Source: Candidatus Heimdallarchaeota archaeon | GTDB lineage: Archaea; Asgardarchaeota; Heimdallarchaeia; Heimdallarchaeales; Heimdallarchaeaceae | Assembly (NCBI GenBank): GCA_030603365.1 | Contig: JAUVXV010000001.1 | Coordinates: 192,001 to 256,000 of the forward strand | Reading direction: 5' to 3' | Length of the DNA: 64,000 bases | Notes under the pieces: generated by a model | What the model saw: only the letters and a program-made list of their open reading frames with translations | The model's database searches: none | What the model was told of the DNA's origin: nothing | In this document: piece after piece, positions 1 to 64,000 of the stretch | How positions within the stretch are numbered: the stretch's first letter is position 1 | Layout of the letters: each line of letters starts with the position of its first letter | Program-made: the position numbers and the translations under genes

Positions 1-158
1 GCAATAAGTATCTTTGATATTTATTAGTCTCTTTCGGTAAAAAGCATTTAGTTCTCATTTAAATCATAAAAGAGTTTAAATGCATTTGGTACATAGGCTT
101 ACTAAATACACATAAATAAAGTTGAAATCTCAACTAACCTATATCCGGTGAATTAACA

Positions 159-566
159 ATGGAGGAACTAACTTACTCGTCAATCTATAAATCAGCAGAT
201 GACACAAAAATTGAAGACCAAGTAAAAGTCGCACTTTCTGAAATTACTAAATCTAGTAATATTCTAAGCATCTATTCCATGAATGCTCGGGCAATATATT
301 TCTTTCCTGTAGCTTCTGATGTATATCAGTTAAGTATTCAGATTTTTCCACTGACCCCAGAGATTGTTGCACAAATTATGACAAAAGTCTCAGAGTTTTC
401 AACCAAGGTAATTTACAGTACTGGATTATGTTTAGTAGAAAATAGGTGTTTTTGGGAAGGATTTCTACAAGAAAAGGATTTAACAAAAGATATTGAAGAA
501 ATCAAAATGATTTTAGAATCTATTGCAGAAGTAAAAGGAATAACAATAGAGAAAGTAACGAAGTAG
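159..566 (+). CDS. Hypothetical protein, possibly ACT-like fold
   Basis: 135-aa ORF with GGTGA RBS upstream; alternating beta/alpha pattern; family not firmly recognised. Confidence 0.6.
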   Translation: MEELTYSSIYKSADDTKIEDQVKVALSEITKSSNILSIYSMNARAIYFFPVASDVYQLSIQIFPLTPEIVAQIMTKVSEFSTKVIYSTGLCLVENRCFWEGFLQEKDLTKDIEEIKMILESIAEVKGITIEKVTK

Positions 567-1514
567 TTAATTTAAGCTAACTTTTAGGTTTAAAACTCGA
601 ATAAACTCTTTGTATCTGTTTCTTAAAGTAACCTCAGTAATTTGGCAAACTTTAGCTATTTCATTTTGTGGACATTTTGTTTTATTTTGTAAAGCAGAAA
701 TATATAATGCAGCTGCTGCAAGAGAATTAGGATTTTTACCCACTGTTATTTTTGCTGCTTTTGCTTGAGAGAGAATTAATTGTGCATCATTCAATATTTT
801 GGGTTTAAAATTCAATAGTGATGCAAATTTGGCTATACTGCTTTCTGGACTTGCTAAAGGCATTTTTAAGTCAAGATGCTTAAGAAGCAGTCTGAAATTT
901 TTAGCTAATTTCTTTTTATTTAAACGTGTTTTATCTGCTATATCTTCTAAGGTGGCTGGTTGCTTGTGTAATCTACATGATAGATATAATGCTGCTGAAA
1001 CAAGAGCTTCAGTCGACCTCCCACGAACCAAACCAGTTTTTAGAATTTTTCTATATATCATGGCAGCTGTTTCACGAACCTTTATTGTTAAATTCAGCTG
1101 ACTACTTATTCTTTTGATTTCGTTCAAAGCTCTTAGGAGATTTCTTTCTGTACCATATTGTAATACTGCTCTTCTTTGTAAAGTTCGTAGTCTAAACATT
1201 TGACTTGCTTTTTCAGGAGACAAAGAATTGCCAAATATATCTTTGTTTGAGTAGTCTATCAAAGTACCATAATGGTCATATGTTAAAAGATTCTTTGGAG
1301 TTCCAGTTCTTGCTCGTTTAACATGCTGTTCTTTTGAATAGGCTCTCCATTCAGCTGTCTGATCAATATATGAATCTTCAATAACCAACCCACAACTTCC
1401 ACAACTTACCTCTCCTCTTGTTGAGTCAAAAGTCAATTTAGTTGAATTGCAGTCAGGACACCTTGGAAGAGAAGTTTCAGAGCTTATTGTAACATTGATT
1501 GGTTGTGGGGACAT
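567..1514 (-). CDS. tfb: Transcription initiation factor IIB (TFB)
   Basis: N-terminal Zn ribbon CPDC...CGSCG, AEWRAY B-reader, two cyclin repeats (GRSTEALVSAALY, GKNPNSLAAAALY, TEVTLRNRYKE). Confidence 0.97.
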   Translation of the reverse strand: MSPQPINVTISSETSLPRCPDCNSTKLTFDSTRGEVSCGSCGLVIEDSYIDQTAEWRAYSKEQHVKRARTGTPKNLLTYDHYGTLIDYSNKDIFGNSLSPEKASQMFRLRTLQRRAVLQYGTERNLLRALNEIKRISSQLNLTIKVRETAAMIYRKILKTGLVRGRSTEALVSAALYLSCRLHKQPATLEDIADKTRLNKKKLAKNFRLLLKHLDLKMPLASPESSIAKFASLLNFKPKILNDAQLILSQAKAAKITVGKNPNSLAAAALYISALQNKTKCPQNEIAKVCQITEVTLRNRYKEFIRVLNLKVSLN

Positions 1515-1749
1515 AAAAGCACCTAAGGTTGGTCTGGATATATTTTAACTATTGAGTATTTAAATTTGGCTGAACATTCTTACTCATTTATTAGTAACAC
1601 AATTGGCTGATTTAAGCAATTATTTTGATAATTTTCTTGCTCTTTAGGTTGAATTATTTTAGTTATAGATAAAAACTGTTAAAAACAAACCTCTTGGCTA
1701 TAGATTAAACAACTAATTTACAGAATCTTATATTAACGGGGTGTAAATA

Positions 1750-2157
1750 ATGTCACAAAAATCAAGACAACTCGAATTTAAGCTAAATATTGGTGATAAG
1801 ACTGGTAAATGTCATACAAAAATAGTAAGAGATTCCCAAGCAAATTCTCTTATTGGTTTGAAACTAGGGAGCAAAGTTGATGGTAATTTAGTAGGTTTGC
1901 CATCTTGGGAATTTGTCATTACTGGAGGTAGCGATGCAGATGGTTTTCCTCATAGATCCGGTATTCAAGGTTCTGGTAGAAGAAAATACTTACTTACAGG
2001 TGGAGTAGGTTATAAGGTTCACCGCAAAGGTAGGCGTACAAAGAAATCTGTTAGAGGCAATGTAATTTCTGAAAGCTCTTATCAGATTAATATGAAAGTT
2101 TCAAAAGCTGGTAGTAAAACCTTAGAAGAACTTGTTTCTGAAATTAGTTCTAGCTAA
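1750..2157 (+). CDS. rps6e: 30S ribosomal protein S6e
   Basis: ITGGSDADGFP, G-R-KKSVRGN and QINMKV motifs. Confidence 0.96.
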   Translation: MSQKSRQLEFKLNIGDKTGKCHTKIVRDSQANSLIGLKLGSKVDGNLVGLPSWEFVITGGSDADGFPHRSGIQGSGRRKYLLTGGVGYKVHRKGRRTKKSVRGNVISESSYQINMKVSKAGSKTLEELVSEISSS

Positions 2158-2187
2158 ATAAAATACAAATGGGAAATTTCCCAAAAA

Positions 2188-2700
2188 TCATTTCTTTTTC
2201 TTATCTTTACCTTTGTCTTTAGATTTTTGTTCTTCCTCTTCATCTGGTTCAGTTAAGAAAATATAGACAATTGATAGAATAATTACTCCAATGAGAACAC
2301 CAAATATCGTCCATTGCATTGCTGTGTTATAATTTGGGTTTCCCCCAACTCCTTTAGGACGAATTTCAGTAAGCATCCAAGTTACAAGAATAGCGATTAC
2401 TGATGAAATTACAAATGTTCCCCATGAAGGAAGATTCGCTCGAATTTCACTAAATGTAGCAAGAGCTAGTAACAAGAAGAAATAGAATAGTGATACAAGT
2501 ACTGCTGTTATAATAGTTAATCCTACACCATAAATACTACCTGGATCTTCGTAATACAATCCCACAAGCCAACTTGGAGCAGTTAATGGTTCCCAACTAG
2601 CAAATACTATGGCTAAAATTAAAGCTGCGAGTAAAATAATTGAACTTAATAATAGTGTTCTGTTTCTATCATCCTTCCAAACTTTCTCATACAAACCCAT
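2188..2700 (-). CDS. Integral membrane protein (about 4 TM) with acidic/Lys-rich C-tail
   Basis: Four hydrophobic segments; GGAG RBS upstream. Confidence 0.75.
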   Translation of the reverse strand: MGLYEKVWKDDRNRTLLLSSIILLAALILAIVFASWEPLTAPSWLVGLYYEDPGSIYGVGLTIITAVLVSLFYFFLLLALATFSEIRANLPSWGTFVISSVIAILVTWMLTEIRPKGVGGNPNYNTAMQWTIFGVLIGVIILSIVYIFLTEPDEEEEQKSKDKGKDKKKK

Positions 2701-2903
2701 CTTTTGTGTCTCCTTGTATGTAATTCGTGCTTGCTAAATGAATGTTTTCAAAACATAGTACTGGTTACTATGTTTCAATGAAACTTTTAAGATAAGTTTA
2801 TTAACTTTTGGCTTACTGATTTTATTAAACAGAACCTTCTCCAAATAAGGAAGATTTTTGAAGATAATTTTTTTACTAAAATCTAGTCATTAGAGGATAG
2901 AAA

Positions 2904-3746
2904 ATGTCAAATAAAGAAATTTCTAAAGGTAATGGTTTCCTTACCTGTGAAAATTATGTCCCTTTCAACGAAGTAAATATAATGAGAAATTTCTTTAAAA
3001 TAGCATATGATTTGAAGATTCCTTTGGTTGTAATCGATAACATGTCAATTCAAGAGAGGACTATATTTCTACAAAATTTAGATCCAGAGAATTCCATTGT
3101 TACCACCTCACAGCAGATTTATGATAGTTTAAAGACAGAAAATATCACTACTAATCAATTGAAGACGGCCTATACAAAATTCATCTATTCAAATGAAAGT
3201 CTAAAATGTCTTATTGTAACCAGAAAGACACTAACAGGAAATTCCATTGAAAAGATAAAACAGCAATTGGGAAGTTTTCGATATCAGTATGAGATTATCT
3301 CATTTTATTCAGATGATCAAACCGCATTAAAATGGGCAGCACAGGATAGAAGAATTGATTATATCACAATCGAAATCCTTGGAAATTCTAAGTCAATAGA
3401 CCAAGCTTTGTGTTCCGTAGTTAAACAGAAAAGCAAATGCTTTGAGATAATAATTTCTCCTTTGATTAATGCCAAGAGCGATAGAGAACTCAGTGAAGTT
3501 TTACGAAAAGGAAGAAAACTGATGCAACTAATAACATCAACAAATACTCCTTTTATTTTTACAATGAAGCCTAAATCTCCATTACAGCTAAGAACAGGTT
3601 CACAAATGAGACTCCTTGGGGGTTTGTTGGAAGTTTCATATAATAAAACAAAAGAAAGTATTTTTGGGAAACAACTAGAAATTCTAATTGCAAATACAAT
3701 CAAACTACATGAATCATATATTTTTGAAGGTGTGAAGGAGGTTTAA
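2904..3746 (+). CDS. rnp3: Ribonuclease P subunit Rpp30
   Basis: WAAQDRRIDYI, FEIIISPLI and SPLQLR motifs; directly upstream of Pop5. Confidence 0.82.
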   Translation: MSNKEISKGNGFLTCENYVPFNEVNIMRNFFKIAYDLKIPLVVIDNMSIQERTIFLQNLDPENSIVTTSQQIYDSLKTENITTNQLKTAYTKFIYSNESLKCLIVTRKTLTGNSIEKIKQQLGSFRYQYEIISFYSDDQTALKWAAQDRRIDYITIEILGNSKSIDQALCSVVKQKSKCFEIIISPLINAKSDRELSEVLRKGRKLMQLITSTNTPFIFTMKPKSPLQLRTGSQMRLLGGLLEVSYNKTKESIFGKQLEILIANTIKLHESYIFEGVKEV

Positions 3747-3749
3747 AAT

Positions 3750-4076
3750 TTGGTAACCATTATACGAGATAGGTATGTAGTTTTCCGAATATACACGTCT
3801 GTAACAAAACTTGAAGAATCTTTCCTCAAATCAACAATTTGGCGAATTTATCAAAATATTTATGGCCTATTTGGGTCCTCTAACGCTGGTCTATACTTTG
3901 AAAGTTTTGATGAAAAAGAAAAAACTGGTATAATACGTTGCACACATACTTCCTTATCTCAGTTACTTACAGTTCTTGCCTATATGACTGAATTGAAAGA
4001 AACAGAGATTTTAGTTAGGATATTGAATGTTAGTGGAACAATTGGTAAAGCAAAGAAAATACTTTCCATAAAATAA
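3750..4076 (+). CDS. rnp2: Ribonuclease P subunit Pop5/Rpp14
   Basis: RDRYVVF, GIIRC, VSGTIGKAK motifs. Confidence 0.92.
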   Translation: MVTIIRDRYVVFRIYTSVTKLEESFLKSTIWRIYQNIYGLFGSSNAGLYFESFDEKEKTGIIRCTHTSLSQLLTVLAYMTELKETEILVRILNVSGTIGKAKKILSIK

Positions 4077-4123
4077 TTTTAATACCATAATCTTGATTAA
4101 TCTTATAGGAATTTTGATTTAGT

Positions 4124-4624
4124 ATGAACTCCAGTGATAACGTAAAACAACCTCAAAAAAGAATGAGACCTTCATGGGATGAATATTTCATGAATATCGC
4201 AGAACTTGCAAAAACAAGATCATCTTGTATTAGAAGACAAGTTGGGGCTGTATTAGTAAATGATAAACACCAGATTATTTCTACTGGATATAACGGTGTA
4301 CCCCGAGGGATAGTTCATTGTACAATAGATACTTGTACAAAACTCTATGAGGAATCCGGAGAAAAGAACGAAATTTGTCCTGCAGTTCATGCGGAGCTTA
4401 ATGCAATCTTACAAGCAGCCACTGCAGGAATTAGCTCAGAAGGAACAACTTTGTATTCTACAACACGTCCTTGTGGTAATTGTACCATGGCTATACTAAA
4501 TGCTGGAATAAAAAGAGTTGTTTTTCTTGAAGATTATACTGATCCCATTCTGCGTTCTGGGTGGTTAAATTCATCAAATGTTGTTTTTGAAAAGTATGAA
4601 CCCCCAGAAAAGAAAAATGATTGA
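4124..4624 (+). CDS. dCMP deaminase family protein
   Basis: RPSWDEYFM, RRQVGAV, GYNG, HAE and PCxxC zinc ligands. Confidence 0.92.
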   Translation: MNSSDNVKQPQKRMRPSWDEYFMNIAELAKTRSSCIRRQVGAVLVNDKHQIISTGYNGVPRGIVHCTIDTCTKLYEESGEKNEICPAVHAELNAILQAATAGISSEGTTLYSTTRPCGNCTMAILNAGIKRVVFLEDYTDPILRSGWLNSSNVVFEKYEPPEKKND

Positions 4625-4634
4625 TAATTTCAGT

Positions 4635-6218
4635 TCATAGTTTTTTCTCTTTCTTAATCTCTACTGATAAAACAGTATTATGAGCGGTTTGTTGATAGAA
4701 TGAATTCTTAGAAGCTTTTGTTAAAATTTGTAGAGAATCTATTATTTCTTCTGAGTAATATTCTGAAATATCCAAAGGTATGTTCTTTTGTAGAGCCTTT
4801 TTCTGAACTTTAAATAGGACATCTCCTTTGTTGAAAATCATTTCATATGGTTTCATATCTTTTAGCTCTATTTCTGTTTCATTAGAAATCTCCCCCTTGA
4901 TAACCTCATATTTTCTTAAATCAAAAACATGGTTAGGTGTTAAAGAGACATAGTGTTTGATTCTTCTTACGTCAGATTTTCTTTTTGAGAAATTTACTTC
5001 TTTAATTATGTTCAGATTCTTATCTAGAACTAATATTTTATTATCTTCTCCAACAGTGATGATATTTCCCTCATAATAAAAAATTCCAAGTATACGTTTA
5101 TTATGCAATTTTATGCTAGAAGATATCTCAAGGTTTGAATTATTTAGAACCAGAATTTTCCCTGAATTTAATGCTATAATTAAGCTATCTGGTGTTATAT
5201 CTGCACTTGTAATTAACGATATTCCAGGATGTTTTTTTATAATCTCCAAATCTGTATCAAGTAGAAATAGATCTCCGTTTCCTAAACCAACGATTATGTG
5301 ATTATTGGTTGTTTTAAGAAGTGAAAACGGTTTATCTGGCAATCTGACTCTTTTTTCTGGCCTTTGCTTAAGAATATCGAATTTTACAATAGTAGAATCA
5401 AGTGAGGTTGTATATAGATAATTACCGTGTAATTCTATGCCAGTAATATGGTTCCCATGAACAAAAAATGCTTTATGCAACTTCAAGGTTTGTTTATTCC
5501 AAATAGAAACAAATCCAAATTCATGGCCTAGGATAATGAATTCTGATGTTGATTTGAATGATAATATAGAAAAACCATTTCTCCTTGAGATATTGAATAA
5601 AAGAGTGTGAGGATCTTTCTTTTTGAATTCTTCAACATATTTTGAAGCTTTTCTAATTAATTTGAGGACCTTGGCATCACTAACGAATAGGGATTTAATC
5701 TGTTTGAAATCCTCTGCTTCTAAAACTATTTTTGCTCCTTCTGCACATGAGAGATACAGCTTATCTTCATCAGAAAAATATTTGTCTACAGAAATAACAC
5801 GAGTTTTAGAAACCAAATTCAGTTTATTATCTTTTATTTTCCATTTTTTAAGCTGAAGATCTTTGCTAGCACTAATGACATGTTCCTTCCAAGCTTTTGC
5901 TCCTAACATCGAAGATATATGAGCTTCTTTAGAATCAGCTAATTCAAAGTTTTTAAAAAACCATATTTTCAATTTTCGTTCCTGAGCCGAAGTTATAAGA
6001 TATTTTTTGTCTGTTGTACTTTGAATATCAATTATTGAATTATTGTGTGCGTAAATGCAACCGTGTTCTTTATCCAAGTTTATGTCCCAAATACAAATTC
6101 TCCCATCTTGACTTCCTGTAAAAAGATAACCATCTATTTCTCGGATAGTATTTACAGCTTTTTGATGACCGGGTTGATGGTAGAGTACATCAACAAAATC
6201 TGTATTTGGGTTATTCAC
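4635..6218 (-). CDS. WD40-repeat beta-propeller protein
   Basis: GH...TGSQDGRICIWD, SAQERKLKIW, SASKDLQLKKW, TSLDSTIVKFD repeats. Confidence 0.85.
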   Translation of the reverse strand: MNNPNTDFVDVLYHQPGHQKAVNTIREIDGYLFTGSQDGRICIWDINLDKEHGCIYAHNNSIIDIQSTTDKKYLITSAQERKLKIWFFKNFELADSKEAHISSMLGAKAWKEHVISASKDLQLKKWKIKDNKLNLVSKTRVISVDKYFSDEDKLYLSCAEGAKIVLEAEDFKQIKSLFVSDAKVLKLIRKASKYVEEFKKKDPHTLLFNISRRNGFSILSFKSTSEFIILGHEFGFVSIWNKQTLKLHKAFFVHGNHITGIELHGNYLYTTSLDSTIVKFDILKQRPEKRVRLPDKPFSLLKTTNNHIIVGLGNGDLFLLDTDLEIIKKHPGISLITSADITPDSLIIALNSGKILVLNNSNLEISSSIKLHNKRILGIFYYEGNIITVGEDNKILVLDKNLNIIKEVNFSKRKSDVRRIKHYVSLTPNHVFDLRKYEVIKGEISNETEIELKDMKPYEMIFNKGDVLFKVQKKALQKNIPLDISEYYSEEIIDSLQILTKASKNSFYQQTAHNTVLSVEIKKEKKL

Positions 6219-6305
6219 AGTTATTTCAAACCTTGTACTCTAATTAAGATTTTACATTATAGTCTTACTTATGATTGATTGAAACAAAAAAATAGTGTTA
6301 AATAT

Positions 6306-6363
6306 TGGCTCATTTAGTCGTGAGTTCTTCATCAATCCGACGGGGACGGTTTAATCATCGCCA
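6306..6363 (-). ncRNA. Box C/D guide sRNA
   Basis: Minus strand reads TGGC-GATGA (C) TTAAACCGTCCCCGT CGGA (D') T-TGATGA (C') AGAACTCACGACTAA ATGA (D) GCCA. Terminal stem TGGC/GCCA, two ~15-nt guides, AT-rich TATA-like stretch about 25 nt upstream. Confidence 0.78.
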
Positions 6364-6440
6364 TATAATCTCTTAATTATATGGTTTTTATTTATTACTC
6401 TGTATGAGTGGGTTCGAAAAGAAAAGAAAGGAAAGGTAAA

Positions 6441-9400
6441 TTACAAAGGTTTGATACCAACTGTAACTTCGTAATCATCGAACTTCCATTCTTTTATTAA
6501 ACCATCTTGTGGTTTACCTAGAATTAATTCTGTAGTCAATGTTTCCTCTTTGATATACTCTTTGAATTCTTCTATAGCTTGAGAACCAAAAGCATCAGTA
6601 TCTATAGCTAATTCGATGTTTTGAGTATATTCTAAGTCAAGTTCTTTTCTCATGGTCTGAACTCTCCTTATTATATCACGTACATACCCTTCTTTTTTCA
6701 ATTCTTCAGTAATTGTAGAATTAAGAAGTAATAGATATCCTTCTGATTCTTCTCCGGCAAATCCTTCATGTACATCTATTTTATACTCCAAATCTTCAGG
6801 AGTAAGCTTGATCTCCTTTCCGTTTACATTTAATGTTATATTTTCTCCTTTAGCTAACACTTCTACATACTCTCTTGCTTTGTCTGGTTCTAGATTTTCT
6901 AGATGAGTTCGAATATTGTTTACTGCTGATCTAACCTTTGGAGCTAAAACCTTGAAATTTGGTTTTATGATGTAGTTTACTAACTCTTCCGAACTTTGCT
7001 TTAATGTTACCCTCTTAACATTTAATTCTTCTATGAAAACCTCCTCATACTTCTCTATCAAATCTTTCTTTCCTAAAGGAGATATTACTATAAGCTCAGA
7101 AAGAGGCTGTCTTAGTTTTATGTTGGCAGATGATCGTATGCTTCTACCAGTTGTAACCAAAGCAAGTACTTTGTTCATCTCTTGTGATAACTTAGCATTG
7201 ACTTGTTTTTTTTCCAATATTGGATAAGAAAGTAAATGAACACTTATAGAGGCATCAGGGTCTAATTCTCTTACAAGATTGTGATATAACTGTTCTGCAA
7301 TAAATGGGATGAAAGGAGCTAGTAGTTTTGAAAGAGTTACTAATACTTCATATGTTGTTATGTAAGCTGATTTCTTATCTACATCTAGCTGATTCTTCCA
7401 AAATCTTCTTCTTGACTGGCGTAGGTACCAATTACTGAATTTGTCTATGACAAAATTCTCAAAAGCTTGTACTGCAATATTAACAGTCATATTTTCTAGA
7501 GCTTCATCTATGGTTTCAGAGAGATAGTTTATCTCGCTTATCAACCATTTATCAAGTTCAGACCTTTCTTTTAATGGAACATTAAATGTTGAAGTGTCAA
7601 ATTTATCTACATTGGCATTTGAAACAAAGAAACTGTAGCTATTCCACAAAGTTAGTATAAATTTCTTCATTGAATCATAGATATGAGTAGGGTCAACACG
7701 TACACTATTCCATGTTGGGTATGAGTAGAGGAACCATCTTACTGCGTCTGCTCCATACTTGGGGATAACATCATCTGCTCTGATCATATTCCCTTTGCTT
7801 TTACTCATCTTCTTTCCTTTCTCATCTAGAGTGTGTCCCATCGACAAACATTTTTTGAATGCAGGTTTATCAAATAGAACTGTGCTGATAGCTAATAATG
7901 TATAAAACCAACCTCTTGTTTGATCAATTGCTTCAGTTATGAAGTCATATGGAAAATGCTTATTGAATAAATCTTTATTTTCAAATGGGTAATGATATTG
8001 TGCAAAAGGTGCACTACCCGCATCATACCAGCAATCTACTGTATATGGTACTCTAGTACTAGTTTTTTGACATTCAGGACAATTAAACGTTATCTCATCA
8101 ACCCAGGGTCTGTGTAAACTGAATCCTTCAGCTAAAGGTTTCCCATATAGTTCTTTAAGTTCCTCTAAGCTACCTACAACAGTTGCATGGTTGTTATCAC
8201 ATAACCAGATTGGTAAAGGTGTACCCCAAAATCTATTTCGTGATAAAGCCCAATCTCTAACTTCTTGAATGAAATTACCGAATCTTCCTTCTTTGAGATG
8301 AGCAGGTTGCCATCTTATTTGTTCGTTGTTTGCGACAAGCCTATCTCGCATTTTAGACATTTCAATATACCAAGTTTCAGTTGAATAGTAGAGCAATGGG
8401 CCATCACAACGATAACAGAAAGGATAGGTGTGTTTATACACTCCTTTTTTAAAGAGCAAATCTCTGTTCTTCAAATCTTCCATTATTTTGGAATCAGCAT
8501 CTTTAACAAACAAGCCTGCAAAATCTTTGATTTCCTCTGAAAACGTACCATCTTCAAGTACAGGATTCATAACTGGTAATCCATATTTCTTTCCGATTAT
8601 AGAATCATCCTCTCCAAATGCAGGGGCTGAATGAACAATTCCTGTTCCTTCCTCGGTCGTTACATATTTCGCTAATGTAACGTAGAATGCTTCTTCCTTT
8701 GGTACTATGAAAGGGAATAGTTGCTCATATTTGTTGAATTCAAGATCTTTTCCTTTGAATTTTTGAAGAACTATATGATCAGTTAATAATTCCTCGGCTA
8801 TTGCTTCAGCTAAGATTAATTTTTCTCCATTATATTCAACTTGTACGTAATCCACATCCGGATTTACTGTTAAACAGACATTGGAAATTAATGTCCATGG
8901 TGTAGTTGTCCATGCTAGGTAGTATGTATCTTCAAAATCTAATGCTTTGAATTTTACATGTATTGAAGGGTCTGTTGTTTCCATCATTCCTTGTCCTACT
9001 TCATGTGAAGACAATGGTGTTCCACATCTAGGACAATAAGGAACTACTTTATACCCCAGATAGAGTAAGCCTTTCTTATGTATCTCCTTTATAGACCACC
9101 AAACGCTCTCAACATAGTTTTCATCTAATGTGGCATATCTGTTTTCAAAATCCACCCAGAATCCTATGCGTTCGGACATGTCTTTCCATTCTTTTACATA
9201 TTTGAAGACAGATTTTCTACATTCATCGTTGAAGTTACTTAATCCAAATTCCTCGATTTGATTTTTATCTGAAAATCCGAGGGTTTTTTCTACTTCTAAT
9301 TCAACAGGAAGACCATGACAATCCCATCCTGCTATCCAAGGAACAACTTCAAATCCGTGCATTGATTTATGTCGAAGAAACACATCTTTGATAGCTCGAG

Positions 9401-9599
9401 TTAAAGCATGACCAATGTGAGGGAGACCATTTGCGGTTGGAGGTCCTTCTAACCATCGAAAGAGAGGACTTCCCTTTCTCATCTCTCTGAGCTTGTCGAA
9501 TATCTTGTTCTTCTCCCAGAATTCTAATACTTTTTCTTCTTCTTCAGGGAATGAAGGTAAGGCTTTAACTGGTTTGAATACTTGTTTTTTATTATCCAC
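6441..9599 (-). CDS. ileS: Isoleucine--tRNA ligase
   Basis: GPPTANGLPHIGH, GWDCHGLPVE, WTTTPWT, GTGIVH, DQTRGWF, KMSKS; archaeal/eukaryote-type C-terminus. Confidence 0.98.
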   Translation of the reverse strand: MDNKKQVFKPVKALPSFPEEEEKVLEFWEKNKIFDKLREMRKGSPLFRWLEGPPTANGLPHIGHALTRAIKDVFLRHKSMHGFEVVPWIAGWDCHGLPVELEVEKTLGFSDKNQIEEFGLSNFNDECRKSVFKYVKEWKDMSERIGFWVDFENRYATLDENYVESVWWSIKEIHKKGLLYLGYKVVPYCPRCGTPLSSHEVGQGMMETTDPSIHVKFKALDFEDTYYLAWTTTPWTLISNVCLTVNPDVDYVQVEYNGEKLILAEAIAEELLTDHIVLQKFKGKDLEFNKYEQLFPFIVPKEEAFYVTLAKYVTTEEGTGIVHSAPAFGEDDSIIGKKYGLPVMNPVLEDGTFSEEIKDFAGLFVKDADSKIMEDLKNRDLLFKKGVYKHTYPFCYRCDGPLLYYSTETWYIEMSKMRDRLVANNEQIRWQPAHLKEGRFGNFIQEVRDWALSRNRFWGTPLPIWLCDNNHATVVGSLEELKELYGKPLAEGFSLHRPWVDEITFNCPECQKTSTRVPYTVDCWYDAGSAPFAQYHYPFENKDLFNKHFPYDFITEAIDQTRGWFYTLLAISTVLFDKPAFKKCLSMGHTLDEKGKKMSKSKGNMIRADDVIPKYGADAVRWFLYSYPTWNSVRVDPTHIYDSMKKFILTLWNSYSFFVSNANVDKFDTSTFNVPLKERSELDKWLISEINYLSETIDEALENMTVNIAVQAFENFVIDKFSNWYLRQSRRRFWKNQLDVDKKSAYITTYEVLVTLSKLLAPFIPFIAEQLYHNLVRELDPDASISVHLLSYPILEKKQVNAKLSQEMNKVLALVTTGRSIRSSANIKLRQPLSELIVISPLGKKDLIEKYEEVFIEELNVKRVTLKQSSEELVNYIIKPNFKVLAPKVRSAVNNIRTHLENLEPDKAREYVEVLAKGENITLNVNGKEIKLTPEDLEYKIDVHEGFAGEESEGYLLLLNSTITEELKKEGYVRDIIRRVQTMRKELDLEYTQNIELAIDTDAFGSQAIEEFKEYIKEETLTTELILGKPQDGLIKEWKFDDYEVTVGIKPL

Positions 9600-9623
9600 T
9601 GTAATCTACTCCAAAATGTTTTT

Positions 9624-9719
9624 TAGGAAATTTATAAGGCACGCTATGGAGATATTTAAAAAAGAGTTTCTTTTTAGCGAATTTCGCGATCCATCCTAAT
9701 TCCTCTGTGCTTATTTCTA
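9624..9719 (-). promoter_or_regulatory. Structured 5' leader of ileS
   Basis: Nested pairings AAGCAC/GUGC(C)UU, AUGGA/UCCAU, GCGA/UCGC, AAAAAGA/UCUUUUU between a TTTTAAAA TATA-like box and the ileS start. Confidence 0.55.
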
Positions 9720-9829
9720 GTGTTCAGCTGTATTTTAAAAGCTTTTTGTCATTTACTTTGTTGATTCTACTGTTGGAATTTTACTTATTGTAGATGAAGT
9801 AGTTTAAAAAAATAAAGAAAGTGAGATGT

Positions 9830-12310
9830 TTATCTCATAATTTTCTTTCTAAGAATTATCACAATAGTTCCTGTCAAAAATGGTATTGAAATTAAAGCCA
9901 AAATACTTGGAAATTCGCTTACAATTGGATTAAATATGTCAAAGTTTTCAGTAGTAGACGCAATCAAATTGTTCCAATCTGTAATATTTATCTCAAAATC
10001 ATAATTTCCATTCTCATATGACAGAGTATTCAGTGGTACTTGTAAGTAATCATTACTCACAATCCAACTAGTACTCCAGCTACTATTCTTCATAGTAAGT
10101 TTAATCTCTTTAATTCCAGTGTAATCATAACCATTAATTTCAATATTAATTAATCCAGAAAATGGGTCACCTGGAAAAACAGCGTCAATTGTGGGGAGTC
10201 TATTGTCGAAATACATATCATAGATATTTATACCTTGAAAAGATCCTATCCAAACCTCATGAGTGTCTGGAATATAATCCATTCTCCTAACGAATAGAGT
10301 AGATAACCCATCTGATTCGTCTTCTCTTTTTAATTCTCCATTTGTGATATTATATGCATAAACTCCAGAATTGGCTAGGATATAGATTTCTTGATTTGTA
10401 GATACGTATTGTATTTCATTTATTGATGGATATTGTATTAAATGAGCCAAAGCAAAATCTTCAAAAGTCTCAGTCATAGGATCGAAGATTCTTATGTTTG
10501 GATAAGGCTCTAGTCCAATCCAGAGTTTCCCTTCAACCCACTCAAGGGATTGAACTTCCCAACTCTCAGCATCTCCAAATCGTTTAATTTCTGAAAGCGT
10601 AGTTAAATTATAAAGAATTAAACCTACATTAGTTGCTACATAAAGGACGTCTCGATCAGGATCTTGTAGGATAGAATTTACTTCTAGTTGTGTTATTTCT
10701 TCGGTAAAGTTTTCTACATGATATGTTCCTAGTTCCCAGTTATAGATTATCATTGAACCATTTCCACCTACCCCTGCATTTTGAGCTGCTATTGAATAAT
10801 AGACCAAACTCTCATTGTATGATGAAGATATATCTGCAACATATCTATATTCACTCAATGGAAGTATCAGTTCTATATTTGAAACAGTGCTTGTGTCAAT
10901 ATCATATAAATACCTATGATGAAACATGAGTCTTGCACCTACAAGTAATTCTCCTGCAGTATCTCCTCCAGCGCCACCTATTCCAGTTATCAGATGTTCT
11001 ACTGAAGTAGGATTTAATCGTGTTGGGCTAGTAGGATCAATTCTGTCCAAACCTAATAGAGTTGAAATGTAAGCATATCCATCAACTGGATCATAATTGA
11101 TATCTGTTGCCATATTGTGTGCTATTCCCAATATATCTGTTTGTTCAGTAATAGCAGTACTTGGTTGAGCATAATCCACTTTTTGTATTCTTTGAATTGT
11201 TCCAATAATAAGTTCGCTTGTAATTGAATCTAATCTTATAGATGCGAGCATACCTTCAATAGGATAAGGAGCTCCTGTTACAGTGGTTATTGGATAACCT
11301 CCAGGTAAAGAACCACCAAGCGACTTAGCTACAGCATCCATACTTGTTGTATTGAAAACTAATAATCCATATTCAGCGTCTGTGGCATATGGAGATACAA
11401 TAAAACCTAATTCCTCTTCAGTGTCACACACTAAATCAAGAATAGATCTTGAATAGTATGGTGTTGTCTGAGTATATGGATACGTTTTAACTGTATCATT
11501 ATCAGGAAAAATCACGCTCAAACCATCACAGATTTGAGTATCTGCATCAAATGTTGCAACAAAGATTTTTCCCAAGGAAGGATAATATTTCACAAGTCTG
11601 GTATAATCATTTGGCAGTCCATCACTGGTAGTATACCATCTTGTAGTATTTTCTGAAGTATCGATTTTATATACTCCTACAGATGTTCCAATGTAAGCAA
11701 ATGATTCAGATGAATTGACATCAACAGTAAGCATTTTTACCGTTGCAGCAGGAGGGTTATACCCACTGATATCTACAGTCTTGTTGTTGATTGGATCATA
11801 AACAATCAATCCATGGGACTGTGTTACAATCCAAACATAATGAGTAACTGGATCTACATCAATAAAGTCTCCTAATTCAAAATTCGTGGCAACTCCTGTT
11901 AAAATTGGAGTAGCTGATAGAGGTGTGTGTGAGTAATTTAAAACATCCACACCTTGTATTGAACCTATATACAATAACTTAAGGTCTTTATCAATTTCTA
12001 AGTTCATTATCTGTACATCAGTCAGTCCAATCTCATCTTTGTAAACTGTTTGATTCGAGAGATCATCTCTTTGAATCAAAGCCAAACCTTCAGGAGCATT
12101 GGTGAAGATTAAATTATCTTCTTCACTTACTGCTAAAGCTATGTGGCCTGGTGGACCGAAAATATGTTCAAAGGCAGTATCTCCATTAGCATTCAACAAA
12201 TCTCGATTTTCATCGAAATTGTTTTGAAGAGAAGACACTGATACTCCAGATATGAAACTGGTTGAAATAAATAAGACTGTTAAGAAAATTATAGTTAATT
12301 TCCTCTTCAT
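9830..12310 (-). CDS. Secreted/surface beta-propeller protein with Ig-like domain and C-terminal sorting/anchor signal
   Basis: Signal peptide; Reg_prop-like repeats (DGLPND, DGLSTL, WIGS..GI); ends SEF-P + TM helix + RKKIMR, similar to PEF-CTERM. Confidence 0.8.
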   Translation of the reverse strand: MKRKLTIIFLTVLFISTSFISGVSVSSLQNNFDENRDLLNANGDTAFEHIFGPPGHIALAVSEEDNLIFTNAPEGLALIQRDDLSNQTVYKDEIGLTDVQIMNLEIDKDLKLLYIGSIQGVDVLNYSHTPLSATPILTGVATNFELGDFIDVDPVTHYVWIVTQSHGLIVYDPINNKTVDISGYNPPAATVKMLTVDVNSSESFAYIGTSVGVYKIDTSENTTRWYTTSDGLPNDYTRLVKYYPSLGKIFVATFDADTQICDGLSVIFPDNDTVKTYPYTQTTPYYSRSILDLVCDTEEELGFIVSPYATDAEYGLLVFNTTSMDAVAKSLGGSLPGGYPITTVTGAPYPIEGMLASIRLDSITSELIIGTIQRIQKVDYAQPSTAITEQTDILGIAHNMATDINYDPVDGYAYISTLLGLDRIDPTSPTRLNPTSVEHLITGIGGAGGDTAGELLVGARLMFHHRYLYDIDTSTVSNIELILPLSEYRYVADISSSYNESLVYYSIAAQNAGVGGNGSMIIYNWELGTYHVENFTEEITQLEVNSILQDPDRDVLYVATNVGLILYNLTTLSEIKRFGDAESWEVQSLEWVEGKLWIGLEPYPNIRIFDPMTETFEDFALAHLIQYPSINEIQYVSTNQEIYILANSGVYAYNITNGELKREDESDGLSTLFVRRMDYIPDTHEVWIGSFQGINIYDMYFDNRLPTIDAVFPGDPFSGLINIEINGYDYTGIKEIKLTMKNSSWSTSWIVSNDYLQVPLNTLSYENGNYDFEINITDWNNLIASTTENFDIFNPIVSEFPSILALISIPFLTGTIVIILRKKIMR

Positions 12311-12449
12311 AAAGTAAGATACAATTTTCTTATTATAAACCTAATTAAAATGTCAAGTTAAAACAATAAATTCTCACAAACATTGTTCAGAAGGAATAAA
12401 ATCTATAGAAATTGAAAATAGTTTGGAGCATATTTTGTATAACTTCAAT

Positions 12450-12899
12450 TTATAAAATTCCTTTTTCCTTCAGAAATTCTTTATAATTCACATCTTTGAT
12501 ATAAGCTCTCATCTTGATTGCTATTTTTATTACATTTTCAGATGAAGCTATAACTAATTCATTATTAAAAATTCCCTCTTTATCAACTCTTAAGAAGAAT
12601 GTTCTTCCATCTAAATGAAATCTTTCGCTAAACTCCTTGTTAAGTTGATGTCTTTGTTCTTGGGATAATCTTGAGGTGATATTCTCTAAAATTTTCTCCA
12701 TATCTTTGTTTCTGCTGAAATTCATGATAATATATTGTATCGGATTATCATACCCACCCTCTAGTTCTTCAACAAGTATCTCTGTTTGCTCAATCAACTC
12801 TTCTGGTATGAGATTAGCAACTGCTATCATATTCTTATCGAAGTCTTCTGTAGAATGAACAGAAAAACTAAATTCGATTTTTATTAAAGATATTGTCAT
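12450..12899 (-). CDS. RNA-binding domain protein of the archaeal exosome/L15e gene neighbourhood
   Basis: VHSTED, EGGYDNPI, FFLRVDK motifs; adjacent to rpl15e. Confidence 0.82.
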   Translation of the reverse strand: MTISLIKIEFSFSVHSTEDFDKNMIAVANLIPEELIEQTEILVEELEGGYDNPIQYIIMNFSRNKDMEKILENITSRLSQEQRHQLNKEFSERFHLDGRTFFLRVDKEGIFNNELVIASSENVIKIAIKMRAYIKDVNYKEFLKEKGIL

Positions 12900-12940
12900 C
12901 TCAACCAGCTAATTTAGAGAAAATAAAAAGAAAAAAGAGT

Positions 12941-13579
12941 TTAGTTACCTCTTCTTCCATGACTTCTTAATGAGGGTCGTACTTTTTCAGCACCATAGCC
13001 CTTATTTCGAAGACCTCTGGATTTTCTTCCTGAGCTAGTTAAACCACGATGAACCCTTCCTCTGTGTACTGGATTCTTAAGATAGAAAACATCGTCTCCA
13101 CGATATTCTTTAATCGAAAGCCAGCTAGTGCGAGGATCTTTAGCGATTGTAGGTTGTTGTGGATCAATAAGGATTATTTCGAAGAATTTGTGTCTACCGT
13201 CTTGACCAACCCAATAAGAATTCAATACTTCAAGATTACTGTATCTTCTCGCAACACGTTCTTCTGCAATTAGTTTTATGCTCTTTTTAGGTGTGATTTT
13301 ATTAACACCCATGTTACGAGATTTTCTACCTCTTACTGGTCTCTTCTTCCTTCTTCCTCCTCTCCTAACTTTAGCTCTAACTATAACATATCCTTGTTTG
13401 GCTTTATATCCAAGAGCTCTTGCTCTGTCTAATCTTGTAGGACGTTCAACACGTTCAACAGCACCCTCTCTGCGCCATTGAATAATTCTTTGTCTCATTA
13501 AAGCTTTGAACTCGGGAGAATTGCGATTCTTCCAAAAATCTCCAATATACTTGTACATACTCTTAGTCATATTATTCAC
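12941..13579 (-). CDS. rpl15e: 50S ribosomal protein L15e (true start probably ATG 13570)
   Basis: [41 protein letters not shown]. Confidence 0.98.
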
Positions 13580-13614
13580 CTACGATTCCCGTGAGGACAT
13601 CTCGTTGGTTAGGC
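13577..13614 (-). promoter_or_regulatory. Candidate r-protein leader hairpin upstream of rpl15e
   Basis: GCCU/AGGU, ACGA/UCGU, UCC/GGA pairings; the 3' arm overlaps the AGGUGA RBS. Confidence 0.5.
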
Positions 13615-13699
13615 TTCCTTTCATTGTTGTTATTTTAAAAGTTGTGATTTCGATGATTTTTAATCAGAAAGTTATTTAAAATACGAATTCACTCTTTGT

Positions 13700-14137
13700 A
13701 TGAATAATATGACAGTAACAACAGAAACAAAGAAAGTAGATTTTACTGATGTTATTGTGATTATTTCGGCAATTTTGGGAGCAATAGTTGGAAGTATTGC
13801 AATTTGGTTGTTTATTTCTGTGTTTCTAGGTGGAAATTTTCCATTCGTAACTAATGATAGATCTGCATTCATCGCATTAGCTATCCTAGGGACTACAATG
13901 TGTGCATTGGTCTATCCTATCAGAGCTTCAATGTCCAAGAAATTTAGGTGGTTAAGTCCTTTCACTTTATCAGCGATTTTTCTAGGTACTGTCATAGTTT
14001 TATTTATTACACTATACTTAACAAATGTACTAAATGCTATAATAACAAATGATAGAGTTGCAATGATAATTTTAGGTTCTATAGTTTTGTTGAAATGGAT
14101 TTTAGCAACAGTAAGCTTACTTGTTCAGAAACAATAG
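13700..14137 (+). CDS. Membrane protein (4 TM) with internal duplication
   Basis: Hydrophobic helices; repeated TNDR-A-I-LG motif. Confidence 0.75.
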   Translation: MNNMTVTTETKKVDFTDVIVIISAILGAIVGSIAIWLFISVFLGGNFPFVTNDRSAFIALAILGTTMCALVYPIRASMSKKFRWLSPFTLSAIFLGTVIVLFITLYLTNVLNAIITNDRVAMIILGSIVLLKWILATVSLLVQKQ

Positions 14138-14185
14138 TTATTTTTGGGGTTTTTATATCCAAAATTTAATTTTTTATGAATACTA

Positions 14186-15360
14186 TTGCCCGGTATACTT
14201 GAAAAATTACGTATATTGGGAGAAGCAGCTAAATATGATCTCTGTGCATCAACCGCATCCCCTCGAGCTCATACTCCAGGTTCAATTGGAAAAGCAGCAA
14301 CAACTGGAGTGTGTCATTCATTTCTCCCAGATGGAAGGTGTATTAGCTTACTCAAGGTTTTAGTTACTAATAGCTGTATTCATGATTGTAAATATTGCAT
14401 TAATTCTACACAAAATAAAAATGATATCAAACAAACAATTACGTCTTTTGAACCTGAGGAATTAGCGAAGTTAACTGTTGCTTTCTATCTCCGAAATTAT
14501 ATTGAAGGTCTTTTCTTAAGTTCTGGTGTAGGGAAAAGTGCTAATTGTCAAGCAGAGATTATTCATGAGACACTGCATCTATTACGGTATAAATATAATT
14601 TTGATGGGTATATTCATGCTAAAATTTTACCGGGTATTAGTAAGGATGAACTCTACAGAATTGCAGAACTAGCAGATCGTGTTAGTTTGAATGTAGAACT
14701 TCCAAATAAATCCCGTTTTAGCGAAACATGTTCAACAAAAGATTATTCTAACGATATTATCAAGGTTATAAAATATCTTCCAGAAATTAACAAGACGGGT
14801 TACATCCAAGCTGGATATACAACCCAATATGTTATTGGTGCTGCTGAAGAAACTGATAAGGAAATACTAGAAAGCATATTTAATTTCTATAATGATGAAT
14901 GGAATTTTAGAAGACAATATTATTCAACTTGTTTACCTTTAACAGTAATCAAAGAGCACTACCTCGTAGTTTCTTTCTTAGAGAACATCGAATTTATCAA
15001 ATTGATTGGTTGAGGAGAATATATAAATTTACATCAGAAGAACTCATTACTATTGTAAATGACAATGGTTTCATTCCCCTAAAAGAAGATCCTAAAGTAA
15101 TATTAGTTAGAGAAAATTCTGAATTCTTCCCAGTAGATGTAAACAATGCAGGTTATTATGACTTAATGAGAGTACCAGGAATAGGGCATATTTCAGCTAC
15201 TAGAATAATCAAATTAAAGAATAAAAACGTGAGAATTTACAAGAATGAGCAATTGAAAGCGGTTGGTGTGGTTCTAAAGAGAGCTATTCCTTTTCTTAAG
15301 ATTGGAGAGAAAAAACAATTAACGATGGAGAATTTCCAAGAACAGAATGGAGGTCTTTAG
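14186..15360 (+). pseudogene. Putative DNA modification/repair radical SAM protein (TIGR03916-like), split by a frameshift near 14940
   Basis: AAKYDLCAS, GRCISLLK, CIHDCKYC, YIEGLFLSSG in ORF 14186-15013; REHRIYQIDWL, DPK and HhH LMRVPGIG continue in the -1 frame (ORF 14929-15360). Confidence 0.85.
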
Positions 15361-16033
15361 TATTTCCTGGATCTGTAATTTATCTGCACATGAATACGTA
15401 GATGCGGCAAGTTATCATAATGAAACAACTAATGAATTTATTGAAAAAGCTCTTCTTGTGATGAAATCGAAACCACATGAAATTACTACCGGTTGTAGTG
15501 ATTTTGGTCGATTAATTAAGAAAAGGGCGAACCAAGTTTTAAGAGAGATTCATCTTCTTGCCTCCTATTTACGATTAAAACCATATCCCGAAATGATACT
15601 TGTAGGTAATTGCAAACCAGAACACAATACAACATTCTTCATTGGCAAGTCCATTGCTAAACGTTTTGATAGGTTTATCATCTTAATTTTTACATTAGAT
15701 AATTTTGCTGTAGTATCCAATAGAAGAACTCTCCCTGAATTCCCAAAATTTACAGCAAGCTCAAGAGAAGAGTTAATCGTTTCTGTTAGAGGTTTTGCAG
15801 AAAAAAACATTGCGGAGAGACTTTCTCAAGACATTCTTCTAGAGAACGGTGATTTTTTATGGGAAAAACATTATGAAACACAGTTTCTAGAACAGCGTTT
15901 AAATACTAAATTATTCCGCAAATTCATTCCAAAATATGCTTTAGAGAAAGCTGATATGAAAATTGAAAGGAATTTCTATGAGAAAATAGTGGAAAAACCC
16001 AAAGAAAAATTCACTCTGGACAAATTTTTCTGA
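15347..16033 (+). CDS. DUF4130 / TIGR03915-like putative DNA repair partner protein
   Basis: V-REIH, PEHN, LW--Y, RLN-KL---IPKY motifs; overlaps the end of the radical SAM gene as in the known pair. Confidence 0.8.
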   Translation: MEVFSISWICNLSAHEYVDAASYHNETTNEFIEKALLVMKSKPHEITTGCSDFGRLIKKRANQVLREIHLLASYLRLKPYPEMILVGNCKPEHNTTFFIGKSIAKRFDRFIILIFTLDNFAVVSNRRTLPEFPKFTASSREELIVSVRGFAEKNIAERLSQDILLENGDFLWEKHYETQFLEQRLNTKLFRKFIPKYALEKADMKIERNFYEKIVEKPKEKFTLDKFF

Positions 16034-16093
16034 CCTAATATCTAAGAAATCTTGTGAAAAGAAAAGTTCAAAAGATGCGCATATTATTGATAT

Positions 16094-16531
16094 TTGGTTA
16101 TTATGTCGTCTTTTGGAATTCACCAAATTGGTGCAGTAAGGATAGAAAAGGAAGCTTGCTATATCGAAATTTATCAGCCTTTTACACAAGGATTACGACA
16201 TATTGAGAAATTCAGTCATGTTTTTGTCTTATGGTGGATTTCAATGCGTGATAATCCTCAGGATAGATCAAAAATGCTGGCTTCTCCTCCAAGATTGGAA
16301 CAATCAGTAGAAACAGGGGTATTTTCTTCACGTAGTCCAACTAGACCTAATCCAATTGGTCTAACCAAAGTTAAGCTTTTGAAAGTGGAAAATAATCGTT
16401 TGTATATTGACAGAATTGATGCTATTGATGGCACACCTATATTAGATATTAAACCCTACCTACCTGGTGATAGTGTTCCTATAAATAAAATTGAATTGCC
16501 TGAGTGGTTTGAACATTTGAAGAATGAGTAA
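16094..16531 (+). CDS. trmO: tRNA m6t6A37 methyltransferase TrmO/TsaA
   Basis: GVFSSRSPTRPNPIGLT and DAIDGTPILDIKPY. Confidence 0.92.
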   Translation: MVIMSSFGIHQIGAVRIEKEACYIEIYQPFTQGLRHIEKFSHVFVLWWISMRDNPQDRSKMLASPPRLEQSVETGVFSSRSPTRPNPIGLTKVKLLKVENNRLYIDRIDAIDGTPILDIKPYLPGDSVPINKIELPEWFEHLKNE

Positions 16532-16609
16532 AATGCTTCTTCTTCAATTTTTATTTCTTTCAAATGTTTTTGAGTTTTTATAATGTGCTTTAGATGAACT
16601 TCTGATATT

Positions 16610-17512
16610 ATGGTCAGAAAAACATCTTATTCAAATAAGGCATTTTTCGATGAAAGTAAAGTTATAATCATCACTGGAGCATCCTCAGGAATTGGAAAAG
16701 CACTGTCTTTAGCTTTAGTGAGATATAATCCAAAACTTGTCCTTATTGCTAGAAGAAAAAGACAACTTTTGCAAACAGCAAAACTCCTAGAAAAAGAGAA
16801 TGTTGATGTTCTACCAATAGTTGGAGATGTTAGAAATAGAGAAGATAGAATAAAATTTGTAGATTTCACAATGAAAAAATATGGAAGAATAGATGTTCTC
16901 GTTAATAATGCTGGTTTAGGTAAAGCTAATCTAATCATAGATCAACCTGAAGAGGAAATTGATTTACTGATAGAAACAAATATTCTTTCACTCATAAAGA
17001 TGACAAAACATGTTCTCCCAATAATGCAGCAGCAGGAATCTGGAATAATTATTAACATGTCCTCCTCACTTGCATTGTTGCCTGTTTTTCCATTTGCAGT
17101 CTACTGTGCAACAAAATCTGCTGTCAAAGTATTTAGTGATAGTATTAGGCAAGAACTCAAGAATTATGGTATATCGGTTTCTACTGTCATGCCCGGATCT
17201 TATGAAACAGAATTTAACAAAATTGCGGGTATAGATGAAGAATCCGTTCCAGGGTATGCCGTAGAGAAACTTGCTGTTAAAATAGCAAAACTAGTGGTAA
17301 AACCCAAGAAGAATCTTATACAACCAACATCCTATGTTCCTCTTATTTGGATTACTAAAAGATTCGAATTCCTCAAAAATCTAATTACATTAAAAATCGC
17401 TCAAATGATAAACAAAGCAAGAATAGAATCACAAATAAAAATTGATGAGGAAATAGCAAAAACTGAAAAAGAAGAAATCAAATTATTGGTTCCTGACAAG
17501 CGCAACAATTAA
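16610..17512 (+). CDS. SDR family oxidoreductase
   Basis: TGASSGIG, NNAG, YCATK. Confidence 0.93.
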   Translation: MVRKTSYSNKAFFDESKVIIITGASSGIGKALSLALVRYNPKLVLIARRKRQLLQTAKLLEKENVDVLPIVGDVRNREDRIKFVDFTMKKYGRIDVLVNNAGLGKANLIIDQPEEEIDLLIETNILSLIKMTKHVLPIMQQQESGIIINMSSSLALLPVFPFAVYCATKSAVKVFSDSIRQELKNYGISVSTVMPGSYETEFNKIAGIDEESVPGYAVEKLAVKIAKLVVKPKKNLIQPTSYVPLIWITKRFEFLKNLITLKIAQMINKARIESQIKIDEEIAKTEKEEIKLLVPDKRNN

Positions 17513-19374
17513 GCTGCAACGAAATAGGTACCTTCTGATTTCTGCTTCTTATCCAACTGAGAATTCTTTTTGTTTACTCTTGGACGTAGGGTTCTAGGAT
17601 CTTGCCTAAAAGTAATGTCCATTTTCTTCAAGAAGTCGTTCATACCATTTTGGAGTGACCCTATTCTTCGAGCTCTACCTATCTCTCCAGGTTTTCCATC
17701 AAAAACCATCAAACGATCAGAAAAGAAATTAAGCATCATTACATCATGTTCAACAACTAAACAACCCATTCCATAATGAGATACAACACGTTTGATCACC
17801 TTAGCTACATTAACTCTATCTTCCGAGGAAATATATGCTGAAGGTTCATCAAGTAAATATAGGTGTGCTTTCCTTCCTAAACAAGCAGCAATTGAAACTT
17901 TTTGGAGTTCTCCTCCCGATAAATCACATAATCTTGATCCTATCAATTTGGAAAATTTTAGTGGCTCAATAATCTCTGATTTATGCCATCCACTACTTAA
18001 CATTACAGGATTGATTTCTCTCAAATAATCTTCAACTGTTTGTTCAGACTCTGTGTAAAGATATTGAGGTTTGTGACTAACTAGTAGTTTTTCTGATAAT
18101 TCTTCTACTTCCTCTCCAATGTCTGAATCCCCGGATGTTTTTTCTGTTGTACTCATTTGTGCTAGAATCTCTGTTGGTTGAGACAAAGAAGTCGGTTCTA
18201 ATACACCAGCTAGTATTTTAACAAAAGTTGTTTTTCCTATACCATTTGGACCTATGATACCTACAACCTCTCCTTTGTAAAGCTCTCCTCCTTTTACAGC
18301 TAATTCAAAGGTGTCAAATTCTTTGGTCATGTCGCCAAATTTTATTGCTAATCTGCGAGAAGTATGTTTGTCATCGAAGCTGGCTTTTTTGAAGATAATA
18401 GGTTCAGGTCTGAACCGCATATTTTCGGATGGAATATAACCATCAAGGAAGATGTTGATTCCCTCTCTAACAGAATAAGGGTGACTTACTATCCCATATA
18501 CTCCCGCATCCCCATAATACATATGTACATGGTCGCTTAGATAATCGAGAATTGCAAGATCGTGTTCTACAACAATAATTGTTTGATTTGGAGATTTCAT
18601 TTCATTTAGGTAATGTGCTATTTTGACTCTTTCTTGTACATCTAAGTAAGCTGTAGGCTCATCAAAAAGATATACATCAGCCTCTCTAGAAATAGTGGCT
18701 GCGATTGCTAATCTTTGAAGTTCCCCTCCACTCAATTTAGCAATCTCTCTATCCCAAACTTTCGATAAAGAAAAAACATCTTTAATATCGTTTTTTATTC
18801 CTTTCTCATCAATCTTCTCTATTAAATCAGATACATTTCCTTTAGTGACTTGAGGTAATCTATCAACATTTTGTGGTTTTAAAATAGTTTTCAAATCCTC
18901 GTTTGCTAGTTTTTCAAAATAATTCTGGATTTCTGTACCTCTATAATTTTCTATGATTTCATCCCATTCAGGAGGATTATCATACCGTCCTAGATTAGGT
19001 TTAATATTTCCTTGAAGAATGTTTAATGTAGTACTTTTACCTGATCCATTTTGACCTACCAATCCAGTAACTTTTCCTAATTTAGGCATTGGTAGTCTGT
19101 GTAACTTAAATCCATTTATACTATATCTGTGAGTAACTTCTTTATCTAATTCCTCTGGGAGATTCACAACTGTTATACAGTGAAATGGGCATTTTTTGAC
19201 ACATATTGCCACTCCTGAACATAGAGGTTCATGGATTACTGCCTTATTACTTGGAGGATCAAATGTTATTGTTTCCCGTCCTGCTCTAACTGATGGACAT
19301 ACCTTATAACATAACTTTCCACATTTTTCGGGTCTGCATTTTTCCTGATCTATTACAGCAACTCGTGTCATCAA
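17509..19374 (-). CDS. rli1: Ribosome recycling ATPase ABCE1/RLI
   Basis: N-terminal Fe-S Cys cluster, two ABC ATPase domains with LSGGELQ, RPRVNK...LDK-QK C-terminus. Confidence 0.97.
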   Translation of the reverse strand: MMTRVAVIDQEKCRPEKCGKLCYKVCPSVRAGRETITFDPPSNKAVIHEPLCSGVAICVKKCPFHCITVVNLPEELDKEVTHRYSINGFKLHRLPMPKLGKVTGLVGQNGSGKSTTLNILQGNIKPNLGRYDNPPEWDEIIENYRGTEIQNYFEKLANEDLKTILKPQNVDRLPQVTKGNVSDLIEKIDEKGIKNDIKDVFSLSKVWDREIAKLSGGELQRLAIAATISREADVYLFDEPTAYLDVQERVKIAHYLNEMKSPNQTIIVVEHDLAILDYLSDHVHMYYGDAGVYGIVSHPYSVREGINIFLDGYIPSENMRFRPEPIIFKKASFDDKHTSRRLAIKFGDMTKEFDTFELAVKGGELYKGEVVGIIGPNGIGKTTFVKILAGVLEPTSLSQPTEILAQMSTTEKTSGDSDIGEEVEELSEKLLVSHKPQYLYTESEQTVEDYLREINPVMLSSGWHKSEIIEPLKFSKLIGSRLCDLSGGELQKVSIAACLGRKAHLYLLDEPSAYISSEDRVNVAKVIKRVVSHYGMGCLVVEHDVMMLNFFSDRLMVFDGKPGEIGRARRIGSLQNGMNDFLKKMDITFRQDPRTLRPRVNKKNSQLDKKQKSEGTYFVAA

Positions 19375-19490
19375 CTATAAGCGGTTTATTTTATTTAAAA
19401 ATCTAGAGATGAGATAGAACATCTACATTAAAAATGCGAATGTATAAATAAGTCGTTGTGAAATAGAATATCGTAAGGAGTTAGTATAGT

Positions 19491-20147
19491 ATGCCTGTTC
19501 CTGATGATGTCTTAGCAAAAGAATATAGTCTTGTTATGGAAAGAGCTTATGCTTTTGAGCCTATAGATGGTGATTTAACAAGATGGAAAGGTTTTGTTCC
19601 CGTAATAACAGCTGATGGGGAAATATTTGTTGAAGCTTTAATGATTATTCCAAGTGATTATCCTTCATCTCCTCCAATAGTTCGTATTCTCAGTCCAATA
19701 ACACATCCAAATCTAACACAGGATAAAGTTCTAGAAATGAGGATGCTTGCACGATGGAGATCTAGTTATCATCTTTTCCAAGTAATAGTTGAAATGATTA
19801 GACTTTTCTCAAAAGTTCCTGCTCGTCTAGTAGATGAGAAACCACAGAGAATTGATCCAGAAGCTCATTTAAATCCTATAAAAGCTCAAGAAGAACAATT
19901 ATCCGTAATTCTTGAACAAAAGAAGAAAACACTTGCAGATATTAGAATTAAAAGGACTTCAGAGATATCAAACAGAGCTTTACAAAGAGAAAAGAAGATA
20001 CATCTTGAAGATGAGATTCTTGGAGTTGAAAATGAGCTTTTTGCAATTGAACAACAGTTTGAAGATTATGAAATTCCAAGTCATGAATTTGCAAAAAAAT
20101 ATTTTAATGTGAAGAAAAGGTTATATCTCTTAGAAGCAAAATCATGA
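19491..20147 (+). CDS. UEV (inactive E2) + coiled coil + Vps23/Vps37-like C-terminal helical hairpin (ESCRT-I-like)
   Basis: IPSDYPSSPP-V and HPN of the UBC fold but no Cys anywhere; C-terminal LFAIEQQFEDYEIPSHEFAKKYFNVKKRLYLL resembles the steadiness box/Mod(r) core. Confidence 0.75.
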   Translation: MPVPDDVLAKEYSLVMERAYAFEPIDGDLTRWKGFVPVITADGEIFVEALMIIPSDYPSSPPIVRILSPITHPNLTQDKVLEMRMLARWRSSYHLFQVIVEMIRLFSKVPARLVDEKPQRIDPEAHLNPIKAQEEQLSVILEQKKKTLADIRIKRTSEISNRALQREKKIHLEDEILGVENELFAIEQQFEDYEIPSHEFAKKYFNVKKRLYLLEAKS

Positions 20148-20477
20148 TTCTTCCTTTTGCTCTATCTTATCTTCTCCTTTTCCATCGTTTTTCATGAGTT
20201 TTTTAGTAAGAATATACCATACGAATAGCCAGATTACAATTAAGAGAAGACTTAATCCTACTTTAAGAGAAGCAAACAGAAAGTTTAATCCTGCACTTGA
20301 AGAAGAGGGTATCATCATAATTCCCTCGCTTATAATTGCACAAATTCCCATGAATGTTGCAAAGATGAAGGTTTCAAGTCCAATTATTTTGCCGAGTCTT
20401 GGTGTAAGCTGGAAATATTTCAGTATGTTTCCACCAATATTCTTGAAGAATTTAGAAGCTGACTCTAGAAAACTCAT
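20142..20477 (-). CDS. Small 2-TM membrane protein
   Basis: Two hydrophobic helices; overlaps the end of the upstream GlcNAc-1-P transferase gene. Confidence 0.7.
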   Translation of the reverse strand: MSFLESASKFFKNIGGNILKYFQLTPRLGKIIGLETFIFATFMGICAIISEGIMMIPSSSSAGLNFLFASLKVGLSLLLIVIWLFVWYILTKKLMKNDGKGEDKIEQKEES

Positions 20478-21514
20478 AATAACCCCTCCAAAGTTATTCT
20501 TATCAAAACCGCTGTTATTATAGCAAAAATTCCACTGACAAAAGTAAGAATATTGAATGTTTTAACTACTTCTTTTTCATGTAGAGGACCCTTTTGTAGA
20601 ACTAACCCCACAAGTGTGACTGGTGCTTTTAGATTTCCAGTAGATTCAATCTTCCAATCATCGGTCATCTTCGTCGGTCTTGCCATCTCTCTCCTTTCAA
20701 ATAATCCCCTAACACTACTAATTATTCCAAACGCATTCATAATGAAGGGTATCATTGCTATAATTACCACTACTTCTAGTTGCCCCATGACCGCTATCGC
20801 TCCTAATGCTGCTCCTACTGTTAAACTACCAGTATCTCCACCAAATGTTTTCGCTGGATAGCGATTGAAAAACCAGTACGCAATTAGAGCTCCCATCATA
20901 ATCAGAACAAAAACATTAGTTAAATCTAACTGGTCTACTCCATTTTGAAAAATAATCATATTTGCAAAAAATATCATTATAAGAATAAGCATTACAGTTG
21001 TAGCCATCGATCCATTGAAAACATCAAGCATGTTGACAGAATTAGCTGGTACAGAAACGATAAATGGAAGTAAAATAAGATAAACTATGTTTAATCTTGT
21101 ATTACCTACAAAAGGTAGCATGGGTTCTGGTTTATATCTCTTAGATGCAATAATTGGGATGGAAGCAAATAGAAGAAGAAAAGGTTTTAACAATGCACTT
21201 AGGTTAAAAATATCGTCGATTATTCCAATAATACCTGCTACAGTTACTGTAATACAGAATATACCAATGGATAATCGGTTATATGAATCATCAATTAAAA
21301 TAATGATTAGAATTGATGAAATGATTATGGCAATTAATAATATTACTCCTCCCATTTCAGCAACTTTTGGTTTCTCTTTTTTATGCACATCGACACCAAA
21401 TATGCCTTTCTTTAGCATTATACGAATGTGAAAAGGTAATCCTATGAATGTAATAATTAAGGGTGTAAAAAAAGCCAATATGTAAATAACTATAGGTGCA
21501 ATATCAAGAGCCAT
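20474..21514 (-). CDS. UDP-GlcNAc--dolichyl-phosphate GlcNAc-1-P transferase (GPT/AglH-like, MraY family)
   Basis: GVDVHK, AEMGG, GIIDD, NSVNMLDVFNG, FNRYPAKTFGGDTG. Confidence 0.9.
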   Translation of the reverse strand: MALDIAPIVIYILAFFTPLIITFIGLPFHIRIMLKKGIFGVDVHKKEKPKVAEMGGVILLIAIIISSILIIILIDDSYNRLSIGIFCITVTVAGIIGIIDDIFNLSALLKPFLLLFASIPIIASKRYKPEPMLPFVGNTRLNIVYLILLPFIVSVPANSVNMLDVFNGSMATTVMLILIMIFFANMIIFQNGVDQLDLTNVFVLIMMGALIAYWFFNRYPAKTFGGDTGSLTVGAALGAIAVMGQLEVVVIIAMIPFIMNAFGIISSVRGLFERREMARPTKMTDDWKIESTGNLKAPVTLVGLVLQKGPLHEKEVVKTFNILTFVSGIFAIITAVLIRITLEGLL

Positions 21515-21557
21515 TAAACAAATGTTTGTAAGCTCTTTATGAAATTTACCTTTAATA

Positions 21558-22394
21558 CTACAAATCTTCTAGTTTCTTCAAAGCCTTAAGTAATTCTGCT
21601 TTATCACCACTTACAGCCTCACCAAACAATTCAGCAGACTTTTTCTCTTCAGGAGCAGAAGCTTCATCTGGTTCAGTTTTTGCAACAGGAGGTTGGAAAA
21701 CTTCAGTTGATGAAACAGGTTCATCTTGCTTTGGTGGAGCTGGAATAGCACCTGAAACCTCTTTTGATATGGGACTTACATCTCTCTCTCCAGTTTCAGT
21801 AACTTGTGTTGCAGGTTTAGGTATAGCTGCTGGTGCAGGTATTTCTGCAGGAGCTTTAGAAATAGGTTCCACTTCAGGTTCTGTTGCTCTGGTTGCAGGA
21901 GGTGGTGTTGGAGTAGGTATTGAAGGAGCTTCAACTGTAGGTAGTACAGGCTCTGTTACTGGTTCTGGTTTAGGTTCAGGAGTTACAATCTCTGGTGTTG
22001 GTGGTGGTGCAATTGGAGCTTCAGGCATTTCCACGATTTCTGGTTGTGTTTCTTTAACAGCTACATCTTTGAATGCTTGAACATCTGTGGGTTCAACTAC
22101 AGACTCTTGGTGAACACTTCTTGCAGCTTCAATTAAGAGAATTCTTTCATTTAGACTATCTAATCTTTTTTCTAATTTTGTTACCTGCTCAAAAGAATCA
22201 GATGTAGATATTTGAGTTCCAGGTTGAATAGCACCTGTTGCCCCATCTTCTAAATGTTGAATTCTTGCTTTTAGTGATACAACTACTTCATCATAATCTT
22301 TGAATCTTTCTTGCACAGCTGCGACTATGCTTTCAACCATATTTTTAATCATGTTGACAGAATTCACTAGAGATTTTACTTCATCCTTTGTCAT
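21558..22394 (-). CDS. Coiled-coil + Pro/Glu/Thr-rich disordered protein with terminal amphipathic helix
   Basis: Heptad N-terminus, long Pro-rich tract, ends GDKAELLKALKKLEDL. Confidence 0.75.
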   Translation of the reverse strand: MTKDEVKSLVNSVNMIKNMVESIVAAVQERFKDYDEVVVSLKARIQHLEDGATGAIQPGTQISTSDSFEQVTKLEKRLDSLNERILLIEAARSVHQESVVEPTDVQAFKDVAVKETQPEIVEMPEAPIAPPPTPEIVTPEPKPEPVTEPVLPTVEAPSIPTPTPPPATRATEPEVEPISKAPAEIPAPAAIPKPATQVTETGERDVSPISKEVSGAIPAPPKQDEPVSSTEVFQPPVAKTEPDEASAPEEKKSAELFGEAVSGDKAELLKALKKLEDL

Positions 22395-22482
22395 CTAAAT
22401 CTAATTGTAATTATATTATTTATACATATAAAATCATTGCTAAAGGCTAGGATTTCGCAATAGCGATTTTATTAAACTGAAC

Positions 22483-24477
22483 TCAATATTCAATTAACTG
22501 AAGACTTTCTAACATTTCAATGAAACTTAGAAGACTCATTGGTGGTAATAATTTCCAATCAATCAATCCCAAATTCAGTAGGATCTCATTTATGTTTCTT
22601 TCATTGTCAATGAGGTTTATTATTTCGAAAGTTAGACCACCGTAATTCTTCATTAAGATTTTTGCTAGCTGTTTGATTTCAGAAATTTTCTCTTCTGTAA
22701 ATTTCGCTGATTCTTTCAAAGATTCTGGGGCATTTAACGCTTGATAAATGATTTTACTATTTAAAGGTCCATCCCATTTCCTAACTGGAACTTTATGTAG
22801 AAGTTCGGAAACTTCTTCATCAATCTCCATTTCGTTAATGGTTTCAACAAAGTTCTGTATTGATTGTTTGAAGTTCTCTAAATCGTTGTTAACAAACTCA
22901 ACTAGTTCAGTATCCAAGTTACTGAATGTTTTTGCAATATTTCTAAATACCTTTTTTTCATAATTTTCGAATGTATTGATTATTTGATTCAATAAGAAAG
23001 AATTCAGCTTTTTATCACTTTCACTTTCTATTTCTTTTAGATGATTTAGTTCAGAAGTAAGCATTTCTAGAAAGAGGCCTTTTCTTTTTTGTAATCCTTT
23101 TATACAAATTCTTTGAACTTCTTTAGAATATTCTGCAGTGAATGAACTTGCTAATACTGTAGCTACTGCTGTACACCCTACCCTTTTCAGAGTTGTGGGG
23201 TCAACTTTTTCTATGGTATCTAGGTTTGTGTGATGGAAAGTATCTGGGTGTCCAAACATTACAGATGGGATTCTTGTTGGTTCATCATTGAATAATAAAT
23301 GATCTGATCCTCCTGCAAATTGTTTGATTCGGAAATTCCAAGGGAATTGCCATCCTCCTTGTTCGATTACAGCATTATTGTCTTTTACTTTATCAATTAT
23401 TTCTGAGATTAAGTCATTAAGGAATGTAGGTGTTGAAATGCTAGCCTTATTCAGTGTAAAAGGATAACCTACTAGTGATGGATGTTCCCCCACCATATCA
23501 AGATTGAGACATAAAATGGGTGTAAATGAGTTTGATTTGACATTTTCTTCTATCCATGGTAATGTACCACTAAACTCAGGAACCCACAAGAATCTTATAG
23601 TTCTTTCTGGTTGTTCGACTATTTTTTTATCTATTAAAGCCTTAATAGTTCTATAAATTTCCAAGAGTAATGCACTTCCAGATGCATTGTCGTTGGCTGA
23701 AGGTGCAGGATGACATATATGAGCAATAACGATTATCTCTTCTTCTGGTTTTTTACATCCTTCAATCTTAGTAGACAGAACATGCATTTTCCCTTTATAG
23801 AGATTAGCTGCTATTTCTGCTTTTACAATTACCTTTCTGCCTGTTTCAATATGATTTATGATTTCTAATGCTTGTTTCCTAGATAAGGAAAAACCAAAGG
23901 TTGACTTGTCAACATTATCTGCATTAGGCCACAATCCCACATACTGAATCATTTCTAAATACCCTTTAGCTCTCTGTTCTGAAGGATATGCTATAATCCC
24001 AATAGCTCCATTTTCGTGTAATCTTTCAATCATTGTTCTTGGACTAGCTGAAGATAAAACAATTTTTCCCTTTACATCGGTTTTTTCAAAATCTTCTCTT
24101 TTTCCTTCATTAATATGTACTACTTCAGCGGTAACCTCTGTAGATTTTGAATGAGTACAGATGCTTTCAGGTACTTCTGTAAACCGACACAAGTTTTTGA
24201 TTTCTGGTTCAACCATCTTCAAAGAGCCACTTTCTATATCCCATGAAATAGGTGAATTCCAACTATAGTATCTTTTGGTACCATCTGCTATATACTCGTG
24301 GATTTGGTATTTATCATCTCCAATGATTTTTAGTTCATCTTTAAGCAGCTCAACCACGGTAAGAAATTCTTTACTTGCTTGGATCCGATGATATTGAGAT
24401 AACCTTCCTGTTAATTTTTTAGTTCTCTCACCAGAAAGTTCTCTAGCTAAAATATCAACTAATTCTTGTAAGTGCAT
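22483..24477 (-). CDS. M28-family aminopeptidase-like protein with PA domain (DUF4910-like)
   Basis: HRIQAS, AHICHP, ANDNASG, WVPE, NLDMVG, GGSDH, HHT-LD. Confidence 0.85.
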   Translation of the reverse strand: MHLQELVDILARELSGERTKKLTGRLSQYHRIQASKEFLTVVELLKDELKIIGDDKYQIHEYIADGTKRYYSWNSPISWDIESGSLKMVEPEIKNLCRFTEVPESICTHSKSTEVTAEVVHINEGKREDFEKTDVKGKIVLSSASPRTMIERLHENGAIGIIAYPSEQRAKGYLEMIQYVGLWPNADNVDKSTFGFSLSRKQALEIINHIETGRKVIVKAEIAANLYKGKMHVLSTKIEGCKKPEEEIIVIAHICHPAPSANDNASGSALLLEIYRTIKALIDKKIVEQPERTIRFLWVPEFSGTLPWIEENVKSNSFTPILCLNLDMVGEHPSLVGYPFTLNKASISTPTFLNDLISEIIDKVKDNNAVIEQGGWQFPWNFRIKQFAGGSDHLLFNDEPTRIPSVMFGHPDTFHHTNLDTIEKVDPTTLKRVGCTAVATVLASSFTAEYSKEVQRICIKGLQKRKGLFLEMLTSELNHLKEIESESDKKLNSFLLNQIINTFENYEKKVFRNIAKTFSNLDTELVEFVNNDLENFKQSIQNFVETINEMEIDEEVSELLHKVPVRKWDGPLNSKIIYQALNAPESLKESAKFTEEKISEIKQLAKILMKNYGGLTFEIINLIDNERNINEILLNLGLIDWKLLPPMSLLSFIEMLESLQLIEY

Positions 24478-24529
24478 AATGTTAAATCTATATGTCTCGT
24501 TAAATCTTTTTTGGAAAAAATCTCTATTC

Positions 24530-25378
24530 TCATTTCTGACATCTATTGCAGTAAAACGTACTTCTCTTATCTTGTATAATACGAAAGATTTCTAAACCAC
24601 ATTTCTCACATTTTTTTCCTGCCTTACCATACACTTTGTGCCATTTTTGAGCTGAACCTTCTTCACCATAAGGGTTTCTATAAGTCCGGATTGAGCTCCC
24701 CATGCTCTTTACAGCTTTTTGTAGAGTTTCCGAAATAGCAGATCCCAGTTTCTTTATTTCCTGAGATTTAAGATTTTTAACAATTTTTAGGGGACTAATT
24801 TTAGCAAGAAAAAGTGATTCTGATTTGTAAATATTCCCTATTCCAGCAACCAATGTTTGATCCAAGAGGACCCTACCAATTTCCTTATTGGAATATTTTT
24901 TCTGTTTTAATTTCTCTTCAAAGTTTTCTAATGGAAATGGTAACATTAGACCATCCAAACCTAATTTTTTAATGGGATAATATTTCATGACTGATTCATA
25001 GTTTTCGAATTTTCTGAACTGTCCAAAATTCCTAGTATCATCGAATATCGTAATCTTATGTGATTCATCAAAATTAACTATGATTTTCGGATGCTTTGTT
25101 TTATCTTTGTAGTCGTTTTTATTTGATATTATCCATTTACCAGACATTCCTAAGTGATTTAGAATAACACTTTGGATGTTGAAAATCCAAATGAGAAATT
25201 TACCATGTCTTTCTATTTTATTCAAAATGCTTCCAGAAAATTCAGTAAATATATCCTGTTTTCCTTTGTATTTGTTATATTTTTGTGAAAGTTCTGTTAT
25301 TTTTATTGATTTGATTTTTTTTCCTTCAAACTCTTTCAAGGTTATTAGAGTATATTCTACCTCAGGACCTTCTGGCAT
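24530..25378 (-). CDS. mutM: Fpg/Nei family DNA glycosylase/AP lyase
   Basis: MPEGPEV, RHGKFL, HLGMSG, FDDTRNFG, H2TH LLDQTLVAGIGNIY, C4 zinc finger. Confidence 0.9.
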   Translation of the reverse strand: MPEGPEVEYTLITLKEFEGKKIKSIKITELSQKYNKYKGKQDIFTEFSGSILNKIERHGKFLIWIFNIQSVILNHLGMSGKWIISNKNDYKDKTKHPKIIVNFDESHKITIFDDTRNFGQFRKFENYESVMKYYPIKKLGLDGLMLPFPLENFEEKLKQKKYSNKEIGRVLLDQTLVAGIGNIYKSESLFLAKISPLKIVKNLKSQEIKKLGSAISETLQKAVKSMGSSIRTYRNPYGEEGSAQKWHKVYGKAGKKCEKCGLEIFRIIQDKRSTFYCNRCQK

Positions 25379-25902
25379 TATTGTAACATCTCCATGATTT
25401 TCTTTTCAAGAACAAGTCTGTTTTCCCTAGTTAGATGAAACAAAACTGTATCTGATCTTTCTTTAATTCTTTTTGTATATTGGTTATCGTTTAACATTAT
25501 TGACCCTAGAACCTCTTTGGTATCTAAACAATTTTCTAAAAATCTCTTAAAAGGACCGGAAAAAAGTTCCATTCTTCCTATTTCATCAATAATTACAATG
25601 TCATAATCAGAATTTTGCATTTCTAATTCTAATTGATTTATTATTTTATCTATATTTTCAACATAAACCCCATAACTAGAAACTCTGTATTTGCTTGAAT
25701 GATTTAGTTTCGATGCTAAAGGATATTCTAAACCTGACAAAGTCATTATGTTAAAACCAATCCTTTTCCCTTTTTCTCTGATTTCATTAGTTATTAAACC
25801 AACTGCTGATTTATTGAGATTAACAATTAGATTATTAATTAGCGTGGTTTTTCCGACTCTGGGAAATCCAGTTATCAGGATTTTTTGCATTTTATTTACC
25901 AT
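25378..25902 (-). CDS. Nucleoside-triphosphatase (NTPase_1/THEP1 family)
   Basis: ITGFPRVGKTT, EIREKGKRIGF, IIDEIGRMELFS. Confidence 0.92.
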   Translation of the reverse strand: MVNKMQKILITGFPRVGKTTLINNLIVNLNKSAVGLITNEIREKGKRIGFNIMTLSGLEYPLASKLNHSSKYRVSSYGVYVENIDKIINQLELEMQNSDYDIVIIDEIGRMELFSGPFKRFLENCLDTKEVLGSIMLNDNQYTKRIKERSDTVLFHLTRENRLVLEKKIMEMLQ

Positions 25903-26019
25903 TTTTAGTTATTTGAACTACTATTATTATTGTTCTCTATCTTGAAAAATCTTATAAATCTGGCTTTTAATGTTCTCAAAAATTAGCGATGTTACTTTGA
26001 TACTCGAGTGTGAGAAAAT

Positions 26020-26763
26020 ATGAGCCAAGATTTTAGAGGCGTTACAATTGATAGACGAATAGACCTTCGAGGAAAGTCTATCGTTCGTTATGAGAAACAT
26101 GGGAGGAGATATGAATTACTAGTTAATCCTAATCCTGCGTGGTTATTTCTACAAGGTGAAGAAGTAGAAATTGATGATATTTTTGAATCATTTGTTGTAT
26201 ATGAAAATTTATCGCGCGGAGCAAAAGCAACTAACGATGATTTGGAAGTTTCTTTTGAGGGTTTAACAGAAAGAGAAATTGCAATTATGATTCTAAAAGA
26301 AGGTAAACTTCAATTAACAGCAGACCAACGAAACGAAATATTGAAGGAAAAAAGAATCGAAATAGTTGACTTTATTCACATTCATTGTATAAATCCACGA
26401 GAAAACGTACCTATACCTAAAGATAGAATTGAAAAGGCTATACTTGAATTAGGTGTAAATATAGATTTTAAGGAAGAGGCAAAAAATCAAGCTTTGGAGA
26501 TTATTAATTTACTCAAACCTGTTATGCCAATTCGTCTTGAATCTGTAAAATTAGCTTTAAAAATTCCCCCAAGTTATACAGGGTCTTTATATGGCACTAT
26601 CCGTTCATCTGGTGAACTATTACAAGAAGAATGGTTACCGGATGGGAGTTTAGTTGTTTTGGTTCAAATTCCATCTGGTACACAAGCTGATTTCTTAGAA
26701 GAAGTAACCTCGCGAACTAAAGGTAAAGCGCAAGTCAAAGTAGTAGAAAGACTTGCGGAATAA
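26020..26763 (+). CDS. Ribosome maturation factor SBDS/Sdo1
   Basis: GRRYELLV, GKLQLTADQR, INPR...RIEKA, EEW-PDGS. Confidence 0.95.
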   Translation: MSQDFRGVTIDRRIDLRGKSIVRYEKHGRRYELLVNPNPAWLFLQGEEVEIDDIFESFVVYENLSRGAKATNDDLEVSFEGLTEREIAIMILKEGKLQLTADQRNEILKEKRIEIVDFIHIHCINPRENVPIPKDRIEKAILELGVNIDFKEEAKNQALEIINLLKPVMPIRLESVKLALKIPPSYTGSLYGTIRSSGELLQEEWLPDGSLVVLVQIPSGTQADFLEEVTSRTKGKAQVKVVERLAE

Positions 26764-26784
26764 GAAATACATGCTGTGATGTAA

Positions 26785-27486
26785 ATGTCTGAAATAAAAG
26801 TAAAGAATCATGAGATAGTTATACCAGGTGACTTACTAGGTGAAGGTACCATTAAGTATGGAGAAGGAGTAATTAGAAGGGGCAATTCATATTTCTCTTC
26901 TATAGTAGGATTGTTCCAAGATAAAGGGGATTTTATACAAGTAAAAGCCCTAAAAGGAAAATACCTTCCACGACCTGGAGATTTAGTTATAGGTAAAGTT
27001 GTAGAGGTTGGATTGACAAATTGGATCGTTGATGTTGGTTCTCCATATTCAGCAGTTTTAAGTGCCAACAATGCAACAGAAAAAAGATTTGATCCAGTAA
27101 AGGATGATACAAGAAGAATATTCAATATAGGGGATATGATTCTAACAAAGATTATGAGTTTTGACCGAACAAGAGATCCACAAATTCTCACAAATGAAAG
27201 GGGTCTCGGTAAACTAAGAGGTGGTCGTGTAATAGAGATAGAAGCCGCTCATATACCTCGAGTAATAGGAAAGAAAGGTACAATGATAAACATGGTAAAA
27301 AGACTTACACGAACTCAAATTATTACCGGTCAAAATGGACGAATCTGGGTTCAAGGAAAGAACGTAGATGATGAATTGAAGGCGATTGGATCTATTAAAA
27401 AAATAGAAAAGGAGGCACATACTCAAGGGTTAACAGATAGAATCCGAGAAATGCTTTCGATCAATCAAACAGAAGAAGAGGTGTAA
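26785..27486 (+). CDS. rrp4: Exosome RNA-binding subunit Rrp4
   Basis: VIPGD, YLPRPGDLVIG, PRVIGKKG, GQNGRIW, AHTQGLTDRI. Confidence 0.96.
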   Translation: MSEIKVKNHEIVIPGDLLGEGTIKYGEGVIRRGNSYFSSIVGLFQDKGDFIQVKALKGKYLPRPGDLVIGKVVEVGLTNWIVDVGSPYSAVLSANNATEKRFDPVKDDTRRIFNIGDMILTKIMSFDRTRDPQILTNERGLGKLRGGRVIEIEAAHIPRVIGKKGTMINMVKRLTRTQIITGQNGRIWVQGKNVDDELKAIGSIKKIEKEAHTQGLTDRIREMLSINQTEEEV

Positions 27487-27490
27487 TATT

Positions 27491-28423
27491 ATGGCAGGAG
27501 ATGGTACTGTCAAGCTTATTGATGAAAAAGGAAAAAGACTCGATGGACGAACCGTAAATGATTTGCGTCCCACAGAGATAAAAATAGGTGTTGTAAAAAA
27601 TGCAGATGGTTCAGCAGAAATTCGAATGGGTAAAAACATTATAATTGCTGCAGTTTATGGACCTAGGGAATTACATCCTAAGCATAGAGCTCTACCTCAT
27701 AGAGCATTGATTCAATGTTTTTACAGAATGTCAACTTTTTCTGTAAATGATAGAAAAAGTCCCGCTCCCTCAAGGAGAGAAAAAGAAATTTCTATGATTC
27801 TAGCTAATGCACTAACATCAGTGGTATTAACTGAGAAATATCCAAGAACAACAGTGGATGTATATCTTCAAGTGCTTCAAGCTGATGGAGGCACACGTTG
27901 TGCAAGTTTAACAGCAGCATCTGTTGCTCTTGCGGATGCAGGAGTACCAATGAGAGGAATAATCTCATCTGTTGCATCTGGTCTAATAAATGATAAAGTA
28001 GCACAAGATTTGGATGATATAGAAGATCAAAAAGGTTCAGGGGATATGCCTTTAGGGTATTGTCCTACATTAAATGAAGTCTCTTTATTTCAGCTAGACG
28101 GTGTATTCACATTAGAGCAATTTGATGAGTGTTTAGATCTGTCTATTGAAGGTGCAAAGAAACTCCATACTATGCAAACAGATGCATTGAAACAGAAATA
28201 TACAGATATTCGTGCTGAAGTATCGGATGACGATGAACTTGCAAAAGAAAAAGTTAAACCAGTAGTCAAAGACGAGACTAAACCAGTAGCCAAAGACGAG
28301 ACTAAACCAGTAGCCAAAGACGAGACTAAACCAGTAGCCAAAGACGAGACTAAACCAGTAGCCAAAGACGAGACTAAACCAGTAGCCAAAGACGAGACTA
28401 AAGAAAAATCAGGAGATGAATAA
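27491..28423 (+). CDS. rrp41: Exosome catalytic subunit Rrp41 with repeat-expanded C-terminal tail
   Basis: RLDGR...LRP, AVYGPRE, QADGGTR, DMP motifs. Confidence 0.97.
   Translation: MAGDGTVKLIDEKGKRLDGRTVNDLRPTEIKIGVVKNADGSAEIRMGKNIIIAAVYGPRELHPKHRALPHRALIQCFYRMSTFSVNDRKSPAPSRREKEISMILANALTSVVLTEKYPRTTVDVYLQVLQADGGTRCASLTAASVALADAGVPMRGIISSVASGLINDKVAQDLDDIEDQKGSGDMPLGYCPTLNEVSLFQLDGVFTLEQFDECLDLSIEGAKKLHTMQTDALKQKYTDIRAEVSDDDELAKEKVKPVVKDETKPVAKDETKPVAKDETKPVAKDETKPVAKDETKPVAKDETKEKSGDE
28255..28402 (+). repeat. 24-bp tandem repeat x6 (TAAACCAGTAGCCAAAGACGAGAC) encoding KPVAKDET
   Basis: Five identical units plus one with a single C>T, read directly. Confidence 0.97.
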
Positions 28424-29243
28424 AATGGGTGACAAATATATTATTAGTGAAATTGAAAAGAACCACATCCAGTTTTTATTAGAACAAAAGAAACGAATTG
28501 ATGGCAGAGATCTATCAAAATTCAGAGAGGTCTCTATAGAAACTGATTATGTTCAAAAGGCAGAAGGTTCTGCTGTTGTATCATTAGGTGATACAAAAAT
28601 AATAGCAGGGATTAAAGCAATATTAGGTACCCCATTTCCAGATACCCCAAATACTGGTGTTATAACGACCAGTGCTGAATTATCACCACTTGCATCTTCA
28701 TATTTTGAAAGTGGTCCTCCATCCGAACATGCTATCGAATTAGCTCGTGTAACAGATAGAGCAATAAGGGAATCACATGTAATTGATTTATCTAAATTAT
28801 GTCTATTTCCTGGTAAATCAGTCTGGATACTCTTTATTGATCTTTATGTTTTAAATGATGATGGGAATCTATTTGATGCTGCTGTTCTAGCCGCTATGGC
28901 TGCTTTAGCTACAACAAAAATACCTAAAGTTAAAATTATATCTGAAGAAAACGCAGAAATTGAAAAACTAGAAGAAACTGAATCGCTGAAGATAGATCAC
29001 TATGTTGTTTCGGTTACAACTAACAAAATAGGAAATTATAACATCATTGATTCCAACCGTAAAGAGGAAAATGTCAGCGATGCAAGAATTACTTTTGGTT
29101 TTGATGAGGAAGATCATATAGTTTCAATGCAAAAGGGTAAACTAGGTGTCTATTCCCCTGATGTAATAAAGACTCAAGTAAGAGAATGTTTGAATGTATC
29201 GAAAACTTTAAGGAAAGAGCTGATGAAAGCGATTCCGAAGTAA
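28416..29243 (+). CDS. rrp42: Exosome subunit Rrp42
   Basis: RIDGR, AEGSA, PFPDTP, ELARVTDRAIRES, DGNLFDA, MQKG. Confidence 0.96.
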   Translation: MNKMGDKYIISEIEKNHIQFLLEQKKRIDGRDLSKFREVSIETDYVQKAEGSAVVSLGDTKIIAGIKAILGTPFPDTPNTGVITTSAELSPLASSYFESGPPSEHAIELARVTDRAIRESHVIDLSKLCLFPGKSVWILFIDLYVLNDDGNLFDAAVLAAMAALATTKIPKVKIISEENAEIEKLEETESLKIDHYVVSVTTNKIGNYNIIDSNRKEENVSDARITFGFDEEDHIVSMQKGKLGVYSPDVIKTQVRECLNVSKTLRKELMKAIPK

Positions 29244-29258
29244 GAAGAGGTGTAATTA

Positions 29259-29540
29259 ATGCCACGTACAAAGAAAGCAGGAACAACTGGTCGATACGGT
29301 GCCCGATATGGAAGCACAATAAGAAAAAGAGTTAGGCAAATTGAAGAAAAAAGTAAGGCCATCTATAAATGTCCTGTATGTTATATGAAAACTCTGAAAA
29401 GAGTAGGATTAGGGATTTGGGAATGTACCAAGTGCGGGGAAAAACTTGCAGGTGGGGCATGGGAACCAAACACTAGTGCAGGAAGAAGTATCACTAGACG
29501 TGTTACTCGTATCTCTGAAGGGTTAAAAGAGGAATTATAA
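29259..29540 (+). CDS. rpl37ae: 50S ribosomal protein L37Ae (eL43)
   Basis: GRYGARYG, CPVC, GIWEC-KC, AGGAW. Confidence 0.97.
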   Translation: MPRTKKAGTTGRYGARYGSTIRKRVRQIEEKSKAIYKCPVCYMKTLKRVGLGIWECTKCGEKLAGGAWEPNTSAGRSITRRVTRISEGLKEEL

Positions 29541-29610
29541 CCTCTTCTTTTTATATTTTCTATTTTTGTTTTAAATCCTTACATTTTAAAACTCACGAGT
29601 CAGTTTTTGT

Positions 29611-30177
29611 TTGATGAATAAAATAGGTTTCACTACTTCACGTGACCCTTCAAAGAAGACTAGATCATTTATCCATGATATAATCTCTGTAGTTCCCAGA
29701 TCTAAACGAATAGTAAGGGGTTCAATGTCCTTAAAATATGGTTTAACTTCAATGAAGAATCAAGGTATTGAAACTGCAATTATCATCAATTCTGTCAAAG
29801 GAAATCCTAATTTTGTTAGATTGTTTAGTTTATCTAGTGATATTACAGAACTTCCTTATGCAATTAAATTTCGAGGAGTAACACTCTCCCGAGAATATAC
29901 CAAGGAAAAAAAACGACAGAATAATCCTGCGTATTCAATTTTGATATCAACTCTAGATCATCCTAAGGAAGAGGATATTATCAAAAAATTCCTAGGTGTA
30001 TCTAATGATTCCATTGAAAAAATAAAGGATAAAAACTATGTTACAGTCTATGCAGACTATCTCGACAAAGATGAAGGTATAATTTTCATCGAATTTTTAG
30101 ATAAAGAAAATAATCAGGTAGGGCCAAGACTAAAATTAAGAGTAATTGATAGAGAAGTTGGGAATGATTTATTTTAA
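29611..30177 (+). CDS. Brix-domain ribosome biogenesis protein (Imp4-like)
   Basis: TTSRDPSKKTRSF, RG-MSL, GNP, GPRLKL; canonical operon position. Confidence 0.88.
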   Translation: MMNKIGFTTSRDPSKKTRSFIHDIISVVPRSKRIVRGSMSLKYGLTSMKNQGIETAIIINSVKGNPNFVRLFSLSSDITELPYAIKFRGVTLSREYTKEKKRQNNPAYSILISTLDHPKEEDIIKKFLGVSNDSIEKIKDKNYVTVYADYLDKDEGIIFIEFLDKENNQVGPRLKLRVIDREVGNDLF

Positions 30178-30191
30178 TTTGTGTGGTTTAG

Positions 30192-30476
30192 ATGAATAAT
30201 CAAGTGATAGACAATATTAATGTTGAAATGAGATTTATATTCAAGAAAAATGAAACCACTCAACGAATATATGAAACACTTATGCTAGAATCCACTTATG
30301 ACACAAATGAAAGAGCAAAAACCACTATTAGAGTTGAAAACAACACTCTAATTGTAAATATCCTAGCTAAGGATTCTGTTTCTGCAAGAGCAGCATCAAA
30401 TTCTTTCCTAAAATGGATAAACCTATCCAAACAGTTGCTATCTTATGTAAAAGATGTTAACACCTCATCAACCTAA
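30192..30476 (+). CDS. pcc1: KEOPS complex subunit Pcc1
   Basis: I-AKD-VSARAASNSFLKWI motif; follows Brix. Confidence 0.88.
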   Translation: MNNQVIDNINVEMRFIFKKNETTQRIYETLMLESTYDTNERAKTTIRVENNTLIVNILAKDSVSARAASNSFLKWINLSKQLLSYVKDVNTSST

Positions 30477-30486
30477 ATAAGATTCT

Positions 30487-31314
30487 TTATGTTATGCCTG
30501 CTTCTTTCAGCTTTCTTTGAATCAGTGGTTTCATAATCATTTTTCTAAATGCTACTTTGAAATACAAGCTTTTCTTGAAATATCGTGCTACTTTTTTGTA
30601 AGAATCAACTGTACTCCAAATACTTGGATAAGCACTAATTTCATTTACTATGATTTTTCTGAAACCTCTCTTCTTTATATCCTGAAGAATTTTGTCAACT
30701 GGAAGCACCCCAGCTCCAAATGCATAATGTGAGTCTTCTCCCTCATTGCAATCTGAAAGGTGAATTTCTTCTAATTCCTCAAAAGGCATCTTATCTAGAA
30801 GGTCCATATATGTCTTTGGACCATTTCTTAAATAGGAATGGGCTACATCAAATAACCATCCCTTCAACTGTGATCCAAGCTCTTGTTTTAATTTCTTGTA
30901 TAGTTCCTTGAATTCTTCATCAGATGTAAAACAGACATTCTCTAAAAGTAAGGGGATTTTTAATCGCTTAAGATTGTTTACTAATGTTTCAAAATCTCCA
31001 TGAGTTTCAACAGGATGAAAAACCCCTAGAATAATATTCAATTCATCTCCATAATCATTGATAAGCTTAATAATGTCATCAATTTCTTTTTGTTTTTCAG
31101 AATAGGCAAAATCAAACCCTTCTATTTCTGCGACAGGAAGATGAAAAGTTGTTTTCATCCCTTCAAGTGTTGCTATAATTTTACTAACATTCTCTAAATT
31201 TACTCCCTGCGGGTTAATCTCTCCAGCTTCTATACCCAATGTTTTTGCAAATTTAATAATATGCTCACATTCTAGTCCTTTATACGCTTGTATAGTTTGA
31301 CCTATTAAAACCAT
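30487..31314 (-). CDS. Xylose isomerase-like/AP-endonuclease-2 TIM-barrel protein
   Basis: H, LLEN, FDVAH, EIHLSD, H, and E metal ligands. Confidence 0.82.
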   Translation of the reverse strand: MVLIGQTIQAYKGLECEHIIKFAKTLGIEAGEINPQGVNLENVSKIIATLEGMKTTFHLPVAEIEGFDFAYSEKQKEIDDIIKLINDYGDELNIILGVFHPVETHGDFETLVNNLKRLKIPLLLENVCFTSDEEFKELYKKLKQELGSQLKGWLFDVAHSYLRNGPKTYMDLLDKMPFEELEEIHLSDCNEGEDSHYAFGAGVLPVDKILQDIKKRGFRKIIVNEISAYPSIWSTVDSYKKVARYFKKSLYFKVAFRKMIMKPLIQRKLKEAGIT

Positions 31315-31364
31315 AATTAAAGTTGGTAGAGTGAAATATTTAAATTCATTCCTTTAAACAGATA

Positions 31365-32129
31365 TTGGAGCAAATGAAGGCAGAAAAAGCAATCGTTCGT
31401 GAACCAAGTAAAAGTTATACCCAATGCATAACATCTCACCCATTAGGTCATACTGTGAGCTTAGATTTAGCAAGAAAGCAGCACAACAAATACTGTGATA
31501 CTTTAACAGAATTAGGACTTGAATTAATCAAATTACCACTAAAAGATGAGTATCCAGATGCTTGTTTTGTTGAAGATAATGCAGTAGTTCATGGAAACAA
31601 AGCATTCATTACAAGAATGGGGGTTGAGAGTCGACGTGGAGAAGAAGTTGATGTTGAATCAGCTTTGAGACAGTATTTTAGCATATCAAAGGCAACAAAT
31701 TCCGCAACTATCGAAGGGGGAGATGTTGTACATTTACCTTCTTCGCTCATCTGTGGAATAACTCAAAGAACAAATTATAAAGGAGTAGAACAAATGAGGA
31801 ATTGGTTAGATGTTCAAATAGCTACGATAGAAAACCCCAATATTGTTCATCTGAAGAGTTATATGAAATATTTGGGAAAAAATATTCTTATCACATCTAA
31901 AGAATATGAAAATCATCCTTTAGTGAAAGATTTGGATTTGCTAATAATCCCAAAACAAGAGTATTATTCAATAAACTGCCTTTCAATTAATGATACAATT
32001 ATCATGTCTGATAAATTCCAATATGCACAAGATTTAGTAAAGAATGCAGGATTTGAGGTAATATCCCTCAATATGAGTGAGTTTGAAAAATGCCAAGCCT
32101 CGTTAACTTGTCTTTCGATTCTCTTCTAA
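31365..32129 (+). CDS. Dimethylarginine dimethylaminohydrolase (amidinotransferase superfamily)
   Basis: PDACFVED, SRRGE, IEGGDV, HLKS, LTCLS. Confidence 0.92.
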   Translation: MEQMKAEKAIVREPSKSYTQCITSHPLGHTVSLDLARKQHNKYCDTLTELGLELIKLPLKDEYPDACFVEDNAVVHGNKAFITRMGVESRRGEEVDVESALRQYFSISKATNSATIEGGDVVHLPSSLICGITQRTNYKGVEQMRNWLDVQIATIENPNIVHLKSYMKYLGKNILITSKEYENHPLVKDLDLLIIPKQEYYSINCLSINDTIIMSDKFQYAQDLVKNAGFEVISLNMSEFEKCQASLTCLSILF

Positions 32130-32206
32130 TGTCTAACTTGTATATTTGATTTAGAAATAAAAAGCAAAGCTCTATATAACTTCATATCAGTATTATTCTG
32201 ATTGAT

Positions 32207-32821
32207 ATGTTCTTCTTCAAACGTATTTATAAAACATTAATTGGTTTTGTGACTTGCTCCGTAGTTATTGTTGTATTGATGCTTTTACTATGGTCTACTA
32301 TCGGAATCGAAGAGCTAATTACACTGAATAGTGATATGATTACAAATTATGGTGCAGGAGGACACTTCTGGGTAATTTTAATGATGTTACTAAATGTAAG
32401 TATATTTATTAACATGAATATACCTATTGTTGGAGTTACTCAACCAGTAGAAGACATGAGTAACCCTGGAGTTTTTGTTCTAATACTTGTCATTTGGTTA
32501 ATCGGATCTTTTGCAGGAGGATTAGCTTCAAGAGGTGGATTAAGATCTGGCTTGTGGTCTGCAGTTTTATCTTATCTTTTCTTAGTTTTTCTATTTGCAA
32601 CAATGTCTGGTTCAATGGTTGGTACTGGGACTGCTGGTATGTTAGTTTTTATTATTAATTTCTTTGCCCCCATTGTCCTTGGATCATTCTTCATTATTCC
32701 TATCTTGGGTATTGCGGGTGGAATCGCTGGAGGAATACTTGGTAAAATGCTTTTCACAAAATCAAAGAAAAAAGATGATGTAAAAGGTGAAGAATCAAAG
32801 GAAGATTCAAAGGAAGAATAA
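32207..32821 (+). CDS. Gly-rich multi-pass membrane protein
   Basis: About 5 TM helices with GxxxG motifs. Confidence 0.75.
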   Translation: MFFFKRIYKTLIGFVTCSVVIVVLMLLLWSTIGIEELITLNSDMITNYGAGGHFWVILMMLLNVSIFINMNIPIVGVTQPVEDMSNPGVFVLILVIWLIGSFAGGLASRGGLRSGLWSAVLSYLFLVFLFATMSGSMVGTGTAGMLVFIINFFAPIVLGSFFIIPILGIAGGIAGGILGKMLFTKSKKKDDVKGEESKEDSKEE

Positions 32822-32910
32822 TCCAACTTCTTCTTTCTTTTTCTAAATTTGATCGAGGTTTTTATACGTATATTTTTTATATTGAAAAAATAACAATTCA
32901 ACTGAATCTT

Positions 32911-34449
32911 ATGGCTAGTCAAACTAATACTTTAGCTATTCCCTGGGTAGAAAAATATCGTCCAGAACATCTTGTTGATTTTGTGGGCAATAGAAGTGCA
33001 GTTCAGGAACTAGAAAATTGGTTAAAAACCTGGAACCAGCAAAAGAAGAAAGTAGCACTTCTAGCGGGTCCTGCAGGAGTAGGAAAGACTAGTGTTGTTT
33101 ATTATTTGATTAAGAAGTATAAATACGAATTTGTAGAAGTCAATGCAAGTGATAAGAGAAACAAGAAAGCTGTTGAGTTATTAGTAGGTAAATCTTCAAC
33201 TGAAGGTACTGTTTTACAGGGAGCTAGGGTTCGAAAGTTAATTCTAGTTGATGAAGCGGATGGTTTGTTTGGGAATGAAGATAGGGGAGGAGGAAGTGCA
33301 TTAGGAAAAGCTGTAACATCGACAAAAGTTCCAATCATCTGTACTGCAAATGATCCTTCAGCAAAATCGCTGAAATCAGCAAAAAGAAGCATGAAAGTCA
33401 TTGAATTTCATAGATTAGAAGAAGATGAAATATTGCTTCTTCTTCAGAAGATAGCTGATAAAGAAAAAGTGAAAGTAAGTGATGCAACACTTATTGCTAT
33501 TACAAAAAATTGTGGGGGGGATGCTAGATCTGCAATTAACGATTTAGAAGGAGCGGCTTTTGGAAACATTGATAAAGAGATAACATTTGCTCCTAGAAAT
33601 CAACAACATAGTCTGGATAATGCACTAAATAACATCTTCAAAGCAAATAACTTCTATGATGTGAAATCCGCACTAGACGGAGTTGATGTTGATTATCGAG
33701 AGCTTCTAACCTATATTCATGAACATGCATACAAACAAGCAGAATCATCAGCTGAACAACTCAAAATGTATGAATTAATAGCTGTAGCAGATTTTTACCT
33801 TTCACAATGCTATATAAAACAGGACTGGAAGTTCCTAAAATATTTCTTTACATTTATCTCGTCTGTTGGACTTGTTAAAACTTCTTCATTCAAATATACT
33901 AAGTATGGCTTTCCTAGCTACTGGTCTCTTATGGCGAGACTTCGTGGAAAAAATGCAAAAATAAAGAGCATCGCAGATAAGAGTATTAAACACCTTCATT
34001 GCTCAAGAAAGTTATTTCAAAATGAATATTATCCCTTCCTACGAATAATCTTCAATACTGACCCTAAAATGGCAGGGGGATTAACAACTTGGTTACAATA
34101 TAGTGATGATGATCTCAATTTTCTAACAGATGGTTCTAGTAAATTAATAAAGAGAATAAAAGATCATGCTGAGGAAGCTTATCTACAAATGGCTGGGGAT
34201 TGGATTAAAAGGGCAAAGAATATGGAAAAGAGTTTGCTCTTTTATAACGAACCAGCAAAAAAGAAGAAAGTAAAGTTTACTTCTTCTAAAAAAGTCAAAG
34301 AAAACATAAAAAAGGTAGTAGAAATCAAGGATGAAACTCACGAGAAAGAATCTGAAGAAGAAAAAACTTCAGAAAGTGATAATTCATCAGAGAAGAAAAC
34401 CAATAATAATAAAAAATCTCAAACATCTCTAGAGAAATTTGTCAATTAG
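32911..34449 (+). CDS. rfcL: Replication factor C large subunit
   Basis: PWVEKYRP, GPAGVGKT, EVNASD, DEADG, GDARSAINDL; C-terminal PIP box QTSLEKF. Confidence 0.95.
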   Translation: MASQTNTLAIPWVEKYRPEHLVDFVGNRSAVQELENWLKTWNQQKKKVALLAGPAGVGKTSVVYYLIKKYKYEFVEVNASDKRNKKAVELLVGKSSTEGTVLQGARVRKLILVDEADGLFGNEDRGGGSALGKAVTSTKVPIICTANDPSAKSLKSAKRSMKVIEFHRLEEDEILLLLQKIADKEKVKVSDATLIAITKNCGGDARSAINDLEGAAFGNIDKEITFAPRNQQHSLDNALNNIFKANNFYDVKSALDGVDVDYRELLTYIHEHAYKQAESSAEQLKMYELIAVADFYLSQCYIKQDWKFLKYFFTFISSVGLVKTSSFKYTKYGFPSYWSLMARLRGKNAKIKSIADKSIKHLHCSRKLFQNEYYPFLRIIFNTDPKMAGGLTTWLQYSDDDLNFLTDGSSKLIKRIKDHAEEAYLQMAGDWIKRAKNMEKSLLFYNEPAKKKKVKFTSSKKVKENIKKVVEIKDETHEKESEEEKTSESDNSSEKKTNNNKKSQTSLEKFVN

Positions 34450-34465
34450 GAAGAAAATACAAAGT

Positions 34466-34786
34466 TTATTTTTCCTCTTTAGTTTTTGAAATTTGATCAC
34501 CTAGAGGAAACATGAGACCAGATGAAAGAAGGAACTGTAACATTTTCTTGAAGTTAGAGACCATATAGATATCAGTACCTGTTTTCTTTCTAACCATCCG
34601 ATTTTGTACTAAGTAATCTATGCATTTCAGCACATCCTTTTTTCTAATACCAGTAACATCTATTAATTCATCTAAGCTCATTCCTTCTTCGTATAAACTT
34701 AAAGAAACTGCTACTACACCAATATTAACCCTATCAATTACATCACTAGGGAGTTCTATGTCTTCTTCTGGTTTTGTATCATCCAT
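34466..34786 (-). CDS. Small winged-helix protein
   Basis: MSLDELIDVTGI-KKDV-KCIDYLV--RMV HTH/wing pattern. Confidence 0.7.
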   Translation of the reverse strand: MDDTKPEEDIELPSDVIDRVNIGVVAVSLSLYEEGMSLDELIDVTGIRKKDVLKCIDYLVQNRMVRKKTGTDIYMVSNFKKMLQFLLSSGLMFPLGDQISKTKEEK

Positions 34787-35411
34787 TCTTATTCATCTCA
34801 TTCAAATTGCCATTTTTTAATATTAAGGAGAAATAAGTATCGACTAAGGGGGGAGGAATCCCAATGTCTTTTAATTTCTTTCTTATTTCTTTATTTGACA
34901 TCTTATCACAGTTTGTTTTATATTGAAATGCAGTAAACTCACCATATTCCCATGGGTATACTACCCAAGACTGTGTTTCTTTTATATAGTAATTAGGTTT
35001 GACAATGCTATGATTTTTGTAATATAGTGTTGCTGTCCTTATTTCTTTTGCTCCCTTTTCCTTAATGTGATCTATAGCAGCAACTAAACTCTTTCCACTA
35101 TCTGCAACATCATCTACAATCAGAACAATTTTCCCCTCTACTCCTTCTGAGATTTCTTGGGTAATAATAGGATTTTCAGTGGCTCTAGAAGTATTATCAT
35201 AGAATTCAATCTTAATATTCGCTGTTCTTTTGTTCCCATAAAAATCAGCTAATAATCTAGCTGGTATCCAACCGCCTCTAGCTATACCAACAATTACCTC
35301 TGGATAAAAATTATCTTCAGTGATTTTCTCAAATAAATAAAAGGTCATTTGATAGCTTTGATCCCAAGATACAATCTCATAATCTTCCATTTTTTGTTCA
35401 CACAAAAACAA
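34779..35411 (-). CDS. Type I (purine) phosphoribosyltransferase
   Basis: IARGG, VLIVDDVADSG, WVVYPWE. Confidence 0.92.
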   Translation of the reverse strand: MFLCEQKMEDYEIVSWDQSYQMTFYLFEKITEDNFYPEVIVGIARGGWIPARLLADFYGNKRTANIKIEFYDNTSRATENPIITQEISEGVEGKIVLIVDDVADSGKSLVAAIDHIKEKGAKEIRTATLYYKNHSIVKPNYYIKETQSWVVYPWEYGEFTAFQYKTNCDKMSNKEIRKKLKDIGIPPPLVDTYFSLILKNGNLNEMNKNG

Positions 35412-35479
35412 CCTCTATCTTGTTAAAAAGATTATTAATGGTGCTACTGAAGATTGCATTTTAAGAAAGCTTAATATCT

Positions 35480-37765
35480 ATGATTGAGACATTGAACTTT
35501 GAAGAATTAAAAGGTGCCATTATGTCATTTATAGAAAGATTACAACTAAATCCAGAAGAAAAACAGGTTTATTCGTTACTTCTAGGTACAGGACAACTAA
35601 CAACTTTTGAAATTGCGGAATATGGGAAGCTCCACTTTTCTAAGGTTGAAACTGCTCTGGACTCTCTTGTTACAAAGAGAGCTGTAGGTGTTTCTGAAGG
35701 CTATATCGAGAAATACTTTGTTAGAATACCTTTGGAATATCTAGCTGAATCTAGTGATACTATTAATTCGAGTATCAAAGGATATTTAGAAAGCACAAAT
35801 AGCTTTATTCAGAGTAAGCAAACTGAATTTAATCAACTACGAACTAATCTGGTTAATCAGCTCAATACTTCTTTAACTCAAAAAGAAGAGGAGATAGATC
35901 AACAATACTCTAATGTTTCAGCAAATCTCCAATCTTTAACAAATCAAAGGAGAGAAAATCTAGAAAGCAAGTTAAATATGATAAAGAGTAAACTCACAAG
36001 TATTCAAGATGAAGAAAAACAATTCATAGAAAACTCAATTAAAGAAGTTTTGCAAAATAATATTGATACAATATCTGCTGCAAAATCTGTTGCTGAGAAT
36101 AGTTTAGAAAATATCAAACATTCTAATACAGAGACAATTGCGAATACTAATAGTACGATGGAGCAAAATATTAAACAACATACTGCAAGCATAGAAGAAA
36201 TTTCTCAATCTTTGCAGCCTAAAATTGAACTTCTAGAAGAAAATTATCTTAATCATCTTAATGAAATCACAGAGCTTATTCAACAGAATATTGATACAAC
36301 AAAAATTGATGTTAGAACGTTCAATCGAAGTCAAGCTGACAAATATGTAGGTTTTTCTACAGAAACCGTTAGAAAAACAGGGGAAACAATTGATAAAATC
36401 TCTGATACAGTTTCGGGTTCTTTAGGGGAGCTAAATACTTCACTTGAAATGATTCTAAATAGAAAAGTGGAAGAGTTATCACTCCAAGTTCAAGAAGCGG
36501 TTTCATCTCTGAATGAGAAAGTTGCTGAAATTAAACAGAGTTTATTTGATGAATTTGAACAGCAGAGGAATAATGCGATATCTGGTACTATCTCACAAAT
36601 TAAAGGAGATATGAACCTTAAATTTACAGATTTACAGAATAATGAACAAATTCAAAGAAACAACCTTGTTAGTGAGAGAGACATATTCTCACAAAAGCTT
36701 GAAACTCATTACAATGAGGCAATTCAAAGCTATAATGAGAAAATCACTGAAATTCAAGATACTGCTAGAACTAGGTTAAGCTCTTTTAAAGAAAATCTTA
36801 CAAACCAATTCAGTAGTATTGCATCAACAATTTTTGAAGATTTGAATAGCCATGTTCAGCAGTTCAAAGATCTATCTGATCAACTTAACGAGAATATACA
36901 ACAAACTCTAGGTTCTGAAATAGATGGTGTAAAAGAGAAATGGACGAATTTGTCAGCTCAAATAGAAACATTGACACAAGAAAACGAAACCAAAATCAAT
37001 GAAAAATACCAAGAAGTAATAAATCTAATTGGAGCATCAACAACAAGTATTACTACTGATTTGAGTAATTATTTGAACCAAACTCTAGAATCATCGCTTA
37101 AGGTTACCAATGATTTTGTCACAGCTTCAAAAACTCAGATAAGAGAGAGTAAAGATCAAATTGCTGGTAGTCTTAATGAGGAAGTAAATGCATCGACTAC
37201 TTTCTTAGAAGAAACTGGGGCTAAATATACAGATACAGCGAATTATCTTACTAGCTTAACAATGAAAATAAAGAATGATTTCAGGACTTTAGAAGCAACA
37301 ACTAGTGAAACTCCTGTTCCTCGTGTAGAAACAACATCAATAATTGGGCTTGAAGCTACCATTAGTCACATCGATAGAATAGTAAGAGCTGCAAAAAGAA
37401 GTGTGACAATCATGTCCCCAAAACCAGAATACATACCACTAGAGGCAGTAAAGTCCTTACCAACAACAGTGAGAGTTACAATAGTAACTTATCTTGATGA
37501 GCAAATGAATAGGGATTGGATAGATTCTGCTTATGCAGCGGAAGCAAATGTTGAAGTAAGAAAATTCAGAGATATGGGGACAGGTGTAGAGCTTCCACAA
37601 TTCATTGGTGCTGAGAGAGAAAATGAGGAAGTATTAATAGCAGCAACTGATGAGGCTACGCAACAAGTTGTTGGGATTTTAAGTAGTTCTACAGAATTTG
37701 CTAAACTTGTTTCATATATCATAATAGCTGATTTTGCAAGAGGAAGGTCAACACAAATAAAATAA
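35480..37765 (+). CDS. TrmB-like HTH + about 540-aa coiled coil + TrmB/PLD-like C-terminal domain
   Basis: N-terminal EEKQVYSLLL..GQLT..EIA wHTH; long heptad region; C-terminal IVRAAKRSVTIMSP...IGAERENEEVLIA. Confidence 0.75.
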   Translation: MIETLNFEELKGAIMSFIERLQLNPEEKQVYSLLLGTGQLTTFEIAEYGKLHFSKVETALDSLVTKRAVGVSEGYIEKYFVRIPLEYLAESSDTINSSIKGYLESTNSFIQSKQTEFNQLRTNLVNQLNTSLTQKEEEIDQQYSNVSANLQSLTNQRRENLESKLNMIKSKLTSIQDEEKQFIENSIKEVLQNNIDTISAAKSVAENSLENIKHSNTETIANTNSTMEQNIKQHTASIEEISQSLQPKIELLEENYLNHLNEITELIQQNIDTTKIDVRTFNRSQADKYVGFSTETVRKTGETIDKISDTVSGSLGELNTSLEMILNRKVEELSLQVQEAVSSLNEKVAEIKQSLFDEFEQQRNNAISGTISQIKGDMNLKFTDLQNNEQIQRNNLVSERDIFSQKLETHYNEAIQSYNEKITEIQDTARTRLSSFKENLTNQFSSIASTIFEDLNSHVQQFKDLSDQLNENIQQTLGSEIDGVKEKWTNLSAQIETLTQENETKINEKYQEVINLIGASTTSITTDLSNYLNQTLESSLKVTNDFVTASKTQIRESKDQIAGSLNEEVNASTTFLEETGAKYTDTANYLTSLTMKIKNDFRTLEATTSETPVPRVETTSIIGLEATISHIDRIVRAAKRSVTIMSPKPEYIPLEAVKSLPTTVRVTIVTYLDEQMNRDWIDSAYAAEANVEVRKFRDMGTGVELPQFIGAERENEEVLIAATDEATQQVVGILSSSTEFAKLVSYIIIADFARGRSTQIK

Positions 37766-37915
37766 ATTATAAAACGACATCCCTCTTTTTTTCTTCTTTC
37801 TAGACCTTCAAGTTATTAATTGAAGAAATACAAGATACAAGAAATATGGGTAAAGAGAGAAGAGTTTAAAAAGAGGATAAAAAAAAGGATTTCAAACACC
37901 TAGGTGAAATAAAAA

Positions 37916-38089
37916 ATGCCAACAGTAGTAGATGCAGAATGTTGTATAGCTTGTGGAGCTTGTGTAGATATTTGTCCAGAAAATGTATATGACATGAAAG
38001 ATGTAGCAGTAACAACAAGAAAGGAAGAGTGTACAGATTGTGGACTCTGCATTGATGAATGTCCTAACGAATGTATTGATTTCGAGTAA
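37916..38089 (+). CDS. 2x[4Fe-4S] ferredoxin (57 aa; not in ORF track)
   Basis: MPTVVDAECCIACGACVDICPENVYDMKDVAVTTRKEECTDCGLCIDECPNECIDFE; two CxxCxxCxxxCP motifs; AGGTGA RBS. Confidence 0.95.
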   Translation: MPTVVDAECCIACGACVDICPENVYDMKDVAVTTRKEECTDCGLCIDECPNECIDFE

Positions 38090-38152
38090 ATAATTGGACA
38101 TTTATTTTCTTTTTCTAATTAATTTCTTGTTTTTCTTGTCTTTCTTGTTTTT

Positions 38153-38635
38153 CTAATGTCTGTATCTTCTAAATAATTTCTTCCAACCACTTACTTTTTC
38201 TCCTAGATTTATCATACCCATAGGTGCCGATTTAACTACCTCTAGGTCATAGAGAACTTTGTCAAAACCATCAAAAACTGCTGGTTCCGCATAACCTCGT
38301 CCAATTTCATCTTCATACATTTCTAGAAATGCTCCATAAGTCATATCTAGTTGTGCTTTCACTTCTTCATCTTTTTCTCTTAATGGTGTAGTGAAGACAA
38401 TTATTAAGTTTCGATCATTATCCACTTTGAAATTTAATTTCAAATCTGAGAAGATAACTGACTGAATTTCCTGTTGTCCATATGATTCTTTCGAAAATGC
38501 ATAAAGTGCAGCTAAAAATCCTGTTTGTAGAGTGTGATCTGGTCTCATTTTACAAGTTTCTCCTCCAAAACACCTACTATAGTATGGGATACCACTACTA
38601 TCAAATATAAATACATCATCTGCCAATTTAATCAC
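38153..38635 (-). CDS. Longin-like domain protein
   Basis: VFIFDSSGIPYYSR...GFLAALYAFSKE...IQSVIF-DLKLNF...LIIVF...final helix: longin topology typical of Asgard archaea. Confidence 0.72.
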   Translation of the reverse strand: MIKLADDVFIFDSSGIPYYSRCFGGETCKMRPDHTLQTGFLAALYAFSKESYGQQEIQSVIFSDLKLNFKVDNDRNLIIVFTTPLREKDEEVKAQLDMTYGAFLEMYEDEIGRGYAEPAVFDGFDKVLYDLEVVKSAPMGMINLGEKVSGWKKLFRRYRH

Positions 38636-38765
38636 TTAATTGAGTTTAATTATTTATAACATTCTCATTTTCTATTTTTAAAATATGGATTGAACAAAAA
38701 TTCGCTATTTGCCATGTCTGTTCACCCACACGTTTATTTATCATTTTCTAGATAAAGAGTTGACA

Positions 38766-41735
38766 ATGGACAATCTAGACTGCGTGTATCTGAAAACCCT
38801 TTCTTCAAAAGGTGGAGATAACCCTCTTTCAACAGTTCTTGTTGATGTAAATAAAGAACATTATATTGTAAACTTATGGTCTCCATGGCATGAGATTGGT
38901 GAGTTTCTCGCTCCTTATACCCCCTTAAAAATCTATAATGTCAATCAAATAACAGAGGATGATTCTACTTATTATTCTGCAGGTTCTAAATCAATAGTTG
39001 TAATTGATCCTGACATTCTACTTTATGCTACTTCCATAAACAGTGTTTCTTTCTGCCCTCGTAGTTATTATATCAATGAAATAATTGGTGAAACTTCTTC
39101 TCCATACATAGCAATAAGAGGTTCTATTGTTCATGATTGTCTTGGATTGGCAATAGCAAGTAAATCAAAACCTTCAGATATACTTCCTGAAGTGTTGGAT
39201 TCTTTTTCATTGCAGTATGAATATCATGGCTTCAAAAAAGAATCAGTTTATCAAGACGTTAGAAAAATGACCGAAAGTTTGGATTCTTTTGTTTCAACTC
39301 TAGGACCTAATTCTTTACCAGAGATGCTGTTCTTATCTCCTTTTTTTGGAATAAGAGGACGAATAGATCTCTTCAATGATGACCATATCTATGAACTGAA
39401 AACTGGAAAAGTATCTGAAGAACGAGATATTCGTTTTTCTGATCTCTTGCAGGTTGCATTGTATCGCTATGGTATTCAAGATAAAATAAGTGATGCAAAA
39501 CCACCAGATGGTACAGTAATATATGTGGGAACAAATGAAGCCGTATTCAAAACTGCGAGCCCAAATTGGGGATTACTACGTTATGGAATGGAACAAAGAA
39601 ATAAAGCCTATCGAATTTCTCATCTAGAATTTATTCCCCCAATTCTTCCTGAATCACAATTGAATAAATGTAGAAATTGTTTTGTTAAGCACTATTGTGC
39701 TCTCTTATGCTCTGGATTGAATCAAGAAAGACGATGTTCTACTTGCCCACATGATCAACTCTGTACTAAGAAATCTCTTCCTGATAATTTTCAAAATTTC
39801 TTTAATAAATTTTCCAAGTGGATAAGATACCAAAAAATTGAATCTTCTCGAAATATGACTGATTTATGGAAATTATCAGTTGAACAAAGAGTTGCGAAGG
39901 GAAAAGCTATACAGAATCTTAAACTTGAAAATAAAATACAAGATGGTATAACTACCAAACTACTCTTTTCATGTCAGAATGATAGCGAATTAAGAGAAGG
40001 AGATATAGTCGTTTTAAGTGATGGAAAACTAGTTCAGGGATTTGTCAGCACTGGAGTAATATCAAATGTTACAAATTCTTCCATTGAAATTGATACAAGA
40101 ACCATGCAAGGTTCAATTTCTGTGATAGACCAGTACTCTATTGATGTTGGCTATAGACGACAACAAAGAGGGTTATTCAATATTATATTCAAGAGAAATA
40201 ACTTCAGAGATTTAATAGTGAAGGAAGAAAAATCCATTGTTAAACCTGTACAAGGAAAATTTATTCCGACCAATCCTATACAAAATGAAGCGGTTAGCAA
40301 GATTCTCGGAACACAAAATTATAGTTTAATTCAAGGTCCAGCAGGAACTGGAAAAACATATGTTATTGCCAAAGCTGCAATTGAATTAGCTAAGCAAGGC
40401 GATAAGGTGCTTCTTACAGCCTTTACCAATAGAGCTGTTGACAATATCTGTAAATATCTATTAGAGAATCAATTTAAGAAATTCATAAGAGTGGGTTCTC
40501 TCCATTCAATACAACCTGAAATAAGAGATTATACGGTTAAAGCTTATAAAAAACAAAACCCTGAGAAATCAGCTAAGGAAATAATAGAAGAATTTTCAAT
40601 TATAGTCGCTACCACATCAACCATATCAAATCCAGTTTACGAAAGATTAGGAATACAAACCATAATAGTAGATGAAGCAAGTCAAATGACAGAACCTACA
40701 GTATTATCAGCTTTACTCGAAGGAAATAGATTCATTTTAGTGGGTGATCATAAACAACTTCCTCCAGTTGTTCAAAGTTCCAAAGCTCAAAAAGAAGGAA
40801 TGAGTATATCCTTATTTGAAAGATTAGCTGAAAAATCTCCTGCATCTGTTCATCTTCTCACACATCAATTTAGGATGAATGAAAAACTTGTAGAATTCTC
40901 TAACCAGCTTTTCTATGATAATAAACTAAAATCATTCGATGATTTGGTTAAGTTTCAAAATCTAATGGAATTAGCAAACTACACTGGAGACTATAGTAAC
41001 TTTAAGAATTCCTCAATTTACGACCCAAAGAGACCTTTGATTTATGTGCCTGTTACTGGCATTTTCAATCCAGAAAATAAAATTAATACTGAAGAGGTTA
41101 AAGCTTCCAGCGAAATAATCAATAAATTTATTGAATTAGGGATGAAAAGAGAACAAATTGGTGTTATCTGCCCATATAGAGGACAAGTAGGCGAACTTAG
41201 ACGCTCACTGCCTCCTAAAACTGTAGTTGATACTGTTGATCGGTTTCAAGGAAGCGATAGAGAATTGATAATATTATCTTTAACAGAAACCACATCAAGT
41301 AGTAATAGAGGATTTTCTGATGCAAGAAGATTGAATGTAGCAATAACTAGAGCTAAGAAAAAACTAGTTGTTGTTGGAGATTCACTAATTGATGAGAATG
41401 TGCTTGGGAAGTATATTGAGTATCTGAAAAACAATGCTGAAGTAATCTCAGAAAAAGAACCAAGGAAACCCTCCACTCCCAAAGAGACAACCATAATTGC
41501 AGAGAGTGTCTCAAAAATAGCAACATTCATGAAGAAAGTTATGATTAGGGGTCAGAAAACTGTGGATTCAAAGGATGATGCCTTGAAGTGTATGGTATGT
41601 TTTCAACCCGTGTATGAAAATGCAGTTGAATGCCCAGTTTGTGAGCATCTGTTTCACTTTGATCACCTCATTGCTTGGATTAAGGATAATGAAAGATGTC
41701 CTTATTGTAAAACTGTTCTCAGATTATTTGAATAA
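38766..41735 (+). CDS. Dna2-like Fe-S nuclease/SF1 helicase with C-terminal RING finger
   Basis: FCPR...CxxC-x5-C Fe-S ligands, GRID...ELKTG PD-(D/E)XK motif, GPAGTGKT, DEASQ, GDHKQLPP, TVDRFQG, RRLNVAITRAK; C-terminal CxxC...CPVC..FH..H..W...CPYC. ATG 38766 preferred over TTG 38709. Confidence 0.88.
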   Translation: MDNLDCVYLKTLSSKGGDNPLSTVLVDVNKEHYIVNLWSPWHEIGEFLAPYTPLKIYNVNQITEDDSTYYSAGSKSIVVIDPDILLYATSINSVSFCPRSYYINEIIGETSSPYIAIRGSIVHDCLGLAIASKSKPSDILPEVLDSFSLQYEYHGFKKESVYQDVRKMTESLDSFVSTLGPNSLPEMLFLSPFFGIRGRIDLFNDDHIYELKTGKVSEERDIRFSDLLQVALYRYGIQDKISDAKPPDGTVIYVGTNEAVFKTASPNWGLLRYGMEQRNKAYRISHLEFIPPILPESQLNKCRNCFVKHYCALLCSGLNQERRCSTCPHDQLCTKKSLPDNFQNFFNKFSKWIRYQKIESSRNMTDLWKLSVEQRVAKGKAIQNLKLENKIQDGITTKLLFSCQNDSELREGDIVVLSDGKLVQGFVSTGVISNVTNSSIEIDTRTMQGSISVIDQYSIDVGYRRQQRGLFNIIFKRNNFRDLIVKEEKSIVKPVQGKFIPTNPIQNEAVSKILGTQNYSLIQGPAGTGKTYVIAKAAIELAKQGDKVLLTAFTNRAVDNICKYLLENQFKKFIRVGSLHSIQPEIRDYTVKAYKKQNPEKSAKEIIEEFSIIVATTSTISNPVYERLGIQTIIVDEASQMTEPTVLSALLEGNRFILVGDHKQLPPVVQSSKAQKEGMSISLFERLAEKSPASVHLLTHQFRMNEKLVEFSNQLFYDNKLKSFDDLVKFQNLMELANYTGDYSNFKNSSIYDPKRPLIYVPVTGIFNPENKINTEEVKASSEIINKFIELGMKREQIGVICPYRGQVGELRRSLPPKTVVDTVDRFQGSDRELIILSLTETTSSSNRGFSDARRLNVAITRAKKKLVVVGDSLIDENVLGKYIEYLKNNAEVISEKEPRKPSTPKETTIIAESVSKIATFMKKVMIRGQKTVDSKDDALKCMVCFQPVYENAVECPVCEHLFHFDHLIAWIKDNERCPYCKTVLRLFE

Positions 41736-41803
41736 GATCTACTAGAATCTCATCTCTGTCTGTTTATTAAACAAAAAGAAAAAAAGGAAAAGAGTTAAAC
41801 TCT

Positions 41804-43594
41804 TTATTTTCTAAATCTTCTGAATGCTAGCAGTGAAGCAAGACCTAATAACGATAAGAAGATCAATCCTTCAATTCCAGCGCCTTTGCCGTATACATCG
41901 AAACCAGCTAATTCCATATATTCTAGAGCTAAGTCGATGTCGAAAGCATATGGATCAAGAGATTCATCAAAGGCAACTGCTACGTTTGGACAAGCAGTAA
42001 CACCAGGAGCGCCAAGTCCTTCAAGGATTTGAGCAACGATGATATCACGAGGAACTGCATGACTGATTGCTTTTCTGACATTTTTAGCAGCTTCAACAGT
42101 ACCCTCTGGTGTTAATTCACCAGTACCAAAGACGGGATGTCTCAAGTTCATGGCCATTTCTTGATGAGATGGGTCACTGACTAGAATACCTTCTACACCA
42201 GCTGGAGTGAAATCAGCTATTTGTGGGAAGTATTGTCCATCAACTATGTCGATATTCCCAGAAATCAATTCAGATACAGCAGTATCCTTACCAGAGATGT
42301 AGGTTAGATACCATTCATCAAGTAGAGGAGCTACGTAACCATCCAGATTTGCATATTCTACGTTTGGTACTAATTTAACTGTACTACTAACAGAATCAAA
42401 TGATTCCATTATCATAGGACCACAGGACATAACTAACCCATCACCAACGTTTCCAGTTAATGGTACTTCATTGAAAATGTCGTATCCAAATGAGCTAATC
42501 AATGGTTCAACAGTGCTTTTGTCGATAATTGAGAATGAGATTGTTCCTAATGCAAAAGCATTGACGTCAGTCATGTTGAAAGCAACTGTGTCTGTATCAA
42601 CAGCCCAAACTGAAGCGTTTGTTGCGAACCAGGTGTTATAGTAACTGTAATCGCCTGAACCTACAGCTGGAGTCATAAATAGTTGCATTGAGTATACTAT
42701 ATCTTCTGCTAGAACTGCTTCTCCATTACTAAATGTAGCACCAGCGTTAATATCAACAGTCATACTCTTTAGATCTGGACTGAAAACAGGTAGAGCTGCT
42801 GCAATCTGTGGTTCCCACACATTAGTGTCTTGTGCTCTTTGGTATAATGCACCATAAACTCCTCCCATCCATAAACCATCATAGAAGGATGCATAGATAA
42901 ATACATTCCATTCTGCAAGATTTGCTGGAATAGCGTATTTGATGATATGATCTGCTGGGTCATCCCAGAATTCATATCGAGCACTACCTGCACCTAACAA
43001 GAGTCCGTCAATACCAATTAATCCTTCTTTCATACCAAAGAGTGATTTTGGATAGACAAGGACAATGTCTGGTAAATCCTCGTAAAGTATTGCTTGCATC
43101 TGTTGTCCGTAAACAATCTGAGCTGCTTGATCTAATTCAGTTAGATAGCTTGTTAGCAAATCGTCATACACTGGGTTGATGTATTGGTAGAAGTTATCAC
43201 CATAAGGTACTAAACTTGCTGAGTCAAATAGACCAGTTGGATCCCAATCAAGACCCCAAGACCAACCGACAAAGAGAATATCGTATCCTCCTTCTGCGTA
43301 AGTTGGGATGTAATCGAAGTCATGCAACGGATAATACCAGGTACGAGGACCAATGTTTCCCCATCCGGTAGATTCATGGAAGTCTACACCAATACCAATT
43401 TTTGGTAATTGATTTTCCATAAGTAATGACCATTGATTTCTGGCTGCGCTTGTATTTGGTGATAGTAAGTTTACTGAGAAAACTTCTACAACCTCTTCAT
43501 CTTGAGCATTTACTTGCCCAATGAATACTGACAATGCAAACAGAAAAAGTAGGCCATAGCCTAAAATTACTTTTTTCTTCATTATTTTATTCAC
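41804..43594 (-). CDS. ABC transporter substrate-binding protein (peptide/nickel family 5) with C-terminal membrane anchor
   Basis: Signal peptide; FSNGEAVLAEDIVYS, L-SGNIDI, VRKAISHAVPR; C-terminal TM + RRFRK. Confidence 0.88.
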   Translation of the reverse strand: MNKIMKKKVILGYGLLFLFALSVFIGQVNAQDEEVVEVFSVNLLSPNTSAARNQWSLLMENQLPKIGIGVDFHESTGWGNIGPRTWYYPLHDFDYIPTYAEGGYDILFVGWSWGLDWDPTGLFDSASLVPYGDNFYQYINPVYDDLLTSYLTELDQAAQIVYGQQMQAILYEDLPDIVLVYPKSLFGMKEGLIGIDGLLLGAGSARYEFWDDPADHIIKYAIPANLAEWNVFIYASFYDGLWMGGVYGALYQRAQDTNVWEPQIAAALPVFSPDLKSMTVDINAGATFSNGEAVLAEDIVYSMQLFMTPAVGSGDYSYYNTWFATNASVWAVDTDTVAFNMTDVNAFALGTISFSIIDKSTVEPLISSFGYDIFNEVPLTGNVGDGLVMSCGPMIMESFDSVSSTVKLVPNVEYANLDGYVAPLLDEWYLTYISGKDTAVSELISGNIDIVDGQYFPQIADFTPAGVEGILVSDPSHQEMAMNLRHPVFGTGELTPEGTVEAAKNVRKAISHAVPRDIIVAQILEGLGAPGVTACPNVAVAFDESLDPYAFDIDLALEYMELAGFDVYGKGAGIEGLIFLSLLGLASLLAFRRFRK

Positions 43595-43681
43595 CTTTTC
43601 AAAATTCCACCTTTATGTTTATCATGTTAGTGGAAGCAAGAAAAAAGTGTTATCACATGTTAATAAGTGTTTTGTGTTATG

Positions 43682-43772
43682 ATTTCAATAATTAGGAGCG
43701 TTTTTTCATTCTAATAATTGGATTAGATTCTTTTCGTTTTTTGTGAATTTTTCTCATTCTAATAATTAATAC
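43682..43772. promoter_or_regulatory. Three copies of an ATTCTAATAATT-core palindromic operator upstream of the SBP promoter
   Basis: ATTTCAATAATTAGGAG (43682), ATTCTAATAATTGGATT (43708), ATTCTAATAATT (43756). Confidence 0.55.
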
Positions 43773-43815
43773 GTTATTTCGAACAACTGGACTTGTATAA
43801 AATAGAAGATTCAGT

Positions 43816-44277
43816 CTATCCAAAGTAAACAGCAAGCCTCAAAATTCCAAACAAAAACAATCCATAAAACAGCAAAAACATTCCTCCAAAATAGTAAGTA
43901 AAGGCATTAAAAGTAGCTTCTCTAAAGCTATCTCTTGACAACGGATCTGAGCCAATAAATCTTTCTTTAAGATTTGATATAAAGACGGATTGACCAAAAT
44001 TACCGAAACAAGCTCCTATGAAAATAACTAAACCTGCTTCCCCAAATATCACATACTGCAGGAAATCTAAGATAAAAAGTGTTTCAGTTCCATAGCCGAA
44101 ATAGAAAATCAAAAACAAGATGATATCAATAACAATGAAGATAATCGAAGATAGAAACCCCAGTAACATTATTTTTACCCAGTTTACTTTAATTTTTTGG
44201 GTTGTGTTATCTTTGTTCTCCCCCTGCTCTATCTCATCAACCTCTTTTTCAAGCCAAGGTTTCTTCTTCTGACTCAT
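43816..44277 (-). CDS. Membrane protein (3 TM)
   Basis: Hydrophobic helices; translationally coupled to the upstream ABC ATPase. Confidence 0.72.
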   Translation of the reverse strand: MSQKKKPWLEKEVDEIEQGENKDNTTQKIKVNWVKIMLLGFLSSIIFIVIDIILFLIFYFGYGTETLFILDFLQYVIFGEAGLVIFIGACFGNFGQSVFISNLKERFIGSDPLSRDSFREATFNAFTYYFGGMFLLFYGLFLFGILRLAVYFG

Positions 44278-45323
44278 TTTGTGCCCTTTTTGTTTGTTAT
44301 CGTTTCAGAGCAATATGGGCAGAATTTTGCAGTATGACTAACCAATTTACCACACATTGCACATGTAATAATCTCTTGCCCATTATTATTGTAAAGGTTT
44401 GGGTCAAAGACAGGAGTAAGAATAACATCACTACCTTTTACTGATATGGTGAAATGCTTTGGGTCATTAACTTCGCTTAAGATTGATTTTGGTAAAGCTA
44501 ACCTATTTTGTCTGTCTACTTCTAACAATCTGCTCTCTTCAAGATTCCTTAGAACAATCTCTTTTCCATGTCTTCCAATTATAATTCCATCTCGTAATTC
44601 AAGAATTCTATCAGCTCTTGACGCTACTTGTTGAGAATGTGTAACGATGCAAATTGCTATCCCAAGTTCTTTGTTTATTCTATCAAACAAATCAAGTATG
44701 CTTTCAGCTGTAACAACATCCAAGTCTCCTGTTGGTTCATCCCCAATTAGAATTCTAGGATTGGTTATTAAAGTGGTTGCTATTGCAGCACGTTTTTTTT
44801 CTCCCCCTGACAAAGTGTCTTCCCTCTTATCTTTTTTGTCCCAAATATTCAAAAACCTCAACAGAAATTCAGAACGTTTTTTTATGACTTTAGGATTAAT
44901 TCCTGCATAATGTCCTGCGAGTTCAATGTTTTCTTTAACTGTTAAGTGCGATAATAATCTACTATCTTGAAATATAACTCCAGCAAAAGATCTTCTTGCT
45001 TTGATTATTTCTTCAAGTGAAGATTTTGTAATATCTTTGGAAAGATCTTTCCAGAATACTTTACCTGAAGTGGGTTTTATTATACCTGCAATTGTATTAA
45101 CCAAAGTGGTTTTTCCAGAACCACTATGTCCTATTAGAAAAACTTTCTCCCTAGGATTTACTTTGAATGACACACCTCTTAGTGCTTGTGTTTCAATCTT
45201 ACCTGTTTGATAGATTTTGATAATATCCTCTGCTACTAATAATGGTATTTTTTTATCATTTTCATGATCAACTAAATTTTCTTGAGGAATCATGGAGCTA
45301 GTTGCCATTCTTAACAACATCAA
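44274..45323 (-). CDS. LolD/MacB-type ABC ATPase with C-terminal AbrB-like and zinc-ribbon domains
   Basis: GHSGSGKTT, LSGGE, DEPTGDLD, VTH; VDRQNRLALPK (AbrB-like); CAMCG...FCPYC. Confidence 0.88.
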   Translation of the reverse strand: MMLLRMATSSMIPQENLVDHENDKKIPLLVAEDIIKIYQTGKIETQALRGVSFKVNPREKVFLIGHSGSGKTTLVNTIAGIIKPTSGKVFWKDLSKDITKSSLEEIIKARRSFAGVIFQDSRLLSHLTVKENIELAGHYAGINPKVIKKRSEFLLRFLNIWDKKDKREDTLSGGEKKRAAIATTLITNPRILIGDEPTGDLDVVTAESILDLFDRINKELGIAICIVTHSQQVASRADRILELRDGIIIGRHGKEIVLRNLEESRLLEVDRQNRLALPKSILSEVNDPKHFTISVKGSDVILTPVFDPNLYNNNGQEIITCAMCGKLVSHTAKFCPYCSETITNKKGTK

Positions 45324-45463
45324 CTGGCTTTGAACACTAATAAGATTGTTTATCCACTCAAAAATTTAATACAGAATCTAAAGAGCTCTAATATTATTTG
45401 ATATTCTATAGAAAAATGAAAAATATAGAAGGAATTTTTCATCCTTCAATCTGAACTCTAATC

Positions 45464-46444
45464 TCATCTTAAATCTGGTTCTTTTCGTGATTCAATGAAT
45501 CCACTAACCCATTTATATGCAAAATTCTTGTTTTTCCATACATTATCAAGATTACCAATTAAAAGGATTATCAAATAAACTACAAAGAATGGAATTAGAT
45601 ACAATAACCATAGTGTCACTGCTATACCAATTGGATGATACTGACCTGGATGTGCCTTGCCTCCTTCGGTTTTGTATTGCGTTCCATAGAGTATAAATTC
45701 ATTCATAGTTCTATCCACAAACAATGAATAAAACAGACTCGTAAAATCCAAAGTGATATTGCCAGTCATTAAAGCCATTTCTACGCCTATTATTAAGCAG
45801 CTGATAGAAATGACAGTTAAGAATTTCTTTACACTGGGAAGATATTTAGTCTTCTTGATTTTCTTAAACATGATGAAATTATATGTGCCTGTAAAAACCG
45901 CTCCCAAAATGATTGGCATCATTACTAACCAAATATAGGTCTTTGTTAATTTAGGTCGAGCTGGATTTATCAATTCTTGTCCCCAAACATTGTCGTCACT
46001 AAAGAATCGTTGTAACTCGTTGAAGTCATTCTCTTCTACAGGTAAACCTCCATTTCTGAAATAACCACTATCTGTTAGTAAGAACAACCCCCATCCTAGT
46101 ATCAATACTATCATCGGAGCAAAAAACCATACAAGAAACGGTTTGGCTATGAATCTTATAGAAGAATCTTGACCACTATTCAAACCATATGTTAGAAAAA
46201 CATCAATCCAGTAGCCTGGTCCTTCAAAGAATTTTCCTCCTCTCATAGTATTTGTTATACCCATGATAAGAAAACTGATGAACCATGTGCTAAGCAGGTA
46301 AATACCAAAAGGAGAATGTACTTTTTTACCTACATATTTTCCTGTAGCAATTGACCAATCCTTCCAAACTTCTTTTTGTGTTCGAGGACCCAATTCTGTT
46401 GAACTTAATGCACCTTCATTGGATTCAGATTTATTAGATGCCAT
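45464..46444 (-). CDS. Multi-pass membrane protein of unknown function
   Basis: About 5 TM segments. Confidence 0.72.
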   Translation of the reverse strand: MASNKSESNEGALSSTELGPRTQKEVWKDWSIATGKYVGKKVHSPFGIYLLSTWFISFLIMGITNTMRGGKFFEGPGYWIDVFLTYGLNSGQDSSIRFIAKPFLVWFFAPMIVLILGWGLFLLTDSGYFRNGGLPVEENDFNELQRFFSDDNVWGQELINPARPKLTKTYIWLVMMPIILGAVFTGTYNFIMFKKIKKTKYLPSVKKFLTVISISCLIIGVEMALMTGNITLDFTSLFYSLFVDRTMNEFILYGTQYKTEGGKAHPGQYHPIGIAVTLWLLYLIPFFVVYLIILLIGNLDNVWKNKNFAYKWVSGFIESRKEPDLR

Positions 46445-46585
46445 AACAATTTCATTTTGCTGATTACAATAAACATTTTAAACCTTTTCTCTCCATGATG
46501 AAGAAATTACGTTAAAAGAAATGCTTCAACCAAAATGCTTTAAGTGTGTTAATTTTTGATGAATTTAGCGCTTTGAGGACTAATT

Positions 46586-48019
46586 ATGACAGAAGAACAC
46601 ACTTTGACGCTCACTAGCTGTGGTATAGATGTTGGTACAACCACTTCCCATCTTATATTTTCAAAGTTAAAACTCGAGAAGGTATTCACACAAAGAGGAG
46701 TTAAGTTTGAAGTAACTGAACGAGAGATTCTATACAGAAGCCGAATAATGCTAACTCCACTAATAGATGGCTTAAACATTGATTATCTTAAACTCGTTGA
46801 ATTTATTAAGAACGAATATCAAAATGCAAATGTCTCAATTGACGATATAGATACTGGTGCAGTCATTATTACTGGGGAAAGCGCAAAAAAAGAAAATGCT
46901 GAAGAATTAGTAAAATCACTTGCTCACAAAGCAGGAAAATTTGTCTGTGCAGCTGCTGGTCCTAATTTTGAATCTGTTATTGCAGCAATGGGTTCTGGAG
47001 CAGCTCTTTACTCAAAAGAATCAAAAAAGACTGTAATTAACATTGACATAGGTGGTGGTACTTCTAATATCGCCATTGCTAAAGATGGTGAGATAGTAGA
47101 TGCTGCTTGTGTTAATGTAGGTGGCAGGTTATTGGCTTTTGATGATGAAAATAAAATCATAAGAATTGAAGCTCCTATAAAGAACTTAGAGAAGAAAATT
47201 GGTGTTACACTAGATTATGATATGTCCGTCACAGAAGATCAAAAGAAAGCAATGGCTAAAATTCTTGCAGATAGTTTATTTGAAGTCCTAAATCAGAAAA
47301 TCGAAACTGAGATCGCACAAAATTTGTTGATGACCAATCCAATTGAATTTGATGGTGTAATTGACGAAATGATTTTTTCTGGAGGAGTCGCGGAATATAT
47401 TTACAATAAAACTGATGCTGAATTTGGAGATTTAGGCAAATATCTAGGAGAAGAAATCAGAAAAATAGTGACTGAACAAGGTATAAAGCTACATGAACCT
47501 CAAGAATTAATACGAGCTACTGTAATTGGTGCGGGTCAATATACACTTCAAGTATCAGGTGTAACTACACATATTTCTGATTCAGAGATTCTTCCAATTC
47601 ATAATATACCCGTTTTAGAACCAAAACTAGATACTAGGGATATCACCGTTGAAAATGTTCGTAAAGCAATTCTGAAGAATTTTAATCTGTTTGATGTTAT
47701 TGAAGGAGAACAAACCGTAGCTCTTTCTTTCAAAGGTGCTATAGGTGGTTCGTATGCTGGATTAACAACATTTGTTAAAGGTGTTGTAAGTGCAATTCCA
47801 AAAACAATAGAAAAGAAAATGCCAATAATTATGGTTTTTGACAGAGATATAGGAAATTCTGTAGGAAATGTTATGAAAAGAGAAACCGATGCAAAAGAAA
47901 ACATCATCTCAATTGATGAAATTAGTGTTCAAGAAGGAGATTTCATTGATGTAGATAAACCGAAAGCAGGGGGACAAGTAGTCCCTGTTGTTGTGAAATC
48001 TCTTGTCTTTTCTAACTAG
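46586..48019 (+). CDS. eutA: Ethanolamine ammonia-lyase reactivating factor EutA
   Basis: GIDVGTTT, TGAVIITGE, AGKFVCAAAGP, NIDIGGGT, IRATVIGAG, VPVVVKSLVF. Confidence 0.92.
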   Translation: MTEEHTLTLTSCGIDVGTTTSHLIFSKLKLEKVFTQRGVKFEVTEREILYRSRIMLTPLIDGLNIDYLKLVEFIKNEYQNANVSIDDIDTGAVIITGESAKKENAEELVKSLAHKAGKFVCAAAGPNFESVIAAMGSGAALYSKESKKTVINIDIGGGTSNIAIAKDGEIVDAACVNVGGRLLAFDDENKIIRIEAPIKNLEKKIGVTLDYDMSVTEDQKKAMAKILADSLFEVLNQKIETEIAQNLLMTNPIEFDGVIDEMIFSGGVAEYIYNKTDAEFGDLGKYLGEEIRKIVTEQGIKLHEPQELIRATVIGAGQYTLQVSGVTTHISDSEILPIHNIPVLEPKLDTRDITVENVRKAILKNFNLFDVIEGEQTVALSFKGAIGGSYAGLTTFVKGVVSAIPKTIEKKMPIIMVFDRDIGNSVGNVMKRETDAKENIISIDEISVQEGDFIDVDKPKAGGQVVPVVVKSLVFSN

Positions 48020-48023
48020 ATAT

Positions 48024-49637
48024 TTACCATCCGATTGCTAATCCATCAGCTCGAGGACTAGAACCTCCACAAAGAACACCACTTTTTGGATTTCGCTTAA
48101 TAATTTGCCCTCTTCCAAAAATCATTCTTGAAGCACCTGATGTGGGAACTATTTCATGACCCATAGTGCTCAAAATGCTCATAGTAGCAACATCTATGCC
48201 TTCTTCAAGTGCTACTTTTCCACCACCAGTACCATCCCTAATGGTAAATCTTGGTGCATTAAGGGCTTCTTGGGGGTTCATATTAAAATCTACCATATTT
48301 ACAATGACCTGTGCATGTCCTTGAGGTTGATTAAATCCTCCCATGACTCCAAAACTTGCATACAATTCATTATCTTTAGTAGCCATTCCAGGGATAATTG
48401 TGTGATAGGGTCGTTTATTTGGTCCAAGAACATTAGGGTGTCCAGGCTCTAAAGTAAAGTTTGCTCCTCTATTTTGAAGAGTAAATCCGCATCCTTTAGG
48501 AATTAAACCTGTTCCAAAACCCATGTAATTAGAATTTATAAAGCTACATGCATTTCCTTCTCCATCAACAACGGAGAAGTAAACTGTATCCGAACTTGTA
48601 ACTGGAGAACCCTTTTGAACATCAATTGAAGCTTTTGTGAGATCGATAAGTTTTCTTCTCTCAGATGCATATTGCTTAGATATTAGCTCTTGTATAGGTA
48701 CATTCACGACAGCAGGATCAGCAACATACCAACGAGTATCTGCAAAGGCAATCCTCATAGCTTCAATCATAACATGAAGGTGTTCAGCTGATGAATGCTT
48801 CATACTTGCAATATCAAATTCTTCGATAATGTTTAGTGCAATCAAAGCGGCTATTCCTTGTCCATTAGGTGGAATTTCATGAACTTCAACACCTCTATAA
48901 TTGGTAGATATTGGTTCATCAAATGTACTCTTGTGGTTCTGCAAATCATCAAGAGACAAAACACCATCAAATGACTGTATCAACTCTACAATTGCTTCGG
49001 CAATCCTTCCTTTGTAAAAACCATCTTTACCATGTTCAGCAAGCTCTTTGAAAGTTTGTGCTAATGTAGGATTTTTCATTATCTCTCCTTCCTTAGGAGC
49101 ATTTCCATTAAGCAACATTTCTTCCCCGTAAGGACCACTTTTTAATATCGGTTCACTTCTTTTCCATGCTCTTGCCGTGAAGGGAGCAACTGGAAATCCC
49201 TCTTCAGCTAACTCTATAGCTGGAACAAGAACTTCTTTTAAAGACAATGTTCCTAGTTTATTTATAGTGTCTACCCATCCTGCAGCTGCACCAGGAACTG
49301 TAATGGTGTGGATGCTTCTAGGAGGAAGGAAACCAGTTATTCCTTGATTCGCAAGAAGCTCTAGATTTAGCTCTGAAGGAGCTCTTCCACTAGCATTTAG
49401 CCCACTAACTTTTTTTGACGAATTATCAAAATAAAGACAAAAACAATCTCCACCAATACCTGTAGAACAAGGTTCAGTAACATTCAAAGCAGCAGCTGTT
49501 GCAACAGCTGCATCAGCAGCATTTCCTCCCTTTTGAAGTATTCTCATACCTGCCTCGGAAGCTAAAGGTTGGCTAGATGCTACCATTCCTCTTCTGCCAT
49601 AAACTGGAGAACGAAAAGAATCAAAACGCAAACTCAT
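48024..49637 (-). CDS. ggt: Gamma-glutamyltransferase
   Basis: GGNAADAAVA, GIGGD, SD-T-VYF autoprocessing Thr, KRPYHTIIP, GVMGG-NQPQG. Confidence 0.95.
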   Translation of the reverse strand: MSLRFDSFRSPVYGRRGMVASSQPLASEAGMRILQKGGNAADAAVATAAALNVTEPCSTGIGGDCFCLYFDNSSKKVSGLNASGRAPSELNLELLANQGITGFLPPRSIHTITVPGAAAGWVDTINKLGTLSLKEVLVPAIELAEEGFPVAPFTARAWKRSEPILKSGPYGEEMLLNGNAPKEGEIMKNPTLAQTFKELAEHGKDGFYKGRIAEAIVELIQSFDGVLSLDDLQNHKSTFDEPISTNYRGVEVHEIPPNGQGIAALIALNIIEEFDIASMKHSSAEHLHVMIEAMRIAFADTRWYVADPAVVNVPIQELISKQYASERRKLIDLTKASIDVQKGSPVTSSDTVYFSVVDGEGNACSFINSNYMGFGTGLIPKGCGFTLQNRGANFTLEPGHPNVLGPNKRPYHTIIPGMATKDNELYASFGVMGGFNQPQGHAQVIVNMVDFNMNPQEALNAPRFTIRDGTGGGKVALEEGIDVATMSILSTMGHEIVPTSGASRMIFGRGQIIKRNPKSGVLCGGSSPRADGLAIGW

Positions 49638-49687
49638 GGTGAAAAAATAACTTAGCTTAAAATAAATCTAATGGTCAATCTATTTTA

Positions 49688-50485
49688 TCACTGTTGGAAG
49701 AACTCATTTAATATCTGGAAAAATTTGAGCCTATTCCAATCAAAGTTTTCTATTCCGTAATCTTCAAAGAAGTATTTGACCCATTCTTCACCATAATTGT
49801 AACCAATGCTCCATATTACAGCTGCTAAATCAAAATATCTATCATTTATCCCTCCCCAAGACCAATCAACGAAACCACTTAAGTTACCTTCTTTAATCAG
49901 AATATTGGGTAAACAATAATCTCCATGAGAGAAAACAAGATCATATTCATCTGGTTTTATTCTTGTAACTTCTTTTAGTAATTCCTCAGGACTTATATCA
50001 GACCATCTTGTGTCAAACTGACTAGTATCAATGTTACCTTTTTCCAATCTGTCCTTTGCCATTTGCATTAATTTGTCCGGTGAGTTGTCAATCGGACATG
50101 AAACAATAGGAACTGAATGTATTTTTCTCAAACCTTCAGCTAAAATTCTGATGTTTTTACGTTTTTCAGCATCAGATCCCACAAAATGAGAAACTTTTCC
50201 TTGTATTTCAGAAATCAAGAGAAATGCCATTTCATTCTTTTTCCCAAAATAAATGACTTCAGGAACCTCTAGTTTTTTTGATAACCATTCAAGAATAGTT
50301 TTCTCCTTTTCTAAATCGAAGATTGAATCAACTTTGTTGATCTTGAGATAAAAGGTCTGTTCAATATTAGACAATCTGAGAACTTTAGCTTTTGAACAAC
50401 CTATATTAATAACCTCAAAAGAAAACTCCATCAAAATTTTCTCGAGTTCTTCAGGAAGGTCTAATGACTTGATTTCTTTATCCAT
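49688..50485 (-). CDS. Aminoglycoside 3'-phosphotransferase family kinase (start probably ATG 50485)
   Basis: GCS-A-V, YLK, HGDYCLPNI, GFVDW, DRYFDLA, L-EFF; 265 aa from this start, typical of APH(3'). Confidence 0.85.
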   Translation of the reverse strand: MDKEIKSLDLPEELEKILMEFSFEVINIGCSKAKVLRLSNIEQTFYLKINKVDSIFDLEKEKTILEWLSKKLEVPEVIYFGKKNEMAFLLISEIQGKVSHFVGSDAEKRKNIRILAEGLRKIHSVPIVSCPIDNSPDKLMQMAKDRLEKGNIDTSQFDTRWSDISPEELLKEVTRIKPDEYDLVFSHGDYCLPNILIKEGNLSGFVDWSWGGINDRYFDLAAVIWSIGYNYGEEWVKYFFEDYGIENFDWNRLKFFQILNEFFQQ

Positions 50486-50859
50486 CAAAATCAAAGTATC
50501 TTTCATTTCTGCTTTTAAATTATTTTGGACTTGAACAAAATAGTCTAAATTTATACCATCGAGATGTTTGTGATTCTCATGATCTGCTTCAGTTACCACA
50601 TTTTTGGTATAAAAGAGAGAGAACTGATTGATTGATTTGGAGATGGCTTTAGAGAATATAAGAAAACTACTCCTGTAATAATTAATCAACCTAAGAATTT
50701 GGGAAATTTCTGAAGTTTTTGGTAGGAAGAGACTTTTAGTGCAAAAAAGTAAAAAATACTTTTTTTCTGATTTTTCTCTTTTTTGTAAATCTCTACTCTT
50801 CTAGTAAGGAGATACATCTAAGAAAATGGGTTACAATAAGGTAGGTCTGATAATTAATT

Positions 50860-51207
50860 CTAATTACAGAACTTGAGGATTTTTTCATAGATACGTAAAA
50901 CTATGTCTACTATCTGATTCCAATTATCTCTTGAAATACCATCATCTATAATCTCTAAAAGCTGATTTACTTCTCCTAGGATGTCTATATTACAGTATAT
51001 CTCCATTTCACCAATGAAAATTTGGAGCCTATTCCTTAATTTACAAGTATGGTGTATTAATCCTTCCTTCAGTTTTAGAATCTCACAGAATATTTCACTC
51101 ATTTGTTTTAATTTTACTTTAGTCATTAGAATTTGCAATGAATGTTCGAAATCAGAATCTTGTTTGCTTTTTCTAAGACTATTTGAGTCGATAATCAAAT
51201 ACACCAC
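50860..51207 (-). CDS. Hypothetical protein
   Basis: 115-aa GTG-started ORF divergent from TetR; no motif recognised. Confidence 0.45.
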   Translation of the reverse strand: MVYLIIDSNSLRKSKQDSDFEHSLQILMTKVKLKQMSEIFCEILKLKEGLIHHTCKLRNRLQIFIGEMEIYCNIDILGEVNQLLEIIDDGISRDNWNQIVDIVLRIYEKILKFCN

Positions 51208-51276
51208 TTAACTGAACGCCGTTTATTTATCATTCGTAAGGCACTTATAAATTTTATTAACTGAACATCGTTCATT
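51208..51276. promoter_or_regulatory. Two TetR-type operators flanking a TATA box
   Basis: TTAACTGAACGCCGTTTATT (51208-51227) and TTAACTGAACATCGTTCATT (51257-51276), TGAAC-N3-GTTCA dyad; TTATAAA between them. Confidence 0.7.
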
Positions 51277-51312
51277 AAAAAAACTTATTTAGGTGAAACA
51301 CAATTTACATCG

Positions 51313-51960
51313 ATGACTCAGACTAGAGCTAGATCAAAAGAAGCCAAAGAGCAACAAGTTCGAAATATAATAGATGAAGCTCGGAATTTATTCATAGAGG
51401 TGGGAACAAGAGGGTTTAGTATGAGGGCTTTGGCAAAAAGACTTAACATGTCACAAGGCAACCTATACAATTATTGGTCTAGTAAAAGAGAACTATGGTA
51501 CGCGATTCTTAAGAGAGATTTTGAAGACTTTGAAAATGAGATTAAAGGGATCATCACTTCCCACAAAGGAACTATTATTGAGATATTAGAAAGTTTAGCA
51601 GATTTTTATTTTGATTTTGCTGAATCAAATTATCGTCGATATCAAATGATGTTTGTTATCCCTCCTCCACCTGCAGAATCTTCTGGGTCAGTTGAGGATG
51701 AATTCGAACCTCAGTCAATAAATATGCTTTTACTAATTATTGAAAATGCGATTTTAGAAATGAACATTGAAAGCATTGATGCTAAGAAACTTTCGGTGTA
51801 CTTATGGACAGTAATTCATGGGACTGTATTGATAACAAATACAATCCTCTTTGATAAAAGATATGAAACAGCTGTTTTCGGGAGCAAGGAAGAATTTAGG
51901 GAATATGCTAAGAATCAATTAAAAAATCAATTAGTTACAGCTTTCATGAACACGACATGA
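51313..51960 (+). CDS. TetR/AcrR family transcriptional regulator
   Basis: RARS...II-EA--LF---G---FSMRALAKRLNMSQGNLYNYW-SK-EL; WTVIHG C-terminal motif. Confidence 0.93.
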   Translation: MTQTRARSKEAKEQQVRNIIDEARNLFIEVGTRGFSMRALAKRLNMSQGNLYNYWSSKRELWYAILKRDFEDFENEIKGIITSHKGTIIEILESLADFYFDFAESNYRRYQMMFVIPPPPAESSGSVEDEFEPQSINMLLLIIENAILEMNIESIDAKKLSVYLWTVIHGTVLITNTILFDKRYETAVFGSKEEFREYAKNQLKNQLVTAFMNTT

Positions 51961-51993
51961 TATTCTTCTGAAATTCAGAAGTCATTCTTTTTT

Positions 51994-52016
51994 TTCATTC
52001 TAATTATTGGAATGAA
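51994..52016. promoter_or_regulatory. 23-bp near-perfect palindrome TTCATTCTAATTATTGGAATGAA
   Basis: Read directly; lies just upstream of GATATATAAG TATA; same core as the 43682-43772 motifs (could also act as the TetR terminator). Confidence 0.6.
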
Positions 52017-52056
52017 TAGAATGATATATAAGTGTCTGACGTAGCGTAGAAAATCA

Positions 52057-52140
52057 GGTGTAGGAAGGAATATTGAAATTAGTCCGTCCAACGTCTTGCA
52101 AAAAGAATCTCAAGAAACCTTCCGCACCAATATTCCTTCT
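52057..52140. ncRNA. Candidate structured RNA with two mutually exclusive helices
   Basis: GGTGT-A-GGAAGG pairs CCTTCC-GCACC; alternatively GAAGGAATATTG pairs CAATATTCCTTC; inner TCTTG/CAAGA hairpin; TATA-like boxes on both sides. Confidence 0.45.
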
Positions 52141-52279
52141 CAAATAGAAATTTATTTGAATTTTTTAAGTGTTTGTGCGTTTTCTCAGTATTCTAACAAT
52201 ATTACATACTATTAATAAACAAATTTAATTCTGGTTATATGGTTACGTGAGCGTAGCTTTGAATTGAAAAGGTGATTCT

Positions 52280-52459
52280 ATGGAAGAAATAAAGAGAGAA
52301 GATTTACTTCGACAATTAAAAGAAAAAGCCGACCCTCAAGTCCTCATTAATGATGATGCAGTTGATTTTGTTCTATGGAAGTTAAATGAAATAAAACAAG
52401 AAATAGGGTTGCGATTAAAGAGCAGAGAGGAAAGAACTCCTCTGAAGGATAGTGCCTGA
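52280..52459 (+). CDS. 59-aa small protein, possible truncated histone fold (not in ORF track)
   Basis: MEEIKREDLLRQLKEKADPQVLINDDAVDFVLWKLNEIKQEIGLRLKSREERTPLKDSA; AGGTGA RBS and TTATAT box upstream. Confidence 0.7.
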   Translation: MEEIKREDLLRQLKEKADPQVLINDDAVDFVLWKLNEIKQEIGLRLKSREERTPLKDSA

Positions 52460-52499
52460 ACGATTCAAATCTTATAAATAAGTACTGTTTTTTGGGTTT

Positions 52500-53702
52500 A
52501 TGGATTCGTTACTAGAACCAATAGAATATATTTGTAAAACATTCGGTCCTCGAATTACTGGAACAGAAGCTGATCTGAAAGCTTGTGATTACATAGAGGA
52601 GAAATTTAAAACTTACACATCAAACGTAACAACAGAATCTTTCCCTGTTGTAGGTAGGGCTTTACAAAATCTTACTCTTTTTCTAGTCTGGGGATATTGT
52701 ATTTCAGTAATCTGTTATTTCTTTATTGCACCTTTAGCTACAATTCTTGCACTATTAATGCTTATTATCTATTATTTTGCAAGATTTAAAGATAAGAATC
52801 TGATTAATCTGATGGTAAAGAAGGATGAATCACGGAATATCATTGCTCAGTTTGATTCTACTGAGAAAAAGAAGACTACTTTAATTTTTTCTGGTCATCA
52901 TGATTCGGCTTTTCATATGCCATTATTTGAGAAGAAAGTGAAACAAATAGTCTTTATTCAGAACAGTGCAATTTTAGGAATTGTATTTTTAGTTATATCA
53001 AGCATCTGGAAAACAATCTACTTTATACCACAAATTAACCCACCACTGTTTTTATTCTCATATAATCTAGGTACGCTTACTGTCAGCTGGTTTGTTTTTC
53101 CTGATGTTTTGTTTATCCTAGCATTGATCGGTCTAGTTTTTGGTTTTTATTTCATGAAAAATATGGTGACAAATACACCTGTTATGGGAGCAAATGATAA
53201 TCTAACTTCGGTTAGTATGCTTTTCGCATTAGGTGAACATCTAAAGAAGAATCCCCCTAAAAACGTTGAAATTAGGCTAATTTCATTTGGGGCTGAAGAG
53301 CCAGGATTAGTTGGAAGTAAACTTTATGTTGATAAACGAGTTCAAGAGTTAGATGATACAATCAATATAAATTTTGAAACACTAGGACGAGGTAAATTAG
53401 GAATTATTCTGAAAGAGAAAGATAATAATGTAAACCATGATGAGAAACTAGTATTTCATCTTCAAGCAATTGGAAAAAAACATGGTTTTGATGTACCAGT
53501 AAAAACAATTCATTTTGGTAATACTGATGCTGGAAGTTTTTCAAAAAAGAAGATACCTGCAACTACTTTATATTGCTTTGGAGAGGGAGGTTTATTTGCT
53601 TTATGGCATTCAACAGAAGATGTTCCAGAGAATATAGATGAAAAATTAATGCAAAAAGCATTTGATCTAATAATAAAAATTATAGAAGAATATGATCAAT
53701 AA
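52500..53702 (+). CDS. Membrane-embedded M28 family metallopeptidase
   Basis: GPRITGT, GHHDS, GANDN, GAEE-GL-GS, TDA, WHS-ED; inserted TM helices. Confidence 0.88.
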   Translation: MDSLLEPIEYICKTFGPRITGTEADLKACDYIEEKFKTYTSNVTTESFPVVGRALQNLTLFLVWGYCISVICYFFIAPLATILALLMLIIYYFARFKDKNLINLMVKKDESRNIIAQFDSTEKKKTTLIFSGHHDSAFHMPLFEKKVKQIVFIQNSAILGIVFLVISSIWKTIYFIPQINPPLFLFSYNLGTLTVSWFVFPDVLFILALIGLVFGFYFMKNMVTNTPVMGANDNLTSVSMLFALGEHLKKNPPKNVEIRLISFGAEEPGLVGSKLYVDKRVQELDDTININFETLGRGKLGIILKEKDNNVNHDEKLVFHLQAIGKKHGFDVPVKTIHFGNTDAGSFSKKKIPATTLYCFGEGGLFALWHSTEDVPENIDEKLMQKAFDLIIKIIEEYDQ

Positions 53703-53717
53703 AGAATAAAGATCATA

Positions 53718-54785
53718 TTAGTTCTTCTTTTTTAACTTTAGTAACTCTTTTTCCTTTATTAGTTGAACAAGTTTCTTAATTGAGTATAGGAGTAATTCAA
53801 CAACTATGAATATGCCATAAATATATCCAAAAAGTGTGCCTAAAAGTTGACCAAGCACTCCACTAGAATACATACTTTCAAACATTTCACCGATTTTTAT
53901 TAGAGGAAAGAAAGCAATGTACGAAGGATTTAGTGGATGTTCAATAGGATAAGATGAAGAAATTCCTGTAAAAATAAATCCTGTCCTTCTGGCCTTTATT
54001 TCTGCAAAAATAGCTTCTTCTGTAAACTCTGTTGCATTTAGTGTTGTCCAACAGTATACCTCTTCAGGTGCGTGCATATCTGTTCCAGTAATCATTCCTA
54101 CTCCATTATCTAAGCAGAAATAGTAAGATTCATTGTCGTAAACATTTCCGTTAACAATCTCAATATAGTCAATACCCCAGTTGAATAGCTCCTGACGGGT
54201 TGGATGATTTGTTGTATAGTCTTGTGACCATGGAATATGATTAACTGTAACAACACCTCCCAAATCATGAGTTGCTTGAATAAAGTCCTGCATCTCCTCA
54301 TCAGTAGGAGTATAAGTATAGGTTTCAAAAGTGATTAACGTTTCATATTGAACTTGAGTAACATTCGGAGGAAGTATAATATTCATGTGAATTCTATCGG
54401 TGGTCCATTCAAGACCTACAAATACTTTGATAGTATCATTAAATTCTTCTCTAGCGATCTGTTTTATTTCTTCAACATTGTCAAAGGTATTATGGTCTGT
54501 CAAAACCATAGCATTGAAACCCATGGAAATATGCCATAGTAAATTCTGTCTAGGAGTCAGAAATCCATCAGATGCAAGAGTGTGAGAATGGGGGTCTAGA
54601 AGAATATTCCAATTCGAAACATTATATTCGGGAACATAACTAAAATCATCCCAATCTGTATCTGTATACTTATACTTTGGATGACCTTCAAAAGCAAAGG
54701 GTATAGAACTACCAATTAAAACCCAAGTTATAATATTTAAGACTACAAAATGTCTCAAATATACCATAGATGCTCCTTTTTTCAT
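53718..54785 (-). CDS. Membrane-anchored PHP-domain phosphoesterase
   Basis: DPHSHT-ASDG, LTDHN, GLEWT, NH, TGTDMH; N- and C-terminal TM. Confidence 0.88.
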   Translation of the reverse strand: MKKGASMVYLRHFVVLNIITWVLIGSSIPFAFEGHPKYKYTDTDWDDFSYVPEYNVSNWNILLDPHSHTLASDGFLTPRQNLLWHISMGFNAMVLTDHNTFDNVEEIKQIAREEFNDTIKVFVGLEWTTDRIHMNIILPPNVTQVQYETLITFETYTYTPTDEEMQDFIQATHDLGGVVTVNHIPWSQDYTTNHPTRQELFNWGIDYIEIVNGNVYDNESYYFCLDNGVGMITGTDMHAPEEVYCWTTLNATEFTEEAIFAEIKARRTGFIFTGISSSYPIEHPLNPSYIAFFPLIKIGEMFESMYSSGVLGQLLGTLFGYIYGIFIVVELLLYSIKKLVQLIKEKELLKLKKKN

Positions 54786-54898
54786 TAAAATCAGATTGGT
54801 TGTTGAAGGGGTTTGTAAAAAAGTTTTGGCTAAGTTAGGCGAAACAAAAACACTAGCAAATCTCTACTAGTATTTTGATTTAAGATTATAACTATGAT

Positions 54899-55303
54899 TT
54901 AAATTACTAAATCTGTGGATAGGTTGTTACAATAGATTGTCCAGTTACCAAAGAATAAGATAATCGAAATAGTAATGTTGAGATAAGTTACTATAGCTAA
55001 ACATACTTCATTTCTTGGACGATGAAAAGCATTGATGTTGATTTTTACTATATTTTCATTTTCCAACAACTTAATACTGTAATCTTTAAATGAAGAGCAA
55101 GAATTTGGGAAGAGTAAAGAGACATTTAGATTGCATTGAATATATATGTCAGGTTCACCAACAACTTCTACAGAGTCAATCACAATTGATGTAACAAGAG
55201 CAGGTTTAGTATATGGTGTGAGATAGAAAACAGGAAAGAAAATAGATGGAAAAACAACAATAAAAGCCATAAAACATATTAAAATTACTCTACTTTTACG
55301 CAT
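54899..55303 (-). CDS. Small membrane-anchored/secreted protein
   Basis: N-terminal TM; PNSC...C pattern. Confidence 0.6.
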   Translation of the reverse strand: MRKSRVILICFMAFIVVFPSIFFPVFYLTPYTKPALVTSIVIDSVEVVGEPDIYIQCNLNVSLLFPNSCSSFKDYSIKLLENENIVKININAFHRPRNEVCLAIVTYLNITISIILFFGNWTIYCNNLSTDLVI

Positions 55304-55395
55304 CAGACTATTTTATAGCATTTTGAGTTATAAATCTTCTTCTAAATAAACTACAAATTCATGCAAAACCATTTTGATGTAAGGTTAAAAGAAAG

Positions 55396-55537
55396 TGGTA
55401 GCGCCGACTAGACTTGAACTAGTGATCTTCGGGTTTCAGAGTCCAAAATCCACGAATTCTGAACTTATGAGCCCGACGGGTTTTCCATGCTTAGGGATTA
55501 TGAGGAAGATCATCCGCATAATTTACCCCACGGCGCT
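55396..55537 (-). tRNA. Initiator tRNA-Met(CAT) with two introns (D-loop 14/15, 55491-55523; anticodon loop 37/38, about 55435-55465), CCA encoded
   Basis: Acceptor AGCGCCG/CGGCGCT with A1:U72, D stem GGGT/ACCC, anticodon stem TCGGG/CCCGA with three G:C pairs, loop CTCATAA, T arm ACTAG-TTCAAGT-CTAGT, ACCA end; 78 nt after removing 33+31 nt. Confidence 0.92.
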
Positions 55538-55686
55538 AGTTCTATGCAAATTCTTTTTCTGCTAATCTTTTAAATCTTTGTTTAGCGTAGAACTATCCTT
55601 AAGATAAACATAAAATATATTATTTATTTCCAAGTCTGAATTATGTGAAATTTATAGATGTGCTTCAAATCTCATTAGTAGTAGAG

Positions 55687-57294
55687 TTATAGTTTTCTCA
55701 GACGTTTTCGTAGATTTGTACTTATACTACTTAAGCCTAGAAATGCGAACAACGTTATTAGTATCGTAATAGATGATCCTTCAGTGTTTTCACCAGTAGT
55801 TTCAGTTATTGTCACACATTCATAATCATAGACAAATGGGTAAGGATCAGTATTGTTGTCTTTTCCGTCTATTTGATACTCTCCTATTCCTTCATGATCG
55901 TTCCAATAATTCCCTTCATCTGTTGCGCTTTCATACCATCTATTGTTGTACCCCTCATCATATGCCTGAGAATAACCATGCTCTGTACCATCTCTGTTGT
56001 TGCAGATGAAGTAATTATGATGAATTTTATTCCAAGTTGACACTTCATAAATATAAATGCCATAGTCAATATTTCTAGTTAGTACATTGTATGAGATTGT
56101 CGAAAAATCTGTTTCTCTTATAATAATTCCATTAATGTTGTTGTTACAGGTATTATTTGAAAGAATAATAGAATTCGCAATCCAAAGACGTATGCCTATA
56201 TCATTGTTATAACATAGATTAATACTTACAGAAGAGATACTTCTAAAAATATCAATTCCATAACTGTTATTAAACACCGAGTTACTCATTACATAGTTTG
56301 ACGTACTCAGAAGTACATCAATACCTGTTTGTATGTTATAACTACAAATGTTTTCAGTTATCATAGAATAGGAATCATCAGTAATATAAAGACCAGTAAA
56401 ACCGAAACTGCAGTTATTTTCTTTAACGGTCATTGTTCTAGAATGCTCAAGTTTAATACCATAATGACTCCTTAGACAAACATTGTTATGGATTACTATA
56501 GTATTAGAGTAAAATGCATAAATTCCATAATATGATTTATTACAGAGATTATTGGAAATGGAACTTGCACTCGAGCTTAGAAAACTTAATCCCCAAACGT
56601 TATTAACTAAAGTATTGTTATTTGCGTCTATTATACTAGAATACAATATATGAATGCCAGAATTGGAATTATTATAACAATAATTTTTGTATATTTGAAA
56701 ATTCATAGTTTCATACAATGCAATCCCAAAATCATTTTCATAACATTCATTATCCCCGATATATCCGTTATCAGAGAAATACACTACTATACCTGAAGCA
56801 CTTCCACCACATTTGTTATTTGATATATTAACATTATCTGTTGAGTAAACATAGATTCCATACCATTCTCTCCCATGACAAACATTATTGTTAATTTCAA
56901 TTGTATCTGAAGTTATATTACTTAGACTTATTGCGGATATTTGTGAAGTAATCACACAATTTTGAATTATGAAGTTTTTTGAGACATTGGTGATAAAAAT
57001 TCCGAATTCCAGATTTGTTTCAATAGTTATATATTGAATAAGATATGGATTTTGTATTGTTCCATTTCCAGAAAATCCATAGAAATCAAAATCTACATCA
57101 TCCATAATTATTATAGGTTCAGTGATGGAATTTTTAATTCTGTTTACGTTACCAAAAGTTTGGTATGGTTCTATTTTATAATTTAATGTCTCATTCGGTA
57201 AAATAATTGATTGATTCATACCAGTTGAAAATAGAATTGTAAAAGTAGAAATGATTAACCAGAAATTAATGAGATAATAGTACTTCTTTCTCAT
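55687..57294 (-). CDS. NosD/CASH parallel beta-helix surface protein
   Basis: Signal peptide, G-GT-QNPY-I, many N-I-NN-C--N--GI repeats, QAYDEG..N.W...GNYW, D-YP, C-terminal TM + basic tail. Confidence 0.88.
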   Translation of the reverse strand: MRKKYYYLINFWLIISTFTILFSTGMNQSIILPNETLNYKIEPYQTFGNVNRIKNSITEPIIIMDDVDFDFYGFSGNGTIQNPYLIQYITIETNLEFGIFITNVSKNFIIQNCVITSQISAISLSNITSDTIEINNNVCHGREWYGIYVYSTDNVNISNNKCGGSASGIVVYFSDNGYIGDNECYENDFGIALYETMNFQIYKNYCYNNSNSGIHILYSSIIDANNNTLVNNVWGLSFLSSSASSISNNLCNKSYYGIYAFYSNTIVIHNNVCLRSHYGIKLEHSRTMTVKENNCSFGFTGLYITDDSYSMITENICSYNIQTGIDVLLSTSNYVMSNSVFNNSYGIDIFRSISSVSINLCYNNDIGIRLWIANSIILSNNTCNNNINGIIIRETDFSTISYNVLTRNIDYGIYIYEVSTWNKIHHNYFICNNRDGTEHGYSQAYDEGYNNRWYESATDEGNYWNDHEGIGEYQIDGKDNNTDPYPFVYDYECVTITETTGENTEGSSITILITLFAFLGLSSISTNLRKRLRKL

Positions 57295-57372
57295 AGGGTA
57301 TCACATAGAATTTTAGGTTTTATAATCTTTTTCAAGATTTTAAAGAAAAAAGAAAATGGTTTGACTTTCATT

Positions 57373-58417
57373 TTACAGCCAATCCGTTGAAAGTGTTTCT
57401 CGCATATTAGCAAATTGATACAAATCGTCAGGACCAATTACAGCAAGTGCATAGTCATAAGTTTCTTCTTTTGCATAATAGAAAGCATCGGTTTCATTAT
57501 AACCTAAGTGCAAACCCTCAAAGAAGAAGTGCGTAAATGCACCGCCCCAAGCTCCTTGGTCACCATCACTTTCATTATATCTCGTCCCATTTACTCCATA
57601 CCATCTTGCTGCTTGTGTAAAATTAGCAGCTGTCGCAGCAAAAAATGGGTCATTTTGATGTTCTGGTTTCTCAAATTCAAGTATGAAATCGCCACTATGA
57701 CATGCTTCAATTAAGAAGATAATGTCTGAAGCTTCTAATTCAGCTAATTTATCTATGAAATCCGCAGCTGTAAAATTAATGTTTTGATTCTCCATAGTTT
57801 GATAATAAAGATAGGAATGCCATTCCCTATTAGGAATAATACCCGTTAATCTATTATCACCATGTGTTATAACATATATGAAAACTAGAGAGAATGAACT
57901 TTCATATGTGTCAAGATCATCTATCGCATCTTCCCAATATGATGCGTTTTCATAGTATAAGACATCTGTAAAACTTTCATTGTAAATTAAATCATCTCTT
58001 AATTCGTCTATAACTGTTCTATTAGCAACATCGGATGCCCATAAAAAAAGAGCAGCTTTACCATAAAGTGTTAAATCTTCTTCATGTTCTGCATTTGTGA
58101 TGAGAACATATTTGCTAGTAAACTTATACCCATCTTTTTCTATGCTTATCGAGTAGAATTTGAGTTTAACTGTAGTCCAAGTGAACTCATAATATCCATT
58201 AGAATCCGTATAATCTGTCCTTTTTGCTGAACCATCTTCTAATAATTGTACTTTCACTCCACTTACTGCTTCAAGTGACCAATTTAAGTAAACTGTTCCA
58301 TTGAAGTCTACTGACCCATAATATAGAGCTGCTTCTGCGTGATTCAAGTTTCCATAAAATGTTGGTACTGCAACTTAATACCAACACTAGTATTACTATT
58401 TTAATGCTTTTTTTCAT
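57373..58417 (-). CDS. Secreted caspase-like (clan CD) cysteine peptidase with carboxypeptidase-regulatory-like domain; signal peptide separated by a 1-nt frameshift near 58375
   Basis: VFIYVITHG and LIEACHSGDF His/Cys dyad, GAFTHFF; TDSNGYYEF...K-GY N-domain. Upstream ATG 58417 gives MKKSIKIVILVLVL, joining VAVPTFYGNLNHAEA only after a frame change. Confidence 0.8.
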
Positions 58418-58423
58418 TATTTT

Positions 58424-58639
58424 TCTACCATCCATAGTAGGTAACTAGCAGACGATTTTTCACTATTTAAAACAAAAGAAAATTAACCGACAAAATAACT
58501 TCTATTTGTAACTTAAGGTAGATTGTAATACAGCACTTTTTCTATAATTCACCTTCTCTGAATTATGGAATACATTTTTTAATAACAGTTAGTTTTATAT
58601 CTTGATGAGTGGGATTGGAATTCTCTACCATCCATAGTA
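58424..58639. repeat. 16-bp direct repeat TCTACCATCCATAGTA at 58424-58439 and 58624-58639
   Basis: Exact copies 200 bp apart, read directly. Confidence 0.9.
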
Positions 58640-58662
58640 AGGGTTCTTATTCCCACCTCATC
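58604..58662 (+). ncRNA. Candidate antisense hairpin sRNA
   Basis: GATGAG-TGGGA/TCCCA-C-CTCATC and GGAATTCT/AGGGTTCT stems (G:U pairs only on + strand) enclosing the repeat; TTTTAATA at 58577-58584. Confidence 0.5.
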
Positions 58663-58743
58663 CTTATAGAATTATCCATTATAACCTTTGAATCTCTCTT
58701 TCCTGTCTGATGGGTCAAAACTAATTGCTCTTTCAATTAGAAG

Positions 58744-60087
58744 CTAGTTAGTTTGTATTTTGACTTTTATCCCTTTCTTAACTAAATTTTTAAAAAAGAT
58801 TCTCTCAAAAACCGGTTCTTCAATTACTCTTCCAAAATTAATGATTAACTTATCTTTGTAGCTTACCATAGCTGTTCCAACTTTATTCACTGGTACTTGT
58901 GCAGGAACGAATTCAAACTCTTCAATATATTTTTCCAGTTCCTCAGGAACCGTTACTTTTCCCAAGTTGGTTAGAACAGTCGAGTATTGAGTTGTACCTA
59001 TCCGAAAATATCCTTTTTGACCAAAAAACTTCTTTACCGCCAAAGGTGTCAAACGCAAGAACATCATGTTTTCATTTGATACGTTCTTGTGAATATAAGT
59101 CATGAAATACTTTGGATTAACTTCCTTCTTCATATAGTGGTGAACTTGCTTAACTATCTCCTCAAAAGAATAATAACCCAATCTGGGGTCGATTCCTGGA
59201 GTTACATAAAGAGAAAAATTTCTCATTGTTTGGGACGAATAAATATTTCGTAGGTTCACTGGAACCATTACTCGAATAGGCCGAATATATTTCCTCCTCA
59301 GTTTTTCTGGAAAATTAAAAACTAATTCATGCAATGATTCAATAAGTATTGCAGCTATATACTCTGTTAGACTTATTTTGAGTTCTTTTGCTTTTTCTAG
59401 TACTTGTTTAACTGATATTATTCCTTTAGTAATATGATATCTGCCAACTTTTATCCTTTTGAAAGGTAGACGGAATGCCTTAACATCTAATTTACGACTT
59501 GTGTTGATTTTCTTATCGAATCTCCTGTATGCATCCTCATATTCCTCTAGAGTTGGGGATTGATCTGGTCTGAATATATCCTTCCAGTCTTTAACTGTGA
59601 CTCCTTTGAGATTAAGATATTCTCCCAATAATGCTTTCAGGAAAGTTATGCCTCCTGTACCATCAGTTAAACAATGATGAAATTCAACAGCAATTCTTCT
59701 TTTGTAAACCTTCACGCGAAAAGGGAATACGCCTTTTTGTGTTATGGGCATGAATTCATTCGGATATTTCGTGTCCCTCATAATCTTCGGATATGACATA
59801 TTAGTTTCCCAAAAATGCCAAAAGAATCCTGTTTTCAGATTAACTCTAAAAAATGGGAAGCGAACTATTATCCGATTAAGAGCTTTCTGTAAAATAGTAA
59901 TATTAACTGGTTCTTTTAGGGTTACTGCTAATCGAAAAACTTGAGGTATTCTTGGAGAAGCAATTAAGCTGAATCCAGTGGCTGCATTTTCTAGTCGATG
60001 CCATTCCTTATCCCTCTCACTCATACCTATTTGTAAATTCTTCTTTGTAGCTAAGGATTGACTAGAGGATGTAGGATTTCCTGTCAC
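58744..60087 (-). CDS. Alcohol acetyltransferase/condensation-domain (HxxxDG) acyltransferase
   Basis: W-RLENAA, VFRL, RFPFF-V-LK-GFFW, FHHCLTDG, VPVNLR, LTNLG. Confidence 0.85.
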   Translation of the reverse strand: MTGNPTSSSQSLATKKNLQIGMSERDKEWHRLENAATGFSLIASPRIPQVFRLAVTLKEPVNITILQKALNRIIVRFPFFRVNLKTGFFWHFWETNMSYPKIMRDTKYPNEFMPITQKGVFPFRVKVYKRRIAVEFHHCLTDGTGGITFLKALLGEYLNLKGVTVKDWKDIFRPDQSPTLEEYEDAYRRFDKKINTSRKLDVKAFRLPFKRIKVGRYHITKGIISVKQVLEKAKELKISLTEYIAAILIESLHELVFNFPEKLRRKYIRPIRVMVPVNLRNIYSSQTMRNFSLYVTPGIDPRLGYYSFEEIVKQVHHYMKKEVNPKYFMTYIHKNVSNENMMFLRLTPLAVKKFFGQKGYFRIGTTQYSTVLTNLGKVTVPEELEKYIEEFEFVPAQVPVNKVGTAMVSYKDKLIINFGRVIEEPVFERIFFKNLVKKGIKVKIQTN

Positions 60088-60108
60088 CTATTTTCAACTC
60101 TTTTTCTT

Positions 60109-60861
60109 CTAAATTCTGAATCTCTTCTTTATCCCAGCAACTTTTTGTAAATCTACAACTCGTGCAATCCTATAATGGACATATAGTAAAAATCCTCCAA
60201 CTAGAGTTAATGGGATAGCTACATAAAGGGACCAGGCCAATACTAATTGACCTGCTAAGAAGCTCGCAATTGTAAGATCAAGACCTAAATTTAGTAAAGC
60301 AATACCAAACATAACATAAGCAGCAGTGTTGAATCCTTTCTTTTTCGATTTCATTGAAATTAATACTACTAGACTGACAATTATTGACGTAAACCCTATA
60401 ATCGGTAAAGCTAATTTATATAACCAATCAAATTTCCAGTTATCAAAGAAATCTATCAATGTTAGGAATACCATTAGAGAAAGAACCTCTCCAGCTACAA
60501 TCAAAATAGGTCTATCTGTTAATAATAATGGAAAGGTTACTAACGCCCAGGCTAGAAACAAAGCAGCCATAGGAAACTTTGCCCAAACTAGTCTTGCGTT
60601 GTGATCAATTGCTATGTTGATGATCATAACTATTAGAAAGGGGACCGCAAGAGAAACACTTACTATCTCCCACGCAACCAATCGCTTTTGTTTTTTATCC
60701 ATTTTAGTTTCTAGTAATGTTTCTTCTTCTTGAGGATAATCTTGAACACCTTCGTCTATTGGTTCTCCCTTTTTGTGTATTGAAGATAAACACAATGGAC
60801 AATTTACCACTGCTGAATCAACTTCAACACCACAATTAATACAGTATGCCATTTCATTCAC
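60109..60861 (-). CDS. Zinc-ribbon + multi-TM protein (DUF6320-like)
   Basis: YCINCGV...CPLC, YP, five to six TM helices, ends KKRFRI; upstream of the acyltransferase as in bacterial pairs. Confidence 0.75.
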   Translation of the reverse strand: MNEMAYCINCGVEVDSAVVNCPLCLSSIHKKGEPIDEGVQDYPQEEETLLETKMDKKQKRLVAWEIVSVSLAVPFLIVMIINIAIDHNARLVWAKFPMAALFLAWALVTFPLLLTDRPILIVAGEVLSLMVFLTLIDFFDNWKFDWLYKLALPIIGFTSIIVSLVVLISMKSKKKGFNTAAYVMFGIALLNLGLDLTIASFLAGQLVLAWSLYVAIPLTLVGGFLLYVHYRIARVVDLQKVAGIKKRFRI

Positions 60862-61030
60862 TAATGCTCATTTTATTCTGATACAATCCAGACAGCTACA
60901 ACTCTTTAAATAATGTTTCCTCGAAACGAAAAGTTGTTAGTATGTTCTCTTTCAATGAACTATTTTTAAACATCCTTCTACATGCAACAGACTGAAAATC
61001 ATACAAAAACAACATAAAGATTTCTGTCTT

Positions 61031-61903
61031 ATGGAAAACTTCATATCTTTTTTTGAGATATTTAGATTAATGTTGATTTCGTCTAATGAATCTCGCTTTG
61101 TACACAAAGTAAGAGCAAAAGTCTCTACTATCGTATTATTATTGATTATAGACGCTCTTGTGTACTATGTTCCTTTTAGGAACGATGTTTATATCGGAGA
61201 TTTGTTTGGGCTATCATTATGGTTGTATTTTGGAGTATTAAATGGATTACTAATTACCCTTGTTTACGTTTTTGTAAGAGGGGAAATAGTATTTGATTTT
61301 TCTTCAAAACAGATTTCTTTTAATGAATTTAAGAAAAGTAATTCTTGGGAGTTTTCTGATCTCTGGGGAATATATCTTTTAGCTTATGATGGAGATTATT
61401 TAATAAGAATAAGAACCCATAGATTACGAACAATAGATGTCAGAATGGAGTTTGAAGAAGCATACAAACTGGTTGATGAATTTGAGAATGTAGGATATCC
61501 TCTTGCAACTATCAGACCAGATCCTCCTAAACGCCTCTCAAATGCATTTCCACTTCTCTTGTCAAAATATGAGAAGAAAAAAATCAAAGAGTTCAATCCG
61601 GAAATACCCGACTGGTACAGAGGAATAACTCTGAAAACAAAACTAATTTCAATTACAATAGCTCCCTTTCTATACGTACTTGGAGCTACTCTAATAATCC
61701 GCATCCCTTATCTTCTTACAGGCCTTACCTCTACAAAGGGAATTGTATCATTTATTTATGGTTTAACAGTTTTCATCTTATTTGATGGGGGATTATACCT
61801 TTTATTTGGAATATCTGTTTTTGTACTAATAGCAAAACAAATTTCCAAGTTTTCTTCCCAACCTCATTCCAAAGAAAATCTTGATGTTTCCAAGGAAGAG
61901 TAA
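61031..61903 (+). CDS. Membrane protein with central soluble (PH-like?) domain
   Basis: 2 TM + beta-rich region + 2 TM. Confidence 0.65.
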   Translation: MENFISFFEIFRLMLISSNESRFVHKVRAKVSTIVLLLIIDALVYYVPFRNDVYIGDLFGLSLWLYFGVLNGLLITLVYVFVRGEIVFDFSSKQISFNEFKKSNSWEFSDLWGIYLLAYDGDYLIRIRTHRLRTIDVRMEFEEAYKLVDEFENVGYPLATIRPDPPKRLSNAFPLLLSKYEKKKIKEFNPEIPDWYRGITLKTKLISITIAPFLYVLGATLIIRIPYLLTGLTSTKGIVSFIYGLTVFILFDGGLYLLFGISVFVLIAKQISKFSSQPHSKENLDVSKEE

Positions 61904-61933
61904 CATTAATTTATAGTATGGATATGTTTTACT

Positions 61934-62488
61934 ATGCATGAATTTTCCGGATTTCTTGGTTCCTGTGCAAGAACATTAGAAAGAAACTCTTCTAGTGAAT
62001 TATATTACCTTCTAACAGAGATTTTGGAGTGCAAAGATGTAGATATATCTCCCATATCATCAATATCTGGTTTAACACTAACCTCTTTCAATGAAAATCC
62101 CTTAGAGATTATTGAACGTATAGAAAAAGAAGTTAAGCAAGACAATTCTGTTTTACAATATACACTGAAGCTTGTTCCTTTACAATACAAAATTCTTTCT
62201 GCTTTGGAAGATTTGAAAGAATGCTCTTCATTCTTTGCAGAAAAACTAAAAGAAGAAGATACTTGGAGAATCAATTTACGTCGTCGTCATTCCAATCTGG
62301 AAAGAGAAGATATCATCACTGCTGTAGCTTCTGAAATTAGCACGGGTAAAGTTAACCTTGAGAATCCAAAATACTATCTTATTGTTGAAGTAGTGGGAAA
62401 GTGGACATATTTAGCACTATCTCCAATTCCAGAGCTAGCACTTTCAGAATACATTACATCAGACGATTTCGATGACTTTAGGTTCTGA
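61934..62488 (+). CDS. Stand-alone THUMP-domain RNA-binding protein (Tan1-like)
   Basis: LKLVPLQ, TWRINLRRR, II-AVA, KVNLENPKYYLIVEVVG. Confidence 0.88.
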   Translation: MHEFSGFLGSCARTLERNSSSELYYLLTEILECKDVDISPISSISGLTLTSFNENPLEIIERIEKEVKQDNSVLQYTLKLVPLQYKILSALEDLKECSSFFAEKLKEEDTWRINLRRRHSNLEREDIITAVASEISTGKVNLENPKYYLIVEVVGKWTYLALSPIPELALSEYITSDDFDDFRF

Positions 62489-62567
62489 GGATTTTATTAT
62501 AAAGTAAAAATAAAAAAATAAGAAAGATTATAACTTTCCTTTAGCTTTTTTAGGTCTCTGGCTAAAT

Positions 62568-62780
62568 TTAAAGGTCTCTTGCGGAAACTGTTTTTCTTCC
62601 ATTTGCTTTAGCTCTGTTAGCTGCTTTCTTAACTAGTACAGCTATTTTTTCGTCTAGAGCTTTAAGAAGATCTCCACCAACCTTATAATCGCCGAGTTCC
62701 TTGACATATTCTCTGATTTTTGATTGAACAATCATCATTTTACTCGCACTTCTGTCGGTTTTTGCCTGCCTTAAGGGCAT
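62568..62780 (-). CDS. Prokaryotic histone with short alpha3 (DUF1931-like/face-to-face type) and N-terminal extension
   Basis: IVQSKIREYVK...VGGD...LDEKI..LV.KA..RAKANGRKTVSARDL; TTTTTAATA box 25 nt upstream of ATG 62780. Confidence 0.88.
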   Translation of the reverse strand: MPLRQAKTDRSASKMMIVQSKIREYVKELGDYKVGGDLLKALDEKIAVLVKKAANRAKANGRKTVSARDL

Positions 62781-63051
62781 GCACGTAAATAACTTGCTTT
62801 CCCCTATTAAAAACCTTTTCGGTAATGTCGAGAAATTTACGTATTACACACCCTCTAATTAAAGAATCCGTTAAAAAAGATTTTTTTACGTCCTAAAACC
62901 GTAAAATTTTCAAGCTAGAAGGTCTTTCGGTCTGAAAGTGCCAAAATTACTTGTTTCTGGCTGTATTATAAAGCTTTAAAAAGTACCTTATAGACCATCG
63001 TAAATTCGCAAAAAAACGAAGAAAATAACGAAAATAGAGCTATTTTTCACC

Positions 63052-64000
63052 CTATAAATTCTCTTTAAGTAAGTCACCTAGCTTTCTTACACCTACATCA
63101 ACCATGTCTTTAGATATGAATGAATACCCTATTCTCATACCACCTGTGATAACCTTCAAGGGTTCAATCCCCCTTACTTCTGGATCATATGAGTGTCCGC
63201 TTGGTGGGTAAAATGCTGATCCTGGAACAACGAGTACTTCATTTGGATGTAGGACTTCTTGATTGAACTTTCTTACATCAAATGTGTAAGCTTTCTCTCC
63301 TTTAGGTTGCCACCAGATGAAAAATCCACCTGTTGGATTTGTAAAATCGCCCTCTGGAAAAGTTTCAACGAGAGCTTTGTAAGCAGCGTCTTTCTGTTCT
63401 TTGTATTTTTGAACTATTATTGGTAACTGTTCGTCTATATATTTTTCATAGTAAATTTCTGCTATTCTTTGCGTTATTGTGGGTGTACATAAATCAATAT
63501 ACCCTTTAGCTTTTTCTGCTTCAGTATGGAGAAAATCAGGCAAGACTGAATAACCTAATCTTAGAGGTGCTGCTTCTTTGGAAGTTGAAGAAGTATAAAT
63601 TACACGCTCATTATCTTTATCTAAGGTTTTCATAGATGGTCTTTTTTCTTCAAATTGCATCTCCTTATAAGCTGAATCTGCAATTACTATAACATCATGT
63701 TGTTCAGCAATGTTGTATAATTGCTCTCTTCTTTTGACTGGAAGTGTGGTTCCTTTTGGATTGTCACTATCCTCAACAACATAGAGAATTTTGACCTTTT
63801 TACCAAATTCTTTCTCTGCTTTAAGTATAGTATCTTCAACATAATCTGGTATTAACCCATCTGCATCAGTTGGTGCAGTAACAACATGGCCTCCTACTTT
63901 AACCACTGTTGTGACAAACCCTAGATATGCTGGAGAAGGAGTAACAACTAAATCACCAGGATTTATCAAGATGTCTAGAGCTATATAGACTGCTTGTTGA
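63052..64000 (-). CDS. PLP-dependent class I/II aminotransferase (5' end beyond window)
   Basis: SQQA at window edge, PGD-VV, P-Y-G, NPKG, D-AY, STSK...RLGY, P-GGFFIW, VPG-AF, MRIGYS. Confidence 0.9.
   Translation of the reverse strand, partial: QQAVYIALDILINPGDLVVTPSPAYLGFVTTVVKVGGHVVTAPTDADGLIPDYVEDTILKAEKEFGKKVKILYVVEDSDNPKGTTLPVKRREQLYNIAEQHDVIVIADSAYKEMQFEEKRPSMKTLDKDNERVIYTSSTSKEAAPLRLGYSVLPDFLHTEAEKAKGYIDLCTPTITQRIAEIYYEKYIDEQLPIIVQKYKEQKDAAYKALVETFPEGDFTNPTGGFFIWWQPKGEKAYTFDVRKFNQEVLHPNEVLVVPGSAFYPPSGHSYDPEVRGIEPLKVITGGMRIGYSFISKDMVDVGVRKLGDLLKENL

Follow-up and report, generated by a model that had tools for sequence, protein, structure and literature searches.

A Dna2-type nuclease-helicase with a predicted C-terminal RING-variant finger in Heimdallarchaeia

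Ubiquitin ligases combined with a nucleic acid motor are known from eukaryotes. In Rad5, HLTF, and SHPRH, a RING is inserted into an SF2 motor, and the E3 is part of the same chain. ZNFX1 is an SF1 helicase whose RING-like E3 activity increases in the presence of nucleic acid (10.1101/2025.09.05.674436). For archaea, E3 activity was shown for small, operon-encoded RING proteins, namely srfp of Caldiarchaeum (PMC5654768) and a Helarchaeial RING E3 (10.1101/2023.07.25.550441). The literature found on ubiquitin in Asgard archaea concerns ESCRT and membrane sorting.

Gene and nuclease-helicase core

The gene analyzed here encodes a Dna2-type protein with a C-terminal RING-type finger, herein referred to as Dna2-RING. 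It lies in the window, i.e., the whole analyzed stretch of 64,000 nucleotides, in a genome of 3.65 Mb (GC 33%) belonging to the Heimdallarchaeaceae. The genus of this genome includes AB_125, and the family includes Ca. Heimdallarchaeum aukensis and Ca. Heimdallarchaeum endolithica. The reading frame, uninterrupted by stops, runs from the ATG at 38766 to the TAA at 41735 and contains the following features.

38766..41735, plus strand: Dna2-RING gene (P0001), 989 aa, single copy, apparently monocistronic
38766..39005, plus strand: all-beta domain at the N-terminus (residues 1-80), where Dna2 has its OB domain; AlphaFold model with six strands, alignment with mouse Dna2
39006..39701, plus strand: PD-(D/E)XK nuclease with Fe-S staple; residues invariant in the four-family alignment and aligned with eukaryotic Dna2
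39708..39764, plus strand: second Cys site (C315, C324, C327, C333), invariant within the family
39771..40250, plus strand: stalk helix and beta-barrel (1B) domain (residues 336-495); AlphaFold model, Foldseek match to 5EAN
40251..41435, plus strand: Upf1-like SF1B helicase domains 1A/2A, motifs all intact
41436..41585, plus strand: variable, partly disordered linker (residues 891-940), by family identity and AlphaFold pLDDT
41589..41711, plus strand: C4H2C2 RING-variant finger; Pfam, PDB sequence matches, fold searches, and alignment

Pfam assigned residues 30-178 to Dna2 (5e-12), residues 88-333 to PDDEXK_1 (5e-11), and the region up to residue 873 to AAA_11/AAA_12 (to 4e-44). The AlphaFold model of the 989-aa protein (pLDDT 84, pTM 0.78) was matched by Foldseek to mouse Dna2 (5EAN, 5EAX, and 5EAW; E ~1e-56, TM 0.74-0.76, ~1030 columns), far ahead of IGHMBP2 or Upf1. 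The domain order and fold of Dna2 (OB, nuclease, stalk/barrel, 1A, 2A) were recovered by Pfam, AlphaFold, and Foldseek. The nuclease residues H123, D201, E210, K212, and Q229 correspond to H164, D278, E299, K301, and Q314 of mouse Dna2, and the cysteines C97, C302, C305, and C311 (one plus three), predicted from the sequence to form the Fe-S staple, match the staple of eukaryotic Dna2. All five nuclease residues and all four staple cysteines are invariant over four families (alignment A3). The helicase part contains GPAGTGKT, DEASQ, GDHKQLPP, QFRM, TVDRFQG, and RLNVAITRAK. The pattern of a PIP box was not matched in the protein. The full Dna2 architecture described in the original prediction is borne out by the Pfam domains, the fold match to mouse Dna2, and the residues of the nuclease, the Fe-S staple, and the helicase. 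By sequence and model, Dna2-RING is confirmed as having the complete architecture of a Dna2 nuclease-helicase.

The second cysteine cluster, previously noted as C-x8-CSTC-x5-C, is real and its motif is exact. In C315-x8-C324-x2-C327-x5-C333, the C-x2-C-x5-C spacing repeats that of the Fe-S staple, and the site may hold Zn or a second Fe-S cluster. Three of the RING-bearing families have it, as do some prokaryotic Dna2s lacking the RING, and it is absent from the Hodarchaeales copies and from the examined eukaryotic Dna2s. Since it occurs in RING-less proteins and is missing from the RING-bearing ones of Hodarchaeales, this site is independent of the RING. In one Heimdallarchaeia family whose Dna2-like proteins have no RING (L054-L060), the usual C-x2-C-x5-C position of the staple is missing, and three cysteines are found further downstream.

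The Dna2-RING gene is flanked by a divergent longin-domain gene upstream and a convergent ABC solute-binding gene downstream. One copy per genome was found in 31/31 Heimdallarchaeaceae genomes, at a constant site whose housekeeping surroundings include genes for the RFC large subunit, a PRTase, and an ABC binding protein. In each of the other families, the locus is likewise constant and surrounded by housekeeping genes. No neighbors or operon conserved between families were seen at these loci, no ubiquitin gene adjoins the locus, and a promoter scan at the gene remained at chance level. The longin-domain protein (window 38153-38635, minus strand; 160 aa; Fuz_longin_1, E 1e-4) is present in part of the family only. 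Another gene, kept upstream of Dna2-RING in 24 Heimdallarchaeaceae loci, encodes a protein of 761 aa (window 35480-37765, plus strand) with a TrmB-like HTH at the N-terminus, a long coiled coil, and a globular C-terminal domain. In the Hodarchaeales loci (L168-L183), a conserved gene of ~600 aa comes after the Dna2-RING gene; judged only by eye, the N-terminus of its product is similar to a DNA methyltransferase.

The C-terminal finger and the ubiquitin system of the genome

The linker falls below pLDDT 50 at residues 897-905 and 927-935 of the AlphaFold model, and identity within the family is 34% for the linker vs. 69% for the RING. The finger has the motif C942-x2-C945-x10-C956-x2-C959-x4-H964-x2-H967-x3-W971-x6-C978-x2-C981. 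Scanned alone, the last 71 aa passed the Pfam cut-off for zf-RING_2 (30.3 vs. 27.3 bits). The best PDB sequence matches of this tail were RING-H2 E3s, e.g., Arkadia, EL5, RNF126, HRD1, and RLIM. The 50 fold matches shown per search were all RING/U-box-type domains or complexes containing such domains, the best of them being VIA, with a Z of 7.8 and an rmsd of 1.9 for 59 aligned residues. A feature search of the ESM Atlas with the tail gave no usable match. In the predicted fold, the finger has the eight Zn ligands and the central helix of a RING, with the Trp in this helix, i.e., at the RING position. The ligand order is invariantly C4-H2-C2, not the C3H2C3 of RING-H2, and H961 is not conserved. 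With both sequence and fold matches to RING/U-box domains and no PHD among those listed, the C-terminal RING of the original prediction is upheld, and the motif quoted there is exact.

The 37 aligned finger copies, from three families, all share the eight ligands and W971 without exception; position 944 is hydrophobic in all 37, and position 982 is K/R in 27/37. The E2-contact positions of the finger are V944, W971, P979, and K982, the latter located after the last Cys. The Caldiarchaeum RING E3 requires I30, W58, and R69 (PMC5654768), to which V944, W971, and K982 correspond. In the Hodarchaeales copies (10/37), P979 is replaced by V and K982 by Q. Three families have the Trp without exception, and Heimdallarchaeaceae and the fourth family retain Ile/Val, Pro, and Lys. 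One Dna2-RING lineage (L031, G010:C4; cluster P0217-P0219) has no Trp-bearing helix and retains all eight ligands, being a natural control for E2 binding. Loss of the E2 in this lineage was considered and ruled out, the E2 gene being there but cut by a contig end.

The genome contains a gene group for ubiquitin, an E1, and a UEV protein (contig C1, near 330 kb), a second cluster with the order E1-Ubl-RING-JAB-E2 (contig C17, 21-27 kb), and a gene for a solo E2 (C1, 144 kb; C1:144264-144731). Both the solo E2 and that of C17 have the catalytic Cys as well as the PF/PY and TPA/SPA loops. The ubiquitin system ascribed earlier to Asgard archaea is thus encoded in the same genome, with ubiquitin, E1s, two Cys-bearing E2s, and a JAB protease. 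Genes for RPA and PCNA are also present. Co-occurrence of Dna2-RING with E2 is non-discriminating, as E2-family matches were found in 83/83 genomes of the class. Lys164 of PCNA was rejected as substrate evidence: it aligns with the yeast lysine, yet it is shared by PCNAs of Thermococcales and is therefore uninformative. The window also encodes a 218-aa protein (19491-20147, plus strand) with an E2 fold, no catalytic Cys, and a coiled tail, i.e., a UEV-Vps23-type ESCRT/ubiquitin adaptor.

Complex prediction for the finger and the solo E2 gave 0.52, a weak score, vs. 0.01 for the best control. The runs agree in at least 97% of contacts, with a partner pLDDT of at least 81. The mark was reached by 58/80 solved pairs and 2/110 mismatched pairs, with just 7 of the solved pairs and both passing mismatches scoring 0.60 or less. 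Because RING-E2 is a textbook pair, the score may mirror only likeness to solved structures.

In total, a profile search of the genome with the finger found 13 proteins including Dna2-RING, the C-terminus being the place of the finger in nearly all of them, and the finger is therefore a common C-terminal tail in this organism. Membrane helices were predicted in 10/13 of these proteins. The RING of the E1-Ubl-JAB-E2 cluster belongs to the same finger family. No enzyme domains were found in the ten other finger proteins scanned with Pfam, leaving Dna2 as the sole enzyme found to bear the finger. The cluster RING (C17:24902-25744, L224) is membrane-anchored and has Glu at the sixth Zn ligand. A soluble protein of 513 aa (C1:534043-535584, L217), with repeated winged-helix-like segments (by eye) and, at its end, a zinc ribbon plus this type of RING, is a second candidate non-membrane E3.

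Distribution and ancestry of the fusion

A survey of Asgard Dna2 homologues, which had been proposed together with the original prediction, covered 400 Asgard genomes, incomplete ones included. Besides this genome, a full-length RING-type Dna2 was found in 30/30 genomes of Heimdallarchaeaceae, in one single-genome family, in another family of the same order (10/12), and in Hodarchaeales (11/22). It was found in 0/3 genomes of a three-genome family and in none of the 317 genomes outside the class, incomplete genomes being among those counted. The fusion thus occurs in four Heimdallarchaeia families, where the finger terminates 49/49 orthologue loci reaching the C-terminus; one locus is split by a stop codon. 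Since all 30 further Heimdallarchaeaceae genomes, as well as three additional families, show the same architecture, Dna2-RING is neither a chance nor an assembly join, and an origin by artefact or read-through is ruled out by the retention of the fusion in 49 loci. The Ca. Heimdallarchaeum orthologues UJG39660.1 and UJG42313.1 have no annotation beyond AAA ATPase or DNA helicase. A longer Dna2-like protein without the RING is found in the Promethearchaeum/Lokiarchaeum family and in two other families of the class. Among the best 150 library-wide representatives, all finger-bearing full-length proteins are in the RING clade, and the eukaryotic and other prokaryotic rows are without the finger. 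When fish Dna2 served as the query, the matches were almost exclusively fish sequences.

Trees were built from the nuclease-helicase core, with the RING columns left out and IGHMBP2-like helicases as the root. The RING-bearing proteins group with RING-less Dna2-like proteins of haloarchaeal type, of bathyarchaea, and of bacteria (97/93, LG+G4; SH-aLRT 96 in a quick mixture tree), and eukaryotic Dna2 falls outside this group. Forcing the RING-bearing proteins and eukaryotes into one clade was rejected (AU p=0.028, LG+G4, 36 rows), which is moderate evidence because of the single model, small sample, and long branches. Eukaryotic Dna2 was previously reported to appear related to some Asgard homologues in a paper whose text contains neither "RING" nor "ubiquitin" (PMC12680538). 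As the tree places the RING-bearing proteins among RING-less prokaryotic Dna2s and not beside eukaryotes, the fusion looks like an invention of the Heimdall lineage rather than an ancestor of eukaryotic Dna2. The "pre-eukaryotic link" suggested originally, if taken as ancestry, is weakened by this grouping and by the AU result.

Proposed function and comparison with known systems

Taken together, sequence and models suggest that Dna2-RING is probably a housekeeping Dna2 with its own DNA-tethered RING E3 module. A 5' ssDNA tail (Okazaki flap, resected break, or stalled fork) would, as in mouse Dna2, thread the nuclease tunnel, be moved by the SF1B motor, and be cleaved at the PD-(D/E)XK site with its Fe-S staple. 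The complete conservation of fold and catalytic residues makes such Dna2-like processing of 5' ssDNA very likely. The finger, tethered to helicase domain 2A by ~50 flexible residues and holding two Zn in a cross-brace, would dock a ubiquitin-loaded E2 via V944, W971, and P979, with K982 as the linchpin. From its predicted fold and its residues, we infer that the finger quite likely binds two Zn and docks E2~Ub. Ubiquitin could be transferred to Dna2 itself or to proteins on the same ssDNA, RPA being the obvious candidate, for removal or turnover. The fusion may have arisen once, or at most twice, in Heimdallarchaeia by capture of a RING module used on many C-termini. A doubtful, if conceivable, extension is that ssDNA binding activates the E3, which would then ubiquitylate RPA or further proteins of the fork during resection. 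Of the coupling of resection to ubiquitin ligation in one polypeptide, as first proposed, the presence of Dna2 and RING in one chain stands, and the ligase role is a prediction.

RINGs of GATOR2/SEA, RAG1, cellulose synthase, and arenavirus Z, whose roles are partly or mainly structural, occur among the fold neighbors of the finger. The finger could likewise be a RING-fold non-ligase, i.e., a Zn-stabilized binding or dimerization module that places Dna2 on a partner, e.g., another RING protein. Two lineages have lost the Pro, linchpin, or Trp and kept the Zn ligands, the C4H2C2 order is non-canonical, and the E2 prediction is weak, all in line with such a module. Its probability is appreciable but rather low in view of the E2-contact residues, with the Trp invariant in three families and the others kept in Heimdallarchaeaceae and the fourth family, and of a finger family that includes the ubiquitin-operon RING. 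A PHD or other non-RING zinc finger is highly improbable. The spacing C-x2-C-x4-H-x2-(H/C) is common to PHD and RINGv fingers, and a single weak PHD-like Pfam score was obtained (E 0.13); however, a PHD has C4HC3 ligands and a Trp two residues before ligand 7, whereas here ligand 6 is His and the Trp lies four residues after it in the central helix, and PHD is absent from the sequence and fold matches listed.

Dna2-RING could also be an antiviral or anti-plasmid effector resembling ZNFX1, which would sense foreign nucleic acid by means of its SF1B motor, cut it, and ubiquitylate the nucleic acid or itself. ZNFX1 provides a precedent (10.1101/2025.09.05.674436), the helicase part of Dna2-RING scores against MkoA of Mokosh, and the distribution is patchy (11/22 in Hodarchaeales, 0/3 in one family). 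This reading is nevertheless quite improbable: a single copy is present in 31/31 genomes of the family, at a constant site among housekeeping genes, and the MkoA match is confined to the helicase, whereas the Dna2 fold extends along the entire length. The full-length match, partner genes, and defence-island context of Mokosh were not found for Dna2-RING.

As a housekeeping Dna2 with its own E3 module, Dna2-RING hints at ubiquitin control of DNA processing in archaea, a possibility that the fusion suggests and does not prove. A RING fixed on a DNA-processing enzyme in four families offers a single-polypeptide test of whether true ubiquitin takes part in genome maintenance in archaea. If an ssDNA-activated E3 is confirmed, the archaeal class nearest to eukaryotes would have a prokaryotic DNA-repair signal based on ubiquitin.

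Among known systems, eukaryotic Dna2 (mouse, 5EAN/5EAW/5EAX; PMC4716839) shares with Dna2-RING the order of OB, Fe-S nuclease, stalk/barrel, and 1A/2A and all catalytic residues. The identity is ~23%, the examined eukaryotic sequences have neither the RING nor the second Cys site, and the two are not sister clades in the tree. The RING-less prokaryotic Dna2-like proteins (haloarchaeal-type, Bathyarchaeota-labelled, and bacterial) have the same core, are closest in the tree, and in some cases have the second Cys site; unlike Dna2-RING, they stop soon after helicase motif VI. The RING-less Dna2-like proteins of Loki/Promethearchaeum form a separate type with the same nuclease-helicase core. The archaeal RING E3s (Caldiarchaeum srfp, PMC5654768; Helarchaeial, 10.1101/2023.07.25.550441) resemble the finger in the RING fold, in the I/W/R(K) set of E2 contacts and in the genomic E1-E2-Ub; srfp is C3H2C3, whereas the finger is C4H2C2, is fused to an enzyme, and has a predicted ligase role. 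ZNFX1 likewise combines a nucleic acid motor and an E3 in one chain, but it works on RNA and lacks a Dna2 nuclease. The likeness of ZNFX1 and of the Rad5-type proteins to Dna2-RING is an analogy and not orthology. No description of a Dna2-RING fusion was found in the literature on Asgard archaea, Dna2, and RING, a scope that does not include the 2021 asCOG paper. Eukaryotic helicase-E3 fusions and active archaeal RING E3s are already known, and the fusion of a RING to Dna2 itself is apparently new.

Follow-up and report, generated by a model that had tools for sequence, protein, structure and literature searches.

The closest described counterparts of the element reported here are found in bacteria and in archaea. 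E. coli possesses the divergent type I loci zorO-orzO/zorP-orzP, tisB-istR and shoB-ohsC (PMC2887945, PMC3919570). OrzO requires RNase III in order to function, and 15 continuous nucleotides of complementarity are enough (PMC3919570). According to PMC12390103, type I antitoxin-style control had been found in only three bacterial phyla before that paper's own case. Among the archaea, Methanosarcina mazei produces sRNA162, sRNA154 and sRNA41, each of which acts as an anti-RBS sRNA (PMC3510493, PMC5867862). For Asgard archaea, our literature search found no base-pairing regulatory sRNA described.

The locus considered here lies in an archaeon that the original prediction had taken for an Asgard, an assignment supported by its close relatives, which are named Ca. 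Heimdallarchaeota. The window, by which we mean the whole stretch of 64,000 nucleotides analysed, corresponds to C1:192001-256000 of a 3.65-Mb assembly of 33% GC and 89% completeness. A 16-mer is present at 58424-58439 and again at 58624-58639, a spacing of exactly 200 bp, and its first copy ends 6 nt upstream of the ATG at 58417, so that the coordinates confirm the arrangement first claimed. There is no further exact copy in the 3.65-Mb genome, the sole copies with one mismatch being the matching pair at a paralogous locus on contig C15, and when the intergenic region was shuffled 2000 times no 16-nt repeat arose. The first copy lies in the 5' leader of a protease gene (58424..58439, minus strand; -22 to -7) and forms the putative target. 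The second is the variable antisense word, or guide (58624..58639, plus strand), of a predicted 59-nt hairpin sRNA (58604..58662, plus strand). The original prediction had made this word the loop of the hairpin, presented single-stranded to the ribosome-binding region. The plus-strand hairpin is real and the word is an exact complement of its target, but only 8 of the 16 nt reside in the apical loop (58629-58636), which sits atop a 3-bp stem, and only about 48% of the match is unpaired within the hairpin. The proposed preference for the plus strand was upheld by folding, at -23.2 kcal/mol (z -3.7) against a weaker -18.3 (z -2.0) for the minus strand. A sequence about 20 nt upstream of the hairpin had likewise been pointed out, and a TATA box is present at 58575..58582 on the plus strand (-29 to -22); the purine-rich stretch immediately before it resembles a BRE. 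Given established archaeal promoter geometry, the sRNA would start at the first base of the stem, a G.

The protease gene has a TATA box of its own (58464..58471, minus strand), which aligns with TATA boxes in five orthologous promoters, and its spacing suggests that the mRNA starts near 58442, so that the target would occupy most of the 5' UTR. If the mRNA does start there, the mini-hairpin claimed for the leader is the predicted structure, with 6 bp formed over an SD-like GGAUGGU. The window leader and those of most of the closest orthologues form small complementary hairpins. The target contains an in-frame upstream ATG (58433-58435) that is missing from most orthologues. Pairing of the leader with the anti-SD, taken from a class relative, this assembly having yielded no 16S 3' end, amounts to -7.6 kcal/mol. 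The net binding predicted for the window sRNA is -4.2 kcal/mol with its cognate leader and about 0 with non-cognate ones, and the leader of its own gene ranks first, by a small margin, among some 3,360 start regions.

The gene so targeted encodes a secreted protease of clan CD, the caspase fold (57373..58417, minus strand). That assignment of fold was borne out, but the ATG at 58417, taken originally as the protease start, opens a frame which ends at codon 49. The body of the protease resumes in another frame (57373-58347), and comparison with two paralogues indicates a net loss of 2 nt near 58366-58375; the frameshift marks either a genuine pseudogene or a mistake in the assembly. A signal-like N-terminus is followed by an Ig/CarboxypepD-like domain. 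In the family alignment H189-G190 and C241 are invariant, the corresponding window codons being at 57864 (His) and 57702 (Cys), whilst the match to Pfam Peptidase_C13 is weak and below cut-off. An AlphaFold model of an intact paralogue (pLDDT 66) gave its top query TM-scores among the matches listed (about 0.33) with the MALT1 caspase domain and SAVED-CHAT. By alignment and model, the gene product is a clan CD peptidase of the caspase-haemoglobinase fold with a His-Gly and Cys dyad. The family is small, with 5 proteins. Its distant relatives in other families do not have the hairpin, and an adjacent hairpin was absent from homologues outside the genus and from three inside it. Here and at most orthologous loci a gene for a NosD/right-handed beta-helix protein with hydrophobic ends (55687..57294, minus strand) lies 3' of the protease gene, with which it is probably co-transcribed. 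An intron-interrupted tRNA-like gene with a CAT anticodon, recognized by eye (window ~55398-55537, minus strand) and missed by the Rfam gathering search, adjoins the 3' end of the cassette. Elsewhere in the window there is a small archaeal histone-like ORF of 70 aa (62568-62780, by eye) and a further hairpin (52064-52139) with a 12-bp closing stem of different sequence and a C-rich interior. The latter is situated upstream of a 59-codon ORF (52280-52459), and no clear target was found for it.

The scope of the system proved wider than had been envisaged: the window element belongs to a genus-wide class which also serves subtilases and other genes. The module recurs on C15 with a protein 40% identical to that of the window and a hairpin 95% identical (56 of 59 positions), and its two 16-mers have one substitution in common. 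Among relatives, the same closing stem surrounds different words, each complementary to the leader at its own locus. Loop and leader, whose co-variation had been proposed as a check on the antisense reading, do co-vary across paralogues and relatives. In total 23 hairpins of 52-72 nt, with two types of closing stem, were curated in this Heimdallarchaeia genus, the set being partly picked for having a match. The genes lying divergent to them encode clan CD proteases, subtilases and other products. Every hairpin has a distinct word of 9-16 nt that is antisense to the leader or start codon of the gene beside it; about 15 guide words can be distinguished, each fitting its own neighbour. The second stem type, GGAGCTAG...CTAGCTCC, is used by the orthologous protease in genome G001, and a search for it returned 21 hits in 9 genomes of the genus. 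In these unselected pattern hits, the guide matched the adjacent divergent gene in 18 (two of which were established through contig ends), a distal gene in 1 and no gene in 2. Their neighbours comprise two further clan CD subfamilies, subtilases, a 202-aa secreted protein and cytoplasmic unknowns.

Both covariance models match only this genus among 83 class genomes searched, one of them (R2) recovering 5 copies. The held-out hits comprised 2 with matched neighbours (one through a word with three differences, all G·U-compatible), 3 without an adjacent target and 1 at a contig edge. Generalised to GRAGCTAGY, the second stem type is present in 25/25 genomes of the genus, at 1-7 copies each, compared with 3/375 other Asgards. 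The GATGAG stem of the window has no sequence in common with it, and orthologous proteases are paired with either of these two unrelated stems. Because they agree in size and promoter geometry and can stand in for one another on orthologous proteases, we infer that the two stem types form one class. Neither the window hairpin nor its relatives had a match in Rfam and no paper describing the module was found, in line with the original view that it is undescribed. An exact-repeat scan of the genome recovered two modules. A generic genome-wide scan of leaders against upstream hairpins with wobble scoring gave 8 against 7 and 9 in permutations, which is no excess, and RNAalifold on seven GATGAG-stem sequences gave invariant terminal pairs only, with no two-sided changes.

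Many hairpins of the GRAGCTAGY type are stand-alone RNAs with a GAAGCTAG stem; these have a TATA box to themselves, interiors that resemble an anti-SD and no target next to them. Examples of G(A/G)AGCTAG-stem RNAs of this kind are G000 C14:124881-124958, C1:362730-362817, C14:114741-114792 and C14:57326-57382 (L163, L083). Genus-wide they have TATA at -28 and mostly C-rich interiors, and several are syntenic across genomes. These RNAs are probably trans-acting members of the class, although target prediction in trans was not discriminating and singled out none. Larger RNAs of about 120 nt share this stem type, contain a pyrimidine-rich word in duplicate and are positioned 3' of subtilase cassettes (G000 C1 ~698100-698220, C7 ~2750 and C9 ~127400). 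Other hairpins of 53-64 nt have 12-13-bp closing stems of different sequence (G000 C4:134242, C7:89163 and C11:66902), the last two being paralogous. At L082:3027-4900 (G000 C1:340026-341900) a GGAGCTAG hairpin is antisense to a leader some 80 nt upstream of a 40-aa Cys-containing ORF; the locus, a possible RiPP cluster, also has a frameshifted radical-SAM-like gene and is followed by a truncated protease paralogue of 100 aa at C1:342920.

The predicted pairing is specific within the curated set. Across the 23 modules the cognate duplex averages -28.9 kcal/mol versus -13.4 for non-cognate combinations, figures which are descriptive of the set and not a test, since the modules are related and partly selected. 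The cognate neighbour is the best partner in 20 of the 23, the exceptions favouring a close paralogue. Once the cost of opening structure is deducted, net binding is -6.2 kcal/mol for cognate pairs versus -0.1 for non-cognate pairs. The net values are modest, as at the window, and fall to 0 in one module, about half of the guide being paired inside the hairpin. All aligned targets are located within -28 to +15 of the start codon (which is unverified at one locus) and none is on the TATA box. Promoter signatures are equally consistent: every one of the 23 hairpins has a TATA box at -29 to -22, in which position -28 is T and positions -28 to -24 are exclusively A/T; T occupies -1 in 17 of the 23, before G at +1, and a purine-rich stretch precedes the TATA box. 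A strand-blind search for the stem gave 62 hits, and in 37 of them this TATA flanked just one side, against a background of 2.4% per site. On the strand so defined, the non-Watson-Crick pairs of the stem number 21 G·U versus 2 A·C (7 versus 0 in positions 1-8), which points to a plus-strand RNA independently of the promoter position. Between guides and leaders, substitutions have a weak bias towards wobble, with C>T at 10/114 versus G>A at 0/44 (p=0.06, the changes not being independent), and A>G substitutions have none. Complementarity, its co-variation, its position over the SD or start codon, and the promoter and strand signatures can thus all be demonstrated in the DNA itself.

The reading that we favour, and consider probable, is that the hairpins are self-promoted antisense sRNAs which block translation initiation, perhaps with the help of host RNase III. 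The conserved promoter geometry suggests that an sRNA of about 59 nt would be made from its own archaeal promoter, facing away from the protease operon. The closing stem would join the two ends of the RNA, leaving the apical loop and adjoining arm to pair with the short leader of the protease mRNA. Pairing would probably begin loop to loop and then spread over the SD/start region, so that translation initiation of the first gene would be blocked, after which host RNase III may cleave the duplex. With different guide words the same layout would operate on several unrelated, mostly secreted, accessory genes, providing a portable means of switching off genes whose over-expression is costly or harmful. 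RNase III with a dsRBD is encoded in this genome and in 21/25 genomes of the genus. It was rejected as a specific partner, being present in 229/400 Asgard genomes. The host enzyme is encoded at C11:129034-129843, and the protein at L214:1201-2010 (G000 C11) is a bacterial-type RNase III with dsRBD, from a family of patchy, lineage-wise distribution. LSm proteins are also encoded in this genome, and L090:1291-1776 specifies a third LSm-domain protein of 161 aa with a C-terminal extension.

It is hardly credible that the hairpin acts in cis, as part of a long minus-strand leader or as the terminator of the upstream gene. That gene (58744-60087) does point at the hairpin on the minus strand, and some family members fold equally well on that strand. 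Yet a same-sense copy is unable to pair with the leader (duplex -14 versus -30), the TATA box of the protease gene is located downstream of the hairpin, and upstream neighbours vary in identity and orientation across loci. In genome G007, moreover, a hairpin lies past the 3' end of the operon, 2.2 kb away from the start of the protease gene, and that start is nevertheless its best pairing. Such a placement is compatible with a diffusible RNA and rules out both a 5' UTR element and a local duplication, the two readings against which the antisense proposal had been set. Somewhat less remote, though still very improbable, is the idea that the direct repeats act as DNA, either as an irreversible switch, recombination between the two copies removing both promoters, or as a duplication made on insertion. 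The stretch separating the two repeat copies has indeed been lost at two loci (G020:C30 and this genome's C9:125963), fusing the 3' half of the hairpin to the gene start, but both products are broken genes. The repeat copies are often imperfect or gapped, the hairpin arms flank the repeat and remain paired, one hairpin lies beyond the far side of its target gene, and neither the fixed TATA spacing nor the G·U strand bias would be explained. A target-site duplication was also rejected. The cassettes are found at different genomic sites and several target genes are broken. The L087 cassette sits at the 3' end of tRNA-Phe, and at the same site in G023 the hairpin alone is left, flanked on both sides by the tRNA 3' end. 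There (L081:3870-4270, G023:C28) the tRNA-Phe has a T-arm intron, a second copy of its 3' end follows about 290 bp downstream with the orphan hairpin in between, and the orphan guide is 1-2 nt off the leader of that genome's C170 protease gene. In a viral collection there were no relatives of the protease, and pattern matches occurred at chance level only.

A more serious competitor, albeit an unlikely one, is that the RNA serves as a guide on a dedicated host protein which reads the closing stem, giving programmable silencing of the matching mRNA or gene. The GRAGCTAGY sequence itself, beyond its pairing, is kept around unrelated interiors in 25/25 genomes, and the many stand-alone copies, which have TATA boxes of their own and a C-rich interior resembling an anti-SD, would suit such a system. 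Against it, either of two unrelated stems serves orthologous proteases, Piwi is absent from this genome and present in 1/25 of the genus, Cas6, Cas7/DevR and a CRISPR array were not found, and the loci share no flanking motif or adjacent effector gene and have bulges in their matches. Taken to its full extent, this proposal would give the genus a programmable RNA silencing of its own, with a fixed protein-read stem, a swappable guide and a host factor (RNase III, LSm or other), without Argonaute or Cas, serving both core regulation and the restraint of acquired secreted effectors. We give this combination, as a whole, little credence. Under the preferred reading of self-promoted antisense sRNAs, the RNAs most likely silence neighbouring genes, the complementary part being altered for each gene, and the sequence comparisons point to a real and previously undescribed class of re-targetable antisense sRNAs in Heimdallarchaeia.

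Heimdallarchaeia are commonly placed near the root of the eukaryotes. The class supplies co-varying RNA-target pairs in Heimdallarchaeia hosts that encode RNase III, and these pairs may bear on RNA-directed silencing before the coupling of Dicer and Argonaute. It also marks the secreted proteases, with their tight control, as candidates for antagonistic effectors, and it suggests a compact repressor that might be re-targeted in archaeal genetics. One may speculate that the proteases are antagonistic effectors and the downstream protein confers immunity, with the sRNA damping the first cistron only.

A number of parallels and differences can be drawn with known RNAs. Membership of the box C/D family was rejected, as the 5' UGAUGA of the window RNA is fully paired with its 3' CUCAUC, it has no CUGA and there is no Rfam match; H/ACA was rejected likewise, with no ACA tail after the stem. 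A miRNA occupies one stem arm of its hairpin, whereas the guide here spans the loop. The imperfect 50-90-nt antisense hairpins and an Asgard host with an RNase III-dsRBD do recall pre-miRNAs and HrAgo1 with its neighbouring RNase III (10.1101/2023.12.14.571608), but a miRNA-like Argonaute pathway was rejected on the distribution of Piwi. CreA of CreTA (PMC8501985, PMC9458426) is likewise a small archaeal RNA which has a variable guide between conserved flanks and represses its neighbour. Its flanks are CRISPR repeats and it guides Cascade to shut down transcription, in contrast to the SD/start targets here. A CreA- or CRISPR-like RNA was rejected: the hairpin lacks CRISPR-repeat flanks, and neither an array nor Cas6 or Cas7/DevR, the two Cas families searched, turned up in this 89%-complete genome. 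With the E. coli type I loci the element shares a divergent, non-overlapping sRNA, 15-20 nt of complementarity to the 5' UTR in the E. coli cases, and, as in zorO-orzO, a variable region which distinguishes duplicated loci; with its dependence on RNase III as well, zorO-orzO is the nearest parallel under the favoured reading. By computational prediction it has the separate sRNA gene and extended 5' UTR complementarity that define type I antitoxins. Membership as defined was rejected, the partner being a secreted caspase-fold protease of about 350 aa, and elsewhere subtilases. Unlike E. coli, the host and promoters are archaeal, the targets are mostly secreted enzymes of 200-520 aa instead of small hydrophobic toxins, the leaders are short so that the SD/start is covered directly, and one scaffold serves unrelated gene families. 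With its own predicted promoter and an SD/start pairing kept by co-variation, the window element would rank among base-pairing anti-RBS sRNAs. It thus resembles the M. mazei sRNAs, which are archaeal and mask the RBS, sRNA154 by means of a loop. Those are single metabolic regulators, whilst the hairpins described here form a multi-copy class in which guides are swapped within a common closing stem and directed at accessory genes.
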